Shown here: piece by piece, positions 1-64,000 of the stretch
Position numbering within the stretch: position 1 is the first letter of the stretch
Layout: each line of letters opens with the position of its first letter
NCBI GenBank assembly: GCA_963823555.1
Contig: CAWGMA010000001.1
Span: 2,048,001-2,112,000, forward strand
DNA: 64,000 bases
Direction of reading: 5' to 3'
DNA from: Candidatus Eiseniibacteriota bacterium
GTDB taxonomy: Bacteria; Eisenbacteria; RBG-16-71-46; CAVPCR01
Notes under the pieces: generated by a model
What the model was told of the DNA's origin: nothing
Seen by the model: only the letters and a program-made list of their open reading frames with translations
Databases searched by the model: none
Position numbers and translations under genes: made by a program

Positions 1-385
1 CTGCTCCTCCGGTGCGAGCGACTTGTACGCCATCGCGATGTGCGCGTCCGTGAAGGAGTAGTAGTAGAGTGGCGCATCGGTCTGCAGGTAGTAGGTCGGC
101 GCGAAGTCGCCGGTGTTCTCGTACGCCCACTGCTGCTGCAGCGGGATCCCGAAGAGCGCCACCCGCCCCACCTTGTCACCCATGATCTTCAGGAAGTCAT
201 GGATGCCCGGTGCCCTCCTGGATGTAGTTGGTCAGATGGAAATGCGAGTCGTGAAAGAGGTAGCCGTCCCCGGTTGCCCCGCCCGACTGCGCGATCGCCG
301 GATGTGGAAGCCCGACGACGAAGGCAAGCGCACCGAGCGCAGCGAGCAAGCGCCAGCGACCAGCTGCAGGGCAGAGGATGTTCAT
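1..385 (-). CDS. Secreted amidohydrolase-family protein (5' part; runs off the window; apparent +1 frameshift near 205-210)
   Basis: ATG at 385 followed by a signal peptide and the metal motif HDSHFH. Removing one G at ACCGGGCATC continues the frame as GIHDFLKIMGDKVGRVALFGIPLQQQW...YYLQTDAPLYYYSFTDA. Confidence 0.75.
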
Positions 386-604
386 AACGGATTTCTCCCT
401 GATCACTCCAATTACATGACAGCACACAAAACCAGATCCCAAGAGCAGCGGGAGGGTAGTACGTTGTGGGGACGAATGCAAGGGGGGGGGGAGAAGCCAA
501 AGTGCATCAAACGTGCCAGCTCTTTCGCGGAAAACGACAAGGAGATCGGAGCCCCCGGCGGCGCGGCGACTCCGACCTCCAGTGGCCTGCGACGGCCCCA
601 GCAC

Positions 605-1976
605 CTAGAGCAGGAAGTCGGTCCCGAGCGAAACGGTGGTACCCGTCTGTCCCGCGGTGTAGTAGCCGAAGTTCGATCCCGCCGGGCTCTTCTCGACGTG
701 GAGCACGTGCAGGTTCAATCGCCAGCTCCGGTTCCCGAACGGGTAGTAGCTCGCCCCGCCGCCCGCCTCCCAGGGGTTCCGCTCGAAGTCGTCCATGATG
801 TACGACGTGACGGCGTACAGCCCGACCTTCCTCGGGATGACCATGTGCATCGCCTCCAACATGAAGCCGTGATCGAGGATCGAATCCGTGGGCAGGGGAC
901 CGGTGGCCTGGAAATTGGAGAGCCAGCGCAGGTAGTACTCACCCTGGAACGAAAACCCGCGGTACTTGGCGCCGGCGTCGAAGGCCATCTCGTCGTAGTC
1001 GAGCTTCTCGATCGTGACGCCATCGGCCAGGGAGCCCGCTTCGAACAGATAGACACCGTCGGAGAGGCGGAGCTGGGTTTCATTCGGCGGCTGATCCACC
1101 GGCGCATAGCGGCTCTCCCGGGCGTGACACGCCGAGAGGCCGAAGCGAGTGGCGAGCTTCTCGTGCTCCTCGAGGTCGCCGAACCCTCCACGCGGGCCGA
1201 ACTCACCGGTCGTCGGCATGGTCCATACGCTCCCGCTGTAGGCGAAGTCGCGCGTGTCGTTGCTTGCGGTGACCCCGAGCTGACTCAGGTTCGTGGTGAT
1301 CGCGCCGGTGTAATAGAACCGGTCGATCGGCATGCCCGTGACGAAGAACGACGAGGAGAAGCCGCCACGCATGAAGTCCTCCGCCATCTGGCGGTCGCTC
1401 CCGGCCCAGAACGGCCACGTGCCCCGCATCGAGCGAGCGGTGAGGTTCGGCCCGAGGCCAACGCCAAAGGAAAGCTCCTCTGACATGGTATAGCGGAGAT
1501 TTCCGAAGATGAGGGACTGCTGGGTGGTGGGCAGGGACCAGATCGAGACATTGTAGCGGAAATTGGGATTGTAGAAGAAGCCGGTCAGCCACACGAAGGA
1601 GCGATGCCAGTTGATATCGTGTGCTCGCCTTCACCGTGCGTTCCCGGCCCAGGTGGTCGGTGAACGTCTGGTCGCCCGGCATCTGGTTCAGATACCGGAA
1701 GAGCCCGTACGCGCTGATGTTGAGGCTTCCCCGCTCGGTCTTGATGATGTCGAAGCCGGATCCTGGAGTGAACACGCCGGTAAACAGATTGGGGTACTTT
1801 TCCTTCGCCCTGGCGGTGGTCGAGTCGGCGGCCGGGGCCTCGATCGGCGCTTCCTGCGCGAGGGCCGGGTCCGAAGCGAGCAACACGATGGCGCCGAGAA
1901 GAAGCGCTGAGCCAGATAGAATCGCAAAGCCTGATGAACGTAGCGTCGATCCCTGCCAACGCATTGGTCCTGCCAT
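605..1976 (-). CDS. Outer-membrane porin-like beta-barrel protein (apparent frameshift near 1620)
   Basis: ORF 1203..1994 supplies the signal peptide and N-terminus. It joins ORF 605..1594 via 'DINWHRSFVWLTGF'. Alternating aromatic beta strands, 'KYRGFSFQGEYY', C-terminus ...LGTDFLL. Confidence 0.65.
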
Positions 1977-2086
1977 GAACCCGCTCCTTTCCACATCACG
2001 GCCCTACTTGCCAGCAAAGAAGTCCGGAGAGAACCGGCGCGCATAGTAGCACCTTCCATCCAGGCAAGAAAGCGGATGGACTCACA

Positions 2087-5000
2087 TCACTGCAGGAGCA
2101 CCATTTTGTGATGCAGTCTCTGTGGACCGACTCTTGCCTCGACGAAGTAGATGCCGCTCGGCAACGCCCGCCCGCGCCCATCCCTGCCATCCCAGCCGAG
2201 GCCGCTCTGCGTCCCACCGGGGAGCGTTCCCTCGAACAGCATCTTCACCTGGCGCCCGCTCGTGTCATAGATCGCGACCGAGACGGGAATGAGACCCGCT
2301 CCCGGCACGGTGAGCTCGATCGTGGTGCGCGGGTTGAAGGGATTGGGGTAGTTCCTGAGGCGAGCTCCCCGCGGGACTGCGGTCGCTGCGGCCGCGGGCG
2401 TCGTTGCACCCTCGTAACCCGCCTCTTCATAGGACACGGTGACAGGAATCGCTCCCGCACTTGCGCTTCGCACCTGCAGGAAACGGTAGTTGTTGGGTGC
2501 GGGGATCGCAAAGGGACTGGATAGCTGCACCCACGGCTCCCATTCGATGAACTTGAGGTCGTCGAACCAGGCCCGGCCGGCGCCGCTCGCGGGCGCTTCG
2601 TTGGAGCAGCGAATCTCGAAGTAGTCTCCGTTCGCCGGTGTCTCCAGATTGCGCCACTGATGGGTCCAGTCGCAACTTCCGGTGAAACGGGGGGCGGCGT
2701 CGGTCGAGGTGATGGGGTTGGTGGCGGAACGATCCGCATAGAAGCGGGCCATGATGCGGGCGGCCGCGGCGTTCTCCGCCTTCAGATAACCGGCGAACGT
2801 ATGACGCGCCGACGGATCGCAGGGCAGATGGCGCTCGAGGTCGGTCCCCACCTCGCCCTGGTCTCCAGGGTCGCGATCGAGGGCGAGCGACCGCCGCCCC
2901 GAGTGCGCCTCGGTATCGTCGAGCCACTCGTCCTCGGTGTTCGTATCCCACAAGGTGGCGCCCTCTTCCTCGAACCCGCCGTGCCACAGGATCTCGCGCC
3001 CCCACGACACCTCCCAGTCCTGGGATCCCCCCCCACTCACCCCCACGATCCGGGAGAGGTTGCCGTGGCCGGCGAGCTCGAGCGGGGGAGACAGCCAGAC
3101 ACCGTCCTCGGAAACCAGCTCCGCCGACACCTCGCCCCCCACGACGACCGAATCCGCCTCCTCGCGGCGGAGGAAGACACGGGCCAGGTTCTCGCTCGGA
3201 TAGACCGCGACGAGCGCGTTCATCGGCCGCGAGTAGTCGGCCAGGCGATCCATGATCTCGCGAGCGAGCTGACCGGTGGCCGGCTGGGGGATGTAGTCGT
3301 CGATCCAGGCCGGCATGAAGCGGTAGCCGATGATCCCGTCCTTGTCCATCTCGAGCGTCAGGACCATCGTCGGCATGGTCTCGGGGTAGTAGAGGTCGAA
3401 GACGAAGTTGCCGAGGCTGTGGGCGATCAGCTTGCCCTGGTAGGACTCGAAGCCCTGCAGCACGTGCGGGTGGTGGTTGATGACGACGTCGGCGCCGAGG
3501 TCGAGGGCCAGCCGCCGGAGCTCGCGATCGCCCGGCGACGGCTCGACCCGGAAGCGGAAGTCGGGGTCGCGGCGGAGATCTCGTCGGCCTCGACCGGGGG
3601 GGCCGCGGTGAAGGGCACGCCGCCGTCGGGCGGCGCGGTCTCGTACTCGTCCCCGCTGTGCATCTGGAGGATGACGATGTCCGCCGAGCTCCCGGCTGCG
3701 ACCGATGGCGGATTCGAGGTTGGGCGGGAGGAGGTAGCCGAACCCGGGCTTGTTGTAACCGGCATCCAGGAACGGCTGGTAGTTCCACAGGCGCCCGCTG
3801 CGGTTGCGACTGGCCGAGGAAGGCGATGCGCACGCCCTTCTCGGTCCAGAAGGTCGGCTGCAAGGGCGAAGTAGGCGTTGATGCCGGCCCCGCTGTAGCG
3901 GATGTCCATGCCCTCGAGGAGATCCATCGTGTCGAGCATGCCGATCTCGCCGTAGTCGATGATGTGGTTGTTGCCGATGTCGACCACATCGATCCCGGCG
4001 TACTGGATGCCGACGATGTTCTCGGGACGGCTGCGGAAGACGACGCTCTTGGTGGGATGGGGCGTCCCGCGATCGGTGTAGGAGCACTCGAGGTTGCAGA
4101 CGTTGACGTCGGCAGCATCGCCGAAGATGGGTCGGGTCGGGGTGAAGAGCGCCTCGATCCCGAACTGCTGGATGAGGCCACCCGGGGCTTCGTAGGCCCG
4201 GCCGGTGAAGACATCGCCCGACGAAGTTGACGGTGAGCGGCAGCTCCGCCGGGCCGGCCGTGACGCGAACCTGGCAGGTGTCGTTGCCGGCCAGCCCGAT
4301 CTCATCCCGGACCACGAGCCCCACCGTGTATGTGTAGTCGGACGTGATGAGGAACTCGTGCCGCGGATCCTGCTCGGCGCTGCTCGAGCTGTCGCCGAAG
4401 TCCCAGGCGAAGGCGTGGTCGGGGGAATCGGGATCGAAGACCTGGCTGTAGAACTGCACGGTGACCTGGAGCAGATGGTCGGCGACCCACTTGCTTTCTT
4501 CGATGGTGTAAAGGATATCGACGATGGGCGCCACGGGCAGATCGGCGGTGACGTCGATGATCTCATCGAAGATCGTCGTGCCCGCCGGGTTCTGGTCGTC
4601 GTCGTTGACGAAGAGGAGGGCGTTGATGGTCGGCAGGTAGCCGTGCGTCGCGAACCAGTCGGCACCGAGCGGGAGGAGGTAGACATGCCACTCCTCGGGG
4701 GAAAGCGCCCCCTGGTAGACCGTCCACCACTGAGAGCCCTGGGGCAGCTGGCTCCCGGCCATGGTGTAGAGGAGCTCGTTGGTGCCGTCGCTGATGCCGA
4801 AGGCCTGCATCTCACCGAGGTCCTCGACATGGACCGCCACCTGCCAGACCGTGCTGTCGGCGAGCGTGACCGGCGGGATGTCCTCGATCTTCCAGGTGTT
4901 GCCGAAGATCCGGAGCGCGTGCGAACCACCAAAGGGGTTGGCGGTCGTCAGTTCCCACGCCGCCGGCTGTTGGTCCTCCCCCGGATAGCTGCGGAGCGCG

Positions 5001-5143
5001 ACCGTCCCCGAATCGAAGTTCTCGATCGTCGTGCCGCGCGGGGCGGCCGACGAGCTGCGGCCGAAGAAGAGGAGCCAGCACGTGGCGAGAGCCAGAGCGG
5101 TCAGGGCGAGGACCGCATGTGGAACGTGCCGGGTCCGTGACAC
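2087..5143 (-). CDS. Secreted CapA/PGA_cap-family metallophosphoesterase with PKD domain, CBM-like domain and C-terminal FlgD-Ig/T9SS-type CTD (several frameshifts between about 3570 and 4215)
   Basis: Signal peptide; PKD motif 'FAWDFGD'. CapA motifs are spread over frames: VGDVFTGR, NLECSY, GNNHIIDYG, QMHSGDEY, INHHPHVLQ, HSLGNFVFD. C-terminus NYPNPFNP...WDGRDGRGRALPSGIYF. Confidence 0.75.
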   Translation of the reverse strand: MSRTRHVPHAVLALTALALATCWLLFFGRSSSAAPRGTTIENFDSGTVALRSYPGEDQQPAAWELTTANPFGGSHALRIFGNTWKIEDIPPVTLADSTVWQVAVHVEDLGEMQAFGISDGTNELLYTMAGSQLPQGSQWWTVYQGALSPEEWHVYLLPLGADWFATHGYLPTINALLFVNDDDQNPAGTTIFDEIIDVTADLPVAPIVDILYTIEESKWVADHLLQVTVQFYSQVFDPDSPDHAFAWDFGDSSSSAEQDPRHEFLITSDYTYTVGLVVRDEIGLAGNDTCQVRVTAGPAELPLTVNFVGRCLHRPGLRSPGWPHPAVRDRGALHPDPTHLRRCCRRQRLQPRVLLHRSRDAPSHQERRLPQPSREHRRHPVRRDRCGRHRQQPHHRLRRDRHARHDGSPRGHGHPLQRGRHQRLLRPCSRPSGPRRACASPSSASRNRSGRLWNYQPFLDAGYNKPGFGYLLPPNLESAIGRSRELGGHRHPPDAQRGRVRDRAARRRRALHRGPPGRGRRDLRRDPDFRFRVEPSPGDRELRRLALDLGADVVINHHPHVLQGFESYQGKLIAHSLGNFVFDLYYPETMPTMVLTLEMDKDGIIGYRFMPAWIDDYIPQPATGQLAREIMDRLADYSRPMNALVAVYPSENLARVFLRREEADSVVVGGEVSAELVSEDGVWLSPPLELAGHGNLSRIVGVSGGGSQDWEVSWGREILWHGGFEEEGATLWDTNTEDEWLDDTEAHSGRRSLALDRDPGDQGEVGTDLERHLPCDPSARHTFAGYLKAENAAAARIMARFYADRSATNPITSTDAAPRFTGSCDWTHQWRNLETPANGDYFEIRCSNEAPASGAGRAWFDDLKFIEWEPWVQLSSPFAIPAPNNYRFLQVRSASAGAIPVTVSYEEAGYEGATTPAAAATAVPRGARLRNYPNPFNPRTTIELTVPGAGLIPVSVAIYDTSGRQVKMLFEGTLPGGTQSGLGWDGRDGRGRALPSGIYFVEARVGPQRLHHKMVLLQ

Positions 5144-5270
5144 CGGAACTCACCCCCGCCGGGACTGGTCGTTGATCACGGCTGAACGGCTCCCCGCCGC
5201 CGCCGCCAAGCGCATACCATTATAGCAGCTGACGGTGCACGGAGGCGGGAGCGGCAGCCGGGTCGAGACT

Positions 5271-6935
5271 CTAGGCCGGCTCGTTCGTCGCTTCCTCGCC
5301 CGGGCCGCGACCACGAAGCACGGCCCAGGCTTCGGCGAGGACGAACAGCGCCAGCGCCACCAGCACGAGGTCGATGCCGACGATGATCCAGTCCGGCCGC
5401 TTGGCTCCACCGGGTGACAGCGCTCCGGCAATCTGCCAGATGAAGGCGCCGATCGTCGTGACCAGCATGAGGAGCGCCGGGATCAACGTGGGCCATACCG
5501 GCCGCCGCCGCGAGAGCAACCAGCACGACACGACGAGCAAGGCCAGGGCCGCCACCAGCTGGTTGGATGCGCCGAAGACCGGCCAGATCGCTCGCCATTG
5601 CCCCGTCAAGGCCAGGAACGCCGCGGCGGCGACCACGATCAGCGCCGGAAGATAGCGGTTCTTCCAGCCGGTGAGCTCCTCGATGAGATAGCGGCCAAGG
5701 CGGGTCGCAGTGTCGAGCGTGGTCAGGATGAAGAAGTTGAGGGCCATGATGGCGAAGGGCGTCCCGTAGCTCCCGAATAGCCACGACGTGAGCGTGCCAT
5801 AACCCTCGCCGAACGCGGTGATCGCCCCGCCGGCACCGCGCAAGAGCTCGGCATGACGCGCGGAGCTCAACCCCGCCCCCACCGCGATCAGCACCAGCAC
5901 CGCGACGAGGGACTCCACCAGCATCGCGCCGTACCCGATCCGGCAGGCGTGCCCTTCATCGGCAATCTGCTTGCAGGTGGTACCCGAGGAGACGACCGAG
6001 TGAAATCCCGAGATCGCGCCGCAGGCGATGGTCACGAACATCATCGGCCACAAGGGCCCCGCGATCGGCCAGTCCGGGGGGCGGAACCCGTGGAAGGCGG
6101 CGGCAGTCATGCCCGGCCCGGTCACGAACACACCGGCCACACCCAGACCGATCGTCGTGAACAGGACGAAGGAGGAGAGGTAATCCCGCGGCTGCAGCAG
6201 GTACTGGACCGGGAGCACGGAGGCCACGAAGCAGTAGCCGAGGAGAAGGAAGATCCAGACCGTCTGCGCGCTCATCCCGCCTGCCGCCGGCATCACGAGC
6301 GGAAAGACATGACCGACCTCCATCAGTGCAGCAATGGCAGCGAGCCCGAGGAGGGTCACGACCACGAGCTTCCCGTTGCTGTCCCGGCCGCGGTAGAGGA
6401 AGAAGCCGGCGAGCATGGCCACCGGGAGGATGCCCCAGCTCGGGATCACGATCTCGGGTGCCTGGATGAAGGTTCCGGCCGTCAGCACGGCGAAGACGGC
6501 GAGCACGAGCACGAGGGCGATGAGGATGAACAGGGAGAACAGGATTCGCGCCCGCCGGCTCACGACGCGCGCGGTCACCTCCGAGATCGAGACGCCACCG
6601 TGGCGCACGGCGGCAACGAGCGCGGAGAAATCCGCCACCGCGCCCATGAGCACACCGCCGATGAGGATCCAGACGAGGGACGGCGCCCAGCCCCAGTAGG
6701 CTACGGCGAGGGCCGGGCCGACGATGGGGCCGGCAGCGCAGATCGAGGAGAAATGGTGGCCGAAGAGGACGAGCCAGTGGCGCGCCGGGACGAAGTCAAC
6801 GCCGTCGCGCCGGGTATGGGCCGGGGTCGGCCGGGATCGATCCACCCCGAGGAGCCGGGAGAGAAATCGGCCGTAGATGAGGTACCCCACCCCCAGGACG
6901 CCGATCACGACCAGCATCATCAGACGCGAACTCAT
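5271..6935 (-). CDS. cstA: Carbon starvation protein A (peptide/pyruvate transporter)
   Basis: DGVDFVP, LFGHHFSSICAAGPIVGP, TIACGAISGFHS, TTLDTATRLGRY, IWPVFGASNQL; GAGGAG RBS before ATG 6935. Confidence 0.92.
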   Translation of the reverse strand: MSSRLMMLVVIGVLGVGYLIYGRFLSRLLGVDRSRPTPAHTRRDGVDFVPARHWLVLFGHHFSSICAAGPIVGPALAVAYWGWAPSLVWILIGGVLMGAVADFSALVAAVRHGGVSISEVTARVVSRRARILFSLFILIALVLVLAVFAVLTAGTFIQAPEIVIPSWGILPVAMLAGFFLYRGRDSNGKLVVVTLLGLAAIAALMEVGHVFPLVMPAAGGMSAQTVWIFLLLGYCFVASVLPVQYLLQPRDYLSSFVLFTTIGLGVAGVFVTGPGMTAAAFHGFRPPDWPIAGPLWPMMFVTIACGAISGFHSVVSSGTTCKQIADEGHACRIGYGAMLVESLVAVLVLIAVGAGLSSARHAELLRGAGGAITAFGEGYGTLTSWLFGSYGTPFAIMALNFFILTTLDTATRLGRYLIEELTGWKNRYLPALIVVAAAAFLALTGQWRAIWPVFGASNQLVAALALLVVSCWLLSRRRPVWPTLIPALLMLVTTIGAFIWQIAGALSPGGAKRPDWIIVGIDLVLVALALFVLAEAWAVLRGRGPGEEATNEPA

Positions 6936-7092
6936 TCCGCCCTCCTCGGATTGGTCCACCAAGCCGGGGAGTATAGCGCTGCGGCGAGATCTTGCCAGGA
7001 TCTCGCGCGGGGAAACCCGCCCGGCGCCGCGCCAAGCGCGGCGCCTTCACGACAGGTGCCGCTCCATGGAGCGGTGCGTCGCCTCCACTCCG

Positions 7093-7767
7093 CTATCCGG
7101 GTCGATCGGCGCTGTTCTTCCGCCGTAGCTGAGCGGCCGAGTGCATCGACACGAAACGAGCCACCAGGATGGCGATGTACATGATACCGGTCACCGATTC
7201 GGCGACAGCGGCGGCTCGAGCCATGGAGTAGCTGGGAGCAACATCCCCGTATCCGAGCCCGGCAAGGGTGACAAAGCTGAAATAGAGCACATCGCCGAAA
7301 CCAATGTCCTGGCGGGAGAAGTCCGCACCGAAGTCGATGGCCGCCGGATCGATGATGAACAGCGCTTCGAAGACATTGGCGAAGATGAGACCCAGCAGCA
7401 GGTACACCGATACGGCACCCGCGATCTCCCCATGCGAGACATCCTCGGCGTTGTAGATGGTGGCGAAGACGCGCAGTGCGAGGAAAGCCGGCGCCAGGAT
7501 CCAGAAGCCGACCTTGACCAGGTCGAGGAGGAGGAGACCGGATCCCCAGGCCACGACGAGGTTCAGCATCGGGGCCACGCTACCCAGGAGCAGCATGATC
7601 CAGAAATCACGTCTCCGACCGGTGATCCGACCGAGAATCAAGGCCATTGCCAGCGCCATGACCAGCGTGCTGACATCGGTCCAGGGACGATGCAGCACAT
7701 CCATGGCCAAGGCGACCAGGTGGATCACCAGCACGGCCAGCAGCATGTTGTAGCGGTTTGCCATCAT
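7093..7767 (-). CDS. Potassium channel family protein (Ion_trans_2)
   Basis: Multiple TM helices; pore motif LYFSFVTLAGLGYGDVAP followed by ARAAAVAESVTG. Confidence 0.85.
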   Translation of the reverse strand: MMANRYNMLLAVLVIHLVALAMDVLHRPWTDVSTLVMALAMALILGRITGRRRDFWIMLLLGSVAPMLNLVVAWGSGLLLLDLVKVGFWILAPAFLALRVFATIYNAEDVSHGEIAGAVSVYLLLGLIFANVFEALFIIDPAAIDFGADFSRQDIGFGDVLYFSFVTLAGLGYGDVAPSYSMARAAAVAESVTGIMYIAILVARFVSMHSAAQLRRKNSADRPG

Positions 7768-7866
7768 GGTGAACCCGGGTGGCTCCCGCGGCCTCCGGCC
7801 GCGGGAGCCACGCCGCAGACCCGGCGCGACGCGATTCGCGCCGGGCAGAGACCGGAAGCGTATCTC

Positions 7867-8238
7867 TCAGAAGCTCAAGGTCGCCGCACCCTGCTTGACG
7901 ACCGCCAGCATGGCAACGGACCCGGCGAGCACCGCGCCGTCGATCAGGTCGCTCTCCGTGTAGCCCCGGACCTTGGCACACGGCGGACAGACCATGACGG
8001 TACTGCCCTTGGCGATCACGTTCTGGATCATCTCCTTCAGCGTCGGATCGAGAGGATTCAACCGCGCCGTGTCCGCTCCACCCTTGCGGGCCCAGTCCAC
8101 GCCGGCACTGGCGAGGAACACCGTCAGTTCGAGGCCGGAGGCAATGGCACCGTTCGCGATGCTCCAGGCCACCGAGGCGCGTTCATCATCGAGACCACGC
8201 GTGATAACGATGACCATCTTCTTGGTTTCTTCTGCCAT
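7867..8238 (-). CDS. DsrE/DsrF-like family protein
   Basis: VIVITRG...ELTVFLASAGV...VMVCPPCAKVRG...ATLSF; GAGGAG RBS. Confidence 0.85.
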   Translation of the reverse strand: MAEETKKMVIVITRGLDDERASVAWSIANGAIASGLELTVFLASAGVDWARKGGADTARLNPLDPTLKEMIQNVIAKGSTVMVCPPCAKVRGYTESDLIDGAVLAGSVAMLAVVKQGAATLSF

Positions 8239-8371
8239 GAATCATCTCCTCTGCGAATGGGGGGAATGTCGCACGCCCAAAACGGGCGCCAGCATAGCAC
8301 CTTTGCGGCTGAGACGACCGGAACGAAGCTCGCGCAGCGAACCCGCCCGCCTGGGGAGCCATCAAGGCGAG

Positions 8372-10378
8372 CTACCGGCGCTGAACCTCGCGGGGGTGGC
8401 GCGCGAGCAGCATTCGGATGACGAGGACGGCTGCGGCAAGCAGGAAGAGGATGGTCACCAGGACCCGCGACCACGCCGGGATCTGCGGGCCATGGAGATC
8501 TCGGCGTCCGAGGGTCGCTACCGCCGTGGGCGCGGACCATGCGGTGGGCGCGTTCCGCGGTGGCAGGGCGCGGACACGGTACTCGTAGGTCGTCCCGGGA
8601 TCGAGGCCGGCGTCGTTCAGGGTGAAGGTTGCCGTCTCTCCCACCGGTTGCCACGAGCCCCCCCCATCCCGGCGCTCCCAGGCATGACGCACCGGAGCGA
8701 CGTTGCCCTTCGCCCACAGATAGATCTGTGTCGTCCTCGCGCGCGCGAGAACGACCTGGGGCACCGTCCACGGCGGGGATCCCGCCGGCAGCCTTTCGTC
8801 GCTCGGCGGCGGTGGGTCGGAAGCGATCGCGTCCTCGGGGGACATGATGCAGATCGCCAGCCCATCGCGGAAACGCGGCACTTCGAGGTCGAGTTCTCCG
8901 CTGGCGCTGATCCCCGTCAGCCGGACCTCGCGGGCGGCCGCGCGCGCCAGCGCATCCGGATCGAAGGGACTGACGGCCTCGGCCACGAGACTCCACGCGC
9001 GCACGGCGATCGGCCCCGCCATCGCCCACTCCGCCACGGCCGGTGGCAGTCGCAATGTCAGGATCCCGGCACCGATCGCCGCCCCTGCCGTACCCGGAGT
9101 CGTCTCGAGCAGCACGGCGACGCAGCCCGGTGCGCCCCGCGCATAGGCGTGCGGCGCCGGACTCCGCTCGATCGGGATCGGCACCGCCGCTCGCAGGCTC
9201 GAGAGCGCAGGGACGCGCGGCAACGTGGGCAGGAACCCCGCACAGTCGGGTTGCGCCCGATACGCCAGCGCTCCCCAGTCCGCGTATCCCGCGTTCATCG
9301 CAACCCCGGCGGCGAGCACGCGCCAGTACATGCGCGCGCTCCGCGAGCGGAGGCCCGCATCCGGACTGATGCTCAGGTCATCCTGGAAGAAGAAGTACTG
9401 CCTCCTTCCGCTGTCCGGATTCCAGTCGATGTTGCGCACTCCGAAGGTCGGCCGGCGATACCGGCCGCGGGCCGCGACGTGGTCCTCGTGCCGGCCGAGA
9501 TCGAGGAAAGCGACATCGAGTCGCGGGTTCGAGAGCGACCAGCCCGTCTCCTGACGATCCCGGCCCTCGTCATTCAAGCCCACCAGCACCTCGAGACCGG
9601 TCTCGCGCTCCCAGGAGTCGAACTCGTCGAGCATCGCCTCGATCCAGCCAGGGTGCATCCCGGTGCCGTTTCCGATCTCGTTCATGACATCGTAGAAGAC
9701 GTTGCCGAGATCCCCGGTGGCATCGAGGATCCGGCGCACCCACGCCCGCTGGTGGGCAATGAGCCGCAGATCACGTTCCGGCGAAATCACAAACTCGTCG
9801 GGTCCGGCGTGACGCGAGAGCTCGGGATTCACGTTGCGTCCGGGGTTGTAATAACAGCGATCCCACGATTTCTTCCAGGTGACGGCTTGCCAGAGCTGGA
9901 GGTGTACGAAGATGCCGCTCTCCCGGAAGAGGAGGCACGCCTCCCGCAATCGTTCGAAGTAGCGTTCGTTGAACCGCTCGAGATCGAACCGATCCGGATC
10001 GGAGGCGGAGCGCTCGAAAGCGTCAAGCCAGCGCGGACCCACCTCGTGGCTGGGTGGGTACGAGCGTACGATCGTCACCCCGCGCTCTGTGGCGAAGTGG
10101 GCGAAGTCACGAAAGTCGAGATCGGGGTCGGCCGCCTCTCCGGGCGGGAGGCAGGTCAGGATGCCCTGCGGCGACAGGCCGAATCCAAAGGCCGGAGCGC
10201 CGCCATAGGACACCCACGCCGCCGCGGTCCCGGCGGCCTCGATCGCGAGCCGGGGCCCATCGTGCTGCGCACGGGAAACGGGCGCGAAGACGACAGCCGC
10301 CGCCAGCACGCCGGCCAGGAGCAGCACCCGAGGGCTTGGAGCGCATGTGGGGAGAAGCGCCCGCGCGCGGGGACCCAC
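8372..10378 (-). CDS. Secreted glycoside-hydrolase-like TIM-barrel protein with FN3 domain and C-terminal membrane anchor
   Basis: Signal peptide; FDLERFNERYFERL...GIFVHLQLW...VFYDVMNE (clan GH-A-like NE); FN3-like LDPGTTYEYRVRA; terminal TM helix plus basic tail. Start codon overlaps the upstream stop (TAGTG). Confidence 0.55.
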   Translation of the reverse strand: MGPRARALLPTCAPSPRVLLLAGVLAAAVVFAPVSRAQHDGPRLAIEAAGTAAAWVSYGGAPAFGFGLSPQGILTCLPPGEAADPDLDFRDFAHFATERGVTIVRSYPPSHEVGPRWLDAFERSASDPDRFDLERFNERYFERLREACLLFRESGIFVHLQLWQAVTWKKSWDRCYYNPGRNVNPELSRHAGPDEFVISPERDLRLIAHQRAWVRRILDATGDLGNVFYDVMNEIGNGTGMHPGWIEAMLDEFDSWERETGLEVLVGLNDEGRDRQETGWSLSNPRLDVAFLDLGRHEDHVAARGRYRRPTFGVRNIDWNPDSGRRQYFFFQDDLSISPDAGLRSRSARMYWRVLAAGVAMNAGYADWGALAYRAQPDCAGFLPTLPRVPALSSLRAAVPIPIERSPAPHAYARGAPGCVAVLLETTPGTAGAAIGAGILTLRLPPAVAEWAMAGPIAVRAWSLVAEAVSPFDPDALARAAAREVRLTGISASGELDLEVPRFRDGLAICIMSPEDAIASDPPPPSDERLPAGSPPWTVPQVVLARARTTQIYLWAKGNVAPVRHAWERRDGGGSWQPVGETATFTLNDAGLDPGTTYEYRVRALPPRNAPTAWSAPTAVATLGRRDLHGPQIPAWSRVLVTILFLLAAAVLVIRMLLARHPREVQRR

Positions 10379-11757
10379 TAGTTCCCGTCCCGCGGGTCCT
10401 CGTCCGAGTGCCCGTCATCGTAGAGACCGCGGACCTTATTGATCCTGCCCCCTTGGCCGCGCTCGAAGCCGAGGCGGAAGTAGCCGAGGTCCCCGACCCG
10501 GAAGAGATCCTTCCCCATCGGCTCCATCGGGTAGCTGGGACGATCCTCGCGCTGGTAGCGGAGCACACCATCCTCGAGGTAGATGCGGCGCGGGCCATAG
10601 CTCCCCGCGTACTCCTCGAGCTGTTGGGTGGTGAGCACGATCGGGTGCCGACGGCTCTCGAGGTCGGTCCGGGCCCACTCGAGGGTGGACCTGATCGCCG
10701 CATCCGGCTCCGCGGCGATGAGCTTCTCCAGGGCGTCCGCGTGAGCCACATCCAGGGCCTCGACTGCCGGCACGGGAATATGCGGGGTGACGCCGCGCCC
10801 CTCCCATCCTTCGTTGTTCTTGGGGTTGAAGGCGCGCCCATAGGGCACGCGCAGACCGATCCGGAAGCCGTCGAAGTCGAACGTGTGGGCCGACACCGTG
10901 TGGCCCCCTCCCCCCGTCGTATCACCGACCACCGTCGCCCGCTCGAGATTGCGGAGGTCGAAGGTGAACTCCTCGGCGGCCGAGAACGTGTTCCTGCTGG
11001 TCAGCACGTACACGGGCTGATCGAGGATTCGCTTCCCGGGCACGTAATCGGCGCTGTAGGACTGGGCGGTCATCTTCTCAGCACGGATGTCCCAGTTGAT
11101 GAGATGGGTCTCCTCGGCGAAGAGGTACCCACAGAGGTAGCGGATCATCGCTGCCGAGCCGCCGCCGTTGTGGCGGAGATCGAGGATGATGGCACGGCTG
11201 TTGCCAAGGAAGTTCATGGCCGCCGTGGCGGCCGCGAAGGCCTCGTCGCCACGGCCGAACCGGTCGAAGCGCAGGTAGCCGATCCCTCCGGGGAGCATCT
11301 CGGCCTTCACGAAGCCGTAGTTCTCGGCGCGCTCGCGCTTCTGGCGGCGCTCGACCTCGACCGGATCCTCCTTCTGCTCGGCGGCGAGCACAGCGGGATC
11401 GAGCGGCGGCAAGGCGGCAATGCGGAAGTGGCCGTCACGGTTGATGGCCTGAGCGTCCTCGAACAAGCGGCGCGCGAAGAGGGCCGGATCGGTGAACTCG
11501 TCATACTGGCCCGTGGCCAGATTCTGCCGCAAGGCGGCCACGATGTTCCGGGCTGGCTCCTCGAGCACGTACACCGAGTCGATGACGGCCGTGATCGAGT
11601 CGACGATGGCGGCGCGGGTGCCGGCATCGATCGCCGGCAGCTCGCCGGGACGACCGACCTGGGCCGGCGTGGATCGAACCTGGGCAAGCACCGCGAGGAT
11701 CACGAAGCCAGAGAGACGGACCGTCCATGAGCGGGATATCCGCGGTCGGAATCGCAT
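10378..11757 (-). CDS. S41 family peptidase (IRBP/tricorn-like)
   Basis: GIGYLRFDRF, IILDLRHNGGG, VYVLTSRNTFSAAEEF, VVGDTTGGG, WEGRGVTPHI; GGAGG RBS. Confidence 0.9.
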   Translation of the reverse strand: MRFRPRISRSWTVRLSGFVILAVLAQVRSTPAQVGRPGELPAIDAGTRAAIVDSITAVIDSVYVLEEPARNIVAALRQNLATGQYDEFTDPALFARRLFEDAQAINRDGHFRIAALPPLDPAVLAAEQKEDPVEVERRQKRERAENYGFVKAEMLPGGIGYLRFDRFGRGDEAFAAATAAMNFLGNSRAIILDLRHNGGGSAAMIRYLCGYLFAEETHLINWDIRAEKMTAQSYSADYVPGKRILDQPVYVLTSRNTFSAAEEFTFDLRNLERATVVGDTTGGGGHTVSAHTFDFDGFRIGLRVPYGRAFNPKNNEGWEGRGVTPHIPVPAVEALDVAHADALEKLIAAEPDAAIRSTLEWARTDLESRRHPIVLTTQQLEEYAGSYGPRRIYLEDGVLRYQREDRPSYPMEPMGKDLFRVGDLGYFRLGFERGQGGRINKVRGLYDDGHSDEDPRDGN

Positions 11758-11885
11758 GGGGCCTCCAGGCTGGAAACAGGTCTCGACCGGCCCGGCTGCC
11801 GGTCGGGTCTTGAGCTAGCTACGTCGCCCGCTCCCCTGGCGTTGCAGAACTCCCAGTGAAGGGGCCCGCCGTCGCCCCGCCCGCT

Positions 11886-14177
11886 TCATTCGGCCAGGTT
11901 GATGGCTCCCTGCCGGTAGGTCTGCCCGGCCTCGTAACGGGAGATCCGGACCTCGATGCTCTCTACCAGCCGCTCCCGGTTGGCTCCCCGGGCGGCTTCG
12001 CGAGCGAGCCGGCCGTAGTGCACGGCGGCCACGAACTCGCCCCGTCCGGCCAGAGCCGCAGCCAGTGCGTCCAGCGCCCTGGGATCCCTGCCCAGGCTAA
12101 ACCGTGAGGCCGTCGTCGCGAGCGCCAGGGCCTCGTCCGGAGCATAGACCCGATCGTCGTCCGCTGTGGCGAGGAGCCAGGCCAGCCCGGTCGTGGCTGC
12201 CGCGAACGCCGGCGACAACCGCAGCGCTTCTCGGTATTGCGCCTCGGCCGCCACGAGCTCGCCGCGTGCAGCGAGCGTGCTCGCGAGCCCGAAATGAGCC
12301 TGCGGCGCCAGGTTCTTCCCGTAGCCGAAGTAGTCCGCCGCCGGGTCCGGTTGGAGCTCCACGGCGCGCCGGTAGTGGATCTCCGCTTCCGCAACCTGGC
12401 CCTGAGCCAGGAGTGCGTGAGCCAGGCTGACCTCGGCGTCGGGCATGTCCCTCGACATCGCGACGACTCGCGACAGGATGGCCGTGGCCGCCGGGTACTG
12501 CTGTCCGCGAAGCAGGATGGCACCGAAATGGGCGAGCGCCCTCTCGAAGCCCAGGCCGGACGCCGCGGCGTCCGGATTGAGCCGTACCGCTGCGGCGAAC
12601 TCCTCACGGGCTGCATCAAGATGCCCCTCTCCGGTGAGAGCAAAGGCCAGGTTCAGGTGGAATGCGGAGACCTCCGGCGAGGAGGCCACCGCTTGCCGGA
12701 GGTGGCTCACAGCACCGGGAAACTCGCCAAGCGAGATCAGGGCCCGGCCCAGGTTGTTGTGCGACATCGCATGGTCGGGCCGCGACTGGAGCGCTGCCGT
12801 GAAGTGCGGCACCGCATCCTCGAGCCTCTGCCGGGAGACGAGCTCGAAGCCCAGGATGTCATGGGCGAAGTAGTTGTCGCGGGTCACCTGCAGAGCATGC
12901 GTGAAGAGGGCGACGTTGTCGTGCCAGCGCGTGACCTGGATGAATGTGGTCTGCGTCAACAGCACCAAAGCCACGGCCCACGAGACAGAGATGGCGATCT
13001 TGAGTCCGGCGGCGCGGCGAGCGATGTCATGGGACCACCAGCTCGCCAGGATGAAGATGCCGACAGCTGGGATATAGGTGTAACGATCGGCCATTGCCTG
13101 CTCGCCCAGTTGCACGAGTCCGATGACGGGCACCAGGGTTCCGAGATAGAAGAGCCAACCAACGGGAACATAGGGCCGACGATCGACCACGCGGAGAGCG
13201 AGAGCGGTGATCACGACCAGAATGACGAGCGCGCCCCCGACCTGCCACAACGGCAGGGTGAAGCGATAGGGATAGAACGCCGCCAGATCGACCGGCCACA
13301 GGAGCTTCCCCAGATAGGCGACGTAGGATACGACGGCGTTCGCCAGGCGGTCCCCGACCGGAAAGCGTGTCAAGTCGCCGACCGCCCCGGCGCGGTTCTG
13401 AGCGATGAAGGTGGCCACCGTCGCCGCGAGCGTGAGCAGGAAGAGCGGGATCTTCTCGATGAGGCGCGCTCTGAGTTCCGGACCGAAGCCGCTACCCCGT
13501 CGATAGGAGAGCCGCTCCAGTGGCCAGACATCGAAGAGGAGGAGAGCGAAAGGTAACGTCACGAGCATCTGCTTGGCCATGAGCCCGAGCGCGAAGCAGA
13601 GGACCACGAGGGTGTAGCGGAGCACTCCCCCCTGCCGCACGTAGATCGTGTAGGCGGCCATGGTCAAGAACCAGAAGAATGCGCTCAGCACGTCCTTGCG
13701 CTCCGAGATCCAGGCCACCGATTCAACATGGAGCGGATGGACCGCGAACAGGGCGGCGACCAGTCCGCTTCGCCAAGTCGTCCTGGTCATGCTGCGCAGG
13801 ACGAAGAACAGGAGGAGCGTGCTGGCGAGATGGAGGAGGAGGCCCGACAGGTGGTGACCGGCGGGATCGAGGCCGAAGAGCTCGACATCGATGAGATGGG
13901 ACACCCAGGTCAGGGGATGCCAGTTGGAGGCGTAGCCAGTGCCGAGCGCCCAGCCCAGGGCCGAGACCGTCAAGCCGTCTGCCAGGTGCTCGTTCTCGCT
14001 TACATACACCGCATCATCGAACACAAAGCCGTTGTCAACAGCGGCCATGTAGGCGAGGAGCGTTGCCAGCGAGAGCAACAACACCACGAGCAGGGTGCGG
14101 GACCAGTCCCCGACCCTCCCATCGGACGATCGCGAGTCGGCGGTGGATACGGAAGTCATCTTGCGGGTGGACATCAT
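11886..14177 (-). CDS. Membrane GT-C (TMTC-like) protein with C-terminal TPR repeats
   Basis: NGFVFDD, NWHPLTWVSH, LFAVHPLHVESVAWISERKDVL, ADRYTYIP, then TPR repeats. Confidence 0.85.
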   Translation of the reverse strand: MMSTRKMTSVSTADSRSSDGRVGDWSRTLLVVLLLSLATLLAYMAAVDNGFVFDDAVYVSENEHLADGLTVSALGWALGTGYASNWHPLTWVSHLIDVELFGLDPAGHHLSGLLLHLASTLLLFFVLRSMTRTTWRSGLVAALFAVHPLHVESVAWISERKDVLSAFFWFLTMAAYTIYVRQGGVLRYTLVVLCFALGLMAKQMLVTLPFALLLFDVWPLERLSYRRGSGFGPELRARLIEKIPLFLLTLAATVATFIAQNRAGAVGDLTRFPVGDRLANAVVSYVAYLGKLLWPVDLAAFYPYRFTLPLWQVGGALVILVVITALALRVVDRRPYVPVGWLFYLGTLVPVIGLVQLGEQAMADRYTYIPAVGIFILASWWSHDIARRAAGLKIAISVSWAVALVLLTQTTFIQVTRWHDNVALFTHALQVTRDNYFAHDILGFELVSRQRLEDAVPHFTAALQSRPDHAMSHNNLGRALISLGEFPGAVSHLRQAVASSPEVSAFHLNLAFALTGEGHLDAAREEFAAAVRLNPDAAASGLGFERALAHFGAILLRGQQYPAATAILSRVVAMSRDMPDAEVSLAHALLAQGQVAEAEIHYRRAVELQPDPAADYFGYGKNLAPQAHFGLASTLAARGELVAAEAQYREALRLSPAFAAATTGLAWLLATADDDRVYAPDEALALATTASRFSLGRDPRALDALAAALAGRGEFVAAVHYGRLAREAARGANRERLVESIEVRISRYEAGQTYRQGAINLAE

Positions 14178-14251
14178 CGAGCTCAGGGGCTACCCGGGTC
14201 CGCGCAGCCTATCATGCCCGAGGATCCGCTCGCAAGCGCGCCGGCCTGCAA

Positions 14252-14280
14252 TTGACACTCCGCAGCGTTCCCGCCATACT
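14252..14280 (+). promoter_or_regulatory. Sigma70-type promoter
   Basis: TTGACA-17 nt-CATACT, ending 12 nt before ATG 14293. Confidence 0.6.
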
Positions 14281-14292
14281 CTGCAAACCGCC

Positions 14293-15333
14293 ATGGCTGC
14301 GAACATCGTCCTCACCATCTTCATCCTCTTGCCGGCGCTCTTCGGAGTCCTTGCCTTCCGCTATTTCACCGCCAAGCCGGCTCAGCTCGCTGGCCGGCCA
14401 CGGCTCGATCTCATCGCCGGCAACAGTCTCGTTCTGCTAGCCCTGCTCAGCCTCTTCCTCCTGGCCGGGGAAATCTACTATCGGTTCGTCTACGACACGA
14501 CCGACGCCTTCGGACTGGCGCGGGTGACCCGAGAGTGGATGGTCAAGCACGAGCACATGAACCAGTTCGGGTTCCGCGATTCAGTGGAGTATCAGATGGA
14601 CCGCCAGGCCGGCATGCGCCGGATCACGTTCCTCGGCGATTCATTCACTGCCGGCCACGGTGTTCGCAATGTCGAGGATCGCTTCGCCAATCGGATCCGA
14701 GCCGCTCATCCGGAGTGGGAAGTCCAGGTCCTGGCCACCAACGGCTTCGATACCGGGAGCGAGCTGTCCCTCCTCCTGCAACTGGCCAGCGCTCGCTATC
14801 CCTTCGATGTCGTCGTGCTCGTCTATTGCCTCAACGATATCTCCGACATCACACCGGAATGGCAGTCGATCAGCCAGAAGATCTATGCTCAGGACAGACC
14901 ACCCTTTCTCGTCGACCATAGCTACTTCTTGAACACCTACTTCTACCGGCTCAAGAGCGCTCGCGACCCGGAGATCAGCCGGTACTATCACTTCGTCATC
15001 GGGGCCTATGACGGCCCCCAGTGGGAGACCCAGCAGGCGCGCCTGCGGGCCATGGCCGATATCGTCCGCCAGGGTGGCGGCCGGTTCCTCGTCGTGACCT
15101 TCCCGTTCCTCCATGGGATGGGCGCCGACTACGAATACACCTCGATTCACGACCGGCTCGACGGCTTCTTCGATGACATTCGGGTTCCCCATCTCGACCT
15201 GCTGTCGGTCTATTCCACCCACCCAACGCGGGAACTTATCGTGAACTCACGGGATCCGCACCCGAACGAGGGGGCGCACCAGATGGCAGCGGAAGCCATC
15301 GCGTCGTTCATCAGCGCAGAGATCGGACCCTAG
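14293..15333 (+). CDS. Membrane-anchored SGNH/GDSL hydrolase
   Basis: Two N-terminal TM helices; NQFGFRD, FLGDSFTAGHGV, YCLND, DPHPN. Confidence 0.85.
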   Translation: MAANIVLTIFILLPALFGVLAFRYFTAKPAQLAGRPRLDLIAGNSLVLLALLSLFLLAGEIYYRFVYDTTDAFGLARVTREWMVKHEHMNQFGFRDSVEYQMDRQAGMRRITFLGDSFTAGHGVRNVEDRFANRIRAAHPEWEVQVLATNGFDTGSELSLLLQLASARYPFDVVVLVYCLNDISDITPEWQSISQKIYAQDRPPFLVDHSYFLNTYFYRLKSARDPEISRYYHFVIGAYDGPQWETQQARLRAMADIVRQGGGRFLVVTFPFLHGMGADYEYTSIHDRLDGFFDDIRVPHLDLLSVYSTHPTRELIVNSRDPHPNEGAHQMAAEAIASFISAEIGP

Positions 15334-15406
15334 GGAATGACACGGCGATGCCGGACGAGCCATTCGAGAGGGTCGTCGGGACTTTAGGCTGGAGAGGACC
15401 ACGACG

Positions 15407-16246
15407 ATGAACCATCGGGCTTCGGAGGGCCGTGGCGCCTCCGCCTCAAATGCCGCTCCGGAAACAGGCAAGGTCATCGTCGTGATGCCGGCCTACAACG
15501 CGGCGGCCACGGTCGAGCGCACCGTAGCCGAGATCCCCAAGGGTCTGGCCGCGGAGATCATCCTCGTCGACGACGCCAGCCGGGATGACACGGCCGCCAT
15601 CGCCCGCCATCTCGGGCTCACGGTGATCGAGCACGCGCAAAACCGCGGCTACGGCGGAAACCAGAAGACCTGCTACACGGCTGCCCTGCGTCATGGGGCG
15701 GACTATGTGATCATGATCCACCCCGATTACCAGTACGATGGGCGGCTCGCCGGGCACCTGCTCGGTTTCCTCTCGAGCGGAGTGGTCGATGTCATGCTCG
15801 GCTCGCGTATCCGCACCCGGCGCGAGGCCCTGGCCAGCGGCATGCCCCTCTACAAGTATCTCGCCAATCGCTTCCTCACCATCGTCGAGAACATCGCCCT
15901 CGGCCAGAATCTCACCGAGTTCCATTCCGGGTATCGACTCTATACCCGTCGTGTGCTGGAGACCATTCCCTGGCACCGCAACGACGATGGCTTCGTGTTC
16001 GATTCACAGTTCCTGGCCCAGGCGGTCCACTTCGGCTTCCGGCTTGGAGATGCGCCCGTACCCACCCGTTACATGCCCGAGGCATCCTCGATCGACTGGC
16101 GGCGCAGCATCGCCTACGGCCTCGGCACTCTCGGCACCGTGGCCGAGTGGTGGCTGCATCGCCTCCGGATTCGACGTTCTCCTCTCTTCCTTCCCATCGA
16201 CCCGGGCGAGCGCGAAGGCCGGCGAACGGATGGGGCGACCGCCTGA
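15407..16246 (+). CDS. Glycosyltransferase family 2 (polyprenol-phosphate glycosyltransferase/DPM1-like)
   Basis: [47 protein letters not shown]. Confidence 0.9.
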
Positions 16247-16295
16247 ACCGCAGGCCGATCCTGAAGGCCTCGCGGCGGCGGCGGCGGCCTTGCGC

Positions 16296-17399
16296 TCAGT
16301 CGCCCCCGCTTTCGCTGATGGCATCGGCCAGGCCCCCGACGGCCGTCCCGAAGTAGACGGAACGGTTCCACTTGAGGATCACCCGGAAGTTCTCGTAGAC
16401 CAGGAAGGCACGACCCTCTGGACCGGTCGGCTGGACCAGAGAGGCGTGCATGCCGGCGGCCGGCAAGTCGCTGCCGTCGATACGCCGGACCCCCATGGCC
16501 TGCCACGCGGCGAGACCCCGCCGGATCTGGAGGCCGATCATCTCCCGATCGAAGCCCGGCGGCACGAGCACTTCACGGCCCCAGGTCTGACCGCGCACCC
16601 ACCCGTCCTGCGCCAGGTAGTTGGCGCCGGAGGCCAGGGCGTCGCCGACATCCGACCAGATGTCGCGCTTGCCGTCGCCATCGAAGTCCACCGCGGCCCG
16701 ATGAAACGTCGAAGGCATGAACTGCACCTGACCCATGGCGCCGGCCCAGGAACCACGCATGGCTCGGGCGCTGATATCCCCTCGCTCGAGGATCTCGAGG
16801 GCCGCCAGCAGCTCGCGACGGAAGAACTCGGCACGACGGCCTTCGAAGGCCAGAGTCGCCAGGGAACTCACGACCGAGAAGTTCCCGGGCAACTTCCCGT
16901 ACTGGCTCTCGATGCCCCAGATCGCAACGATGATCCGGGGCGGCACGCCGTATTCGGCGCTGATGCGGTTCAGCACTCGCCGATGTCGCCACAGCATCTC
17001 GCGGCCGGTCTCGACCTTCTGCTTCGTGATCGCCCGCTCGAGATACTCCTCGAGGCTCAGGATCGACTCCGGCTGCTTCCGATCCAGCTCGATCACCCGC
17101 TGATTGGGCTCGAGTTCCTGGAACACGGCATCCAGGGTCCGGTCGCTGATTCCGGCTCGACCGGCCTCGGCACGGAAATCGGCAAGCCACTCGGCAAAGG
17201 CGGCCCTGTCGAGCTCGATGGCTTCACTCTCCTCGATCTCCTGGGCGGCCGCTGGAGGAGACAGGAGAACCCCCATGAGACACACCACAAAGCCGGCACG
17301 CAGGAGCCGCGCACCAAGACCGCGGCAGATGGTGGTGGGCAGAGGATCCGACTCTCGAGACGATCTCATCAGCGGAGGATGGGTGACTCGGCGCAGCAC
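16296..17399 (-). CDS. Lytic murein transglycosylase (MltB/SLT_2 family); true start may be downstream (about 17276)
   Basis: IVAIWGIESQYG, LATLAFEGRR, GSWAGAMGQVQFMPS, DFDGDGKRDIW, NFRVILKWNRS. Confidence 0.9.
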   Translation of the reverse strand: MLRRVTHPPLMRSSRESDPLPTTICRGLGARLLRAGFVVCLMGVLLSPPAAAQEIEESEAIELDRAAFAEWLADFRAEAGRAGISDRTLDAVFQELEPNQRVIELDRKQPESILSLEEYLERAITKQKVETGREMLWRHRRVLNRISAEYGVPPRIIVAIWGIESQYGKLPGNFSVVSSLATLAFEGRRAEFFRRELLAALEILERGDISARAMRGSWAGAMGQVQFMPSTFHRAAVDFDGDGKRDIWSDVGDALASGANYLAQDGWVRGQTWGREVLVPPGFDREMIGLQIRRGLAAWQAMGVRRIDGSDLPAAGMHASLVQPTGPEGRAFLVYENFRVILKWNRSVYFGTAVGGLADAISESGGD

Positions 17400-17611
17400 T
17401 CGGCGATACTAGGCGACGCCGACCACCATGCGCAACGTGCCTTTGCCTGTTCGTGGCCTCGAGGAACGCGAGTGTCTGGTGGTCGGCGCGACACGGTCCG
17501 TTGTCCTCGATGCCGCAACGTTGCCGCTTCACGGCGTCGCTGTTATCCTTACCGCCGCTTTCCCGGTATCGTATCGCCCATTGAATCCGTTCGGGGAGGA
17601 CGGACCCTCCG

Positions 17612-19180
17612 TTGAGCCGAGCATCTCGCCAGGTTGCGACCTCGATCCGCCGGCCGCCGAAGGCCGCCCCGCTCGCCATTCTCCCCCTCGCCGGGATCGT
17701 GCTCACCAAGCTCGTCCTCCATCTGGTGACCTCAGGGCAGTACGGATACAGCCGGGACGAGCTCTACTACCTGGCCTGCGCCGAGCACCTGAGCGCGGGT
17801 TACGTGGATCACCCGCCGCTCGTGCCGCTCGTGGCCGGGCTCGTTCGGGCCACGATCGGCGATTCGCTACTCGCCATCCGGCTCCTGCCGGCGCTGGCGG
17901 GGGCGGGAACCGTCTTCCTGGCCGGGGTCATCACGAGCCAGCTCGGAGGCCGGCGATTCGCCCAGGTGCTCGCCGCGCTGGCCGTGGTCGCCGCACCCGC
18001 GTACCTGGGTATGAACGCCATCTTCACCACCAACGCGTTCGATCAGCTGCTGTGGGCCCTGGCGCTCTATCTCGTGCTTCGCATCCTCCGTGCCGAGACG
18101 CTGCGGCTGTGGCTCTTGCTCGGCCTCGTCCTCGGCATGGGCCTCCTGACCAAGCACACGATGGCGTTCCTCATGGCCGGCCTGGCTGTCGGGCTCGCCT
18201 TGAGCCCGGAACGCCGCCTCCTCACGACGCGGGGGGCTCTGACGGCGGCAGCCATGGCCGGCGCCTTGTTCCTGCCCAACCTCATCTGGCAGTGGGCTCA
18301 CGACTGGCCCACGCTCGAGTTTCTGGCGCGCGCCCAGATCAATCGCATGCCGGAGGTGAACCCGCTCATCTTTCTGTGGCGATTCGCCGTGGCCCTGCAA
18401 CCGGTCACCCTGCCGATCTGGGTGCTCGGGATCGCCTTCCTTCTCGTTCACAAGCAGGGCCGTCCGTGGCGGTCGCTCGGGTGGATGTTCGTCGTGCTGC
18501 TCGTGATCGACGTGATCGGGCGCGCCAAGGAGTACTACCTGGTCCCGATCGCGGCCCTGCTCTTCCCGGCAGGCGCGGTCGTCATCGAGTCATGGCTCGA
18601 GCGCCGGCGCTGGGAATGGGCGCGACCGGTCATGATCGCCACCGTTCTCCTCGCCGGCGCCGCGAGCGCGCCCTTCTATGTTCCGATCCTCCCCCTCGAG
18701 CAAGTGGTGCGCTACAAGGAAGCCTGGGATCGGGCGCTCCACGCGCGCGGGGCGGCGGACGCGGAGGCCATACCGCTCGGGTTCGCGGAGATGCTCGGAT
18801 GGGAGGAGATGGTGGCCACCGTCGCTGAGGTCTACCATCGCCTGCCGGCCGAGGAGCGCGCGCGCTGTGCCGTTTCCGGCAACAACTACGGGCAAGCCGC
18901 CGCCATCGACTTCTTCGGGACCAAGTACGGCCTGCCAAAGTCCATATCGACGCACAACAGCTACTGGACCTGGGGGACCCACGGCTACAGCGGCGATCCC
19001 ATGATCACCATCGGCGTCCGCCGGGAAGCGCTGGCGCCCGCCTACACGTCGGTCGAGCTCGGGGCCGTGGTCCAACACGATCATGTGATCTGGTACGAGA
19101 CCAACCAGCCGGTGTACCTGTGGCGAGGGATCAAGGCACCGCTGGCCACGCTCTGGCCGCAGATGAAGCTCATCTACTAA
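17612..19180 (+). CDS. ArnT/PMT-family (GT39/GT83) membrane glycosyltransferase
   Basis: YGYSRDELYY, GYVDHPPLVP, many TM helices, NYGQAAAID, HNSYWTWG. Confidence 0.85.
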   Translation: MSRASRQVATSIRRPPKAAPLAILPLAGIVLTKLVLHLVTSGQYGYSRDELYYLACAEHLSAGYVDHPPLVPLVAGLVRATIGDSLLAIRLLPALAGAGTVFLAGVITSQLGGRRFAQVLAALAVVAAPAYLGMNAIFTTNAFDQLLWALALYLVLRILRAETLRLWLLLGLVLGMGLLTKHTMAFLMAGLAVGLALSPERRLLTTRGALTAAAMAGALFLPNLIWQWAHDWPTLEFLARAQINRMPEVNPLIFLWRFAVALQPVTLPIWVLGIAFLLVHKQGRPWRSLGWMFVVLLVIDVIGRAKEYYLVPIAALLFPAGAVVIESWLERRRWEWARPVMIATVLLAGAASAPFYVPILPLEQVVRYKEAWDRALHARGAADAEAIPLGFAEMLGWEEMVATVAEVYHRLPAEERARCAVSGNNYGQAAAIDFFGTKYGLPKSISTHNSYWTWGTHGYSGDPMITIGVRREALAPAYTSVELGAVVQHDHVIWYETNQPVYLWRGIKAPLATLWPQMKLIY

Positions 19181-19219
19181 CCCGGCGCTCCTCCGTTTGG
19201 ACGAACGCCCGGGGCGCGG

Positions 19220-20305
19220 TCAATACACCGTGCGGCGGCGGTTCTTCAGGTAGTCGACGAAGACGAAACCGCCCAGGCGATCCGGGCTCGCGTAGTAGGC
19301 GCGCCCGCGGTTCACCTCGGTCAGCTCCTCGACGAAGCGCACGAGCTCCCGGTCCTGCGCCAGCATGAAGGTCGTGATCACGATCCGCTTCCGCCGGCAG
19401 GCGTTGGCCTCGTCGAGCGTCTTCACGACGATACGCGGATCGAGACCGAAGGGGTTCTTGTAGAGCCGCCCCGTCTCGTCGAACATGCAGGATGGCTTGC
19501 CGTCGGTGACCATGAAGATCTGCTTCTGTGTGTGCTTCTTCGCGGCCAGGATCTCCTGCGCGGCGCGGAGCCCGGCGCGGGTGTTGGTGTGATAGGGCCC
19601 CGCGCCCACATAAGTCAGGTCGCGCACGCTGACCGGGATCGCCTCGTCCCCGAAGAGAACCACATCCAGGGAGTCGCGCTTGAAGCGAGTGAGGATCAAC
19701 TCGGAGAGCGCCAGCGCCACCTGCTTGGCCGGCGTGATGCGATCCTCCCCGTAGAGGATCATCGAGTGGCTGATGTCGAGGAGCAGCACGGTCGCACAGG
19801 AGGCCTGGTGATGGCGCTCGTAGACCTCCAGATCCTCCTCACCGAGGGTGAGATCTCCACTGCGCCCGACCGCGTTCTTGACCGAGGTGAGATAGTCGAT
19901 GTCGGCGGCGGCATCCCCGAACTCGTAGGGCCTGGTCTCCGCCATCGGCTCCCCCCCGCCGCCCTCATGCGCCGTCGGATGATCCCCTTCGGCGCCGCGG
20001 GCCAGTGACGAGAAGATCAGCGCGAGCGATTCCCTGCGAATCCGCTTCTCGGCCCGGGGCGTGAGGACGGCACCTTCGGCATCGCGGCTGATGAGCCCCT
20101 CTTCCTCGAGCCGGAGGCGGAACTCCTCCGGATCGAAATCGCCCGGCAGGTAGCCGCGGTCACGCAGCTCAGCCATCCAGCGCAGCGCTTCCTCCACATC
20201 CCCGTTCACCCTGAGGAGCAACTGGGTGAAGAGCTCGAAGAGGCCTCGCTCGGCGAGCAGCCGCCGGAAGCGCTCGGCATCGAATGGACCGTAGCGAAAG
20301 CGCAC
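19220..20305 (-). CDS. VWA domain protein, partner of the upstream AAA+ ATPase
   Basis: MIDAS motif LLDISHSM, TNTRAGL, MVTDGKPS, ETRPYEFGD. Confidence 0.9.
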   Translation of the reverse strand: MRFRYGPFDAERFRRLLAERGLFELFTQLLLRVNGDVEEALRWMAELRDRGYLPGDFDPEEFRLRLEEEGLISRDAEGAVLTPRAEKRIRRESLALIFSSLARGAEGDHPTAHEGGGGEPMAETRPYEFGDAAADIDYLTSVKNAVGRSGDLTLGEEDLEVYERHHQASCATVLLLDISHSMILYGEDRITPAKQVALALSELILTRFKRDSLDVVLFGDEAIPVSVRDLTYVGAGPYHTNTRAGLRAAQEILAAKKHTQKQIFMVTDGKPSCMFDETGRLYKNPFGLDPRIVVKTLDEANACRRKRIVITTFMLAQDRELVRFVEELTEVNRGRAYYASPDRLGGFVFVDYLKNRRRTVY

Positions 20306-20307
20306 GG

Positions 20308-21876
20308 CTAGTCGCCCTCGCTGCCAAATCCCGAGAACATCGTCTGCAGCATGTCACCGTAGGCGAAGCCGTGATCGAGATCCTCCTTCGAGAGAAGCGA
20401 GTTCTGGTGGAGGCCCTCGAGCACGAGCTCCATCGCCACATAGACGTCGCCCTCGCTCGCTCCCGGCGGCAGGTGCTTCTCGGCGATCGCCTTCAAGCCG
20501 TTGACACGACCCAGATTCTCCCGATACTCGGGGCCCGACATCTCATCGGCGACATCGAGCTTGTTGCCCCGCGTGAACCAGGCGACGACATCGCGATACG
20601 GCGAGGACTCGTCCACGCCGTCGGGAGGCGCGGCGGCTGGCGGTGGAGCCTGCCCCGGGCGTTTCCTGGCGCGCCCCCGCGGCTTGTAGGCCTCGGGGAA
20701 ATAGCGTTTGAAGACCCTGGCCACGGCCTTGCCGGTGAGGAGACGGGCCACCTTGGTCAGCCCTTCCTGCTCGCCTTCGTACACGAGCTCGATCTTGCCG
20801 GTGAGCGCCGGCAATGCGGCATAGAGATCCGCCACGCGAGCCCATGTCTCCTTCTCGCCATGCCGCGCTGCTCGCCGCTCCATGTTCGAGATCACATTCT
20901 CGATGGCGCTGATCGATAGGCGGGCGGAGACACCCGAACTCTGGTCCACGTACTCCGACTCGCGCGCCTGGAAGGTGATCTCCTCGATCGCCTCCCGGAT
21001 GAACCGGGGCACGTGGAGCTTGACCCCGGACCCGCGCTCGACCCAGGCCTCCTGGGCGGTGATCTTGAGGGCATCATCGAGACCGAGCGGATAGTGCGTG
21101 ATGATCTGCGAGTCGATGCGGTCCTTGAGCGGAGTGATGATGTTGCCGCGGTTGGTGTAGTCCTCGGGGTTGGCCGAGTACACGATCACGATGTCGAGCG
21201 GAAACCGCACTGGAAAGCCGCGGATCTGCACGTCCTTCTCCTGCATGATGTTGAGGAGACCGACCTGGATGCGCGGCGCCAGATCCGGCAGCTCGTTGAG
21301 CGCGAAGATGCAGCGATTCGAGCGCGGGATGATCCCGAAGTGAATGGCCTCGGGGTCGGACAGGGAGAGGCGGCGCGAGGCCGCCTTGATCGGATCCACG
21401 TCACCGATCAGATCGGCCAAGGTGACGTCGGGGGTGGCGAGCTTCTCGCGGTAGCGCTCCTCCCGCCCGAGCCATTCGATCGGAGTCGAGTCCCCCCTCT
21501 CGGCCACGATGCGCCGGGCCTCGGCCGACAGCGGGCGCAGCGGATCGTCGTTGAGCGGAGCCCCGGCGATGACGGGGATCGCCTCATCGAGAAAACGGAT
21601 GAGGCTGCGGAGAATTCGCGTCTTCGCCTGACCTCGGAGCCCGAGCAGGATGAAGTCATGACGGGAGAGGATGGCGTTCTGAAGCTGCGGGAGGACGGTG
21701 CGCTCGTAGCCGATGATTCCGGGAAGGAACTCCTCCCCTGCTGCGATCATGCTGAGCGCGTTCTCGCGCATCTCTTCCTTGACGGTGCGCGGCCGGTATC
21801 CGCTCTGCTTCAGCTCACCCAGGGTCTTGGCTCGGCTCATGGCTTGCTTTCTATGGCTCGGAGTCTTGACGGCCAC
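20308..21876 (-). CDS. Magnesium-chelatase-like AAA+ ATPase
   Basis: Walker A-like GLRGQAKT, LNELPDL, ANPEDYTNRG, SGVSAR; start may be ATG 21840. Confidence 0.88.
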   Translation of the reverse strand: MAVKTPSHRKQAMSRAKTLGELKQSGYRPRTVKEEMRENALSMIAAGEEFLPGIIGYERTVLPQLQNAILSRHDFILLGLRGQAKTRILRSLIRFLDEAIPVIAGAPLNDDPLRPLSAEARRIVAERGDSTPIEWLGREERYREKLATPDVTLADLIGDVDPIKAASRRLSLSDPEAIHFGIIPRSNRCIFALNELPDLAPRIQVGLLNIMQEKDVQIRGFPVRFPLDIVIVYSANPEDYTNRGNIITPLKDRIDSQIITHYPLGLDDALKITAQEAWVERGSGVKLHVPRFIREAIEEITFQARESEYVDQSSGVSARLSISAIENVISNMERRAARHGEKETWARVADLYAALPALTGKIELVYEGEQEGLTKVARLLTGKAVARVFKRYFPEAYKPRGRARKRPGQAPPPAAAPPDGVDESSPYRDVVAWFTRGNKLDVADEMSGPEYRENLGRVNGLKAIAEKHLPPGASEGDVYVAMELVLEGLHQNSLLSKEDLDHGFAYGDMLQTMFSGFGSEGD

Positions 21877-21938
21877 TCACCACGTGCGACTGCACGCGTT
21901 CGGGCACCAGTCAACATGGTCGCGCTGCCGGCGGGCGA

Positions 21939-23165
21939 TCAGGCCGCCCAGAGGTGGCGGCCCAGGAGGAGGAGCCGCGGATCCGCCGTCACCAGGCTCT
22001 TTCCCAGGTCGAAGGCACGATCAGGGACTGCTTCGACCCCGCCGCGTTCCGCGACGATGCGGCCCAGGGCTCGTCCTATGCGATCGAGGTCACGGTCGGA
22101 GAGGCGCAGGAAAAGCGCTCGCGCCCGGGCGTAGAACGCCACCTCCGCCCCCCGTTCGGCCCGCCAGCGCGCCTCGTAGGCCGCGAGCCCGCGGGCACTC
22201 ACGTCCCCGCGGCCAATGGCCGCGGCCGCTGCCTCGGCGGCGAAAACCCCGGACTCCATCGCGATCGCGATTCCGGCCCCCGAGAGCGGTTCGGTCAGCC
22301 GCGCCGCGTCGCCGACGAGAAGAAGCCCGCCGGCAGCGAAGGGGCCTGGAGCCCTGGGAACCGGGATCGCACCGGCGGCATACCCCAGAACGCGGGCACC
22401 GGGAAGCGTCGTGGAGACGAAGCGGCGGAGAATGGCCGCTGGAGTCTCCGCACCGGTTCGGCTGGGGGTCACCGCCACGCCGACATTCCATCGGCCCCGC
22501 CCCTTGGGGAAACGCCAGGCATACCCGCCAGGCGCGACGCGGGTTCCCACCAGGAAGTCGGCGACTCGAGGCTGCACGTCCCATTCCGCCTCGGGGCCGG
22601 CAACGAGGAACTGCGCACAGGCATAGATCTCGTCACGTTCGAGAGGACGGCCCACCCCAGCCCGCGAGGCGAGGTTCGACTCGATGCCGTCGGCGGCGAC
22701 CACCACCTCGGCGCGCACGGTACGGGCCTGGCCCCGAAGCCGCACGATGACCCCCGTGACCCGCTCTCCCTCGCGCGTGAGATCGAGGACCGGCGACTCG
22801 ATCAGCACGTCGGCCCCGGCGGCCGCAGCCTCGGCGGCAAGATGTCGCTCGAACAGGGGGCGCTCGAGCACCATGCCGGCATCCGGGCGGGGCAGGACGA
22901 CCTTGGTGTCATCGGGAGTCACCAGCCGCCCGCCGTGTATGGGCGCCGAGATCCAGGCCGGATCCACCGCGGTCAACCGGTCGAAGCCCGCGCGGCGCAC
23001 CGCCTCGGCACAGGCCAGCGGCGTACCGATCTCACGCCGCCGCTCGAGGAGAAGCGTGGAGAGACCATGGCGGGCAGCCTCGCGCGCGGCGACCGAGCCA
23101 CCTGGCCCGGCACCGACCACGACGACATCGTAACGATGATCGGGAACGAGGTCTGGATGGAGCAA
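21939..23165 (-). CDS. Geranylgeranyl reductase family FAD oxidoreductase
   Basis: YDVVVVGAGPGG, AADGIES, PGGYAWRFPKG, LVGDAA...GAGI. Confidence 0.85.
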   Translation of the reverse strand: MLHPDLVPDHRYDVVVVGAGPGGSVAAREAARHGLSTLLLERRREIGTPLACAEAVRRAGFDRLTAVDPAWISAPIHGGRLVTPDDTKVVLPRPDAGMVLERPLFERHLAAEAAAAGADVLIESPVLDLTREGERVTGVIVRLRGQARTVRAEVVVAADGIESNLASRAGVGRPLERDEIYACAQFLVAGPEAEWDVQPRVADFLVGTRVAPGGYAWRFPKGRGRWNVGVAVTPSRTGAETPAAILRRFVSTTLPGARVLGYAAGAIPVPRAPGPFAAGGLLLVGDAARLTEPLSGAGIAIAMESGVFAAEAAAAAIGRGDVSARGLAAYEARWRAERGAEVAFYARARALFLRLSDRDLDRIGRALGRIVAERGGVEAVPDRAFDLGKSLVTADPRLLLLGRHLWAA

Positions 23166-23193
23166 AGCAGTCGACCTGCCTTCTGGCCGGGCT

Positions 23194-23727
23194 CTAGTCC
23201 GCGGACTTCACCTCCGGCAGGAGTTTCTCGACGGCCGTCACGAACACCTGTTTATCCTGATAACCGGTGTAGCGCGCCGCGATCTTGCCATCGGGGGTGA
23301 TGAGAAACGTGGTGGGAATGGCGGTGAACCCGCCGTAACTCCTGACCAGGCCATCGCTGCCCATGGCGGCGATGTAGTTGATCCCCATGTGATGGGCGAA
23401 GCGGCGGACATTTTCCTCGCGGTCACCCACCGCGACCCCGATGATCTGCAACCCGCGCGGCCCGTACTCCTGCTGCAGATCGATGAAGTGGGGGATCTCG
23501 AGGACGCACGGTTTGCACCAGGTGGCCCAGAAGTCGAGGATGACGATGCGTCCGCGGTGCTCCTTCAGGCGCACCGCGGAGCCGTCGAGAGCCGTGAGCG
23601 CAAAGTCCTCGGCCCGCGAACCGACCGCCCCCTTGGGACCCGAGCCGCCACAACCGACCAGGGCCACCAGGAGAAGGGTCAAGAGAGAACCTGCGGGCGA
23701 AGGGGCACGCACTCGCTGGTGCCGCAT
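23194..23727 (-). CDS. TlpA/ResA-family thiol:disulfide oxidoreductase lipoprotein
   Basis: Lipobox LVGC; DFWATWCKPC; IPTTFLI. Confidence 0.9.
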   Translation of the reverse strand: MRHQRVRAPSPAGSLLTLLLVALVGCGGSGPKGAVGSRAEDFALTALDGSAVRLKEHRGRIVILDFWATWCKPCVLEIPHFIDLQQEYGPRGLQIIGVAVGDREENVRRFAHHMGINYIAAMGSDGLVRSYGGFTAIPTTFLITPDGKIAARYTGYQDKQVFVTAVEKLLPEVKSAD

Positions 23728-23999
23728 CGGGGTCTCCTCCGGTCCTCGAGGGCCCGGGGGCCCCGGGCCTCAGCGGAAACAGGGAACTCGATCGCGCCAC
23801 GGGTCCGGATGGCCGGGCCCGGTCTCTGCGTCGGGTCGGAGCGGTCCCCGCAGGGGGGAATCGAGGCGAGGAGGGAACCCTGGACCCGGCCAGAGGTTTG
23901 GTATCATAGCCGGCTCGTGGGTCGCCTACAACCAGACCCATGCTGCTCCGCGCCGCCGGCGGAGCCGATCCACTATCCCCAAGATAAGGACCATCGCCG

Positions 24000-25943
24000 A
24001 TGCCGCCAGTCGCATCGACTCTCGCGAAGAGCACCGAAGCCAACGCCGAGCGTGGTGGCCGAGCATCCTCCTCCCGCGTCCATGGAGCCGAGGGGATCGC
24101 GCTCCTCGCAACCACCGCGATCCTCCTCGCCCTGGTCCCGAGCGGGATCCGCGCCGCCGAAGACCCGGCGGAGGAGGCGGATCCATTCGCCCCGCCGGCT
24201 GTCGTGCACGTGGCCGTCGATCAGCCGATCGCGGCAGTGCGTCCCGGGGGTCGAGTGCGAGCGGCGCTGCAAGTGACGATCGATCCGACCTGGCACATCA
24301 ATGCCAACCGGCCCTATGAGGACTTCCTCATTCCCACCGAGGTCCTGCTCGATGAGGGCGCACCCGCCGAGATCGCCGAGATCCGCTACCCGGAGCCCCA
24401 TGATGTCGAGCTCTCCTTCTCCGAGACGCCGATGGCCGTCTACGAGGGCGATCAGCAGATTGGAGTCGAGCTCTGGATCCCGGACGGCACCCCCGATGGC
24501 AAGATGACGGTCACCGGCATCTTCACATCGCAGGCCTGCAACGACCAGATGTGCATGCCGCCGGCGGATGCGCCGTTTGCGATCGATGTCGAGGTGAGCT
24601 CGACCGGAGAGGACGTGGTCGCCACGAGCGGTGCCAGCGATCTGTGGGCATCCGGCGCCGGTACGGCAAGTGCCGGACCGGCCACCCGCGCCGCCCCCGC
24701 GGCGACCGGCGAGTTCGACACCTCGCGCGGTCTCCTGGTCACCTTCCTCCTCGTCTTCCTCGGTGGCCTCGCCTTGAACCTCACACCTTGCATCTACCCG
24801 ATGATCCCGATCACGATCTCGATCTTCGGCGCTCAGGGTGGCGGCCCGCGGCGGGCGCTCAAGCTCGCCATCTTCTACGTCATCGGCATGGCGATCACGT
24901 ACTCGCTCCTCGGCACCATGGCTGCCTTGACCGGCAGCCTTCTCGGCAGCGCGCTCCAGAATCCGATCGTTCTCGTCTTCGTCGCGCTGGTCATGGTCGG
25001 ACTCGCGCTGTCGATGTTCGGCCTCTACGACATCGCGATTCCCGACAGCTTGAGTCGTCTCGCGAGCAGCAACCGCCAGGGCGCCATCGGCACGCTGTTG
25101 ATGGGCATGACGGTCGGCATCATCGCCGCGCCCTGCATCGGGCCGTTCGTGCTCGGCCTCCTCACCTATGTCGGCGCCACGGGCAGTCCGGCGCTCGGAT
25201 TCTCGCTCTTCTTCGTGCTCGCTCTCGGGCTGGGAGCGCCGTTCCTCGTCCTGGCCACCGCCTCCGGCAGCCTGTCGGCGCTGCCACGTTCCGGCAGCTG
25301 GATGATCTGGGTCAAGAAGATCTTCGGGTTCATCCTTCTTGGAATGGCGGTCTATTTCCTCACCCGCTCCGACCGTCTGATCCCCGAGAGCCTCTTCTTC
25401 CCGCTCTGCGCCGCGATCGCCGTCGCCGCCGCCCTCAAGCTCTGGATCTTCGATCACACGCGGACGCCGTGGGCGGCCTTCTCGCGGATCAAGATGATGA
25501 CCGGGATCCTGTGCTTGCTGGTGGCAGCCGGTCTCATGGTGGCTCCGCGGTTTCTCACCCCACCCGAGGGCATCGCCTGGACCGACTACGACGAGGAGGC
25601 GGTGATGGCCGCGGCGAGCGCCGGACGCCCGGTGATCATCGACTTCTCGGCCGCCTGGTGCATCCCCTGCAAGGAGCTCGATCACCTCACCTTCGCCGCG
25701 CCCCCGGTCGTGGAGCGCGCTCGCGATTTCGTGACGCTCAAGGCCGACCTCACCGATAGCCGGTCACCGGCGGTGAAGGCGCTCAAGGACCGCTACGGCG
25801 TCCGTGGCGTGCCGACGGTGGTCTTCCTCCTGCCTGACGGCAGCGAGATCGAGCACTTGCGCTTCACCGGCGTCATCTCTCCGGAGGAATTCCTCGAGAA
25901 GATGCAATACGCCCTCGATCAGAACGAATCGGGGGAGGCCTAG
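24000..25943 (+). CDS. dsbD: Protein-disulfide reductase DsbD
   Basis: WHINAN, QACNDQMC (alpha domain); LTPCIYPMIP and APCIGP (TM domain); DFSAAWCIPC and GVPT (thioredoxin domain). Confidence 0.9.
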   Translation: MPPVASTLAKSTEANAERGGRASSSRVHGAEGIALLATTAILLALVPSGIRAAEDPAEEADPFAPPAVVHVAVDQPIAAVRPGGRVRAALQVTIDPTWHINANRPYEDFLIPTEVLLDEGAPAEIAEIRYPEPHDVELSFSETPMAVYEGDQQIGVELWIPDGTPDGKMTVTGIFTSQACNDQMCMPPADAPFAIDVEVSSTGEDVVATSGASDLWASGAGTASAGPATRAAPAATGEFDTSRGLLVTFLLVFLGGLALNLTPCIYPMIPITISIFGAQGGGPRRALKLAIFYVIGMAITYSLLGTMAALTGSLLGSALQNPIVLVFVALVMVGLALSMFGLYDIAIPDSLSRLASSNRQGAIGTLLMGMTVGIIAAPCIGPFVLGLLTYVGATGSPALGFSLFFVLALGLGAPFLVLATASGSLSALPRSGSWMIWVKKIFGFILLGMAVYFLTRSDRLIPESLFFPLCAAIAVAAALKLWIFDHTRTPWAAFSRIKMMTGILCLLVAAGLMVAPRFLTPPEGIAWTDYDEEAVMAAASAGRPVIIDFSAAWCIPCKELDHLTFAAPPVVERARDFVTLKADLTDSRSPAVKALKDRYGVRGVPTVVFLLPDGSEIEHLRFTGVISPEEFLEKMQYALDQNESGEA

Positions 25944-25953
25944 GAAGAAGCTC

Positions 25954-28089
25954 GTGGAGCTCAGCGCAGGCAAGTACCTCCCGGTCCTTCGTGCGATGGC
26001 TCTAGCCGCTGCCATGCTCCCCGGGGCGCAGGCTGAAGCGCTCGGGGTGGAGTCTGACGCATCCCCCGACACGACGACCATGGCTGCGGCCAGCCCGGCA
26101 GGCACGGCTTCAGACTCCGCGCTGGCGGTGATCGCGCGGCTCGAATTCGGGCGCACCGCGAGCCTGGCCGATCTCGAGCCGCTCCTGGCCGACCCGTCGG
26201 CCGAGGTCCGCATCCGGGCTGCGCTCGCCATCGGGCGCCTGGCTCCGGCGGGGGCCGCGGCCCCACTCACCGCGACCCTTGGCGATCCCGAGCCTGCGGT
26301 GCGCTGGATGGGGGCCTTTGCCCTCGGCCAGACGGGGGATCGGGAAGCCCTCGCACCTCTCGTCACGGCCACCTCCGATGCCGAGCCCAAGGTAGCCGCT
26401 CAGGCCGCCGACGCGTTGTCGCGACTCCACGACCCGATAGCCGGAGCGACCCTTGCCCGCCTCCTGTCTGCTCCGGAGCCGCGAGTTCGGCGTGCCGCCG
26501 CGCTCGGGCTCTCGCGACTGGCGGATTCGACGTACGCCGGGGCCCTGGCTTCCGCCTTGAGGGTCGAGAGCGATGCGCAGGCGGTTGCCGGTCTCCTCGA
26601 GGCTCTCGAGAAGATGCCGCGCCAGACACCGGCTGCTCTTCTGGTACCTCAACTCGAGTCTTCGTCTCCTCTGGTGCGCGCTCCAGCGGCACGCACGCTG
26701 GGCAAGACGGGCGATCGCGCCAACGCCACCTCGCCTCTCGTCTCAACCCTCGCCGATCGCGAATGGCGCGTGCGCGTCCATTCGGCTCGCGCACTGGGTG
26801 AGCTTCGCGCTCGCGGCGCCGTGGAACCGCTGATCAAGCTCCTCAAGGACCCGGTTCATCACGTGCGCGAGTCGGCTGCGGTCGCCCTCGGCGAGATCGG
26901 GGACGAAGCGGCCACCGAGCCTCTCGTGCGTGCGAGCACGGATGATTCCCCGGGCGTGAGGCGAGCGGCCGTCACCGCCATCGGCGCCATCCTCGGTGCC
27001 CGCAGCCGAGCCACGCTCACGACGCGCATGGAGGACTCCACACCGCAGGTCTCCGCGGCCGCGCTGACCGCACTGGGCGGGGCCGCCGGGGCGGATGCCA
27101 TCCCGCGAGCGATCGAGCGCACCGATCCCGGGCAACCATCTCTGATGCGGCTGGCGGCGATCGGAGTACTCGCCGAGGCCGGACTCCCGGAGACCAATGC
27201 CATCCTGCGCGGTCTGGTGACCGATGAGGACTGGGTCATCGCCGCGACGGCGGCCGAGGCCCTGGCCGAGAACGGAGACCACGAGGCCGAGGATGTCCTC
27301 CTCGAGACGGCTGCCCGGAGCGCCGACTTCGAGGCGACCGAGGCCCGGCTCGCCGCCATGGGCGCGCTCGGCCGGATCGGCACCGAACGCGCGAGCGGGA
27401 TGCTCTTGCGGGCACTCTCCGACCCCGATCCCCGGGTGCGTACGGCCGCCGCCGAATGCACCGATTCGCTCGCCGCGCGCGGTGTTCGACTCGATCAGCG
27501 CCTGCGCTCTGCCGTCAGCGCGGAGCAGAAGCGACTCGCCGCCGGGGAACGCCGGCCGGCCGCACCCCTGGGTCCCACGCCGGCCGAGTTCCCACCGATC
27601 CCTCCACCCCGGGAACATGAGGCCCGCCTCATCACGCCGCACGGAAACATCATGATCACGCTCTTCACCGATGTCGCCCCGGTCGCGGTCGCCAACTTCG
27701 TGCGCCTGGCTCGGGGTGGGTTCTACGATCGCGGCGTCTTCCATCGGGTCGTACCGGACTTCGTGGTCCAGGGTGGTTGCCCGCGCCACGATGGCTACGG
27801 GGGGCCGGGTTACGCACTGCCCGCCGAGATCTCTCCCGAGGAGTACAGCGTGGGGACCTTGGGCATGGCCGACGCCGGACTCGACACCGCGGGGAGCCAG
27901 TTCTTCCTGACGCTCTCCCCCACGCCGCGCCTTGAAGGCCGTTACACCGCGTTCGGGCGCGTCACGGCGGGGCTCGCCGTGCTCGAGCAGATCCAGATCG
28001 GAGACTGGTTCCGGGTGGAGATCATGCCGCCTGACAGCGGAGCGCCCGCCGGCGAGGGCGCTAGCGAACGAGAGTCAGACGCGAGGTGA
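25954..28089 (+). CDS. Exported HEAT-repeat protein fused to cyclophilin-type peptidyl-prolyl isomerase
   Basis: Many HEAT/PBS repeats (LxDpxxxVRxxAAxALG), then FHRVVPDFVVQGG, AGSQFF, YTAFGRV; GTG start inferred. Confidence 0.85.
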   Translation: MELSAGKYLPVLRAMALAAAMLPGAQAEALGVESDASPDTTTMAAASPAGTASDSALAVIARLEFGRTASLADLEPLLADPSAEVRIRAALAIGRLAPAGAAAPLTATLGDPEPAVRWMGAFALGQTGDREALAPLVTATSDAEPKVAAQAADALSRLHDPIAGATLARLLSAPEPRVRRAAALGLSRLADSTYAGALASALRVESDAQAVAGLLEALEKMPRQTPAALLVPQLESSSPLVRAPAARTLGKTGDRANATSPLVSTLADREWRVRVHSARALGELRARGAVEPLIKLLKDPVHHVRESAAVALGEIGDEAATEPLVRASTDDSPGVRRAAVTAIGAILGARSRATLTTRMEDSTPQVSAAALTALGGAAGADAIPRAIERTDPGQPSLMRLAAIGVLAEAGLPETNAILRGLVTDEDWVIAATAAEALAENGDHEAEDVLLETAARSADFEATEARLAAMGALGRIGTERASGMLLRALSDPDPRVRTAAAECTDSLAARGVRLDQRLRSAVSAEQKRLAAGERRPAAPLGPTPAEFPPIPPPREHEARLITPHGNIMITLFTDVAPVAVANFVRLARGGFYDRGVFHRVVPDFVVQGGCPRHDGYGGPGYALPAEISPEEYSVGTLGMADAGLDTAGSQFFLTLSPTPRLEGRYTAFGRVTAGLAVLEQIQIGDWFRVEIMPPDSGAPAGEGASERESDAR

Positions 28090-30913
28090 CGACATCTCGT
28101 CCCGCGGCCAGGCGCAGAAAGTAGACGCCTGAAGCAACTTCCTGTCCCGAGGCGTCCCGGCCATCCCAGCGCAGGGCATGCCGCCCCGGCGCCAGGGACC
28201 CCGCCACGAGCGTGCGCACCCGCCGTCCCTGGACATCGATGATGTCGAGCTGCGCCGGCACCGCGCCCCCTTCCGCGCCCGGACCACCGGCGGCGATCGT
28301 GATCGGGATCGTGCCTGCCGCATGGAAGGGATTCGGCGATGCCGGCCCGATCGCCGCGCGCAGCGCCGGCGCCCCCTCCGGGCCCTGGCCGATGCCGGCA
28401 GCGGTCGTCTCGCCGGCAACGAGGGCGAAGAGGGTCCCGTCGGCGGTGGCGATGAGAAGCATGTTTCCGGATGCCGCGGGTGACGAGCGAATCGGAGCGC
28501 CCAGATCGGCGCTCCAGCGCAGGACCCCGCTGTTCACGTCCACGGCATAGAGACGGCCATCGTCGGCCCCGAAGTAGACCTCGTTGCCGGCGATGATCGG
28601 CGACGAAGTAACGGTCGAGATGGCGCTTGAATACGGCCGGGCGCTCGCGATCGGCGACCCCACCGCAAAGCTCCACACGGAGCGGCCGTCCGCCCGTGAG
28701 AAGGCCTCGACGGAGGCAAAGCCGGATCCGATCACGACGACCGAGTCGCCCACGGCAGGCGCTGAATTCGAATTGCCGACACCGTACGGCGCCGACCACA
28801 GCTCGGCGCCGCTTGGCACATCGAAGGCGCGAAGACGGTGGCTACCGAAGTTGTCGCCGGCGGCATAGAGTACGCCGTCGACCAGGGCCGGACTCCGATG
28901 GGTCTCCCGCTCATTCGCCGCGCGCGACCACAGCGTGTTACCGCTCGCTCGATCGAGAACGAAGAGTCCTGAATGGAGACCGAGCGCCACATGCGCCGCA
29001 TCGGCGGCCGGAGCCGAGTGGATCGTCGCCACCCAATCGGCACCGAGACGGCGCTCCCAGAGCAGGGTTCCGGTGGCGGCATCGAGCGCCGCGGTCACTG
29101 CCGGGCCACCGACGTAGACGACGCCGTCGGCAACCAGCGGCGAGGTGACATCGAAGCGATCGGCCGGATCGCCGAGCTGTGCCGTCCACTGGAGACCGCC
29201 GCTGGCGGCGTCCAGCGCCTCCACGGTACCGGTCGTGGTGATCAAGAAGACCCGTCCCCCGGCGACCGCAGGGGCGCCCTTGACCTCGGCCAGCGTGGGA
29301 TGGCGCCAGAGCTCGGCGCCGGACAGGAGGTCCAGGGCGACGAGACCGGGAGTCCCGGGATCGGTGGCTGCGCCATGGGCCATGAAGACCCGCCCGTCCG
29401 CGGTCACCGGGGACGCCAGTTCGCTGGGCCCGCCCAGATTCCGGGACCAGGCAACGTGGAGCGGCAGCTCCAGCGCGCCTCCGACCCGACCGCTGCCCCC
29501 CATGTCGCCGCGGAACTGCGCAAAGGGAGCTCCAGCCGCGCCATCGGGTCGCTCCACGTGCTCGAGGATGATCTCGCGCTCGCTCGTGGCGAGAACGCCG
29601 CCAGGACCGCTGAGCTCGACTTCGAGCCTGTAGGCACCCGGACCCGCGGCAGCCCCGTCCCAGGTCGCGGTGTAGCTCCACCCTCCGTCGTGCGTCAGGT
29701 CACCGCTCGCGACCACGCCGCCCGGACCGGTCGCGGTGAAGCGGGCGCTCAGATCGGATCCGTCCGTCGCGTAACCCATGGCGCGGATCGGGATCGGTCC
29801 GAGCGGATTCAGTCCGCTGGCGGGATCGACCAGGGTCATCCGCGGAGCGATCCCTCCGGTTCGCCGCTCCGCGCTCACCATGCCCGCATCGAGCGTCACG
29901 ACCCGGAAGCCGCGCGACGTGCGGTCGATCCCCGCCATGCGCAGGGTGCCTGTGTTGAGACTGATGATTCCATCGACGGTGGTGGACCGGTTGGCATGCC
30001 AGTGCCCGGAGAAGACAGCGTCCACTCCGAGACTGCGATAGTCATCGATCTCGCGCCGATCCGGCTGGTAATGGGTGAAGATGAGGATCTCCTGGCCGGT
30101 CGCAGCGGCGATGTCGTTTTCGAGCCAGAGCCGCTGCGGGAAGCTCCCGTCGAGCGAGGTAGAGAAGACATCGTTGTAGAGGATGAAGTGGTACGGGCCG
30201 CGGTCGAAGGAATAGCAGGTGGGCCCGATCAAGCTCTCGAAAGTGCGCACGAGCAGCGAATCGGAGTCGGCATCGTGATCGCCGAATCCGGCATGAACGG
30301 CCAGCGGGGGCGCAGCCAGGACCCCGGCGACATGGCCGAGTTGGACCGGAGTTCCGGCATTGACCAGATCGCCGGTGATGACCGCGAACGCCGGATCGGA
30401 GGCCAGACTCGAGATCTCGGCGAGAGCCGCGGAGAACTCCGCGGCAGTCACACCGTCATAGACGTGCGCATCGGAAGCATGAACGAAGCAGAAGCGGTCG
30501 CTATCGGACGCGGGATCCGCGACCAGGCCGAAGGCGGTCGAATCCACGGCGGCATCGCCGACCCGGTGATAGAAACCCCGCGTGGCGCGATATCCCCGGG
30601 GCACCGTGAGGAGAACGAAGCGTGAGACGTCACGCGTGACGGTGCACGAGAAGGTACCGTTGTCCGCACTCGTGAAGACATCGACCCCGTTCGACAACGT
30701 CACCCCACCGAGGCCCGGTTCCTCCGGATCCTGCTCTCCGTCCCCGTCCAGGTCGGCGAAGACGACGCCGGTGACGGCCACCTGGGGCACCTGAGCAGCG
30801 GCCGGGAAGGAAGTGAGGAGGGAGATCCCCAGGAGAGCGAGGAGGACGAGGCCCACGCAGCGGCGTTCGTGGCTTGAAGCGGTTCGCACTGGCAGCGTGC
30901 TCACATGCATCAC
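28061..30913 (-). CDS. Secreted calcineurin-like phosphoesterase plus PQQ-like beta-propeller plus FlgD-Ig/T9SS-type CTD
   Basis: Signal peptide; SDAH, ITGDL, FGDHD, SGHWH; propeller repeats 'ALDAxxGxxxW'; C-terminus SPNPF...WDGRDASGQEVASGVYF. Confidence 0.85.
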   Translation of the reverse strand: MMHVSTLPVRTASSHERRCVGLVLLALLGISLLTSFPAAAQVPQVAVTGVVFADLDGDGEQDPEEPGLGGVTLSNGVDVFTSADNGTFSCTVTRDVSRFVLLTVPRGYRATRGFYHRVGDAAVDSTAFGLVADPASDSDRFCFVHASDAHVYDGVTAAEFSAALAEISSLASDPAFAVITGDLVNAGTPVQLGHVAGVLAAPPLAVHAGFGDHDADSDSLLVRTFESLIGPTCYSFDRGPYHFILYNDVFSTSLDGSFPQRLWLENDIAAATGQEILIFTHYQPDRREIDDYRSLGVDAVFSGHWHANRSTTVDGIISLNTGTLRMAGIDRTSRGFRVVTLDAGMVSAERRTGGIAPRMTLVDPASGLNPLGPIPIRAMGYATDGSDLSARFTATGPGGVVASGDLTHDGGWSYTATWDGAAAGPGAYRLEVELSGPGGVLATSEREIILEHVERPDGAAGAPFAQFRGDMGGSGRVGGALELPLHVAWSRNLGGPSELASPVTADGRVFMAHGAATDPGTPGLVALDLLSGAELWRHPTLAEVKGAPAVAGGRVFLITTTGTVEALDAASGGLQWTAQLGDPADRFDVTSPLVADGVVYVGGPAVTAALDAATGTLLWERRLGADWVATIHSAPAADAAHVALGLHSGLFVLDRASGNTLWSRAANERETHRSPALVDGVLYAAGDNFGSHRLRAFDVPSGAELWSAPYGVGNSNSAPAVGDSVVVIGSGFASVEAFSRADGRSVWSFAVGSPIASARPYSSAISTVTSSPIIAGNEVYFGADDGRLYAVDVNSGVLRWSADLGAPIRSSPAASGNMLLIATADGTLFALVAGETTAAGIGQGPEGAPALRAAIGPASPNPFHAAGTIPITIAAGGPGAEGGAVPAQLDIIDVQGRRVRTLVAGSLAPGRHALRWDGRDASGQEVASGVYFLRLAAGRDVVTSRLTLVR

Positions 30914-31138
30914 GCGTTGTCCTCGGGTTCCGGTAACCGATCGCGGTCGCGACCGCTCGCAACACGCTTGAGCGGCGGTGAAGAGACGACCGGGTTGCGG
31001 GCGGGCGAATGTCGCCCTGGGACTGCGGTTTCGGGATCAGCCTCCACCCGTGGGGCGGAGCTTCGTTAGCGGTGGGTCCTGGCGGTTTCTTTCGTGGGTA
31101 CGGGATCTCTGGAAGTCACATTGGAACCGGAACTTGAT

Positions 31139-31182
31139 GACCCCTTGAGTATAGATGGTCGGATCCGCTTCGGCAAGGGGTC
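31139..31182 (-). promoter_or_regulatory. Sigma70-type promoter flanked by a 9-bp inverted repeat
   Basis: Minus strand TTGCCG-17 nt-TATACT (31176 to 31148), between GACCCCTTG (31139-31147) and CAAGGGGTC (31174-31182). Confidence 0.5.
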
Positions 31183-31307
31183 GAATGAACGATCCCCGGG
31201 CGATAGGCATTTTCCGCGCTCTGGCGCGAGGTCTCGTGACAGAGCCCTGCCGGGGCTTTTCGCCCACCGGCGCAGTTTCTCATGTCGAGATGATGTGGCC
31301 ACCGCCC

Positions 31308-31382
31308 AAAAAGCGGGAGGCATCCGCCGCTCGCTCGAGCAGGGATGCCTCCCTCTGGGTTCGGGGTGCCGGATCCGGCACC
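31308..31382 (-). terminator. Intrinsic terminator plus adjacent 18-bp palindrome
   Basis: GGGAGGCATCC...GGATGCCTCCC stem followed by GCTTTTT on minus; perfect palindrome GGTGCCGGATCCGGCACC at 31365-31382 just after stop 31392. Confidence 0.65.
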
Positions 31383-31391
31383 GATCGGAGG

Positions 31392-32306
31392 TTACTGCAC
31401 CGCAGGGAACGCCGCAGCAGGAGCCGCCTTCTGGCTGCCGCCCGCCGGAACGTCGAAACGAGCCTTGATGGAGCCCCAAGTGCTCGACTCCACCGCGGTC
31501 GCACCGCGCTCGCGGATGCAGAGGTTGTCGAAGGCCAGGATGCAACCGGGGGTCGAGCCGGCGCCTGCGAACAGGCGGAATCCGGTCATCGGAGCCGTGC
31601 TCCCGGCCGCACCACCCTCGAGGTACCAGTCGGTCGGGTTGAAGGTGACCGTCCCCCCGCCCCCGCTGACGTCCGTCAAGCTGACCTGGGTGATGCGGTT
31701 GGTGGCGAAGTCGACCACCATGCCCGAGCGGAACCAGTAGTTGATGGGCAGGTTCTGCCATTCGGGTCCCGCGAAGGTCCCGGGGGCAGCGATCTGGACG
31801 CCGGCTGCGTCATAGTGCATGAACCCGATGTTGTAGAGCACACCCTCCTGCCCCGTCACCCAGGTATAGATCTGGATGAAATCACCGGTGGCGACGACAG
31901 GCGTGGTCTGCCCGGAGAAGCTGCCGATGTTGTTCGAGGCCGGGGGAGTACCGTTGTAGTTGGCGCAGACGTCGAACGTCATCTCCCAGGGTGCGTTGGT
32001 GAACACCGCATCATGCTGGGCGCGGGCGTAGTTCGTGCCATCACCAGGTCCGCGACCGGCGACGAAGAAGAGCCCGCCGGTCGGGTTGTCCACGATCCCG
32101 TACGGGTTGCCCGTCAAGTAGGTGAACACCTGGAAGTCCACCCCGGACGGGAGGTACCAGCCCTGCTGCCCGGTGAGCGGGAAACCTTCCGGCGCTCCGG
32201 CGTAGTTCTCGAAATCAGTGCAGAACTCGGCGCTTGCGTTCACCGCGAGCAAGCTCGACGCGATTGCGATCGCAATCCAGAACATTCCCCGTTGCAATGA
32301 GGTCAT
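31392..32306 (-). CDS. Secreted hypothetical beta-rich protein with C-terminal TAVESSTWGSIKARF motif
   Basis: AAGGAGG RBS, signal peptide ending ASA, Gly/Thr/Asn/aromatic-rich body. Confidence 0.75.
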   Translation of the reverse strand: MTSLQRGMFWIAIAIASSLLAVNASAEFCTDFENYAGAPEGFPLTGQQGWYLPSGVDFQVFTYLTGNPYGIVDNPTGGLFFVAGRGPGDGTNYARAQHDAVFTNAPWEMTFDVCANYNGTPPASNNIGSFSGQTTPVVATGDFIQIYTWVTGQEGVLYNIGFMHYDAAGVQIAAPGTFAGPEWQNLPINYWFRSGMVVDFATNRITQVSLTDVSGGGGTVTFNPTDWYLEGGAAGSTAPMTGFRLFAGAGSTPGCILAFDNLCIRERGATAVESSTWGSIKARFDVPAGGSQKAAPAAAFPAVQ

Positions 32307-32481
32307 GCTGCTGCCTCCTTCTGGCGCGTGTATAGGGTCGGCCGAGCGCGGAAGCTCGGAGATTCGGAACCTCCCGGCCCATGAGGTCAAGGCCGGACAC
32401 GCGGTTTCCTCCCCTGCCCATCCGTGGCTACGAACAGCGGGGGACCCACGAGCCCAACCTCTCCCCCTTTCGTAATTGCCT

Positions 32482-32510
32482 ACTGTAACATATGGTTACA
32501 GATTTGTCAC
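32482..32510 (-). promoter_or_regulatory. Promoter overlapped by palindromic operator CTGTAAC-N5-GTTACAG
   Basis: Minus strand GTGACA-17 nt-TACAGT with extended TG; perfect inverted repeat at 32483-32501 within an AT-rich island. Confidence 0.55.
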
Positions 32511-32529
32511 GCCCTATCTCGATCCTCCC

Positions 32530-34842
32530 CTATCTCACCAGGACCATGCGCCGCGCCTCTCGCCGTCCGCCCTGATCCATCTCGTAGACATAGACTCCGC
32601 TGGCGACCTGGCGGCCCCCTTCGTCCTGCCCGTCCCAAACCACCTCGTGGTCCCCAGATACCAGCTGATCGTCGATGAGACGGCGGATGCGCCGGCCATG
32701 GAGATCCACGATGGTGAGCGTGACCGGGACCGGTGCGCTGCCGGCCACGGTGAAGCGAATGGTGGTCCGGGGATTGAAGGGGTTGGGCCGGTTCTGATCG
32801 AGCAAGGCGAGCGGAGGTGCCGGTCGAGGGCTGGTCTGGGCCACGGCGATCGGCCCCGCATCCGGGGCGTTCACCACCGCGGCGAAGGTCTGCGGCCCCG
32901 AGGGCACGAGGTGGCCCTCGACCTCGAGCCGCCAGCGACCGGGCAGGGGGTCCGTAACCTCCACCATCTCGCTCGGGTCGCGGCGGTTGATGCCGCGCTC
33001 GGCCGGAGCCGCTGGAAAGAGCCGATCCAGCACGAAGGGCCGGTGCACCTGCCCGTCCGGGTCGACCAGGCGAAGATCGAGATCGTTGACCAGGGCCGAG
33101 AGGGCGAGGGGTTCTCCCGGCGGATCGTCCCAGGCCAGGACGGCGCGGAGCGGCGCCTGCCCGGGAGGAACGTCGAAGCTACGGACCGCGAGCCCGCCAT
33201 GATCGATCGCGTCCTCGAGGATCAGACCGCCATCGACGAGGGCCACCGCGGCGCTCGCATCGACGAGCCCGTACCCGTAGGTATAGTCGGGGCCAGGATT
33301 CCCGAGATCCTCGGCCGAACAGGCGAGCAGCGCCTTCATCGCGGCCGGGAGCGTGATCACCCCGCGCTCGGATGAACGCATGCGCTCGAGGACGAGGGCC
33401 GCCACTCCGGCTGCCGCCGGTGTGGCCATCGATGTTCCGCAGTAGACCGTGTATCCGCTGCACGAACGCGTCGACGTGATGCCGCGGTCCCCGCCCCGCT
33501 GGCAGCCCGGAGCGACGAGGTCCGGCCGCATCCGACCGTCGTCCACGGGGCCCAGGCTCGAGAAGCTGGACACTTCCCCGGTGTCCGAGTCGATCGCGCC
33601 GACGACGATCGCGTTCTTGGCGGCGGCCGGAACACCGATCGTGTAGAAGTCCGCACCGCACAGCGCCTCTCCCGAACGTTCGTTGCCAGCCGCCCAGAAG
33701 GAGAGGAACGGGCGGCCCAGAGCCCCGGCGGCGATGGCATCGATGAGCCGTGCGGTGTTCTCGTAGTCTCCGAGATAGTCGCAGTCATAGCCGTTCGCAG
33801 CGACGTTGGCGCCGATCGAGTTGGAAGCCAGATCGGCGCCGTGCAGGAGAATCGCCTCGCCATAGTTGTCGGCGAGATCCTGTGGATTGTTGTAGAGGCA
33901 GATCGGGGAGCAGGATTCGTACGCGTAGGAGATGATGCCGGCACCCGGAGCGACCCCGCGGTAGAGCCCACTCGACGCTGCACCACGACCGGCCAGGGTC
34001 CCCGCAACATGGGTGGCGTGAGTGGCCTGCAACCCATCCTCGCCCACGGTCACGCGAGGAGAGAGGTCGGGTTGCGTGGGACAGACCATGCCACCGTCGT
34101 AGACGAGGACCTCGACCCCGCTGCCATCGAGGCCGAACGGCGGAGCCTGGACGGAATCGGCGTGGAGCACGCGTCGGACCTCGTCGTTGAGATCCCGGAA
34201 CCCGGGGGATACAGGTTCGATCCACTTGACGGCTGCGAGCGCGGCGAGACGGGCGACGTCTTGGGGCGAGACGGCAACGATGAGCGCGTTGAGATGTCGG
34301 ATCTCCCCGCGTACCTCGGCGCCTGCAGCCGCGACCTGGACCGCTCCATCGGCGAGCGTGATATCACCATGGAACTCGACGACGACGGCCGCCTGTCCCC
34401 CACCGAGACGCGCGGGAACCGGCGGCAAACGACCGGGCGCCAGGGCGCCGGCCACCTTGTCATCCGCCGACAGCACGCCGAGCCAGGTCACGCCGAGCGC
34501 GCTGAGCGTGCTCACATCAGCACCAGGACGCAGCTGCGCCACGAAGGCATTCTCCGGCACGTAACCGGCGAGCACGAGGCCATGCCGAGCGAGCTCGTTG
34601 CGCCGAGTTCGGTCAGGCACCGCATCGAGCTGCACCAGGACGCGCAGGCCACCGGGGCCGTGCCTTCCGGCTTCTTCCACGGCCCGGACCATGAGCGCGC
34701 GATCGCTCGCCGCATCGGACCCGGGCTGGATGGTACGCGCACGGAGGTGGATGGCCGGCGCGGCCGATCCGGACACCCGAAAGCCGAACAGGCCGACGGC
34801 AGCGGCAACGAACGTGACCACGACGCTCTGGTTCCTTCTCAC
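32530..34842 (-). CDS. S8 subtilisin-family serine peptidase with FlgD-Ig/T9SS-type CTD
   Basis: Catalytic D (VYDGG), H (HATHVAGT), N (AAGNE), S (GTSMATP); C-terminus NRPNPFNP...WDGQDEGGRQVASGVY. Confidence 0.9.
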   Translation of the reverse strand: MRRNQSVVVTFVAAAVGLFGFRVSGSAAPAIHLRARTIQPGSDAASDRALMVRAVEEAGRHGPGGLRVLVQLDAVPDRTRRNELARHGLVLAGYVPENAFVAQLRPGADVSTLSALGVTWLGVLSADDKVAGALAPGRLPPVPARLGGGQAAVVVEFHGDITLADGAVQVAAAGAEVRGEIRHLNALIVAVSPQDVARLAALAAVKWIEPVSPGFRDLNDEVRRVLHADSVQAPPFGLDGSGVEVLVYDGGMVCPTQPDLSPRVTVGEDGLQATHATHVAGTLAGRGAASSGLYRGVAPGAGIISYAYESCSPICLYNNPQDLADNYGEAILLHGADLASNSIGANVAANGYDCDYLGDYENTARLIDAIAAGALGRPFLSFWAAGNERSGEALCGADFYTIGVPAAAKNAIVVGAIDSDTGEVSSFSSLGPVDDGRMRPDLVAPGCQRGGDRGITSTRSCSGYTVYCGTSMATPAAAGVAALVLERMRSSERGVITLPAAMKALLACSAEDLGNPGPDYTYGYGLVDASAAVALVDGGLILEDAIDHGGLAVRSFDVPPGQAPLRAVLAWDDPPGEPLALSALVNDLDLRLVDPDGQVHRPFVLDRLFPAAPAERGINRRDPSEMVEVTDPLPGRWRLEVEGHLVPSGPQTFAAVVNAPDAGPIAVAQTSPRPAPPLALLDQNRPNPFNPRTTIRFTVAGSAPVPVTLTIVDLHGRRIRRLIDDQLVSGDHEVVWDGQDEGGRQVASGVYVYEMDQGGRREARRMVLVR

Positions 34843-35082
34843 CAGCGCTCCTCATCTCTGGGGTGAATGCCCCGGCCCGGGCGCGAGCGGGCCCAGATCC
34901 GTCCGCCGGCGTGGAGGCCGAAAGCCCGGCTGAACCCGAAGCCTCTCAAGCACCTATGGCTGGAGGAACCGGCCTCGGGCGACCCGTGCCGGCATCACGA
35001 ACGACGGGGCGAGAAGGATGAGGAGCAACTCCGCGGCCAGGGGAAGAGAGCCCCGCCGGCGGGCGGAAACCCGGCTATCAAG

Positions 35083-35114
35083 GCAAAAGGGGCTTCCCGG
35101 AGGAAGCCCCTTGC
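35083..35114 (-). terminator. Intrinsic terminator
   Basis: AAGGGGCTTCC-CGGA-GGAAGCCCCTT hairpin with T-run on minus, about 25 nt after stop 35140. Confidence 0.7.
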
Positions 35115-35139
35115 ATCGGTCAGATGGACCTGGCGGCCG

Positions 35140-35832
35140 TCACTCGCTGCGGAAGACAGCCTTCAAGCTGCCCCAGGTCGTCGGCTCGACGGCGGTCGCG
35201 CCCTCGAGCGTGAACTGGGTGACGTAACCGTCATCGCCGTTCGAGGAGCCGGAGGTGGCGTTGGGATTGCCGAGCGCCCACAGCCGGTCGGTGTAGGGCG
35301 TCCCGCCCTGGCCGAGGCCGGTGCCGGCCGAATCGAACTGGGTGGTCGAAGCCGGGCCGAAGACCTTGATCTCGATCAGCAGGTTCTGCGCGCCGTTGTA
35401 CACGAACGCATCCTGGATATCGAGCACGATGTCGAACCCGGAGCCCGAGCTCGAGAGGTTGAGGAATCCATCGAACACGAGCGTCACGTCGGAACCGAGG
35501 TTGTCGGCGAAGTTGAGGCTCATGTTGTTCGGACCCGCTGTCGTGTGGCAGAGGCGGATCTCGGTGTCGATGGCATTCGAGACGAACGGACCCCCGGCGC
35601 TCTCGTCGACACGGTACGCGACCTGGGTCACGACGCCCGTCAGTCCCTGGAACTGGTCCGCGGCGTACACCTGCTGGTAACGCATCGTCCCCTCGTTGAA
35701 GGGGAAAGCCTGGTTGGATGGACCCGGCTGATTCTCGTTGATGTTGGGAATCACGACGGTAGAGGCGATCGCGGGCAAGGACAGGAACATGGCCGCGATG
35801 ACGAGGACGGTGATGCGCGCACTATTGGACAT
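35140..35832 (-). CDS. Secreted hypothetical protein with C-terminal TAVEPTTWGSLKAVF motif
   Basis: GGAGG RBS; signal peptide; RYQQVY...FVYNGAQNLLIEI beta-sandwich-like body. Confidence 0.78.
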   Translation of the reverse strand: MSNSARITVLVIAAMFLSLPAIASTVVIPNINENQPGPSNQAFPFNEGTMRYQQVYAADQFQGLTGVVTQVAYRVDESAGGPFVSNAIDTEIRLCHTTAGPNNMSLNFADNLGSDVTLVFDGFLNLSSSGSGFDIVLDIQDAFVYNGAQNLLIEIKVFGPASTTQFDSAGTGLGQGGTPYTDRLWALGNPNATSGSSNGDDGYVTQFTLEGATAVEPTTWGSLKAVFRSE

Positions 35833-35971
35833 GGGGGCCTCCCTGGCTATCGATGCGACCCCGCTGCGATGGAGCGAAGCCGCTGGTGGATTCCTTCCTC
35901 GGAGGTGCGGGGGGCGGGCCGGGCCCGTCAACGGGCGTGGGCCCGCGATCCGCAGATCAGACTAACAGCGG

Positions 35972-36000
35972 TTTATACCACATCTTACGGTGCTTCTCAA
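35972..36000 (-). promoter_or_regulatory. Sigma70-type promoter
   Basis: TTGAGA-17 nt-TATAAA with extended -10 TG. Confidence 0.55.
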
Positions 36001-36016
36001 GCCGTTTCCCACCCCG

Positions 36017-37543
36017 TCAGGCGAGCGACTCCAGGTATCGCGAGAGGATCCGCACGCCGAACCCGGCGGCTCCTGTCTTCAGGTAGTCGCGATCCTTCTC
36101 CACCCACGCGGTGCCGGCGATATCGAGATGCGCCCAGGACCGATCGCCGGCGAAGGGCTTGAGGAAGGCCGCCGCGGTGAGCGCTCCGGCTCCCGCTCGC
36201 CCGCCCGTGTTCTTGAGATCAGCCACCTCGCTCTGGATATCGTCGGTGTACTCGTCGAATAGCGGAAGCGGCCAGGCGCGCTCGCCGCTCATGTCTCCCG
36301 CCGCGCGCAGCGCATCGATGAGCGTAGGATCGTTTCCGGTAAGACCGCAAGCCACCGTTCCGAGCGCGATGCGACAGGCGCCGGTCAGAGTGGCGATATC
36401 GACGATGGCATCGGGTTCGAGTCCGGCGGCGAAGGCGATGCCGTCGGCCAGAATCAACCGGCCTTCGGCGTCGGTGTTCACCACTTCCACCGACTTGCCG
36501 GCGAAGGTGAGGAGAATATCGCCGGGCTTGATGGCCGTCCCGCTCGGCATGTTCTCGACGGTGGGGATGACCCCCGTGACCTGGAATGGAAGGTCGAGGA
36601 TCGATGCGGCCCGGAGCGTACCGAGTACGGCCGCTGCCCCCGACATGTCGTACTTCATCCGTTCCATGTCCTCGCGTGGCTTGAGACTGATGCCGCCCGT
36701 GTCGAAGGTCACACCCTTGCCGACGAGGGCCACGTGCCGGCGGCGCCCGCCGGAGGCGCGCCGCTCACCGCGGGGACGATGCTGCAGCACGATGAAACGT
36801 GGCGGCTCCGTCGAGCCTTGCGCCACACCGAGGACCCCACCCATCCTGCGCTCGCGGATCCACTTCTCATCGAAGACGGAGACCTTGAGTCGCGTGTCGC
36901 TGCCGACACGGACGGCCTCGTCGGCGAGCTTCCGCGGGGGAAGCTGGTTGCCCGGGAGTTCCGCCAGACGGCGCGCCAGATTGGTGCTCTCGGCCACGGT
37001 CGCGGCTCGAGCCACCGCCGCGCTCAGCTCGGGCGGCACGGCCCGCGCCCCGGGGTGGAGGAGCCGCACGTCGGCGAGCCTCCCCTTGCCGTTCGCCGCC
37101 ATGGCCTTCTCGCCGAAGGCGGGCGTGCGGTAGACGGCAAGGACCGCAGCTTCCGCCACGGCCCGCGCCTGATCGGGATCGCTGCGCCGGGAAGCGCCGA
37201 GATGAAGGAGGAAGGTCGCCTCGCGGGCCCGGCCCTCGTCGAGCCAGCGCACGACGCGTCCAGTGGCGCGGCGAAGCCTCTCCAGATCGAGGCCCTCCGG
37301 CTTGCCGAGACCAACCAGCACGACGCGCTCGGCGCGGATCCGCCCTCGGCCATCGATCACGGTGACCTCACCGAGCTTGCCACGGACATCTCCGGCCTTG
37401 AGCCGCGCGGCGATGGCACCATCGAGAAGCCCATTCACCGCCACCGTCCAGGGCGGCTGACCTTCGCTCTGTTCGAGAACACCGAGCACCAAGGCCTCGG
37501 TATCGACATGCCCGGGCTCCCCACTCCTGATCTCGATATTCAT
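36017..37543 (-). CDS. pepA: Leucyl aminopeptidase (M17)
   Basis: VGKGVTFDTGGISLK, MKYDMSGAA, NTDAEGRLILAD, WAHLDIAG. Confidence 0.95.
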   Translation of the reverse strand: MNIEIRSGEPGHVDTEALVLGVLEQSEGQPPWTVAVNGLLDGAIAARLKAGDVRGKLGEVTVIDGRGRIRAERVVLVGLGKPEGLDLERLRRATGRVVRWLDEGRAREATFLLHLGASRRSDPDQARAVAEAAVLAVYRTPAFGEKAMAANGKGRLADVRLLHPGARAVPPELSAAVARAATVAESTNLARRLAELPGNQLPPRKLADEAVRVGSDTRLKVSVFDEKWIRERRMGGVLGVAQGSTEPPRFIVLQHRPRGERRASGGRRRHVALVGKGVTFDTGGISLKPREDMERMKYDMSGAAAVLGTLRAASILDLPFQVTGVIPTVENMPSGTAIKPGDILLTFAGKSVEVVNTDAEGRLILADGIAFAAGLEPDAIVDIATLTGACRIALGTVACGLTGNDPTLIDALRAAGDMSGERAWPLPLFDEYTDDIQSEVADLKNTGGRAGAGALTAAAFLKPFAGDRSWAHLDIAGTAWVEKDRDYLKTGAAGFGVRILSRYLESLA

Positions 37544-37610
37544 GATTCCCCCTTGCTCACCGCCGGCCGGACTATCTCTTGGAGACCTGTGGCAACGCTC
37601 GTGACAGCGA

Positions 37611-37952
37611 TCATTCGGGCTCATGCTCGTCGGTGAACAGACGGCCGAAGATCGTGCTGACATCGGCATCCGTACCGAGCGACTCGAGGTGCGTGGACAA
37701 GCGTCGGCGAATCTCGCCCGTGCGCTCGAGAACTTCTCGCTCCTCGAGCACGCCGCGTTCACAGAGGATTCCGATCATCGCCAGGTTGAAAGCCATACAG
37801 CTCGCCATCCATCGCATGAACGAACGCTGGTCATCGGCCTGGCGGGTCATGATCGAGTCGAATTCGGACCCCATCACCTCGCTGACGACGCGCCCGAGCT
37901 TGTCGACCTCCTCGCGGAGCTTCTGTACTTCGGATTGAGGCTCTTGTGCCAT
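37611..37952 (-). CDS. Hypothetical helical protein
   Basis: Coding-like composition with a coiled-coil N-terminus; upstream TTGACT-17 nt-CAGAAT promoter-like element at about 38050-38078. Confidence 0.6.
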   Translation of the reverse strand: MAQEPQSEVQKLREEVDKLGRVVSEVMGSEFDSIMTRQADDQRSFMRWMASCMAFNLAMIGILCERGVLEEREVLERTGEIRRRLSTHLESLGTDADVSTIFGRLFTDEHEPE

Positions 37953-38177
37953 GCTCTGCCTCATCGCAAGAGCCTGCCGGCTCCCGCATCATGCGTGACC
38001 CACCACAACGGCATCGCCTGCGTCGCGCAAGGAAATGACCCTTGGCGACATTCTGGCCGCCATGGAGAATCAAGTCAAGCGACGCGCCGGGCCCGGTCTG
38101 CAGCCCTGACCGGCACCCTCGAGCATACCGGCGCTCCGATCATTTGCCTGGCCGAACGGCGGGCGCCACCGCTAACA

Positions 38178-39838
38178 TGATGACTCAGCGCAGCGGAGCG
38201 CGGCGGAAGGAGTTCCAAGTGACGGCAACCGGTCTCTCCAATCTGGAATCACTCGACGGCAACAAGTGCGTGCTCCTGTCAGCCCCGCGCGTGCTTGCCG
38301 AGAGTGGAACGACAGACGCCGTGCTCCTGGCCGGCGAACGGATCCAGGCGATCGGCCACGAGGCACGGCAGGCCGCTGCCGATGCCCCGCGGCACACATG
38401 TCGCGAGATCTCGCTCCCGGGTCTCGTCGTCGCTCCGGGGTTCATCGATGCTCACACTCATCTCGTGCATCAGGGTTTTGGTCTGGCCCGCCCCGAGCTC
38501 GGTGACCTCAGCTCTTCGGCCGACGTCCTCGCCCGGGTGGCCGCCGCGCTGGAACGACATGATCCGGATCGCGCCCTGATCGGCGAGCACTGGGATGACG
38601 GCGCGTGGATGCCTGGGGATCGCCTCACTCGAGAGGCCCTCGACCGTCTGGCACCGCGCACTCCCGTGATCCTGCGTCGTGTGTGCGGTCACAAGGCCAT
38701 CGCCAACAGCGTTGCCCTCGACCGTCTGGCAGCGGATCCCAGGGGCGCCCGGTACGCCACGCAGGGGTTCGTCGAGGCGACGACCGGCGAGATTCTCGAA
38801 GATGCCGCCATGCGTCTCGCCGAGCTGTTCCCGCCAGGTGCGGATGAAGTGGCGCAAGCCCTGGAGCTCGCCCTGGCGCATGCCGCCCGCCTGGGCGTGA
38901 CTTCAGCCCACGATATCGTCAACCGGCACGCCCTGCGCGCGCAGATGGCCGCTCGCGCCCGGGGAGCGCTCACCCTCCGCATCACAGCCTATGTCCCCCT
39001 GGACCATCTCCCCGCCCTCGAGATGCTCGGGATCATGAGCGGGCTCGGTGATCAGTTCTTCCGCCTCGGCGGCGTCAAGCTCTTTCTGGACGGCTCGATG
39101 GGCGCGCGCACGGCTGCGCTCCGGAATCACTATGCCGACCGCCCCGATACGTGCGGCACCCTCCTCATCGACGAGGAAACCCTCACCCCGCTCCTCCGTC
39201 GCCTGGACGCTCTGGGCATGACGGCCGCAATGCACGCCATCGGAGACCGCGCCATCGCCGCCGCGCTGGCCGCGCTCGAAGACCTGGGCTCCGAGCAGGT
39301 ACGTGCGCGCGGCCATCGGCTCGAACATCTCGAACTCCTTCCCGACGACCTTCTCGCGCGCATGGCGCGCTCGGGTGCGATCGCGTCGATGCAGCCCAAC
39401 TTCGTCGCCCGCTGGGCGGGGTCGGGCGGCATGTACGAGCGCGCGGTGGGCCCCGCGCGCCTGGCCGCCATGAATCGGTTCCGGAGCCTCCTCCAGCGCG
39501 GGGTGCCCCTCGCCTTCGGCTCGGACTCGATGCCGATGGGGCCCTTCCTCGGCCTCGCCGGCGCGGTGAACCATCCGATCGCAGCCGAGCGACTTTCCCC
39601 CGTGGACGCCCTTCTCGCCTACACGCGTGGCGGAACGTGTGCGGCGAGGCAAGATCAAGTAACCGGCGTTATCGCCGCCGGTCGGCTCGCTGATCTCGTT
39701 GTCATTCAGGGTGACCCATTGGATGGCGGCCGCCTCGAGAATTGCCGCGTCGCGGCCACGATCGTTGGCGGACGCACCGTCTTCGCCGACCACGCGCTCC
39801 TGGCCACAACCCAGGCCGGCGCCGCGATCGCCCCATGA
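38178..39838 (+). CDS. Amidohydrolase 3 (YtcJ-like)
   Basis: PGFIDAHTH, RVCGHKAIANS, KLFLDGSMGARTA, HAIGDRA, RLEH, FGSD. Confidence 0.9.
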
Positions 39839-40080
39839 ATCCGGCCGCAGAGGAACGTGCGGCCGTCGAGCTTCGCCTGGCAGCCGAGCGCATCTGCACC
39901 CTCATCCTGACCGCCGACTATCCCGAGATCGACATCGAGATCGAGAAGGCGAATCTCAAACGGCGCGTGCGGGCGCTCTTCCCCGACAAGGTCGGGCTCT
40001 ACGAGATGATCTACGAAAGCCGGTTTCGCCGACTGTGGGAGCAGTGGCGGGAGCCGCGGCGAGCCCCTGAGCGCGACTAG
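39835..40080 (+). CDS. Small hypothetical protein (81 aa), translationally coupled to the amidohydrolase
   Basis: ATGA overlap at 39835-39838; ERICTLILTADYPEIDIEIE...FPDKVGLYEMIYESRFRRLWEQW. Confidence 0.7.
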   Translation: MNPAAEERAAVELRLAAERICTLILTADYPEIDIEIEKANLKRRVRALFPDKVGLYEMIYESRFRRLWEQWREPRRAPERD

Positions 40081-41627
40081 GCTGCCGGACGCAATGGACC
40101 GCCCGGGGGCTTCTGCTCGAGATCCTTGGCGCCTGCTCGCTTCACACCGCCACCCATCTTGCCGGCTTCCTTCTCGCTGTACACAGGCAGGCGGATGAAC
40201 ATCTCGGCGCCTCCCGCGGCGTTGCCGGTCGCCACGATCGTGCCACCATGGTTGTGGACGATCCGGTAACAGACCGCGAGGCCGAACCCGTGACCGTTCG
40301 GCTTGGTGGTGAACCACGGTTCGAAGATGCGGTCGCGGATCGCGGGCGGGACACCAGGGCCGCCGTCGCGAACGCGAATCTCGATCCAGCCGCTGCGCGT
40401 CCGGGTCTCGACGCCGATCCAGCGCCCTGGAACCTCGGCCTCCGCCATCGCCTCGGCGGCGTTCTGGAACAGGTTGACGAGGACCTGATTGAACTGTGCG
40501 GCGTCGACATTCGCCTCGGGCTCGCCCGGGTCGAGATCGATGAGCCACTCGACGCCGTCGAAGCGGTTCTGCGGGCTCACGAATTCGACCATACGGCGCA
40601 CCAGCTCGTTCACCTGTTCCCGGCGGCGCTGGGCATCGCGATGCGAGAAGTCCATGAGCCCCTTGGTCAGGCGCGTCATGTCGGCTGCGCGCTCGAAGAT
40701 GATACGCGCGGCGCGCTTGGCGCGCTCGCCGTGCACCCCCTCCTGGTCCGTGAGGAGCATCTGGGCCCGGGCATTGATCACCTGCAGCACATTCGACAGC
40801 TCGTGCCCGATCTCGGCAGCCATCTCCCCCATGGCAGCCATGCGCTCGTTCCAGACCAGATGATCCTGCGCTGCCTTGAGCTCGATGTACCGCGCCGCCG
40901 CGTTGCGCACGAGGAGCATGGGTACGAAGAGAAGGAGCAGGCCAAGCGGTCCAACCGCCAGGTAGGAGAGCACCATGAGCGGCGACAGCAGGAAGAGAGC
41001 AAGGCTCGTCAGGAGATCATCGAAGTATCCGTAGTTCTGACGCCAGACGCGGAGCACGGGCTGGCCGTCCCAGAGCGCGACCACCGCCGCCACCAGGCCG
41101 GTATTGACCGCGAAGTAGACCGCTCCCGCGCTCACGAAGGGCACGAGCGAAGCCGGGCTGCGAAAGTCGATGAGGTGCGCCGGTCCCCCTCCCGCCAGGA
41201 CCTCGACCCAGCCCGCCGCGGCGATGGTGATCATCATCTGGGCCAGATTGAACAGACCGCGGAGGGGAGGGCGCCGCTGGATGGCGATCGTGGCGATGGC
41301 GGCAGCGACCGCCACCACCCATACCGCCTGATCCGGTCCGAGGATGAACAACGCCGCGTAGTTCATGGTCGAGGCCATGCTCGAAGTGGCTCGACCCGTC
41401 ACGGTCGGCAACCACAGCATCTCGGCGAGCACTGTGGCCACGAGCCAGATGAGAAGGGTCTCGACCCCCACCGGGGCCAGGACGACCGCACGGTGGCCCA
41501 AGGCGATCAAGGCCGCGACGAGAAAGACAGCGGCAATGAAGCCCTTCGCCACGCGCCGGGAGGGGGGGGGCGGTTCGGAGGGCGGCCAGGCCTGCGGGGC
41601 GCCCTGCGCCGTCCGCTCGTCGGTCAT
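40077..41627 (-). CDS. Membrane sensor histidine kinase (multi-TM input domain, HisKA, HATPase)
   Basis: About 8 TM helices; H-box IGHELSN; N-box NLFQNA; DGGPG; FTTK; GFGL. Confidence 0.9.
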   Translation of the reverse strand: MTDERTAQGAPQAWPPSEPPPPSRRVAKGFIAAVFLVAALIALGHRAVVLAPVGVETLLIWLVATVLAEMLWLPTVTGRATSSMASTMNYAALFILGPDQAVWVVAVAAAIATIAIQRRPPLRGLFNLAQMMITIAAAGWVEVLAGGGPAHLIDFRSPASLVPFVSAGAVYFAVNTGLVAAVVALWDGQPVLRVWRQNYGYFDDLLTSLALFLLSPLMVLSYLAVGPLGLLLLFVPMLLVRNAAARYIELKAAQDHLVWNERMAAMGEMAAEIGHELSNVLQVINARAQMLLTDQEGVHGERAKRAARIIFERAADMTRLTKGLMDFSHRDAQRRREQVNELVRRMVEFVSPQNRFDGVEWLIDLDPGEPEANVDAAQFNQVLVNLFQNAAEAMAEAEVPGRWIGVETRTRSGWIEIRVRDGGPGVPPAIRDRIFEPWFTTKPNGHGFGLAVCYRIVHNHGGTIVATGNAAGGAEMFIRLPVYSEKEAGKMGGGVKRAGAKDLEQKPPGGPLRPAA

Positions 41628-42361
41628 CGCCGGCGACCCCTCCCATCCTGCTTCCGGCCCCGCCCCTGGACCGGCTTGGACCGGCGAGCCCCACGCGTGG
41701 GCGCGGAGACCGCGGGACGACTGCCGGTGAGGAAATCGACAATGGCCGGGATGTCATCCATGACGCGGAACAGCGCGAGGTCCGACTGGCTGATCATGCC
41801 GCGCCGGGCCACTTCTTCATGCAGCCAGTCGACGAGTCCGCCCCAGTACCGGCTGTCATAGAGCACGATCGGCATGGGCTTGATGCGCTGGGTCTGCACC
41901 AGGGTGATCGACTCGAAGAACTCATCGAGCGTGCCGAACCCGCCGGGCAGGATGACGAAGGCCTCTGCATACTTGACGAACATCACCTTGCGCACGAAGA
42001 AGTAGCGGAAATCGATCGGCAGGGTGGCGTACGGATTCGGCTCCTGCTCGAGCGGCAGTTCGATGTTGAGCCCCACCGAGACGCCGCCGGCCTCGGCGGC
42101 TCCGCGGTTCGCCGCCTCCATGACGCCGGGGCCACCGCCGGTGATGACTGCGAACCCGCGCTCCGCCAGCCCCCGAGCCAGCTCGCGGGCCGCCCGGTAG
42201 TGAGGATGTCGCGCCGCGGTTCGGGCCGATCCAAAGATGGAGACGGCCCGCCCGACGCGCGCCATCTCCTCGAATCCCTCGGTGAACTCGGCGAGGATGC
42301 GGAAGAGCCGCCAGGTGTCTTCATGGGTGAAGTCGTCGATAAGGTACTGCCGCTCGATCAT
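41624..42361 (-). CDS. LOG-family (TIGR00730) nucleotide phosphoribohydrolase
   Basis: SIFGSAR, TGGGPGVMEAANRGA, YFFVRKVMF, PGGFGTLDE. Confidence 0.92.
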   Translation of the reverse strand: MIERQYLIDDFTHEDTWRLFRILAEFTEGFEEMARVGRAVSIFGSARTAARHPHYRAARELARGLAERGFAVITGGGPGVMEAANRGAAEAGGVSVGLNIELPLEQEPNPYATLPIDFRYFFVRKVMFVKYAEAFVILPGGFGTLDEFFESITLVQTQRIKPMPIVLYDSRYWGGLVDWLHEEVARRGMISQSDLALFRVMDDIPAIVDFLTGSRPAVSAPTRGARRSKPVQGRGRKQDGRGRRR

Positions 42362-42565
42362 CCCTCTCTCCTCATGGTCGCGGGGCGGTTTGCTCCCCGG
42401 GACCTGTGTCTCCGGCGAGAACACGGAGATCGGAGTCCCTCTGCATCAAGTTGAGACAAGGGCGACGGCGGCCGCCTCGGATGCTCTCCCGATCTCGTTT
42501 TCGGCCATTGGCCCCAGGACCCTTAAGCCTGGCGCGCCGTGGGGACGCCCGCGGCGTGCCAGAGC

Positions 42566-45701
<3,136 letters not shown>

Positions 45702-45709
45702 CCCCCGGC

Positions 45710-47152
45710 CTAGCTTTCGCGCCGGATGGGAGGCCCGATCTCGCAGCAGCCGGCCCCGATCTCCGCCTTCAAGATCTCGGTCTTCAGGAGGAAGCTACCC
45801 ACCGTGACCACTTCCTCCGCGGGGTGCACGCCGACGACGGCGATCCAGGAGGGATCGCTTCCTGATCGTCCCGCCCGGACGTGGCGCACCTCGTATTCAT
45901 CGGCGGCGTGGCGGACGAATACGAGATGGGCCCCCTTCACTTCCTGCAGAGCGTCGCGCGGCACCAGCACCGATTCGGCGTCCGATTCAATGAATATTCG
46001 CGCTCGCACGTAACTATTCGCCCGGAGCTGGCCGTTCGGGTTGGCGATGCGGGCGCGCGCGCGCGCGGTCCGGGTCGCCGGGTCGATGACAGGCGCGACA
46101 TAGCTCAGCACCGTCTCGAATCCGGCTCCGGCTTCCGGCCGTCCTGCTCCCGGCGCCTCGATCATCACGCGCTGGCCGGGAACGACATGGGCGGCATCGG
46201 ATTCCGGGACGTCGATCTCGAGCCACAGGACGGAGGTATCGATGATCTCGAAGAGCGTCTCCTCGGGGTCGACGAGCTTGCCGAGAACAGCGTCCCGGCG
46301 TGTCACGACACCGGAGATGGGAGCGAGGAGGGAATGTTGACCCTGGATGCCCGTCCCGGCATCGGCCAGCGCGAGCGCCGCCGTCAGGGCCTCGACCTCG
46401 GCCCGCGCCGCGGCCGACTCCTCCTCGGCCAGCTCGACGGCGCGGCGCGAGCTCACTCCCTTCTCGTGCATTGCGGTCTCGCGCCGGTAGGCGGCCTCGG
46501 CCACCGCGGCCCGGGAGCGCGCGGCGGCGAGACGCGAGACGTCGGCCGCGACTTCCGCGCTCTCGATCACGGCCAGGGCGGCGCCGCGCTTGACCCGGGT
46601 GCCGACGTCGGCCTTGATCTCGCGTACCACGCCGGCGGCGCGCACGTTGATGATGGCGGTGCGAGCCGGATCCGCCACCAGCACCGCGGTCGCCAGGATC
46701 GACTCGGGTCCGGCGGCGGGTGCGGCCCGCGCCGTTTCGAATCCCGCGGCCTCGGCTGCTCCCGGCACCTGCATGTGGACCCGCGATCCGTCCTCGGGTG
46801 GGCCTCCGCCCGGGGAGGATGCCGGCGCCGCCATCCCGGGCGGGGGCTGGATCCGGCCGGGGTGGCAGATCGGGCACACGGATTCGGGCAACCGATGCTC
46901 GGCGCACCAGTCGCCAGCATCCTTGAAGCCGGCGATCAGTTCCGGATTGCATAAAGTGCAGCTCGATTCGGGAACACCGTGTCCGGCACACCAATCGGCG
47001 GCGTCGCCGGCCATCGGCACAGGCTCCGCGGCATGCGCCGCGTGATCGTGTCCGGTCTCGCCGGCATCGCCGGCCGCGCCGCCTCGTTGCGACGATCGCT
47101 CGCAGGCGGCCAGGGCGACCACGAGAAAGAGCAGGAATACGCGTGTTCTCAT
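45710..47152 (-). CDS. CzcB/CusB-like RND periplasmic adaptor lipoprotein with N-terminal Cys/His motifs
   Basis: Lipobox LAAC; APISGVV, VIDPATRT, GSFLLKTEILK; two WCxxHxxPESxCxxC repeats. Confidence 0.88.
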   Translation of the reverse strand: MRTRVFLLFLVVALAACERSSQRGGAAGDAGETGHDHAAHAAEPVPMAGDAADWCAGHGVPESSCTLCNPELIAGFKDAGDWCAEHRLPESVCPICHPGRIQPPPGMAAPASSPGGGPPEDGSRVHMQVPGAAEAAGFETARAAPAAGPESILATAVLVADPARTAIINVRAAGVVREIKADVGTRVKRGAALAVIESAEVAADVSRLAAARSRAAVAEAAYRRETAMHEKGVSSRRAVELAEEESAAARAEVEALTAALALADAGTGIQGQHSLLAPISGVVTRRDAVLGKLVDPEETLFEIIDTSVLWLEIDVPESDAAHVVPGQRVMIEAPGAGRPEAGAGFETVLSYVAPVIDPATRTARARARIANPNGQLRANSYVRARIFIESDAESVLVPRDALQEVKGAHLVFVRHAADEYEVRHVRAGRSGSDPSWIAVVGVHPAEEVVTVGSFLLKTEILKAEIGAGCCEIGPPIRRES

Positions 47153-47249
47153 CCCAACGTCTCCTGTTTGGGGCTTTTTTGTGCTCGGTCATCGGACGCA
47201 GGTCGCAACCGATGACCATCGGCTCGATGTGGGGAGGAGCAGGAGAACG

Positions 47250-47633
47250 CTAAGAGCGGGGCGGACGGTCGGGCAGGACGGCGGGAGCCTCAGGGAAGGA
47301 GGCGCGGGTGGCCGGATGGGCCGTCGTGATCTGGGGCGCAAAGGCGTCGGGCAGACTGGGGAGCGCACCGCTCTGCAGCTGGGGCTGGCAACACGGGCGG
47401 GGGCAAGCGGTGCAGTCCTCTTCCGGGCAGCAGTCTCGATCCGATCCACGGTCCTCGCCGGTGGATAGCTGCACGCCGTGGTTCGCACCTGCCGGCCCGG
47501 GCGTGGAAGCGGGCTCGGCACCACTCACCGTCGCCGCCAGGACGATGACCGGAATCACCGCCAGGAGGGCCATCCGGACGAGCGGATCGGCACCGGGCAT
47601 CCAGGAGGAGCATGTGGGCTTGCGGCGAGGCAT
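47250..47633 (-). CDS. Small Cys-rich exported protein preceding the metal efflux genes (DUF2946-like)
   Basis: Hydrophobic N-terminal segment; DCCPEEDCTACPRPCC; C-terminal DRPPRS. Confidence 0.55.
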   Translation of the reverse strand: MPRRKPTCSSWMPGADPLVRMALLAVIPVIVLAATVSGAEPASTPGPAGANHGVQLSTGEDRGSDRDCCPEEDCTACPRPCCQPQLQSGALPSLPDAFAPQITTAHPATRASFPEAPAVLPDRPPRS

Positions 47634-47729
47634 GGGGAGATACTACCAGGGCATCCGTGGCTATCCAACCCCCTCGCCCCTACCCTCTCGGCCGCCCGCC
47701 CGGCGACATGGATGGCGCTGGCGGGTCTC

Positions 47730-47746
47730 CTGGCACCGGTCATGCA
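47730..47746 (+). promoter_or_regulatory. Putative sigma54 promoter
   Basis: CTGGCAC-CGGTC-ATGCA (GG-N10-GC), about 65 nt upstream of ATG 47811. Confidence 0.5.
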
Positions 47747-47810
47747 CGGGACAAGGGACTTTTGCGGGTCTACTGCCGCAGCCGCTCCCTATCCCTGGAG
47801 GAACCGCGTC

Positions 47811-48356
47811 ATGCCGAATACTCAGAACCCGCGGCGCCGCCGCCGCTTGCTGCTCATGGCCGCGGTCACGGTGGCCGTGATCGTGCTTGCCCTCACCACT
47901 CGCAAATCGCACGCCGACACTGCATCCGGCAGCGGCTATCAGGGGTGGGGGCCGGTCATCGGGGTCGGGGTGGATCCCGATCAGGTCCACTTCGGCCTCC
48001 GCTTCGACGCCGGCGAGATCTCCAACCGCCTCAATCTCCGTCCCGGAGTCGAGGCTGGCGTGGGCGACAGCCGCTTTCGCGGTTCGTTCTCGATCGACGC
48101 CCTCTACCATTTCCGCGATCAATGGGATGTCTGGCAGCCCTATGCCGGTGGCGGACTGAGCCTCGGTATCATCGACCGCAACCAATCCGATTCCCCACTT
48201 GGGGACAGCGGTGATGCCGAGGTCGAGCCTGGGCTCAACCTGATCGGCGGCGTTTCGAGGGAGTTGAAGAGCGGCAACCGCTTCCTGACCGAACTTCGCT
48301 TCGGCATCGGCGAGGCGCCGGATCTGGGCCTGGCCGTGGGCTGGATGTTCCGCTAG
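47811..48356 (+). CDS. Small outer-membrane beta-barrel protein
   Basis: GGAGG RBS; signal peptide; WQPYAGGGL; terminal VGWMFR. Confidence 0.75.
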   Translation: MPNTQNPRRRRRLLLMAAVTVAVIVLALTTRKSHADTASGSGYQGWGPVIGVGVDPDQVHFGLRFDAGEISNRLNLRPGVEAGVGDSRFRGSFSIDALYHFRDQWDVWQPYAGGGLSLGIIDRNQSDSPLGDSGDAEVEPGLNLIGGVSRELKSGNRFLTELRFGIGEAPDLGLAVGWMFR

Positions 48357-48373
48357 GCGAGACTTCGAAGAGG

Positions 48374-48574
48374 CTACAGGCGGTAGACGTCCCCGGCACG
48401 CGTATGCTCGACGATCGGCCGGCGGGTGCTGGATTCGGGGGCGGAGCTCACAGGCCTGGGCATCGGTCCGGCCACGCCAGGCGCTACCGGGGCGTGGCGG
48501 CGAGCAGGCATGATCCAGCCGAGGCAACGCTCCAGAAGGCTATGGGGCATCTCGGGCGAGCGATCGTCGACCAT
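48374..48574 (-). CDS. Possible small hypothetical protein
   Basis: GAGGAG RBS before ATG 48574 and a possible sigma54 element upstream; no family recognised. Confidence 0.35.
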   Translation of the reverse strand: MVDDRSPEMPHSLLERCLGWIMPARRHAPVAPGVAGPMPRPVSSAPESSTRRPIVEHTRAGDVYRL

Positions 48575-48655
48575 CGTCTTCTCCTCATGATGACGGGTGT
48601 GGATTCGATCGCGCTGACTATGCAAGTTTGATTCCGCAGAGGTTCATCTCCGCGG

Positions 48656-48700
48656 AACAAAGAAGATCGGGCCTCCGCCGCAAGGTGGAGGCCCGATCTT
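48656..48700 (-). terminator. Intrinsic terminator of the 2-oxoacid oxidoreductase operon
   Basis: AAGATCGGGCCTCCGCC-GCAA-GGTGGAGGCCCGATCTT hairpin followed by CTTTGTT on minus. Confidence 0.75.
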
Positions 48701-48734
48701 GCTTCACTCTGGGTCGTTACGGCCGACGCCAGGA

Positions 48735-49757
48735 CTACTCGACGGTCCAGGTCTCCGGCCCGCGAATCAGTTTCTCGAGATCGCCGGCACTCCGCGCCGA
48801 GACCTCATCGATCTGCTTGTGAATCGCTCGCCCGAGCGTGGGCAATTCCACCCGCCGGAAGACTCCGATCGGGAACGGAAACTCCGGCGGCACCATCCGG
48901 CTCAGGATGTACGCCACGGTCGCGTCCGGGTCATCCTCGTCATGCACCAGGAGATCGTCGGGCGGACTCCCCGGCGCGAACTCGACCACCTCGAGCCGCG
49001 TCCCCTTGAGCCGGATGCCCTTGTTCATCTCCTTGCCGAAGATGAGCGGCTTCCCGTGCTCGAGGGCGATCGTGCGGTCGTCGCGCACCGCCTTCTCGGT
49101 CATATCGAGGAAGGCGCCGTCGTTGAACACGTTGCAATTCTGCAAGATCTCGACGAAGGCCGAGCCCTCGTGACGAGCCACGTGAGTCAGCGTCTCCTTG
49201 AGATGCCCCGGGAACACATCGACCGTGCGCGCCACCATGGTGGCCTCGCAACCGAGCGCGAGCGAGATCGGGTTGAACGGCCGATCGAGCGAGCCGAAGG
49301 GGGTGGACTTGGTTCTCTGGCCCAACACCGAGGTCGGGGAATACTGCCCCTTGGTCAGCCCGTAGATGCGGTTGTTGAACATCAAGATCTTGAGATCGAT
49401 GTTCCGCCGCAGGGCGTGGATCAGGTGGTTGCCGCCGATCGAGAGCGCGTCTCCGTCACCCGTGGCAACCCAGACCTGGAGGTCGGGATTGGCGATCTTG
49501 ATACCGCTCGCGATGGCCGGCGCCCGCCCGTGGATGGTGTGGAAACCGTAGGTGTTCATGTAGTAGGGGAAGCGGCTCGAGCAGCCGATGCCCGAGATGA
49601 ACACGAACTTCTCGCGCGGAATCCCGAGTTCCGGGAGAACGGTCTGCACCGCCTTGAGAATCGAATAGTCCCCGCACCCGGGGCACCATCGCACCTCCTG
49701 GTCGGAGACAAAGTCCTTGCGGTTCAGTGGCTGGCTCGTCGCCGTCATCGTGCTCAT
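48735..49757 (-). CDS. korB: 2-oxoacid:ferredoxin oxidoreductase beta subunit
   Basis: WCPGCGD, SGIGCSSR, IHGRA, GDGDALSIGGNH, NNRIYGLTKGQYSPT. Confidence 0.93.
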   Translation of the reverse strand: MSTMTATSQPLNRKDFVSDQEVRWCPGCGDYSILKAVQTVLPELGIPREKFVFISGIGCSSRFPYYMNTYGFHTIHGRAPAIASGIKIANPDLQVWVATGDGDALSIGGNHLIHALRRNIDLKILMFNNRIYGLTKGQYSPTSVLGQRTKSTPFGSLDRPFNPISLALGCEATMVARTVDVFPGHLKETLTHVARHEGSAFVEILQNCNVFNDGAFLDMTEKAVRDDRTIALEHGKPLIFGKEMNKGIRLKGTRLEVVEFAPGSPPDDLLVHDEDDPDATVAYILSRMVPPEFPFPIGVFRRVELPTLGRAIHKQIDEVSARSAGDLEKLIRGPETWTVE

Positions 49758-51637
49758 GACCCCTTGCTCCCCACGGCGAGCACCTCGTCCGCTCGCTGCT
49801 TGATTTCCTTCACCTTGAACGGTCGGCCCTGGACCTTCGCGTAGCTCGCGATGTCGATGAGATAGCGAGCGCGGAGCAGGAAGGCCAGCTGACCCATGTT
49901 CATCTCCGGAACCAGGATCCGGTGATAACGCTTGAGCACCTCGAGCGTGTTGCGGGGCATCGGGTTCAGATAGTGGAAGTGAGCCCGCGCCACCTTCTTG
50001 CCCTCGCGCTGCAACTGCTCGAAAGCACCGACGATGGCGCCCTCGGTCGAGCCCCAGCCCAGAAGGAGCAGGTCTCCCTCGGCCGCTCCCTCCACTTCGA
50101 GGAGCGGGATGTCGTTGGCGATGCCGGCGACCTTGTCGGCCCTGAGATGCGTCATCTCCTCGTGATTGAGCGGATCGTAGCTCACGTTGCCGCTGCCGCT
50201 GTGGTGCTCGAGGCCACCGATGCGATGCTCGAGTCCGGGGGTGCCCGGCCGCACCCAAGGGCGCGCCAGGGTCTGCGGATCACGCTGGAACGGCAGGAAG
50301 CCCTCTCGATCCTCGCGGAACTGGACCTTGTACTCAGGGATGTCAGCCAGGTTGGGCACCTTCCACGGTTCGGCGCCATTGGCCAGGTAGCCGTCGGTGA
50401 GAAGAATGACCGGCGTCATGTACTTGGTGGCGAGGCGTCCGGCCTCGACCGCCATGTGGAAGCAATCGCCTGGCGTCGAGGCGGCCAGGACCGGCATCGG
50501 GGCCTCGCCGTGGCGACCGAACAGCGCCATCAGAAGATCGGATTGCTCGGTCTTGGTCGGCAACCCGGTCGACGGGCCGCCGCGCTGGACATTGACGATG
50601 ACGAGCGGCAACTCCGTGGTCACCGCGAGCCCCATGGTCTCCGCCTTGAGCGCCATTCCCGGTCCGGAGGTCGCCGTCGTGCCCAGGCAACCGGCAAACG
50701 AGGCGCCCAGCGCCGCGCCGATGGCCGCGATCTCGTCTTCGGCCTGATACGTGATGACACCCAGGTTCTTGAGGCGCGAGAGCTCGTGGAGCACGTCGGA
50801 GGCCGGCGTGATGGGGTAGCTGCCATAGAATATCTGCAGCCCGGCCTTGCGCGCCGCGGTGACGAGACCGAGCGCCAGCGCGTTGTTGCCGGAGATGTTG
50901 CGATAGGTGCCCGGCTCGAACCGCGCCGGGCGCACCTCGTAGGTGGTCTGGAAGAGCTCGGTCGAATGCGCGAAGTTGTAGCCCCCGTTCAAGGCCAGCT
51001 GATTGGCCTCGATGAGCTCCGGACGGCCGGCGAACTTGCGCTCGATCCAGCGCATGGTGGGATCGAGCGATCGATTGTAGAGCCAGTACATGATACCCAG
51101 AGCGTACAAGTTCTTGCAGCGATCGACCGCCTTCTGGCCCTCGGTCTGACGCAGCGTCGAGTTCTCGAGTGCGGTGCGTGTGAGCTTGGTCAACTCGACC
51201 TTGATCACGCGAAAGGCGTCGAGCGACTGATCCTCGAGCGGATTGGAGGTGTAGTGAGCGAGCTTGAGATCTTGATCGCGAAACGAATCGGTGTTGATGA
51301 CCAGGATGCCGTTCGGCTTGAGCTCTGGCAGGTTCACCTTCAATGCAGCGGGGTTCATGGCCACGAGCACATCCGCCTGATCACCAGGGGTGTGGATGTC
51401 GTGGTTGGAGAACCGGACCTGGAATCCGGACACACCCGGTAGCGAACCCGCCGGGGCGCGGATCTCGGCGGGAAAATCGGGGAACGTGGCGACATCGTTG
51501 CCGGCGATGACCGATGTCGCCGTGAACTGATCGCCGGTGAGCTGCATCCCATCGCCGGAATCGCCGGCGAAACGCACGGTGACGGTTTCGACTTCCTCGA
51601 CCCTGCGACCGGGGCGGGAAGTTAGCTCGATGCTCAT
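49754..51637 (-). CDS. korA: 2-oxoacid:ferredoxin oxidoreductase alpha subunit (fused gamma-alpha)
   Basis: FAGDSGDGMQLTG, YPITPAS, QAEDEIAA, TSGPG, QRGGPSTGLPTK, PEMNMGQL. Confidence 0.93.
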   Translation of the reverse strand: MSIELTSRPGRRVEEVETVTVRFAGDSGDGMQLTGDQFTATSVIAGNDVATFPDFPAEIRAPAGSLPGVSGFQVRFSNHDIHTPGDQADVLVAMNPAALKVNLPELKPNGILVINTDSFRDQDLKLAHYTSNPLEDQSLDAFRVIKVELTKLTRTALENSTLRQTEGQKAVDRCKNLYALGIMYWLYNRSLDPTMRWIERKFAGRPELIEANQLALNGGYNFAHSTELFQTTYEVRPARFEPGTYRNISGNNALALGLVTAARKAGLQIFYGSYPITPASDVLHELSRLKNLGVITYQAEDEIAAIGAALGASFAGCLGTTATSGPGMALKAETMGLAVTTELPLVIVNVQRGGPSTGLPTKTEQSDLLMALFGRHGEAPMPVLAASTPGDCFHMAVEAGRLATKYMTPVILLTDGYLANGAEPWKVPNLADIPEYKVQFREDREGFLPFQRDPQTLARPWVRPGTPGLEHRIGGLEHHSGSGNVSYDPLNHEEMTHLRADKVAGIANDIPLLEVEGAAEGDLLLLGWGSTEGAIVGAFEQLQREGKKVARAHFHYLNPMPRNTLEVLKRYHRILVPEMNMGQLAFLLRARYLIDIASYAKVQGRPFKVKEIKQRADEVLAVGSKGS

Positions 51638-51860
51638 GATCTCCTGATCCTCAAGCGTTGGGGAAACGCCTGCTCATCCCGACCGCTTCAGCGGGACCGG
51701 GCCGGGAACGGGGCAGGCATGGCCGCGACATCCGGGGCTCTCCCGAGGACTCGACCGCAAGCCACTCCTTCACGTTCTGATTGCGCCGGCACCCCAGGAG
51801 GTTCCCGGCGGGAGCCGGGTGAGACCGGCGGCGGCGCGGGGCAGGCGCCGTCCTCTCGGC

Positions 51861-51897
51861 AACAGAAGAAGGCGCCCGAGTTTATCACCCGGGCGCC
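51861..51897 (-). terminator. Intrinsic terminator hairpin
   Basis: Minus strand GGCGCCCGGG-TGATAAA-CTCGGGCGCC-TTCTTCTGTT after stop 51940. Confidence 0.55.
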
Positions 51898-51939
51898 GCT
51901 AAGTTCAACGTGCCGGCCGGGCGAGGCCCGACCTGGGTA

Positions 51940-54003
51940 TCAGGGCAACAAGATGACCTTGCGGCTGGCATGGAACGCTCCAGCCTGGGCACTCACCAAG
52001 TAGATCCCCGGGGCCACACGCTGGCCGCGGTCGTCCCGTCCATCCCAAGCCATCTCGGCAGCCCGGACGTCGCCCGGGAGCCCGGTAGCCAGGTGACGCA
52101 CCACACGCCCGTCCACGCTCACCACCATCAGGTCGGCAGCGATCCCCGCCGGGACCTCGACGGTGAACCGGACATCGGCCTGGGCCGGCTGCGGATGCGG
52201 AAGCGAGAGCCGAAGCCCCGGAGCGGCTGCAGCGCCGGAGCGCGTCGCCGCGACCGGCACGAGGAACCGCTCGACCGGAGCACCGGGGGCCGTCCAGCCC
52301 ACCCGGTACTCGTAACGCACTCCGCTGATTGCCGTTACGTCGACAAACCGAGCCCAGCTTCCGTCCGCCCGGATCGGGTCGGCGTTGACCTTGATGAAGG
52401 GATCGTCGCTCGAGAGCTCGACGGCCATTCGCTTGACCTCGGCTGCCCGGAGGTTGGCCTGAGCGAGGCTGGCCTTGAGCGCCAAGATCTCGGCTTCCCG
52501 TCCCGGACCGTCGGCGAGGGCCGGCTCGAGCTCGCGGCGATAGAGGTTGAAGAGGGTGCCGGGCACGAAGTGGTCCGCCTCCCAGGCGACCTCGATGCCC
52601 TCGGCGCGGGGAGCGGCGATTGGCTCGGGCATCGCCACGGCGGCCGCATCGTTGCCCTCGAGGCAGAAGAGCCGGCCGCCGACGCCGTTCAGCATCTGCG
52701 TCCCGACCAGCACGTCGGGGATGCCGTTCCCCGAGAGATCTCCTACCCCGCGAACGGAAAACACTCGCGCCCCGACATCCACCGACCAGATCTCGGCTCC
52801 CGTCACGCCATCGTAGAGGTAGGCCTTGCGATCGAACGATCCGGCGATGACGTCCGAGATGCCGTCGCCGGTCACGTCGTCGACCCGGTCGACGGCCCAC
52901 ACGTCGCCTCCGTTCAGGGTCCCCGCTTCCATCACCCAGATCTGGCTCCCGTCAGCCCCCGAGATGACGTGGGTCGCGTTGTCCCAGGAGGCGACGACAA
53001 CATCGGGCATCTGATCTCCGTTCACGTCGTCAAGGGGTACGATCCGCATTCCGTACTCGCTGGCCCCGACCGTGTACTGCCAGATGGGCGCTCCGTTGAC
53101 CCCCGACAGGCAGCGCGCCTGCTGGGCGCTGCCCCAGGCGGCGAACAAGACATCGTTCTGCTCGTCACCGTTGACATCGACGAATCCATGGGTGTGCCAG
53201 GCCGTGGCTCCGAGGTTGGCGATCCACAGCGTGCTCGCGGTTCCCACGCTGGCCCCGCTCACGCAATAGGCGCGGGTATCCCCGTCTCCACCACCGAAGA
53301 CCGCGTCCCACTTCCCGTCCGAGTTGACGTCCCCGAGCGCCGTCGAGGAGTAGATGACATCGAGCGCATAAAGACGGTAGATGACGCTCCCGGTCCGGCC
53401 GTTGACGCAATACGCGCCGTCATTGAAACTGCCGCAACCGAAGATGACGTCGGCCACGAGATCATTGTCGAGATCGGGAATGGGATGAATCGTGTAGACC
53501 CAGCCCGATGTCGCGGGCACGGGTGGCGTCTGGACGTAGGTGTCGAAGGTCCAGAGCGCATCCCCGGTACGGGCGTCGACACCATAGGCGCTGCGTCCGC
53601 CCCAGGCCGTGCCCAGGACGAGATCCGGGAATCCGTCGTTGTTCAAGTCCGGCGCGGCGTTCAGGCAATCATCGCCGTCGCCGCCCGAGTTGGAAGGCCC
53701 TCCGGGAGGGCGCGCTGACCAGATGACCGCCGGCGTCCCGGTCGAGCCACCGCTCAGGAGGTAGAGATGATCCGCAGTTCCGGCACCCGAATCGTAGGTC
53801 TCGGTAGCGATGTCGGGAACCCCGTCAAGGTCGAGGTCGGGCACCTGAACCGAGGCGTTGATGTCCTCGATGCCCTGGAAGACCCAGATCACATCGCCGG
53901 GAGCGGCCTGAGCGGGCGGGGAGGCCCCTACGACGGCGATCGCGCAGAGGAGGACGAGGGTGGAAGCGATGGCGGCCGGGTCGAGCGTGCGCCAGAGTTG
54001 CAT
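51940..54003 (-). CDS. Secreted FG-GAP/PQQ-like beta-propeller protein with FlgD-Ig/T9SS-type CTD
   Basis: About eight DxxxDxxxD calcium-binding repeats; C-terminus PHPQP...WDGRDDRGQRVAPGIY; GGAGG RBS. Confidence 0.82.
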   Translation of the reverse strand: MQLWRTLDPAAIASTLVLLCAIAVVGASPPAQAAPGDVIWVFQGIEDINASVQVPDLDLDGVPDIATETYDSGAGTADHLYLLSGGSTGTPAVIWSARPPGGPSNSGGDGDDCLNAAPDLNNDGFPDLVLGTAWGGRSAYGVDARTGDALWTFDTYVQTPPVPATSGWVYTIHPIPDLDNDLVADVIFGCGSFNDGAYCVNGRTGSVIYRLYALDVIYSSTALGDVNSDGKWDAVFGGGDGDTRAYCVSGASVGTASTLWIANLGATAWHTHGFVDVNGDEQNDVLFAAWGSAQQARCLSGVNGAPIWQYTVGASEYGMRIVPLDDVNGDQMPDVVVASWDNATHVISGADGSQIWVMEAGTLNGGDVWAVDRVDDVTGDGISDVIAGSFDRKAYLYDGVTGAEIWSVDVGARVFSVRGVGDLSGNGIPDVLVGTQMLNGVGGRLFCLEGNDAAAVAMPEPIAAPRAEGIEVAWEADHFVPGTLFNLYRRELEPALADGPGREAEILALKASLAQANLRAAEVKRMAVELSSDDPFIKVNADPIRADGSWARFVDVTAISGVRYEYRVGWTAPGAPVERFLVPVAATRSGAAAAPGLRLSLPHPQPAQADVRFTVEVPAGIAADLMVVSVDGRVVRHLATGLPGDVRAAEMAWDGRDDRGQRVAPGIYLVSAQAGAFHASRKVILLP

Positions 54004-54083
54004 GAGACCTCCACGGCTGGGGTGGTGCTTGCCCACGATTCTAGCACTCCTGTGTGGCGGCGACCAAGTCGGATACCAAAGCA

Positions 54084-54122
54084 ATCGGCGAGCGCTGAGC
54101 AGGGTACGCAGCGCTCGCCGAT
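54084..54122 (-). terminator. 14-bp perfect hairpin downstream of the histone gene
   Basis: ATCGGCGAGCGCTG...CAGCGCTCGCCGAT followed by TGCTTTG on minus. Confidence 0.5.
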
Positions 54123-54192
54123 CGACGGGAAAGAGGCCGGCCCTCTCGACACCGTGTGGAGCGAGGGCTCGACCGCTCGGCGAAAAGTCGAC

Positions 54193-54390
54193 CTAGAGGT
54201 CGGCCGGCTTCAGGGTCTTCCGGTTGTTGGCCAGAGCGCGTTCCTCGGCCTCGGCGATGAGCTGACGCACCTTCCGGTCGAGCGCATCGTAGAACTCGCT
54301 CGAGACATTGCACCTCGTCGCCGCCGCCTTGGTGCGGGACTTCGAGATGATGAGCTCGCCCGCTGCGATCTTGTCAGTGATCTCGGTCAT
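54193..54390 (-). CDS. Bacterial histone-fold protein (singlet, DUF1931/Bd0055-like short-alpha2 type)
   Basis: AAGGAGG RBS; LIISKSRTKAA (alpha1), NVS (L1), amphipathic alpha2, RKTLKPADL (L2/alpha3 RxTxxxxD signature). Confidence 0.85.
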   Translation of the reverse strand: MTEITDKIAAGELIISKSRTKAAATRCNVSSEFYDALDRKVRQLIAEAEERALANNRKTLKPADL

Positions 54391-54467
54391 TCCAGCCTCC
54401 TTGGGGAAAGGAACGGAGTTCCTGGGACTTGATGAGGTCGCCCCTTATCCGGCGCGCATTCGCCACC

Positions 54468-55670
54468 TCAAGCGTACTCGGGACTGGCGGCCGGCGGACG
54501 CGAGGCTTCCCTGCGGTAAAGGGCGCACTCCTCGACCAGCGTTCCCGGCCCCTCCAGATAGGACTCGATCTCGGCCGGCCCAGCCGAGAGCGGAAGGCCG
54601 TGGTCCGGGTTCGCCTGGGCGGCTCGCACGCGCTCGATCAACTTGAGGGTGATCGGACCCGGCCGCCCGCCACCCACGGCCTGGCCCGCGATCTTGATGA
54701 TGGGCATCACACCGGCGCCCGTGCCGGTCATGAAGCACTCGCGATCGGGACCGATGACATCGATGGGCAGAATATCGGCCTCCTCATCCACGTGATAGCC
54801 AGCCTCTCGGGCAAAGCCCAGGATCAGAGCCCGCGTCACACCGTTCAAGCAGTAGGCGCGGCGCGGTGTGGCCACCACGACCCGGCCCGGGTCGCTCTCC
54901 CAGCCGGAGCGCCGCTCGATCAGGAAGAAGTTGTCGACGGTCGCCTCGGCCACGAAGCCCTCCTTGGTCAGCATCAGAGCCTCGAGCGTCGTGGAATTGC
55001 GCGTGCCTTCGATCAGGGCCAGCACATTGTTGAGGTAGTTGTTGCTCTTGATGCGGGGATCGAGGACGGTGGCATCCGGGCGGCGTATGGTCCGGGCCAG
55101 ACCGATCTCGATGCCGGTCTCGTACATCTCACGCGGATAGAGCCGGATCGTCGAGGTCAGCGAGAACAGGGTCGGCGCCACGCACTTGCGCGGGTTGATA
55201 CCGAGATCACCCATCCCCCGGCTCAGCACGAGCCGGATGTAACCCGCGCCGCCAACTGCGCTGAGATCCACCTCGCGCGACACGGCGAGGATGAGCGATG
55301 TAAGCTCGATTTGTGTGTAGGGAATCTCGACGCCGATCCGGCGTGCCGAAGCCCAGAAGCGATCGATGTGTTCCTTGAAGAGGAAGATGCGATTCCCGGT
55401 AATGAGGATGCCCTCGAAACAACCGTCGCCATAGAGCACGAGGTGGTCGAAGCACGGCAGCCCGATCTCATCGACGGCGAAATGGCCGTGCCGCCGTTCG
55501 TACGCGGAGCCTGCATGGCGCTCGGATCGCGCTGGATCGAGCAGGACTCGCGGGGTGACTCCCGGCACAACCGGCATGCTGACGAAGATTCGCGCGCGCC
55601 GCGCCGCTTCGGCCAGGGCTTCTGCCCTGCTCGTAACGTCGGCCTGATGGGACGTATCACCGGTACGCAT
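54468..55670 (-). CDS. ilvE: PLP-dependent aminotransferase class IV (branched-chain amino acid aminotransferase-like)
   Basis: LYGDGCFEG, HIDRFWASA, YIRLVLSRG, IKSNNYLNN, EATVDNFF, LNGVTR, ECFMTGTGA; GGAGG RBS. Confidence 0.85.
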   Translation of the reverse strand: MRTGDTSHQADVTSRAEALAEAARRARIFVSMPVVPGVTPRVLLDPARSERHAGSAYERRHGHFAVDEIGLPCFDHLVLYGDGCFEGILITGNRIFLFKEHIDRFWASARRIGVEIPYTQIELTSLILAVSREVDLSAVGGAGYIRLVLSRGMGDLGINPRKCVAPTLFSLTSTIRLYPREMYETGIEIGLARTIRRPDATVLDPRIKSNNYLNNVLALIEGTRNSTTLEALMLTKEGFVAEATVDNFFLIERRSGWESDPGRVVVATPRRAYCLNGVTRALILGFAREAGYHVDEEADILPIDVIGPDRECFMTGTGAGVMPIIKIAGQAVGGGRPGPITLKLIERVRAAQANPDHGLPLSAGPAEIESYLEGPGTLVEECALYRREASRPPAASPEYA

Positions 55671-55916
55671 CAGCTTCCTCCATCGACTCCACAACTGAAG
55701 ACCCTGAAGACCTGGGTGCCGGGCATGGGCACCGGGCGCCGACGCGGATGGGGATGGAAAGGACCGACCGGCGCGCGGCCGGGTGGGCGAACTCGTCGCA
55801 CCCGGCGCTGAGCATAGCCGCGGTCAGGCGCCAGCCTCAAGCGAAAAGCCGGCGCCAGGCCTGGGCGGGACCGAAGCACCCACCAGAGAGACGGCGGATC
55901 CGGCAAACTCCGTGGA

Positions 55917-56516
55917 TCACTGTTGATGGGGATTCCCTGCCCCCTCGCCGAACACTTGCGCGGTGAACGCAAAGAGCTTGGCATCCGTGTTTCGCCACGC
56001 ATCCTCGCGCAACCCGGCCTTCAGACAAACCTGACGGAGGAACATGTCGCGGCCCCACTGCTGCTCCGTGGCCACCTGCGGCAACAGGAGCCCGCGCCGT
56101 CCACCACTCTCGATGACCAGGCCGTGCCGTCCGGGCTCGACCTCTTCAGGGGCAACGGGTACCAACAACCCCATGACTGAAACCTCGACGTCAACGGCGG
56201 GCAACTCCTCAGGCTCGATAGGCGGAAAGCGGAAGTCCTTGCAGGCTGCGCTCACCGCGTTTTCCATCACCGCCGCGACCAGCGGACGCATCGGCTCGAT
56301 GAACCCCACGCAACCGCGGAGTGCGGAGCCGCGGTGGAGCGACACGAACGCACCTTGGGGCTGGAGCAGGCGAGGGGAAACAGGCATCCCGTGCGGTGGC
56401 CACGTGACGACCTTGCCTTCGCGGACCACATGTTCGAGCGCCAGCCGGGCGAAGGACAGGATTTCGCGCTGCTCATCAGGAGAGAGCGCGGGTAGCGAAT
56501 GGGGATGGGTTGTCAT
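55917..56516 (-). CDS. amrA: AmmeMemoRadiSam system protein A (AMMECR1 family)
   Basis: GAFVSL, LRGCVG, DFRFPP, EVSVM, GRHGL, GLLLPQVA, CLKAGL. Confidence 0.92.
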   Translation of the reverse strand: MTTHPHSLPALSPDEQREILSFARLALEHVVREGKVVTWPPHGMPVSPRLLQPQGAFVSLHRGSALRGCVGFIEPMRPLVAAVMENAVSAACKDFRFPPIEPEELPAVDVEVSVMGLLVPVAPEEVEPGRHGLVIESGGRRGLLLPQVATEQQWGRDMFLRQVCLKAGLREDAWRNTDAKLFAFTAQVFGEGAGNPHQQ

Positions 56517-56636
56517 GACCGTACCGCTGAGCCGAAGCCGCGCCAAAGAGAAGATCGCTCAGTGCGCGTTGATCACGCTATCACGCGCAACGAGAACGGT
56601 CAACGGCACCGGCCCGCGTCGGCCCTGGCAGCCGGG

Positions 56637-56768
56637 CTAGCTACCGGATTCGGCTGGCGGCGACTGCCGCGGCTTGCGAGCCGAGCGCTGATTCTTGCGG
56701 CGCACCTTCAGTCGCTTCTGGCGGCGCTGGCGCTGCCGCCTGAGTTCTTTCTTGCGTTCGCTACCCAA
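56637..56768 (-). CDS. 43-aa highly basic protein (DUF6800-like), not in the ORF track
   Basis: GGAGG RBS then TTG: MGSERKKELRRQRQRRQKRLKVRRKNQRSARKPRQSPPAESGS*. Confidence 0.65.
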   Translation of the reverse strand: MGSERKKELRRQRQRRQKRLKVRRKNQRSARKPRQSPPAESGS

Positions 56769-56921
56769 GGGATTCCTCCACGATTCATAGGGAACATGGC
56801 GAGAACAGCGGCAGGGAGCCTAGCATTCTCCCCTGCCTGCTGTAAAGCAGGCCGAGGAACCGCTCGATCCGATCAGGCTCGTTGGCGGACGAACTCGACC
56901 GCCCTGCAACGTGGTCTCCTG

Positions 56922-58049
56922 CTATCGGCGCACGGCGACAGCGATGGGTCCATCACCGGTCGCGAACGACGCGACCAGCGTATCGGATGCAGCATCGACA
57001 ACGTAGACTCGATCATCGTCGAAATCGCTCACATAGAGCAGACCGGAGATCGGATCGAAGGCCATGGCGGTGAGGAACTCGGCCCCGCGGATGGCGTTGG
57101 CCTCGCCGGCCATCCGGCTGGCGAGATCGTAGATGCGCAGGCCCCCGGTGAATCCCGCGGTAAAGCCTCGGTCCCGAGAAAGGGGGATGGCGGCTACCGG
57201 CGACCCACCGAGCGCAACGGAGTCGACCACGGCCGGGACTTCCGGATCGATGACAAAGAGCTCTCCCTCCACGCCTCCGTTGGGTCCATAGTCACCGGTG
57301 CAGACGACGTGAATCCTGCCGTCTGGGGCCAGCGCCAGGGACTGCGGGTTGATCCCGACAAGAAGCCGCGCCCGCACCGTATCCACCGGCACGCTCATCA
57401 CGACGACCTCACCGGGATCATAGACATACGGCGCCACGTAATTGGTGACCGTCACATAGAGATCACCCGCTGGCGGCACGCCGGCCGGCGCGCCTCGCTC
57501 ACCGCCGGCAGCGACGAAGAGCACCCCCTCGGGACCACGCCCAACCGGAGTGCGATGGACGACCTGGCCCGCCGTCAGATCCACGTGGGACACGTCGTTC
57601 GTCATCCAGTTGGAGACGTAGGCATCGCCTGCCCCGGCGAGTGCCAGCGAGTACGGGCTCGTCCCTGATCCGAGATCGATCACGCTCCGGCCGATGACGC
57701 GATCCAGATCGATGACATCGATCCGATTGCTGCCCGAGCTCACGACATAGCCTGTGGTCCCATCGGGGGCGACAACGAGATCATTGGGAAAGGCGCCCAC
57801 CGCCATGGCGTTGGCAGCGGACTCTCCGGTCGATATGAGATAGCGCGACAGCGTCTCGCCAAGCGAATTGACGGTGAACACAGCGGGCTCGAGTGTCGGT
57901 GGCACGACATCGGTCACGTCGTCACCACAACTCATGCCGAGGAAGACCATCGGCAAGAGCATCACCGTGATCCGCAGCGGCGGCACCTGCCGGTGCGGGG
58001 CGCAAGCAGTCCATGTCCGGAGTGGCGAGCGAACTCTCGACTCTCTCAT
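56922..58049 (-). CDS. YncE/BtuG-like beta-propeller lipoprotein
   Basis: Lipobox-like GMSC; YVTN-type repeats; ATGA-coupled to the TonB-dependent receptor. Confidence 0.78.
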   Translation of the reverse strand: MRESRVRSPLRTWTACAPHRQVPPLRITVMLLPMVFLGMSCGDDVTDVVPPTLEPAVFTVNSLGETLSRYLISTGESAANAMAVGAFPNDLVVAPDGTTGYVVSSGSNRIDVIDLDRVIGRSVIDLGSGTSPYSLALAGAGDAYVSNWMTNDVSHVDLTAGQVVHRTPVGRGPEGVLFVAAGGERGAPAGVPPAGDLYVTVTNYVAPYVYDPGEVVVMSVPVDTVRARLLVGINPQSLALAPDGRIHVVCTGDYGPNGGVEGELFVIDPEVPAVVDSVALGGSPVAAIPLSRDRGFTAGFTGGLRIYDLASRMAGEANAIRGAEFLTAMAFDPISGLLYVSDFDDDRVYVVDAASDTLVASFATGDGPIAVAVRR

Positions 58050-59974
58050 CGTGTCTCCAAGGTGGCCAGACGCAGGGCCAGACGCCACTCGCGTCCGGGA
58101 AGTGGATAGTCGCGCACATCAACAGCGGCAACGCCGCCGACGTTGCGGACGGCTAGAGATGCCTTGAGGCGCGGGCCAAGTTGTTGCTCGGCGCTCAAGT
58201 CGACCAGCCCGTATCCGGGCAGCGATTTCGTGTTGGCCGCGGTGACGTAGCTCTTTCCCACGCCATGCCAGGCGGCGCGCAGATCGAGCCCGCTCGAAAC
58301 CGGCACCGCGATCTCGACGTGACCTTCGACCAGAGCCCGGTACGGGAGACGCCTGCCCCCCACCTGCGCATCGCCGGTGCGATTGCGGGCATCCAGGAAG
58401 GTCACAGCGGCTTCGAGCTCGCCTGGACGCGGCAGGCCGGCGAACGAAACTGCGGTCGAGCCCTCGATCTCCAGCCCCTGGACCACGGCCAGGCCGATGT
58501 TGTGTGGCCGGTAGCGCCCATCCGGTCCCGCGGTCCACTGGATCAGCTGGGCAATCTCACGATGAAACGCGCTCACCGCCAGCCGCGCCCCACCACCGCG
58601 CGGACCGGCGAACCCGCGCTCGAGACCCACCTCGAGCTCGGTCGCGAGCTCTGGATCCAGATCCGGATTGATGAGCGAGGCGCCACGATCAGCGGCAAAG
58701 AGGTCATCGAAGCTCGGTGGACGATAGGCGCGTCCGGCGGCCGCGCGCAGCTCGAGCGCTCGCGGCAAATGCACCGCAACGGCCAGGCGTGGGCTCACCA
58801 CTGCTTCGAGCCCGCTCTCCACGTCGAGCCGCACCGCGGGAGCGACCTCGAACCGGCCCCTCCCCCATCGCCAGCGCACGTACCCGGCGGCGGTCCGGCG
58901 TTCGCGAGCGCCATCCACCGTGGACTCGAGGGTGGCGCGCCGCCATTCCATCCCGGCGGAAAGCAATGAAGCCGCGGCCACTCGATCGAGGCGGAGGTCG
59001 AGACCAAGAGCACGGTTCACGTGGCGATCCGCGATGGCCAGGCCGGGATCGGAATACGACCGGCGTTCCCGATGTCCGTTGACAGCCAGGGTGAACCGCG
59101 AACCGGGCTCGCCGGCGGTCCCACCGAACGCCAGTTCGGTGGCCACTCGCATCCGGCGATCGCCGCGCTGGGCAGCGGGAGTGGGAAACTCGACCGTTCC
59201 TGGCACCCCCTGCTCGCCGCTATCCAGCGCCCCATCGAGCGTGATCCCGAGACCGGAGTCCGAGCGCATCTTGAACCCGAGCGCTGCGCCCAGCGCCTCG
59301 ACCTCGGCATTCTGACGCGAGACCTCCTGGCCGCGCGTTGTGAGGCGGTAGTCCCCGGCGGTCGTCAACCCGGACGCTGAGAGCCAGAACCGGCCGCCTG
59401 GCCCGGCTCTCTGCTCGTGCGCCACCGTGGCGGCGCGGGTCCCGAAGCTTCCGGCCTCGAGACGGAACGTGGTCGCGTTCCGCGCGGCTCCCGTCGGGCG
59501 CGTCACCAGATTGACGACCCCGCCGAGAGCATCCGAACCGTAGAGCGCCGAGGCGCCCCCCCGCACCACTTCGACTCGATCGAGAGCGGCCACGTCGATG
59601 GCACCAAGATCGACGCCGCCGCCCTGAGCCGGGGTCAAGCGCCGGCCGTCCACCAGAACGAGCACCTGCTCGTTCGATACCCCGCGGATCGAGAGCGAGG
59701 CAAAGCTGCCCGGCGCGCCGAAACGAGCCACGCGGAGACCGGGCACCCACGCCAGCGCATCGGCGACGCGCAGGACACCGCAACGATTCAGGTCCGTGCC
59801 GCGGAGGGTGGATGAAGCGACGGGGAGGTCGGCGTTGAGGCTGCGCCAGGCTTCGGCCTCGACCGGGATGGGTTCGAGGACGTAGCGGACGAGAGAATCG
59901 GGAGGGGCTGGCTCCGCCGCTGCATGCGCAGCGAGGAACACGCTCCAGGCGGCAAGCACGAGTCGCGCGAGCAT
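58046..59974 (-). CDS. btuB: TonB-dependent receptor, probable cobalamin transporter
   Basis: Plug motifs SIRG, VLVLVDGR, RVEVVRGGASALYGSDALGGVVNLVT; terminal YPLPGREW; lies downstream of a B12 riboswitch. Confidence 0.85.
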   Translation of the reverse strand: MLARLVLAAWSVFLAAHAAAEPAPPDSLVRYVLEPIPVEAEAWRSLNADLPVASSTLRGTDLNRCGVLRVADALAWVPGLRVARFGAPGSFASLSIRGVSNEQVLVLVDGRRLTPAQGGGVDLGAIDVAALDRVEVVRGGASALYGSDALGGVVNLVTRPTGAARNATTFRLEAGSFGTRAATVAHEQRAGPGGRFWLSASGLTTAGDYRLTTRGQEVSRQNAEVEALGAALGFKMRSDSGLGITLDGALDSGEQGVPGTVEFPTPAAQRGDRRMRVATELAFGGTAGEPGSRFTLAVNGHRERRSYSDPGLAIADRHVNRALGLDLRLDRVAAASLLSAGMEWRRATLESTVDGARERRTAAGYVRWRWGRGRFEVAPAVRLDVESGLEAVVSPRLAVAVHLPRALELRAAAGRAYRPPSFDDLFAADRGASLINPDLDPELATELEVGLERGFAGPRGGGARLAVSAFHREIAQLIQWTAGPDGRYRPHNIGLAVVQGLEIEGSTAVSFAGLPRPGELEAAVTFLDARNRTGDAQVGGRRLPYRALVEGHVEIAVPVSSGLDLRAAWHGVGKSYVTAANTKSLPGYGLVDLSAEQQLGPRLKASLAVRNVGGVAAVDVRDYPLPGREWRLALRLATLETR

Positions 59975-60096
59975 CGCACCCTCCGACGAGGCACGAACGT
60001 CGCAGCCGGGGCCCCTTGCCCCGGTGCGGCGGCCGAAGACTCGCGAGAAGGTGCCGGCGGCTGCATCACCGGCTCAAACGATCCACGCACCTCGAC

Positions 60097-60123
60097 AAAA
60101 AACCCCGCCTCGAAGAGGCGGGG
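60097..60123 (-). terminator. Riboswitch expression-platform terminator
   Basis: Minus strand CCCCGCCTC-TTC-GAGGCGGGG followed by a T-run, between the aptamer and btuB. Confidence 0.75.
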
Positions 60124-60169
60124 CGCGCCAAGTGCCCTTCCCTCGAAGGCCTCCGACCTAGAAGCTTGG

Positions 60170-60320
60170 GAGCAGGTCTCCTGACTTGCGGGTCGCTCTA
60201 CTTGCTGCCACTTCCCAGGGATCGTTCCCCAGTGTGCTCACGCAGCTTTCGTCGCCGCTCACAGTGGCGGGACCGTGCCGGATTTGCACCGGCTTCCCTA
60301 ACGCATCCCAAGCGGTATTC
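60170..60320 (-). ncRNA. Cobalamin riboswitch
   Basis: Minus strand AGGGAAGCCGGTGCAAATCCGGCACGGTCCCGCCACTGTGA...CACTGGG...CTGGGAAG...AAGTCAGGAGACCTGC (B12 box); promoter TTGACG-17 nt-CATGAT at 60381-60353. Confidence 0.95.
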
Positions 60321-60377
60321 GATTGGTGGCCGGGTCAACCCCGGCTTGAAGCATCATGCGCCGCCCCGTACGGTCCG

Positions 60378-62684
60378 TCAAGCTCCTTTCGGCGGAGCCA
60401 GATGGAGGCGCAACGAGGCAAATGCAGAGAGCGCGCGGCTCGCACGATCGATCTTCCGATACACCGGGATCCCGGCTCGCTGCAGGAGGGTGACCGTGGG
60501 ATCGTAGAGCCGTCCGGAATCCATCGAGACCACGAGCGGCTTGGTGATGTTGCGGCTCAGACGGATGATCTCGGCCGGCAGCGAACCCAGGGCGAAGATG
60601 TTCTCCGTGTGTCCGCCCGAGAGATCGGGCGCGAGCACCTCGAGCATCGGCGCTGCCGGCACGGCGGAGACAATGAGCGCATCGACGTTGGGGTCGCCGG
60701 CCAAGATCTCGACGGCCCGGATGAAACTCGCCGTGTCGGCCATCGGGGTGGCATCGACCGGGTTCCCCGCGTGGGCGATGTCAGGCAGGCAGGCGCGCAG
60801 AGCTTCGCGCGTTGTCGAGGCGAGATCCGCCAGCTCGAGGGAGTAGAGACGATCGCTCACCGCGCCGCACTCGAACCCGGCGTTGGAGATGGCGCCGATC
60901 CGGCGGCCGGTGATGGTCCGCCCGTCGAGCATGGTCAGAATCTTGGTGAAGTCCTCGAACTGGTTCAAGGTCTCGGGAACAATCGCGCCGGCGCGGGTGA
61001 GCAGTGAGCGGGCGACTTCATAGTCTCCTGCCATGGAGGCCGTGTGACTGGCGGCGGCGCGAGCGCCGAAGGCCGTCTTGCCCGCCTTGTAGATGACCAC
61101 CGCCCGCCCGGTTGCGGTCGCCCGTCGCACCAGATGGACGAAGCGTTCCCCCTCTCCCCGCTGGAAGCCCTCTATATAGAAGGCAAACACGTGGGCCGCG
61201 GGCTCGTTCTCCAGGTAGTACTCGAGGAAATCGCCCGCCGTCAGGTCCATCTCGTTGCCGTAGCTGATCGAGCTGCGGGGGAAGATGATGCCATCCAGGT
61301 TCGAAGTGAAGGTGACGAGATAGGCGCCGGACTGGCTGACCGCCACGAGCACATCGCCCGGTGCATCGTGAAACGGCAACTTGTAGGTCGGCAGGAAGAA
61401 GGTGTTGTACTCCCCCTTGCTGACGATCCCAAGGCAGTTGCCCCCAACCATCACCGGACCTGCCTCGTCCCGACGCGGGGCGCTGGCGAGGCATTCCTGG
61501 ATCTCCTGGGCCAGGCTCGCGTCTCCCGTCTCGGCAAACCCTCCCGGGATGAGAATGATCGAGCGCGCCTTTTGTTGACGGACGATGTCGGCGATGGCAT
61601 CTCGAGCCCCGCTGGCTGGGATCGAAATCACGGCCAGGTCCACCGCCTCCGGCAGGCTCGCCGTGTCGGGGTAGCAGGTCACGCCGTCAATGACCTGTTC
61701 CTTGGGATGCACGCCATACAGCTTGCCGTAGGTGATCCCGTTCGCCGTCTTGAGATTGCGCAGAATGATCCGACCCGCATTCATCACCTTGCTGCTGGCA
61801 CCGTAAATGGCAGCACTCTTGGGATGGAGCAGGTGCCTGATGACGCCGACCGGGCGCGGCCTCCGGCGCCCGGGTTCCGGGCCGGCCAGACGAACGAACG
61901 CGTCGAGGGCCACCAGCCGTCCGCCGGCGGCGGCCACCGGATTCAGCTCGATCTCCTCGAACGCCGGGGCTGTGGAATCGAGCGCGAGCGGCGCCTGCGC
62001 GAGCCGGGCGAGACCGGTCAGGATATCGACCAACCCCGCCGCCGGAACCGGTGCCTTGGCATGGACGCGCCCAGCGCGCAATGCCAGTTCGCCGAGGGCG
62101 AGCGCCTCGATCGCCGCCAGGGCTGTGGCTGGATCGAAATCCACGGCGGGCATGACCAGGCGCGTCTGCGCGGCGGAGAGACGTCCGTACCACTCGGCGA
62201 GAAGACCGCCGAGGCCGAAGAAGAGCACGGGGCCGAACGCCGGGTCGCGCCGCGCGCTGAACAGGTACTCGAACCCGGGGACATTGGCCGAGAAGGCGAT
62301 GTGCTCGGCCACCAGAACGCCGCGCCGATCCGTACCCGCCGGTGCGCGCTGCCGCACCTCGTCGAGCATGCGAGCGATCCCGGCGTTCACGGCCTCGAGA
62401 TCGCGCGCGACCACGGCCACACCGCCCATCTCGGTCTTGTGCACGATGTCGGGCGAGACGATCTTGAGCACCACCTGCTTGCTCGGGAGCGCCGAGAGAT
62501 CCGCGGCAGTCACGACCGCACCTGCTGGCACAAAGAGGTGCGCCGGTGTCGGGATACCGACAGCCGCAATCAGCTGGTAGGATTCGTGCTCGAGAAGGGT
62601 CATCCGCTGCTCGCGGCGCGCCGCCGCGAGCAAGGGACTCAGGTCCATCCGGGTCGTTGACCGCGCCATCGGTGTCGTCGTCAT
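60378..62684 (-). CDS. Fused ADP-forming acyl-CoA synthetase (acetate-CoA ligase family), ATP-grasp domain first
   Basis: LLEHESY...VVLKIVSPDIVHKTEMGGV, DPAFGP, IELNP; then CoA-binding domain, GGNCLG, SQSGA, phospho-His motif ASHTASMAG, NPVD. Confidence 0.88.
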   Translation of the reverse strand: MTTTPMARSTTRMDLSPLLAAARREQRMTLLEHESYQLIAAVGIPTPAHLFVPAGAVVTAADLSALPSKQVVLKIVSPDIVHKTEMGGVAVVARDLEAVNAGIARMLDEVRQRAPAGTDRRGVLVAEHIAFSANVPGFEYLFSARRDPAFGPVLFFGLGGLLAEWYGRLSAAQTRLVMPAVDFDPATALAAIEALALGELALRAGRVHAKAPVPAAGLVDILTGLARLAQAPLALDSTAPAFEEIELNPVAAAGGRLVALDAFVRLAGPEPGRRRPRPVGVIRHLLHPKSAAIYGASSKVMNAGRIILRNLKTANGITYGKLYGVHPKEQVIDGVTCYPDTASLPEAVDLAVISIPASGARDAIADIVRQQKARSIILIPGGFAETGDASLAQEIQECLASAPRRDEAGPVMVGGNCLGIVSKGEYNTFFLPTYKLPFHDAPGDVLVAVSQSGAYLVTFTSNLDGIIFPRSSISYGNEMDLTAGDFLEYYLENEPAAHVFAFYIEGFQRGEGERFVHLVRRATATGRAVVIYKAGKTAFGARAAASHTASMAGDYEVARSLLTRAGAIVPETLNQFEDFTKILTMLDGRTITGRRIGAISNAGFECGAVSDRLYSLELADLASTTREALRACLPDIAHAGNPVDATPMADTASFIRAVEILAGDPNVDALIVSAVPAAPMLEVLAPDLSGGHTENIFALGSLPAEIIRLSRNITKPLVVSMDSGRLYDPTVTLLQRAGIPVYRKIDRASRALSAFASLRLHLAPPKGA

Positions 62685-62899
62685 CCTTCGCTCCCCCACC
62701 CGGCCAGGTCTGCCGGAATTCACCACCCCATCCACCCGGGACGGACCCCATTTGGGGCTCGAGCCCGAGCCATCGTAGCCTGACGGGCCCCCACTCTCAA
62801 GCCGGCCGAGTCACGATGCCGAGCGCGAGGTGCTAGATTTCGCGGCGAACCGGCGGGGAACGGCCCGGTCCCGGCAATCAGCAAGTCGAGAGGCAGCGT

Positions 62900-64000
62900 A
62901 TGGGCGAAGATCTTCTGCACCAAAGCGACGGGCTCGAGTGCCCGCACTGCCCCCCATGCCCCGGCTGCCCGCTCCTGGCCGTTGCCTATCGCGACCAGCT
63001 CGAAGAGAAGGCGGCTCTGCTCGGCCGCGCGCTGGCCGGCCTCGTCCCCGAGACGGCGATCCGTTCTCCGGTCGCCTCACCCCACCTCCACGGCTATCGG
63101 AATCAGTCCCGCCTCGTCTTCACTCGCGGCCGGACCGGACGCATCGAGACCGGGCTCTATGCCGCAGGCAGTCATCGCGTCATCCCCATCCCCCGCTGCT
63201 TGATCCAGCCCGAGGGCATGAATGCGATCGCCCGCACGACCGGCCGTGTGGCCCGGGAGCTTCGCCTCCTCGTTTACGATGAGCGCACGGGGCGCGGCCA
63301 TCTGCGCTACCTCGTCCTCCGCGCCGATCACACCCGACGCCACTTCCTGGTTGGACTGGTGGCTGCCGAGAACGCGGCCGATCCTCGACTGCGGGCCCTG
63401 GCCCGCGGCCTCCGCCAACGACATCCGGAAATCGCCGGGGTCTCGCTCCTTGTGAACACGACGCGAGGCAATGTGATCCTGGCCGGGGAAGAGGCCTGGA
63501 CCGAGGGGCAGACCCGCCTTCCCGACCGGATCGGCACCGCCGACCTTCTCGTCTCCATGCGGAGCTTCCTGCAGGCCAATCACGAGATCGCCGGGCTCAT
63601 CTGCGCGCGCATCGTGGATTTCATCGGCGACCACGGCATCGAAGCCGGAAGCACGATCCTCGACTTGTACTCGGGGGTCGGCGCCGTCGCCCTTCACCTG
63701 GCGCAGTCCGGGCGCCGGGTCCTCGGGGTCGAGGCCTCTCCCGGTGCCGTCGCGGACGCCGAGGCGGGACGGACCCGGGCCGGCATCCCTCGGGACCGGC
63801 TCCGCTTCATCGTGGCTCGTGCCGAGCACTTCTTCGACCGCCGTGAGAGATTGGCTCCCGAGCTCGATGCGGAGCCGGTCGGGGTGGCGGTGGTGAATCC
63901 TCCCCGCGCCGGATGTTCGCCCCGGGTCGTGGCCGGGCTCGTGGCGCTCGCACCGCGCCTCCTGGTCTACGCTTCCTGTAACCCCGGTACGCTCGCTCGC
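62900..64000 (+). CDS. 23S rRNA m5U methyltransferase RlmD/RumA-like (partial; runs off the window; not in the ORF track)
   Basis: MGEDLL...CPHCPPCPGC (Fe-S), GYRNQ, SFLQAN, LDLYSGVG, VVNPPRAG, LVYASCNPGTLAR. Confidence 0.85.
   Translation, partial: MGEDLLHQSDGLECPHCPPCPGCPLLAVAYRDQLEEKAALLGRALAGLVPETAIRSPVASPHLHGYRNQSRLVFTRGRTGRIETGLYAAGSHRVIPIPRCLIQPEGMNAIARTTGRVARELRLLVYDERTGRGHLRYLVLRADHTRRHFLVGLVAAENAADPRLRALARGLRQRHPEIAGVSLLVNTTRGNVILAGEEAWTEGQTRLPDRIGTADLLVSMRSFLQANHEIAGLICARIVDFIGDHGIEAGSTILDLYSGVGAVALHLAQSGRRVLGVEASPGAVADAEAGRTRAGIPRDRLRFIVARAEHFFDRRERLAPELDAEPVGVAVVNPPRAGCSPRVVAGLVALAPRLLVYASCNPGTLAR

Follow-up and report, generated by a model that had tools for sequence, protein, structure and literature searches.

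What kind of histone, if any, is encoded by a 65-codon reading frame in the genome of a Candidatus Eiseniibacteriota bacterium, and how might its product act on DNA? The frame lies within a stretch of 64,000 nucleotides, referred to here as the window, and its features and neighbors are collected in Table 1. A first-pass annotation, made from the letters of the window, had read the frame as a stand-alone gene for a non-nucleosomal histone, had raised the prospect of a major chromatin protein in a poorly studied lineage, and had left open whether the protein is of the Bd0055-like or the face-to-face (FtF) type.

Table 1. Features of the histone locus, with positions given as those of the window.
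Feature	Position	Strand	Remarks
FG-GAP repeat protein, C-terminal FlgD-Ig-like match below cut-off	51940..54084	-	downstream neighbor
GC-rich hairpin, then weak T tract	54135..54174	-	possible terminator (candidate); not conserved
Histone gene	54193..54390	-	65 aa, 54390->54193; probable FtF alpha3 type; single copy in genome
Histone fold core, L13-L65	54196..54354	-	net charge +4
N-terminal tail, residues 1-12	54355..54390	-	net charge -2; predicted disordered
Shine-Dalgarno AAGGAGG	54396..54402	-	5-nt spacer to ATG
Speculative promoter TTGAGG, 16 nt, GATAAG	54444..54471	-	putative; overlaps stop of upstream gene
Aminotransferase of class IV, resembling IlvE at scores under the NCBIfam cut-offs	54468..55694	-	upstream neighbor; adjacency kept in genus and order
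TonB-dependent receptor	58046-59974	-	then YncE-like propeller

The 65-codon histone gene is real and is under purifying selection. It lies on the minus strand, a detail that the first-pass annotation had not given, and its product does end in RKTLKPADL, with 26 residues from VS to RKT. The open frame comprises 83 codons with no start upstream of the ATG used, so the gene stands alone as had been proposed, and the strong ribosome-binding site is equally present (AAGGAGG at 54402-54396, with the ATG 5 nt further on). Over the 53 codons of the core, the same-genus copy L086 gives a pairwise dN/dS of 0.08 and six other relatives give 0.13-0.26 (all seven pairs tested), and the majority of the differences from relatives are found at codon position 3. 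Among the pattern matches in genome contigs, 542 of 565 code for a histone relative. Searches of the genome with the query family, PF00808 and PF09123 revealed no second histone apart from one fragment at E 1.0, although divergent histones might escape such searches.

The elements that flank the gene are less distinct. The downstream hairpin that had been noted does exist at 54174-54135 (-23.8 kcal/mol over 60 nt, followed by 4 T in 8), but it is weak, with a z score against shuffles of -0.46 over 56 nt and -2.21 over 111 nt. A scan of 53900-54700 for promoters and terminators found none, and the four relatives that were folded have unrelated sequence at this place. With the empty scan, the 56-nt z score, and the differing relatives, the hairpin as a conserved terminator is unsupported. 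The sigma-70 scan does not call the putative promoter either. In three of the close relatives, TTGC(G/A)C and CACGAT, 17 nt apart, are found at a similar distance to the start.

The encoded protein is a truncated-alpha3 prokaryotic histone and is non-nucleosomal, a conclusion on which profile searches, AlphaFold2, Foldseek, and VIA-align agree and which bears out the earlier reading. The two Pfam models that had been suggested as a check both match, but both remain below their cut-offs: DUF1931 (PF09123) scores 18.7 bits against 21.8, over profile positions 19-53 of 138, and CBFD_NFYB_HMF (PF00808) scores 15.8 bits against 21.4. No NCBIfam model matches the query, and the archaea_histone model is matched weakly by two of 48 family members; one of the nearest clusters in the ESM Atlas has PF00808 on 17% of its members. 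Among solved structures, the single sequence has only four matches at E up to 10, all of them alpha3 histones, namely HTkC (the best, E 1.2e-5), HLp, and two HBb constructs. A profile of the 48 homologues matches HTkC (9F2C) at E 6.4e-9, HLp (9QT0) at 5.2e-5, and HBb at 0.54 and 0.67, two HincII rows in the same search being chance matches.

The AlphaFold2 monomer has a mean pLDDT of 76, which reaches about 86-93 in the core and falls below 50 in residues 1-8, with helices spanning residues 21-26 and 33-54, followed at 62-64 by a turn of three residues. Foldseek ranks 1-8 consist only of HLp, HTkC, and HBb chains, with HLp at the top (TM 0.73), HBb at ranks 5-8, HMfA at rank 13 (TM 0.41), and no match at E 0.001 or better. 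Across 48,161 chains, VIA-align gives Z 6.0 for HLp (rmsd 2.1, 54 aligned), 5.9 for HTkC (rmsd 2.0, 54 aligned), and 5.6 for HBb (rmsd 2.0, 53 aligned), with the remaining histone folds at 4.6 or less. The fold matches listed are nearly all histone-fold proteins, with these three as the best. Since the Z values are modest and tied (within 1), the monomer fold shows the alpha3 class and not the subtype, FtF or HBb. The three helices and two loops of an alpha3 histone are found in both the AlphaFold2 model and the fold matches. The 26-residue span aligns without gaps with HTkC, HBb, and HLp, and the chain ends one residue past D64, as befits a short alpha2 and a truncated alpha3; the full-length alpha3 past the Asp and the longer alpha2 of nucleosomal HMfA/B are absent. 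Nor does the protein belong with the pseudodimeric DUF1931 class, being a single 65-aa fold of 18.7 bits in an 83-codon frame.

The subtype is better judged from individual residues. FtF histones are defined by a ring, a closed toroidal homotetramer (Schwab et al. 2024, PMC11390915), and that paper names R41, N45, R47, T49, D54, residue 55, and K11 as the FtF residues of D4GZE0, and describes the bacterial dimer histones as being without equivalents of R41 and N45. The Eisenbacteria protein has the same set at the same offsets, as R51, N55, R57, T59, D64, the terminal L65, and K21. The tetramer arginine, R51 (HMM 48), has the chain end 14 residues on and aligns with R45 of HTkC and R49 of HLp; the tetramer asparagine, N55 (HMM 52), has its equivalents in N45 of D4GZE0 and N53 of HLp; and the alpha1 lysine, K21 (HMM 16), precedes R51 by 30 residues, just as K11 precedes R41 in D4GZE0. 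The RxTxxxxD motif reads R57-K-T59-LKPA-D64, with an R57-D64 clamp in the core. In HTkC (bioRxiv 10.64898/2025.12.06.692711), exchange of R45 for Ala gives dimers, DNA is contacted by K7, S8, K9, K11, K52, and T53, and R22 enters the minor groove. These contacts align with K17, S18, R19, K21, K58, and T59, the predicted DNA contacts of the query, and the minor-groove arginine is replaced by Asn28.

Conservation of these positions was followed in homologue sets that were picked by likeness to the query and whose members are related, such that the counts speak of constraint and not of independent events. Pooling of 95 genome loci with 48 proteins gave 132 unique homologues, the identical protein of L003 and L086/L109 being counted once. 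R51 is found in all 132; N55, R57, K58, T59, and D64 in 131 each; and K21 in 130. The whole motif is kept in 131, and the chain ends one residue past the Asp in 131. Among 80 metagenome loci, eight partial or distant ones were left aside, and the 72 full matches (63 unique) all keep R, N, R, T, D, and K. Of 657 representatives, the best 150 include 115 whose chain ends in the motif, and all but three of these 115 (112) carry both the R and the N. Bacterial dimers are marked by having neither the FtF Arg nor the FtF Asn, whereas here both are present and nearly invariant. The residue pattern points to the face-to-face type over the Bd0055-like type, and a closed tetramer is what these residues would predict.

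The very short alpha1-L1 region with its Cys, to which the first-pass annotation drew attention, is also present: counted on the alignments, the stretch from K21 to S30 measures 9 residues, where HTkC has 13, HBb 12, and HLp 11. It is, however, no peculiarity of the query. The K-to-R spacing is that of D4GZE0, and the short region is common to the subfamily, as is Cys27 (128 of 132 homologues, with Ser, Tyr, or Ile in the other four, and Met in HTkC and HBb). A packing role would be the simplest reading of Cys27.

Comparison with the solved histones brings out both likeness and difference. HTkC (Thermococcus kodakarensis, PDB 9F2C) shares a gap-free alpha2-L2 with the query, its R45, which is needed for the tetramer, corresponds to R51, and its DNA contacts are mostly kept. 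However, HTkC has 59 aa and next to no tail, whereas the query is bacterial, carries a 12-residue acidic tail, and has an alpha1-L1 four residues shorter; the query also retains the Arg-Asp clamp, for which HTkC has a His instead, and has Asn for R22. HLp (Leptospira perolatii, PDB 9QT0-9QT2) presents R49, N53, R55, D62, and terminal residue 63 at the places of R51, N55, R57, D64, and L65, and both proteins have a short tail that is not strongly basic (in HLp, its visible part). Here the identity is about 30%, the alpha1-L1 of the query is two residues shorter, and its gene is without the adjoining SMC/MAP/DUF350 neighbors of HLp; the host has HU/IHF, whereas Leptospira is without HU. HBb, or Bd0055 (Bdellovibrio bacteriovorus, PDB 8CMP, 8FVX), has the alpha3 fold, the alpha2 length, and the RKT motif in common with the query, whose alpha1-L1 is three residues shorter and whose profile match to HBb is much weaker. 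According to PMC11390915, HBb is a DNA-bending dimer without the tetramer R/N pair.

On analogy with HTkC and HLp, we favor, with a probability of about 0.78, a mechanism in which handshake dimers would form a ring tetramer and DNA of any sequence would be wrapped around it over about 60 bp, the histone being one among several nucleoid proteins. Two chains would pair into a handshake dimer, and two dimers would close into a ring via the alpha2 end, loop L2, and the one-turn alpha3. Across this interface R51 would grip the terminal carboxyl of L65, and N55 would bond R57; as both stacking faces would be occupied, no hypernucleosome would be expected. The DNA backbone would run round the rim, held independently of sequence by K17, S18, R19, K21, K58, and T59, with a footprint of about 60 bp for each ring, the value given for HLp and within the 50-60 bp expected of FtF histones. 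The histone would most likely work beside the four HU/IHF proteins of the host, as one of several nucleoid organizers. Its acidic tail would be a floppy appendage that brings the net charge down to +2 and may weaken binding, and this low charge, set against +7 to +15 in basic-tailed relatives, counts against the ring reading, as does Asn28 in place of the minor-groove arginine of HTkC.

A number of other readings have to be weighed against the ring. That there is no histone gene at all, the true frame being an overlapping plus-strand ORF of 221 aa (53767-54432), has next to nothing in its favor beyond the presence of that ORF: it is the codon-aligned antisense frame of the histone, where the histone changes silently at third positions, as it does many times, this frame changes at its first positions, and hundreds of histone homologues are known from searches. 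As a real gene the ORF was rejected, the selection pattern already refuting it. Scarcely more credible is a nucleosomal HMf-type histone that builds hypernucleosomes. The RKTxxxxD motif and the weak PF00808 match are in keeping with it, but the chain ends one residue after D64 to leave a one-turn alpha3, HMfA comes only thirteenth in Foldseek, and HPhA reaches Z 4.4 with 53 aligned residues scattered over a 60-residue span. Also improbable is a bacterial dimer of the HBb/Bd0055 type that would bend or coat DNA without forming a ring. The alpha2 length and RKT motif, the Foldseek ranks and the VIA-align tie of HBb, and the match between Asn28 and the L1 Asn of HBb would all suit such a dimer. 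It is opposed by the R/N pair, which is absent from dimers and kept in 131-132 of the 132 members of the subfamily, by the S and D that HBb has at these places together with a chain that extends beyond the Asp, and by the profile E of 0.54 for HBb versus 6e-9 for HTkC.

The tail presents a separate issue within the ring reading. An extra N-terminal segment had been noticed in the first-pass annotation, which overlooked its acidity. Its 12 residues, with a charge of -2, match the last 12 of an 18-residue acidic tail in the closest relatives, and the start of the query corresponds to the second Met of the six closest acidic relatives, whose 18-residue tails carry a charge of -4 or -5. With starts at genome loci set by an RBS heuristic, 115 of the 132 unique homologues have tails of at least 8 residues, of which 106 are basic, one is neutral, and eight are acidic; the other 17 are shorter. 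Metagenome loci add 62 tails, of which 3 are acidic, two being identical to the tails of proteins already counted. Seven of the eight acidic-tailed sequences, the query included, form one clade with an SH-aLRT of 90 in a core-only tree, a quick version of 53 columns that is mostly unresolved. At +2, the net charge of the query is like that of tail-less members (0 to +6), while most basic-tailed members have +7 to +15.

From such a pattern it could be argued that the acidic tail is functional, either as an autoinhibitory DNA mimic folded on the basic rim or as a linker between rings or to a basic partner, which would give a regulated histone of lower affinity. The single clade, the 18-residue pattern conserved in six of its members, and the predominance of basic tails elsewhere speak for this idea. 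The tail of the query, however, is shorter, diverged, and only -2; the 17 homologues with tails below 8 residues make the tail look dispensable; bacterial tails are without conserved sequence (PMC11390915); and the clade members are kin, so that one clade counts as one event. Furthermore, in the visible part of the HLp tail, which is not basic, Lys, Glu, and Asp occur once each, yet HLp wraps about 60 bp (bioRxiv 10.1101/2025.05.08.652872), so an acidic tail need not alter the mechanism. We regard a functional role for the tail as improbable, and hold in similarly low esteem the proposal that a small Eisenbacteria clade turned the usually Lys-rich tail of a widespread FtF subfamily acidic and so gave the histone a brake of its own, working by DNA mimicry or by linking one ring to another. 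Our literature search on acidic FtF tails found nothing relevant, and supplementary figure 13 of PMC11390915 may already show such tails. At the other extreme, five proteins of the same subfamily (P0070, P0076, P0078, P0083, and P0085) have long Lys/Arg-rich tails and charges of +16 to +23 as called; these tails resemble those of two rows in Hocher 2023 Table S1.

Less remote than a functional tail, and compatible with the same ring chemistry, is the suggestion that the histone is the main and highly abundant chromatin protein of its lineage. Leptospira is without HU, and its FtF histone has been proposed as the main organizer (bioRxiv 10.1101/2025.05.08.652872); in Leptospira interrogans and in Haloferax, FtF genes rank within the top 2% by expression (PMC11390915). 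The strong Shine-Dalgarno sequence and the purifying selection also fit this suggestion. In contrast to Leptospira, four HU/IHF genes are found in the present genome. The ferritin-like family PF00210 (Dps or bacterioferritin) has three matches. Across the phylum, HU/IHF is present in 200 of 201 genomes, with 2-4 in each of the 15 that match the histone strongly, whereas only 18 of the same 201 match the histone at E 0.01 or better; each of these tallies includes one unpublished genome, G015. The 15 strong matches are joined by three marginal ones (L098, L099, and L100, E 0.003-0.008, families f11 and f15), which are either divergent histones or noise, and in the two largest of the families sampled, with 87 and 41 genomes, no genome gave a match. 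Codon bias is at the 68th percentile of 3225 length-matched windows, in a weak test where the ribosomal-cluster genes have a median at only the 83rd. Two RNA runs gave small shares (0.09 and 0.08). In run X1 the only exact pieces on 6 kb are two of 151 nt over 54179-54476 (gene and leader), amounting to about one fragment in a run that was found with this region, and the pieces of run X2 fall on the aminotransferase; RNA contigs of this kind can neither rank genes nor show transcription. Considering the four HU/IHF genes and the patchy distribution, with codon bias and RNA uninformative, the earlier description as a major chromatin protein is possible but unsupported, and we think it doubtful that the histone is the main organizer.

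The surroundings of the gene accord with a chromosomal locus. The order TonB receptor, YncE-like propeller, aminotransferase IV, histone, and 2-oxoacid:ferredoxin oxidoreductase is kept in relatives from the genus and the order, with no chromatin gene among the conserved-order neighbors. In L003 (Candidatus Eisenbacteria bacterium), where the histone is 82% identical, the same gene order is found with neighbors 59-82% identical. The FG-GAP gene adjoins the histone in L113 and L009/L110 and was not found in L003/L109. That the histone is chromosomal and vertically inherited, at least within the order, is the best explanation. Relatives also come from records whose titles name Krumholzibacteria, Methylomirabilota, Myxococcota, Planctomycetota, and other groups, and none of 58 pattern matches in viral contigs was confirmed as a histone relative. 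No neighbor is conserved across the family: among 80 genome loci those of the query are seen only in L003 and L009, and the neighbors that do recur are lineage-limited, in at most 20 of the 80, so there is no operon-level system.

Several further observations concern the wider gene set. One gene lies directly 3' of the histone in 20 of the 80 genome loci, mostly Myxococcota-titled (L010, L027, L029, L033, and 16 more), and another neighbor recurs in 12-13 loci, mostly Methylomirabilota. Within the window, an AmmeMemoRadiSam system protein A is encoded at 55917-56546 on the minus strand (TIGR04335, above cut-off), and the leader of the TonB receptor, in the 60016-60200 region, may presumably hold a cobalamin riboswitch. 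Just past the ribosomal protein cluster, an ORF at G000:C3:579888-581938 carries a CAIYCRVS-type motif, which we take to mark it as serine-recombinase-like, and may belong to an integrated element. Among the proteins collected, 14 have two tandem alpha3-type histone folds in about 117-130 aa (P0090, P0092, P0097, P0098, P0100, P0105, P0120, P0124, P0129, P0137, P0152, P0168, P0174, and P0196). These are FtF-like doublets, most with the Arg/Asn pair in both halves and some with several Cys in the linker.

FtF histones are already described, with two structures solved, and the subfamily was listed among bacterial histones in 2023 (PMC10627809). There, Table S1 of Hocher et al. 2023 (supplementary file 8) has five rows of the subfamily with an SKSRTK/SKARTK motif, four from Planctomycetes and one from Proteobacteria, one of them identical to the L067 protein; unlike that of the query, their tails are basic or 3 residues long. 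In supplementary file 8, Eisenbacteria appear only in the genome list, Table S4. A search for literature joining Eisenbacteria and histones found none, and supplementary figures 6 and 8 of PMC11390915 may show the phylum. The protein is most likely an ordinary new FtF member, odd only in its short tail, which is acidic although basic tails prevail among its close relatives. With it the family reaches into Ca. Eisenbacteria, and it presents an FtF histone alongside several HU/IHF proteins, unlike the situation in Leptospira. Its practical value lies in the natural series that basic-tailed, tail-less, and acidic-tailed members form on a nearly invariant core, which makes the function of bacterial histone tails readily testable in vitro.
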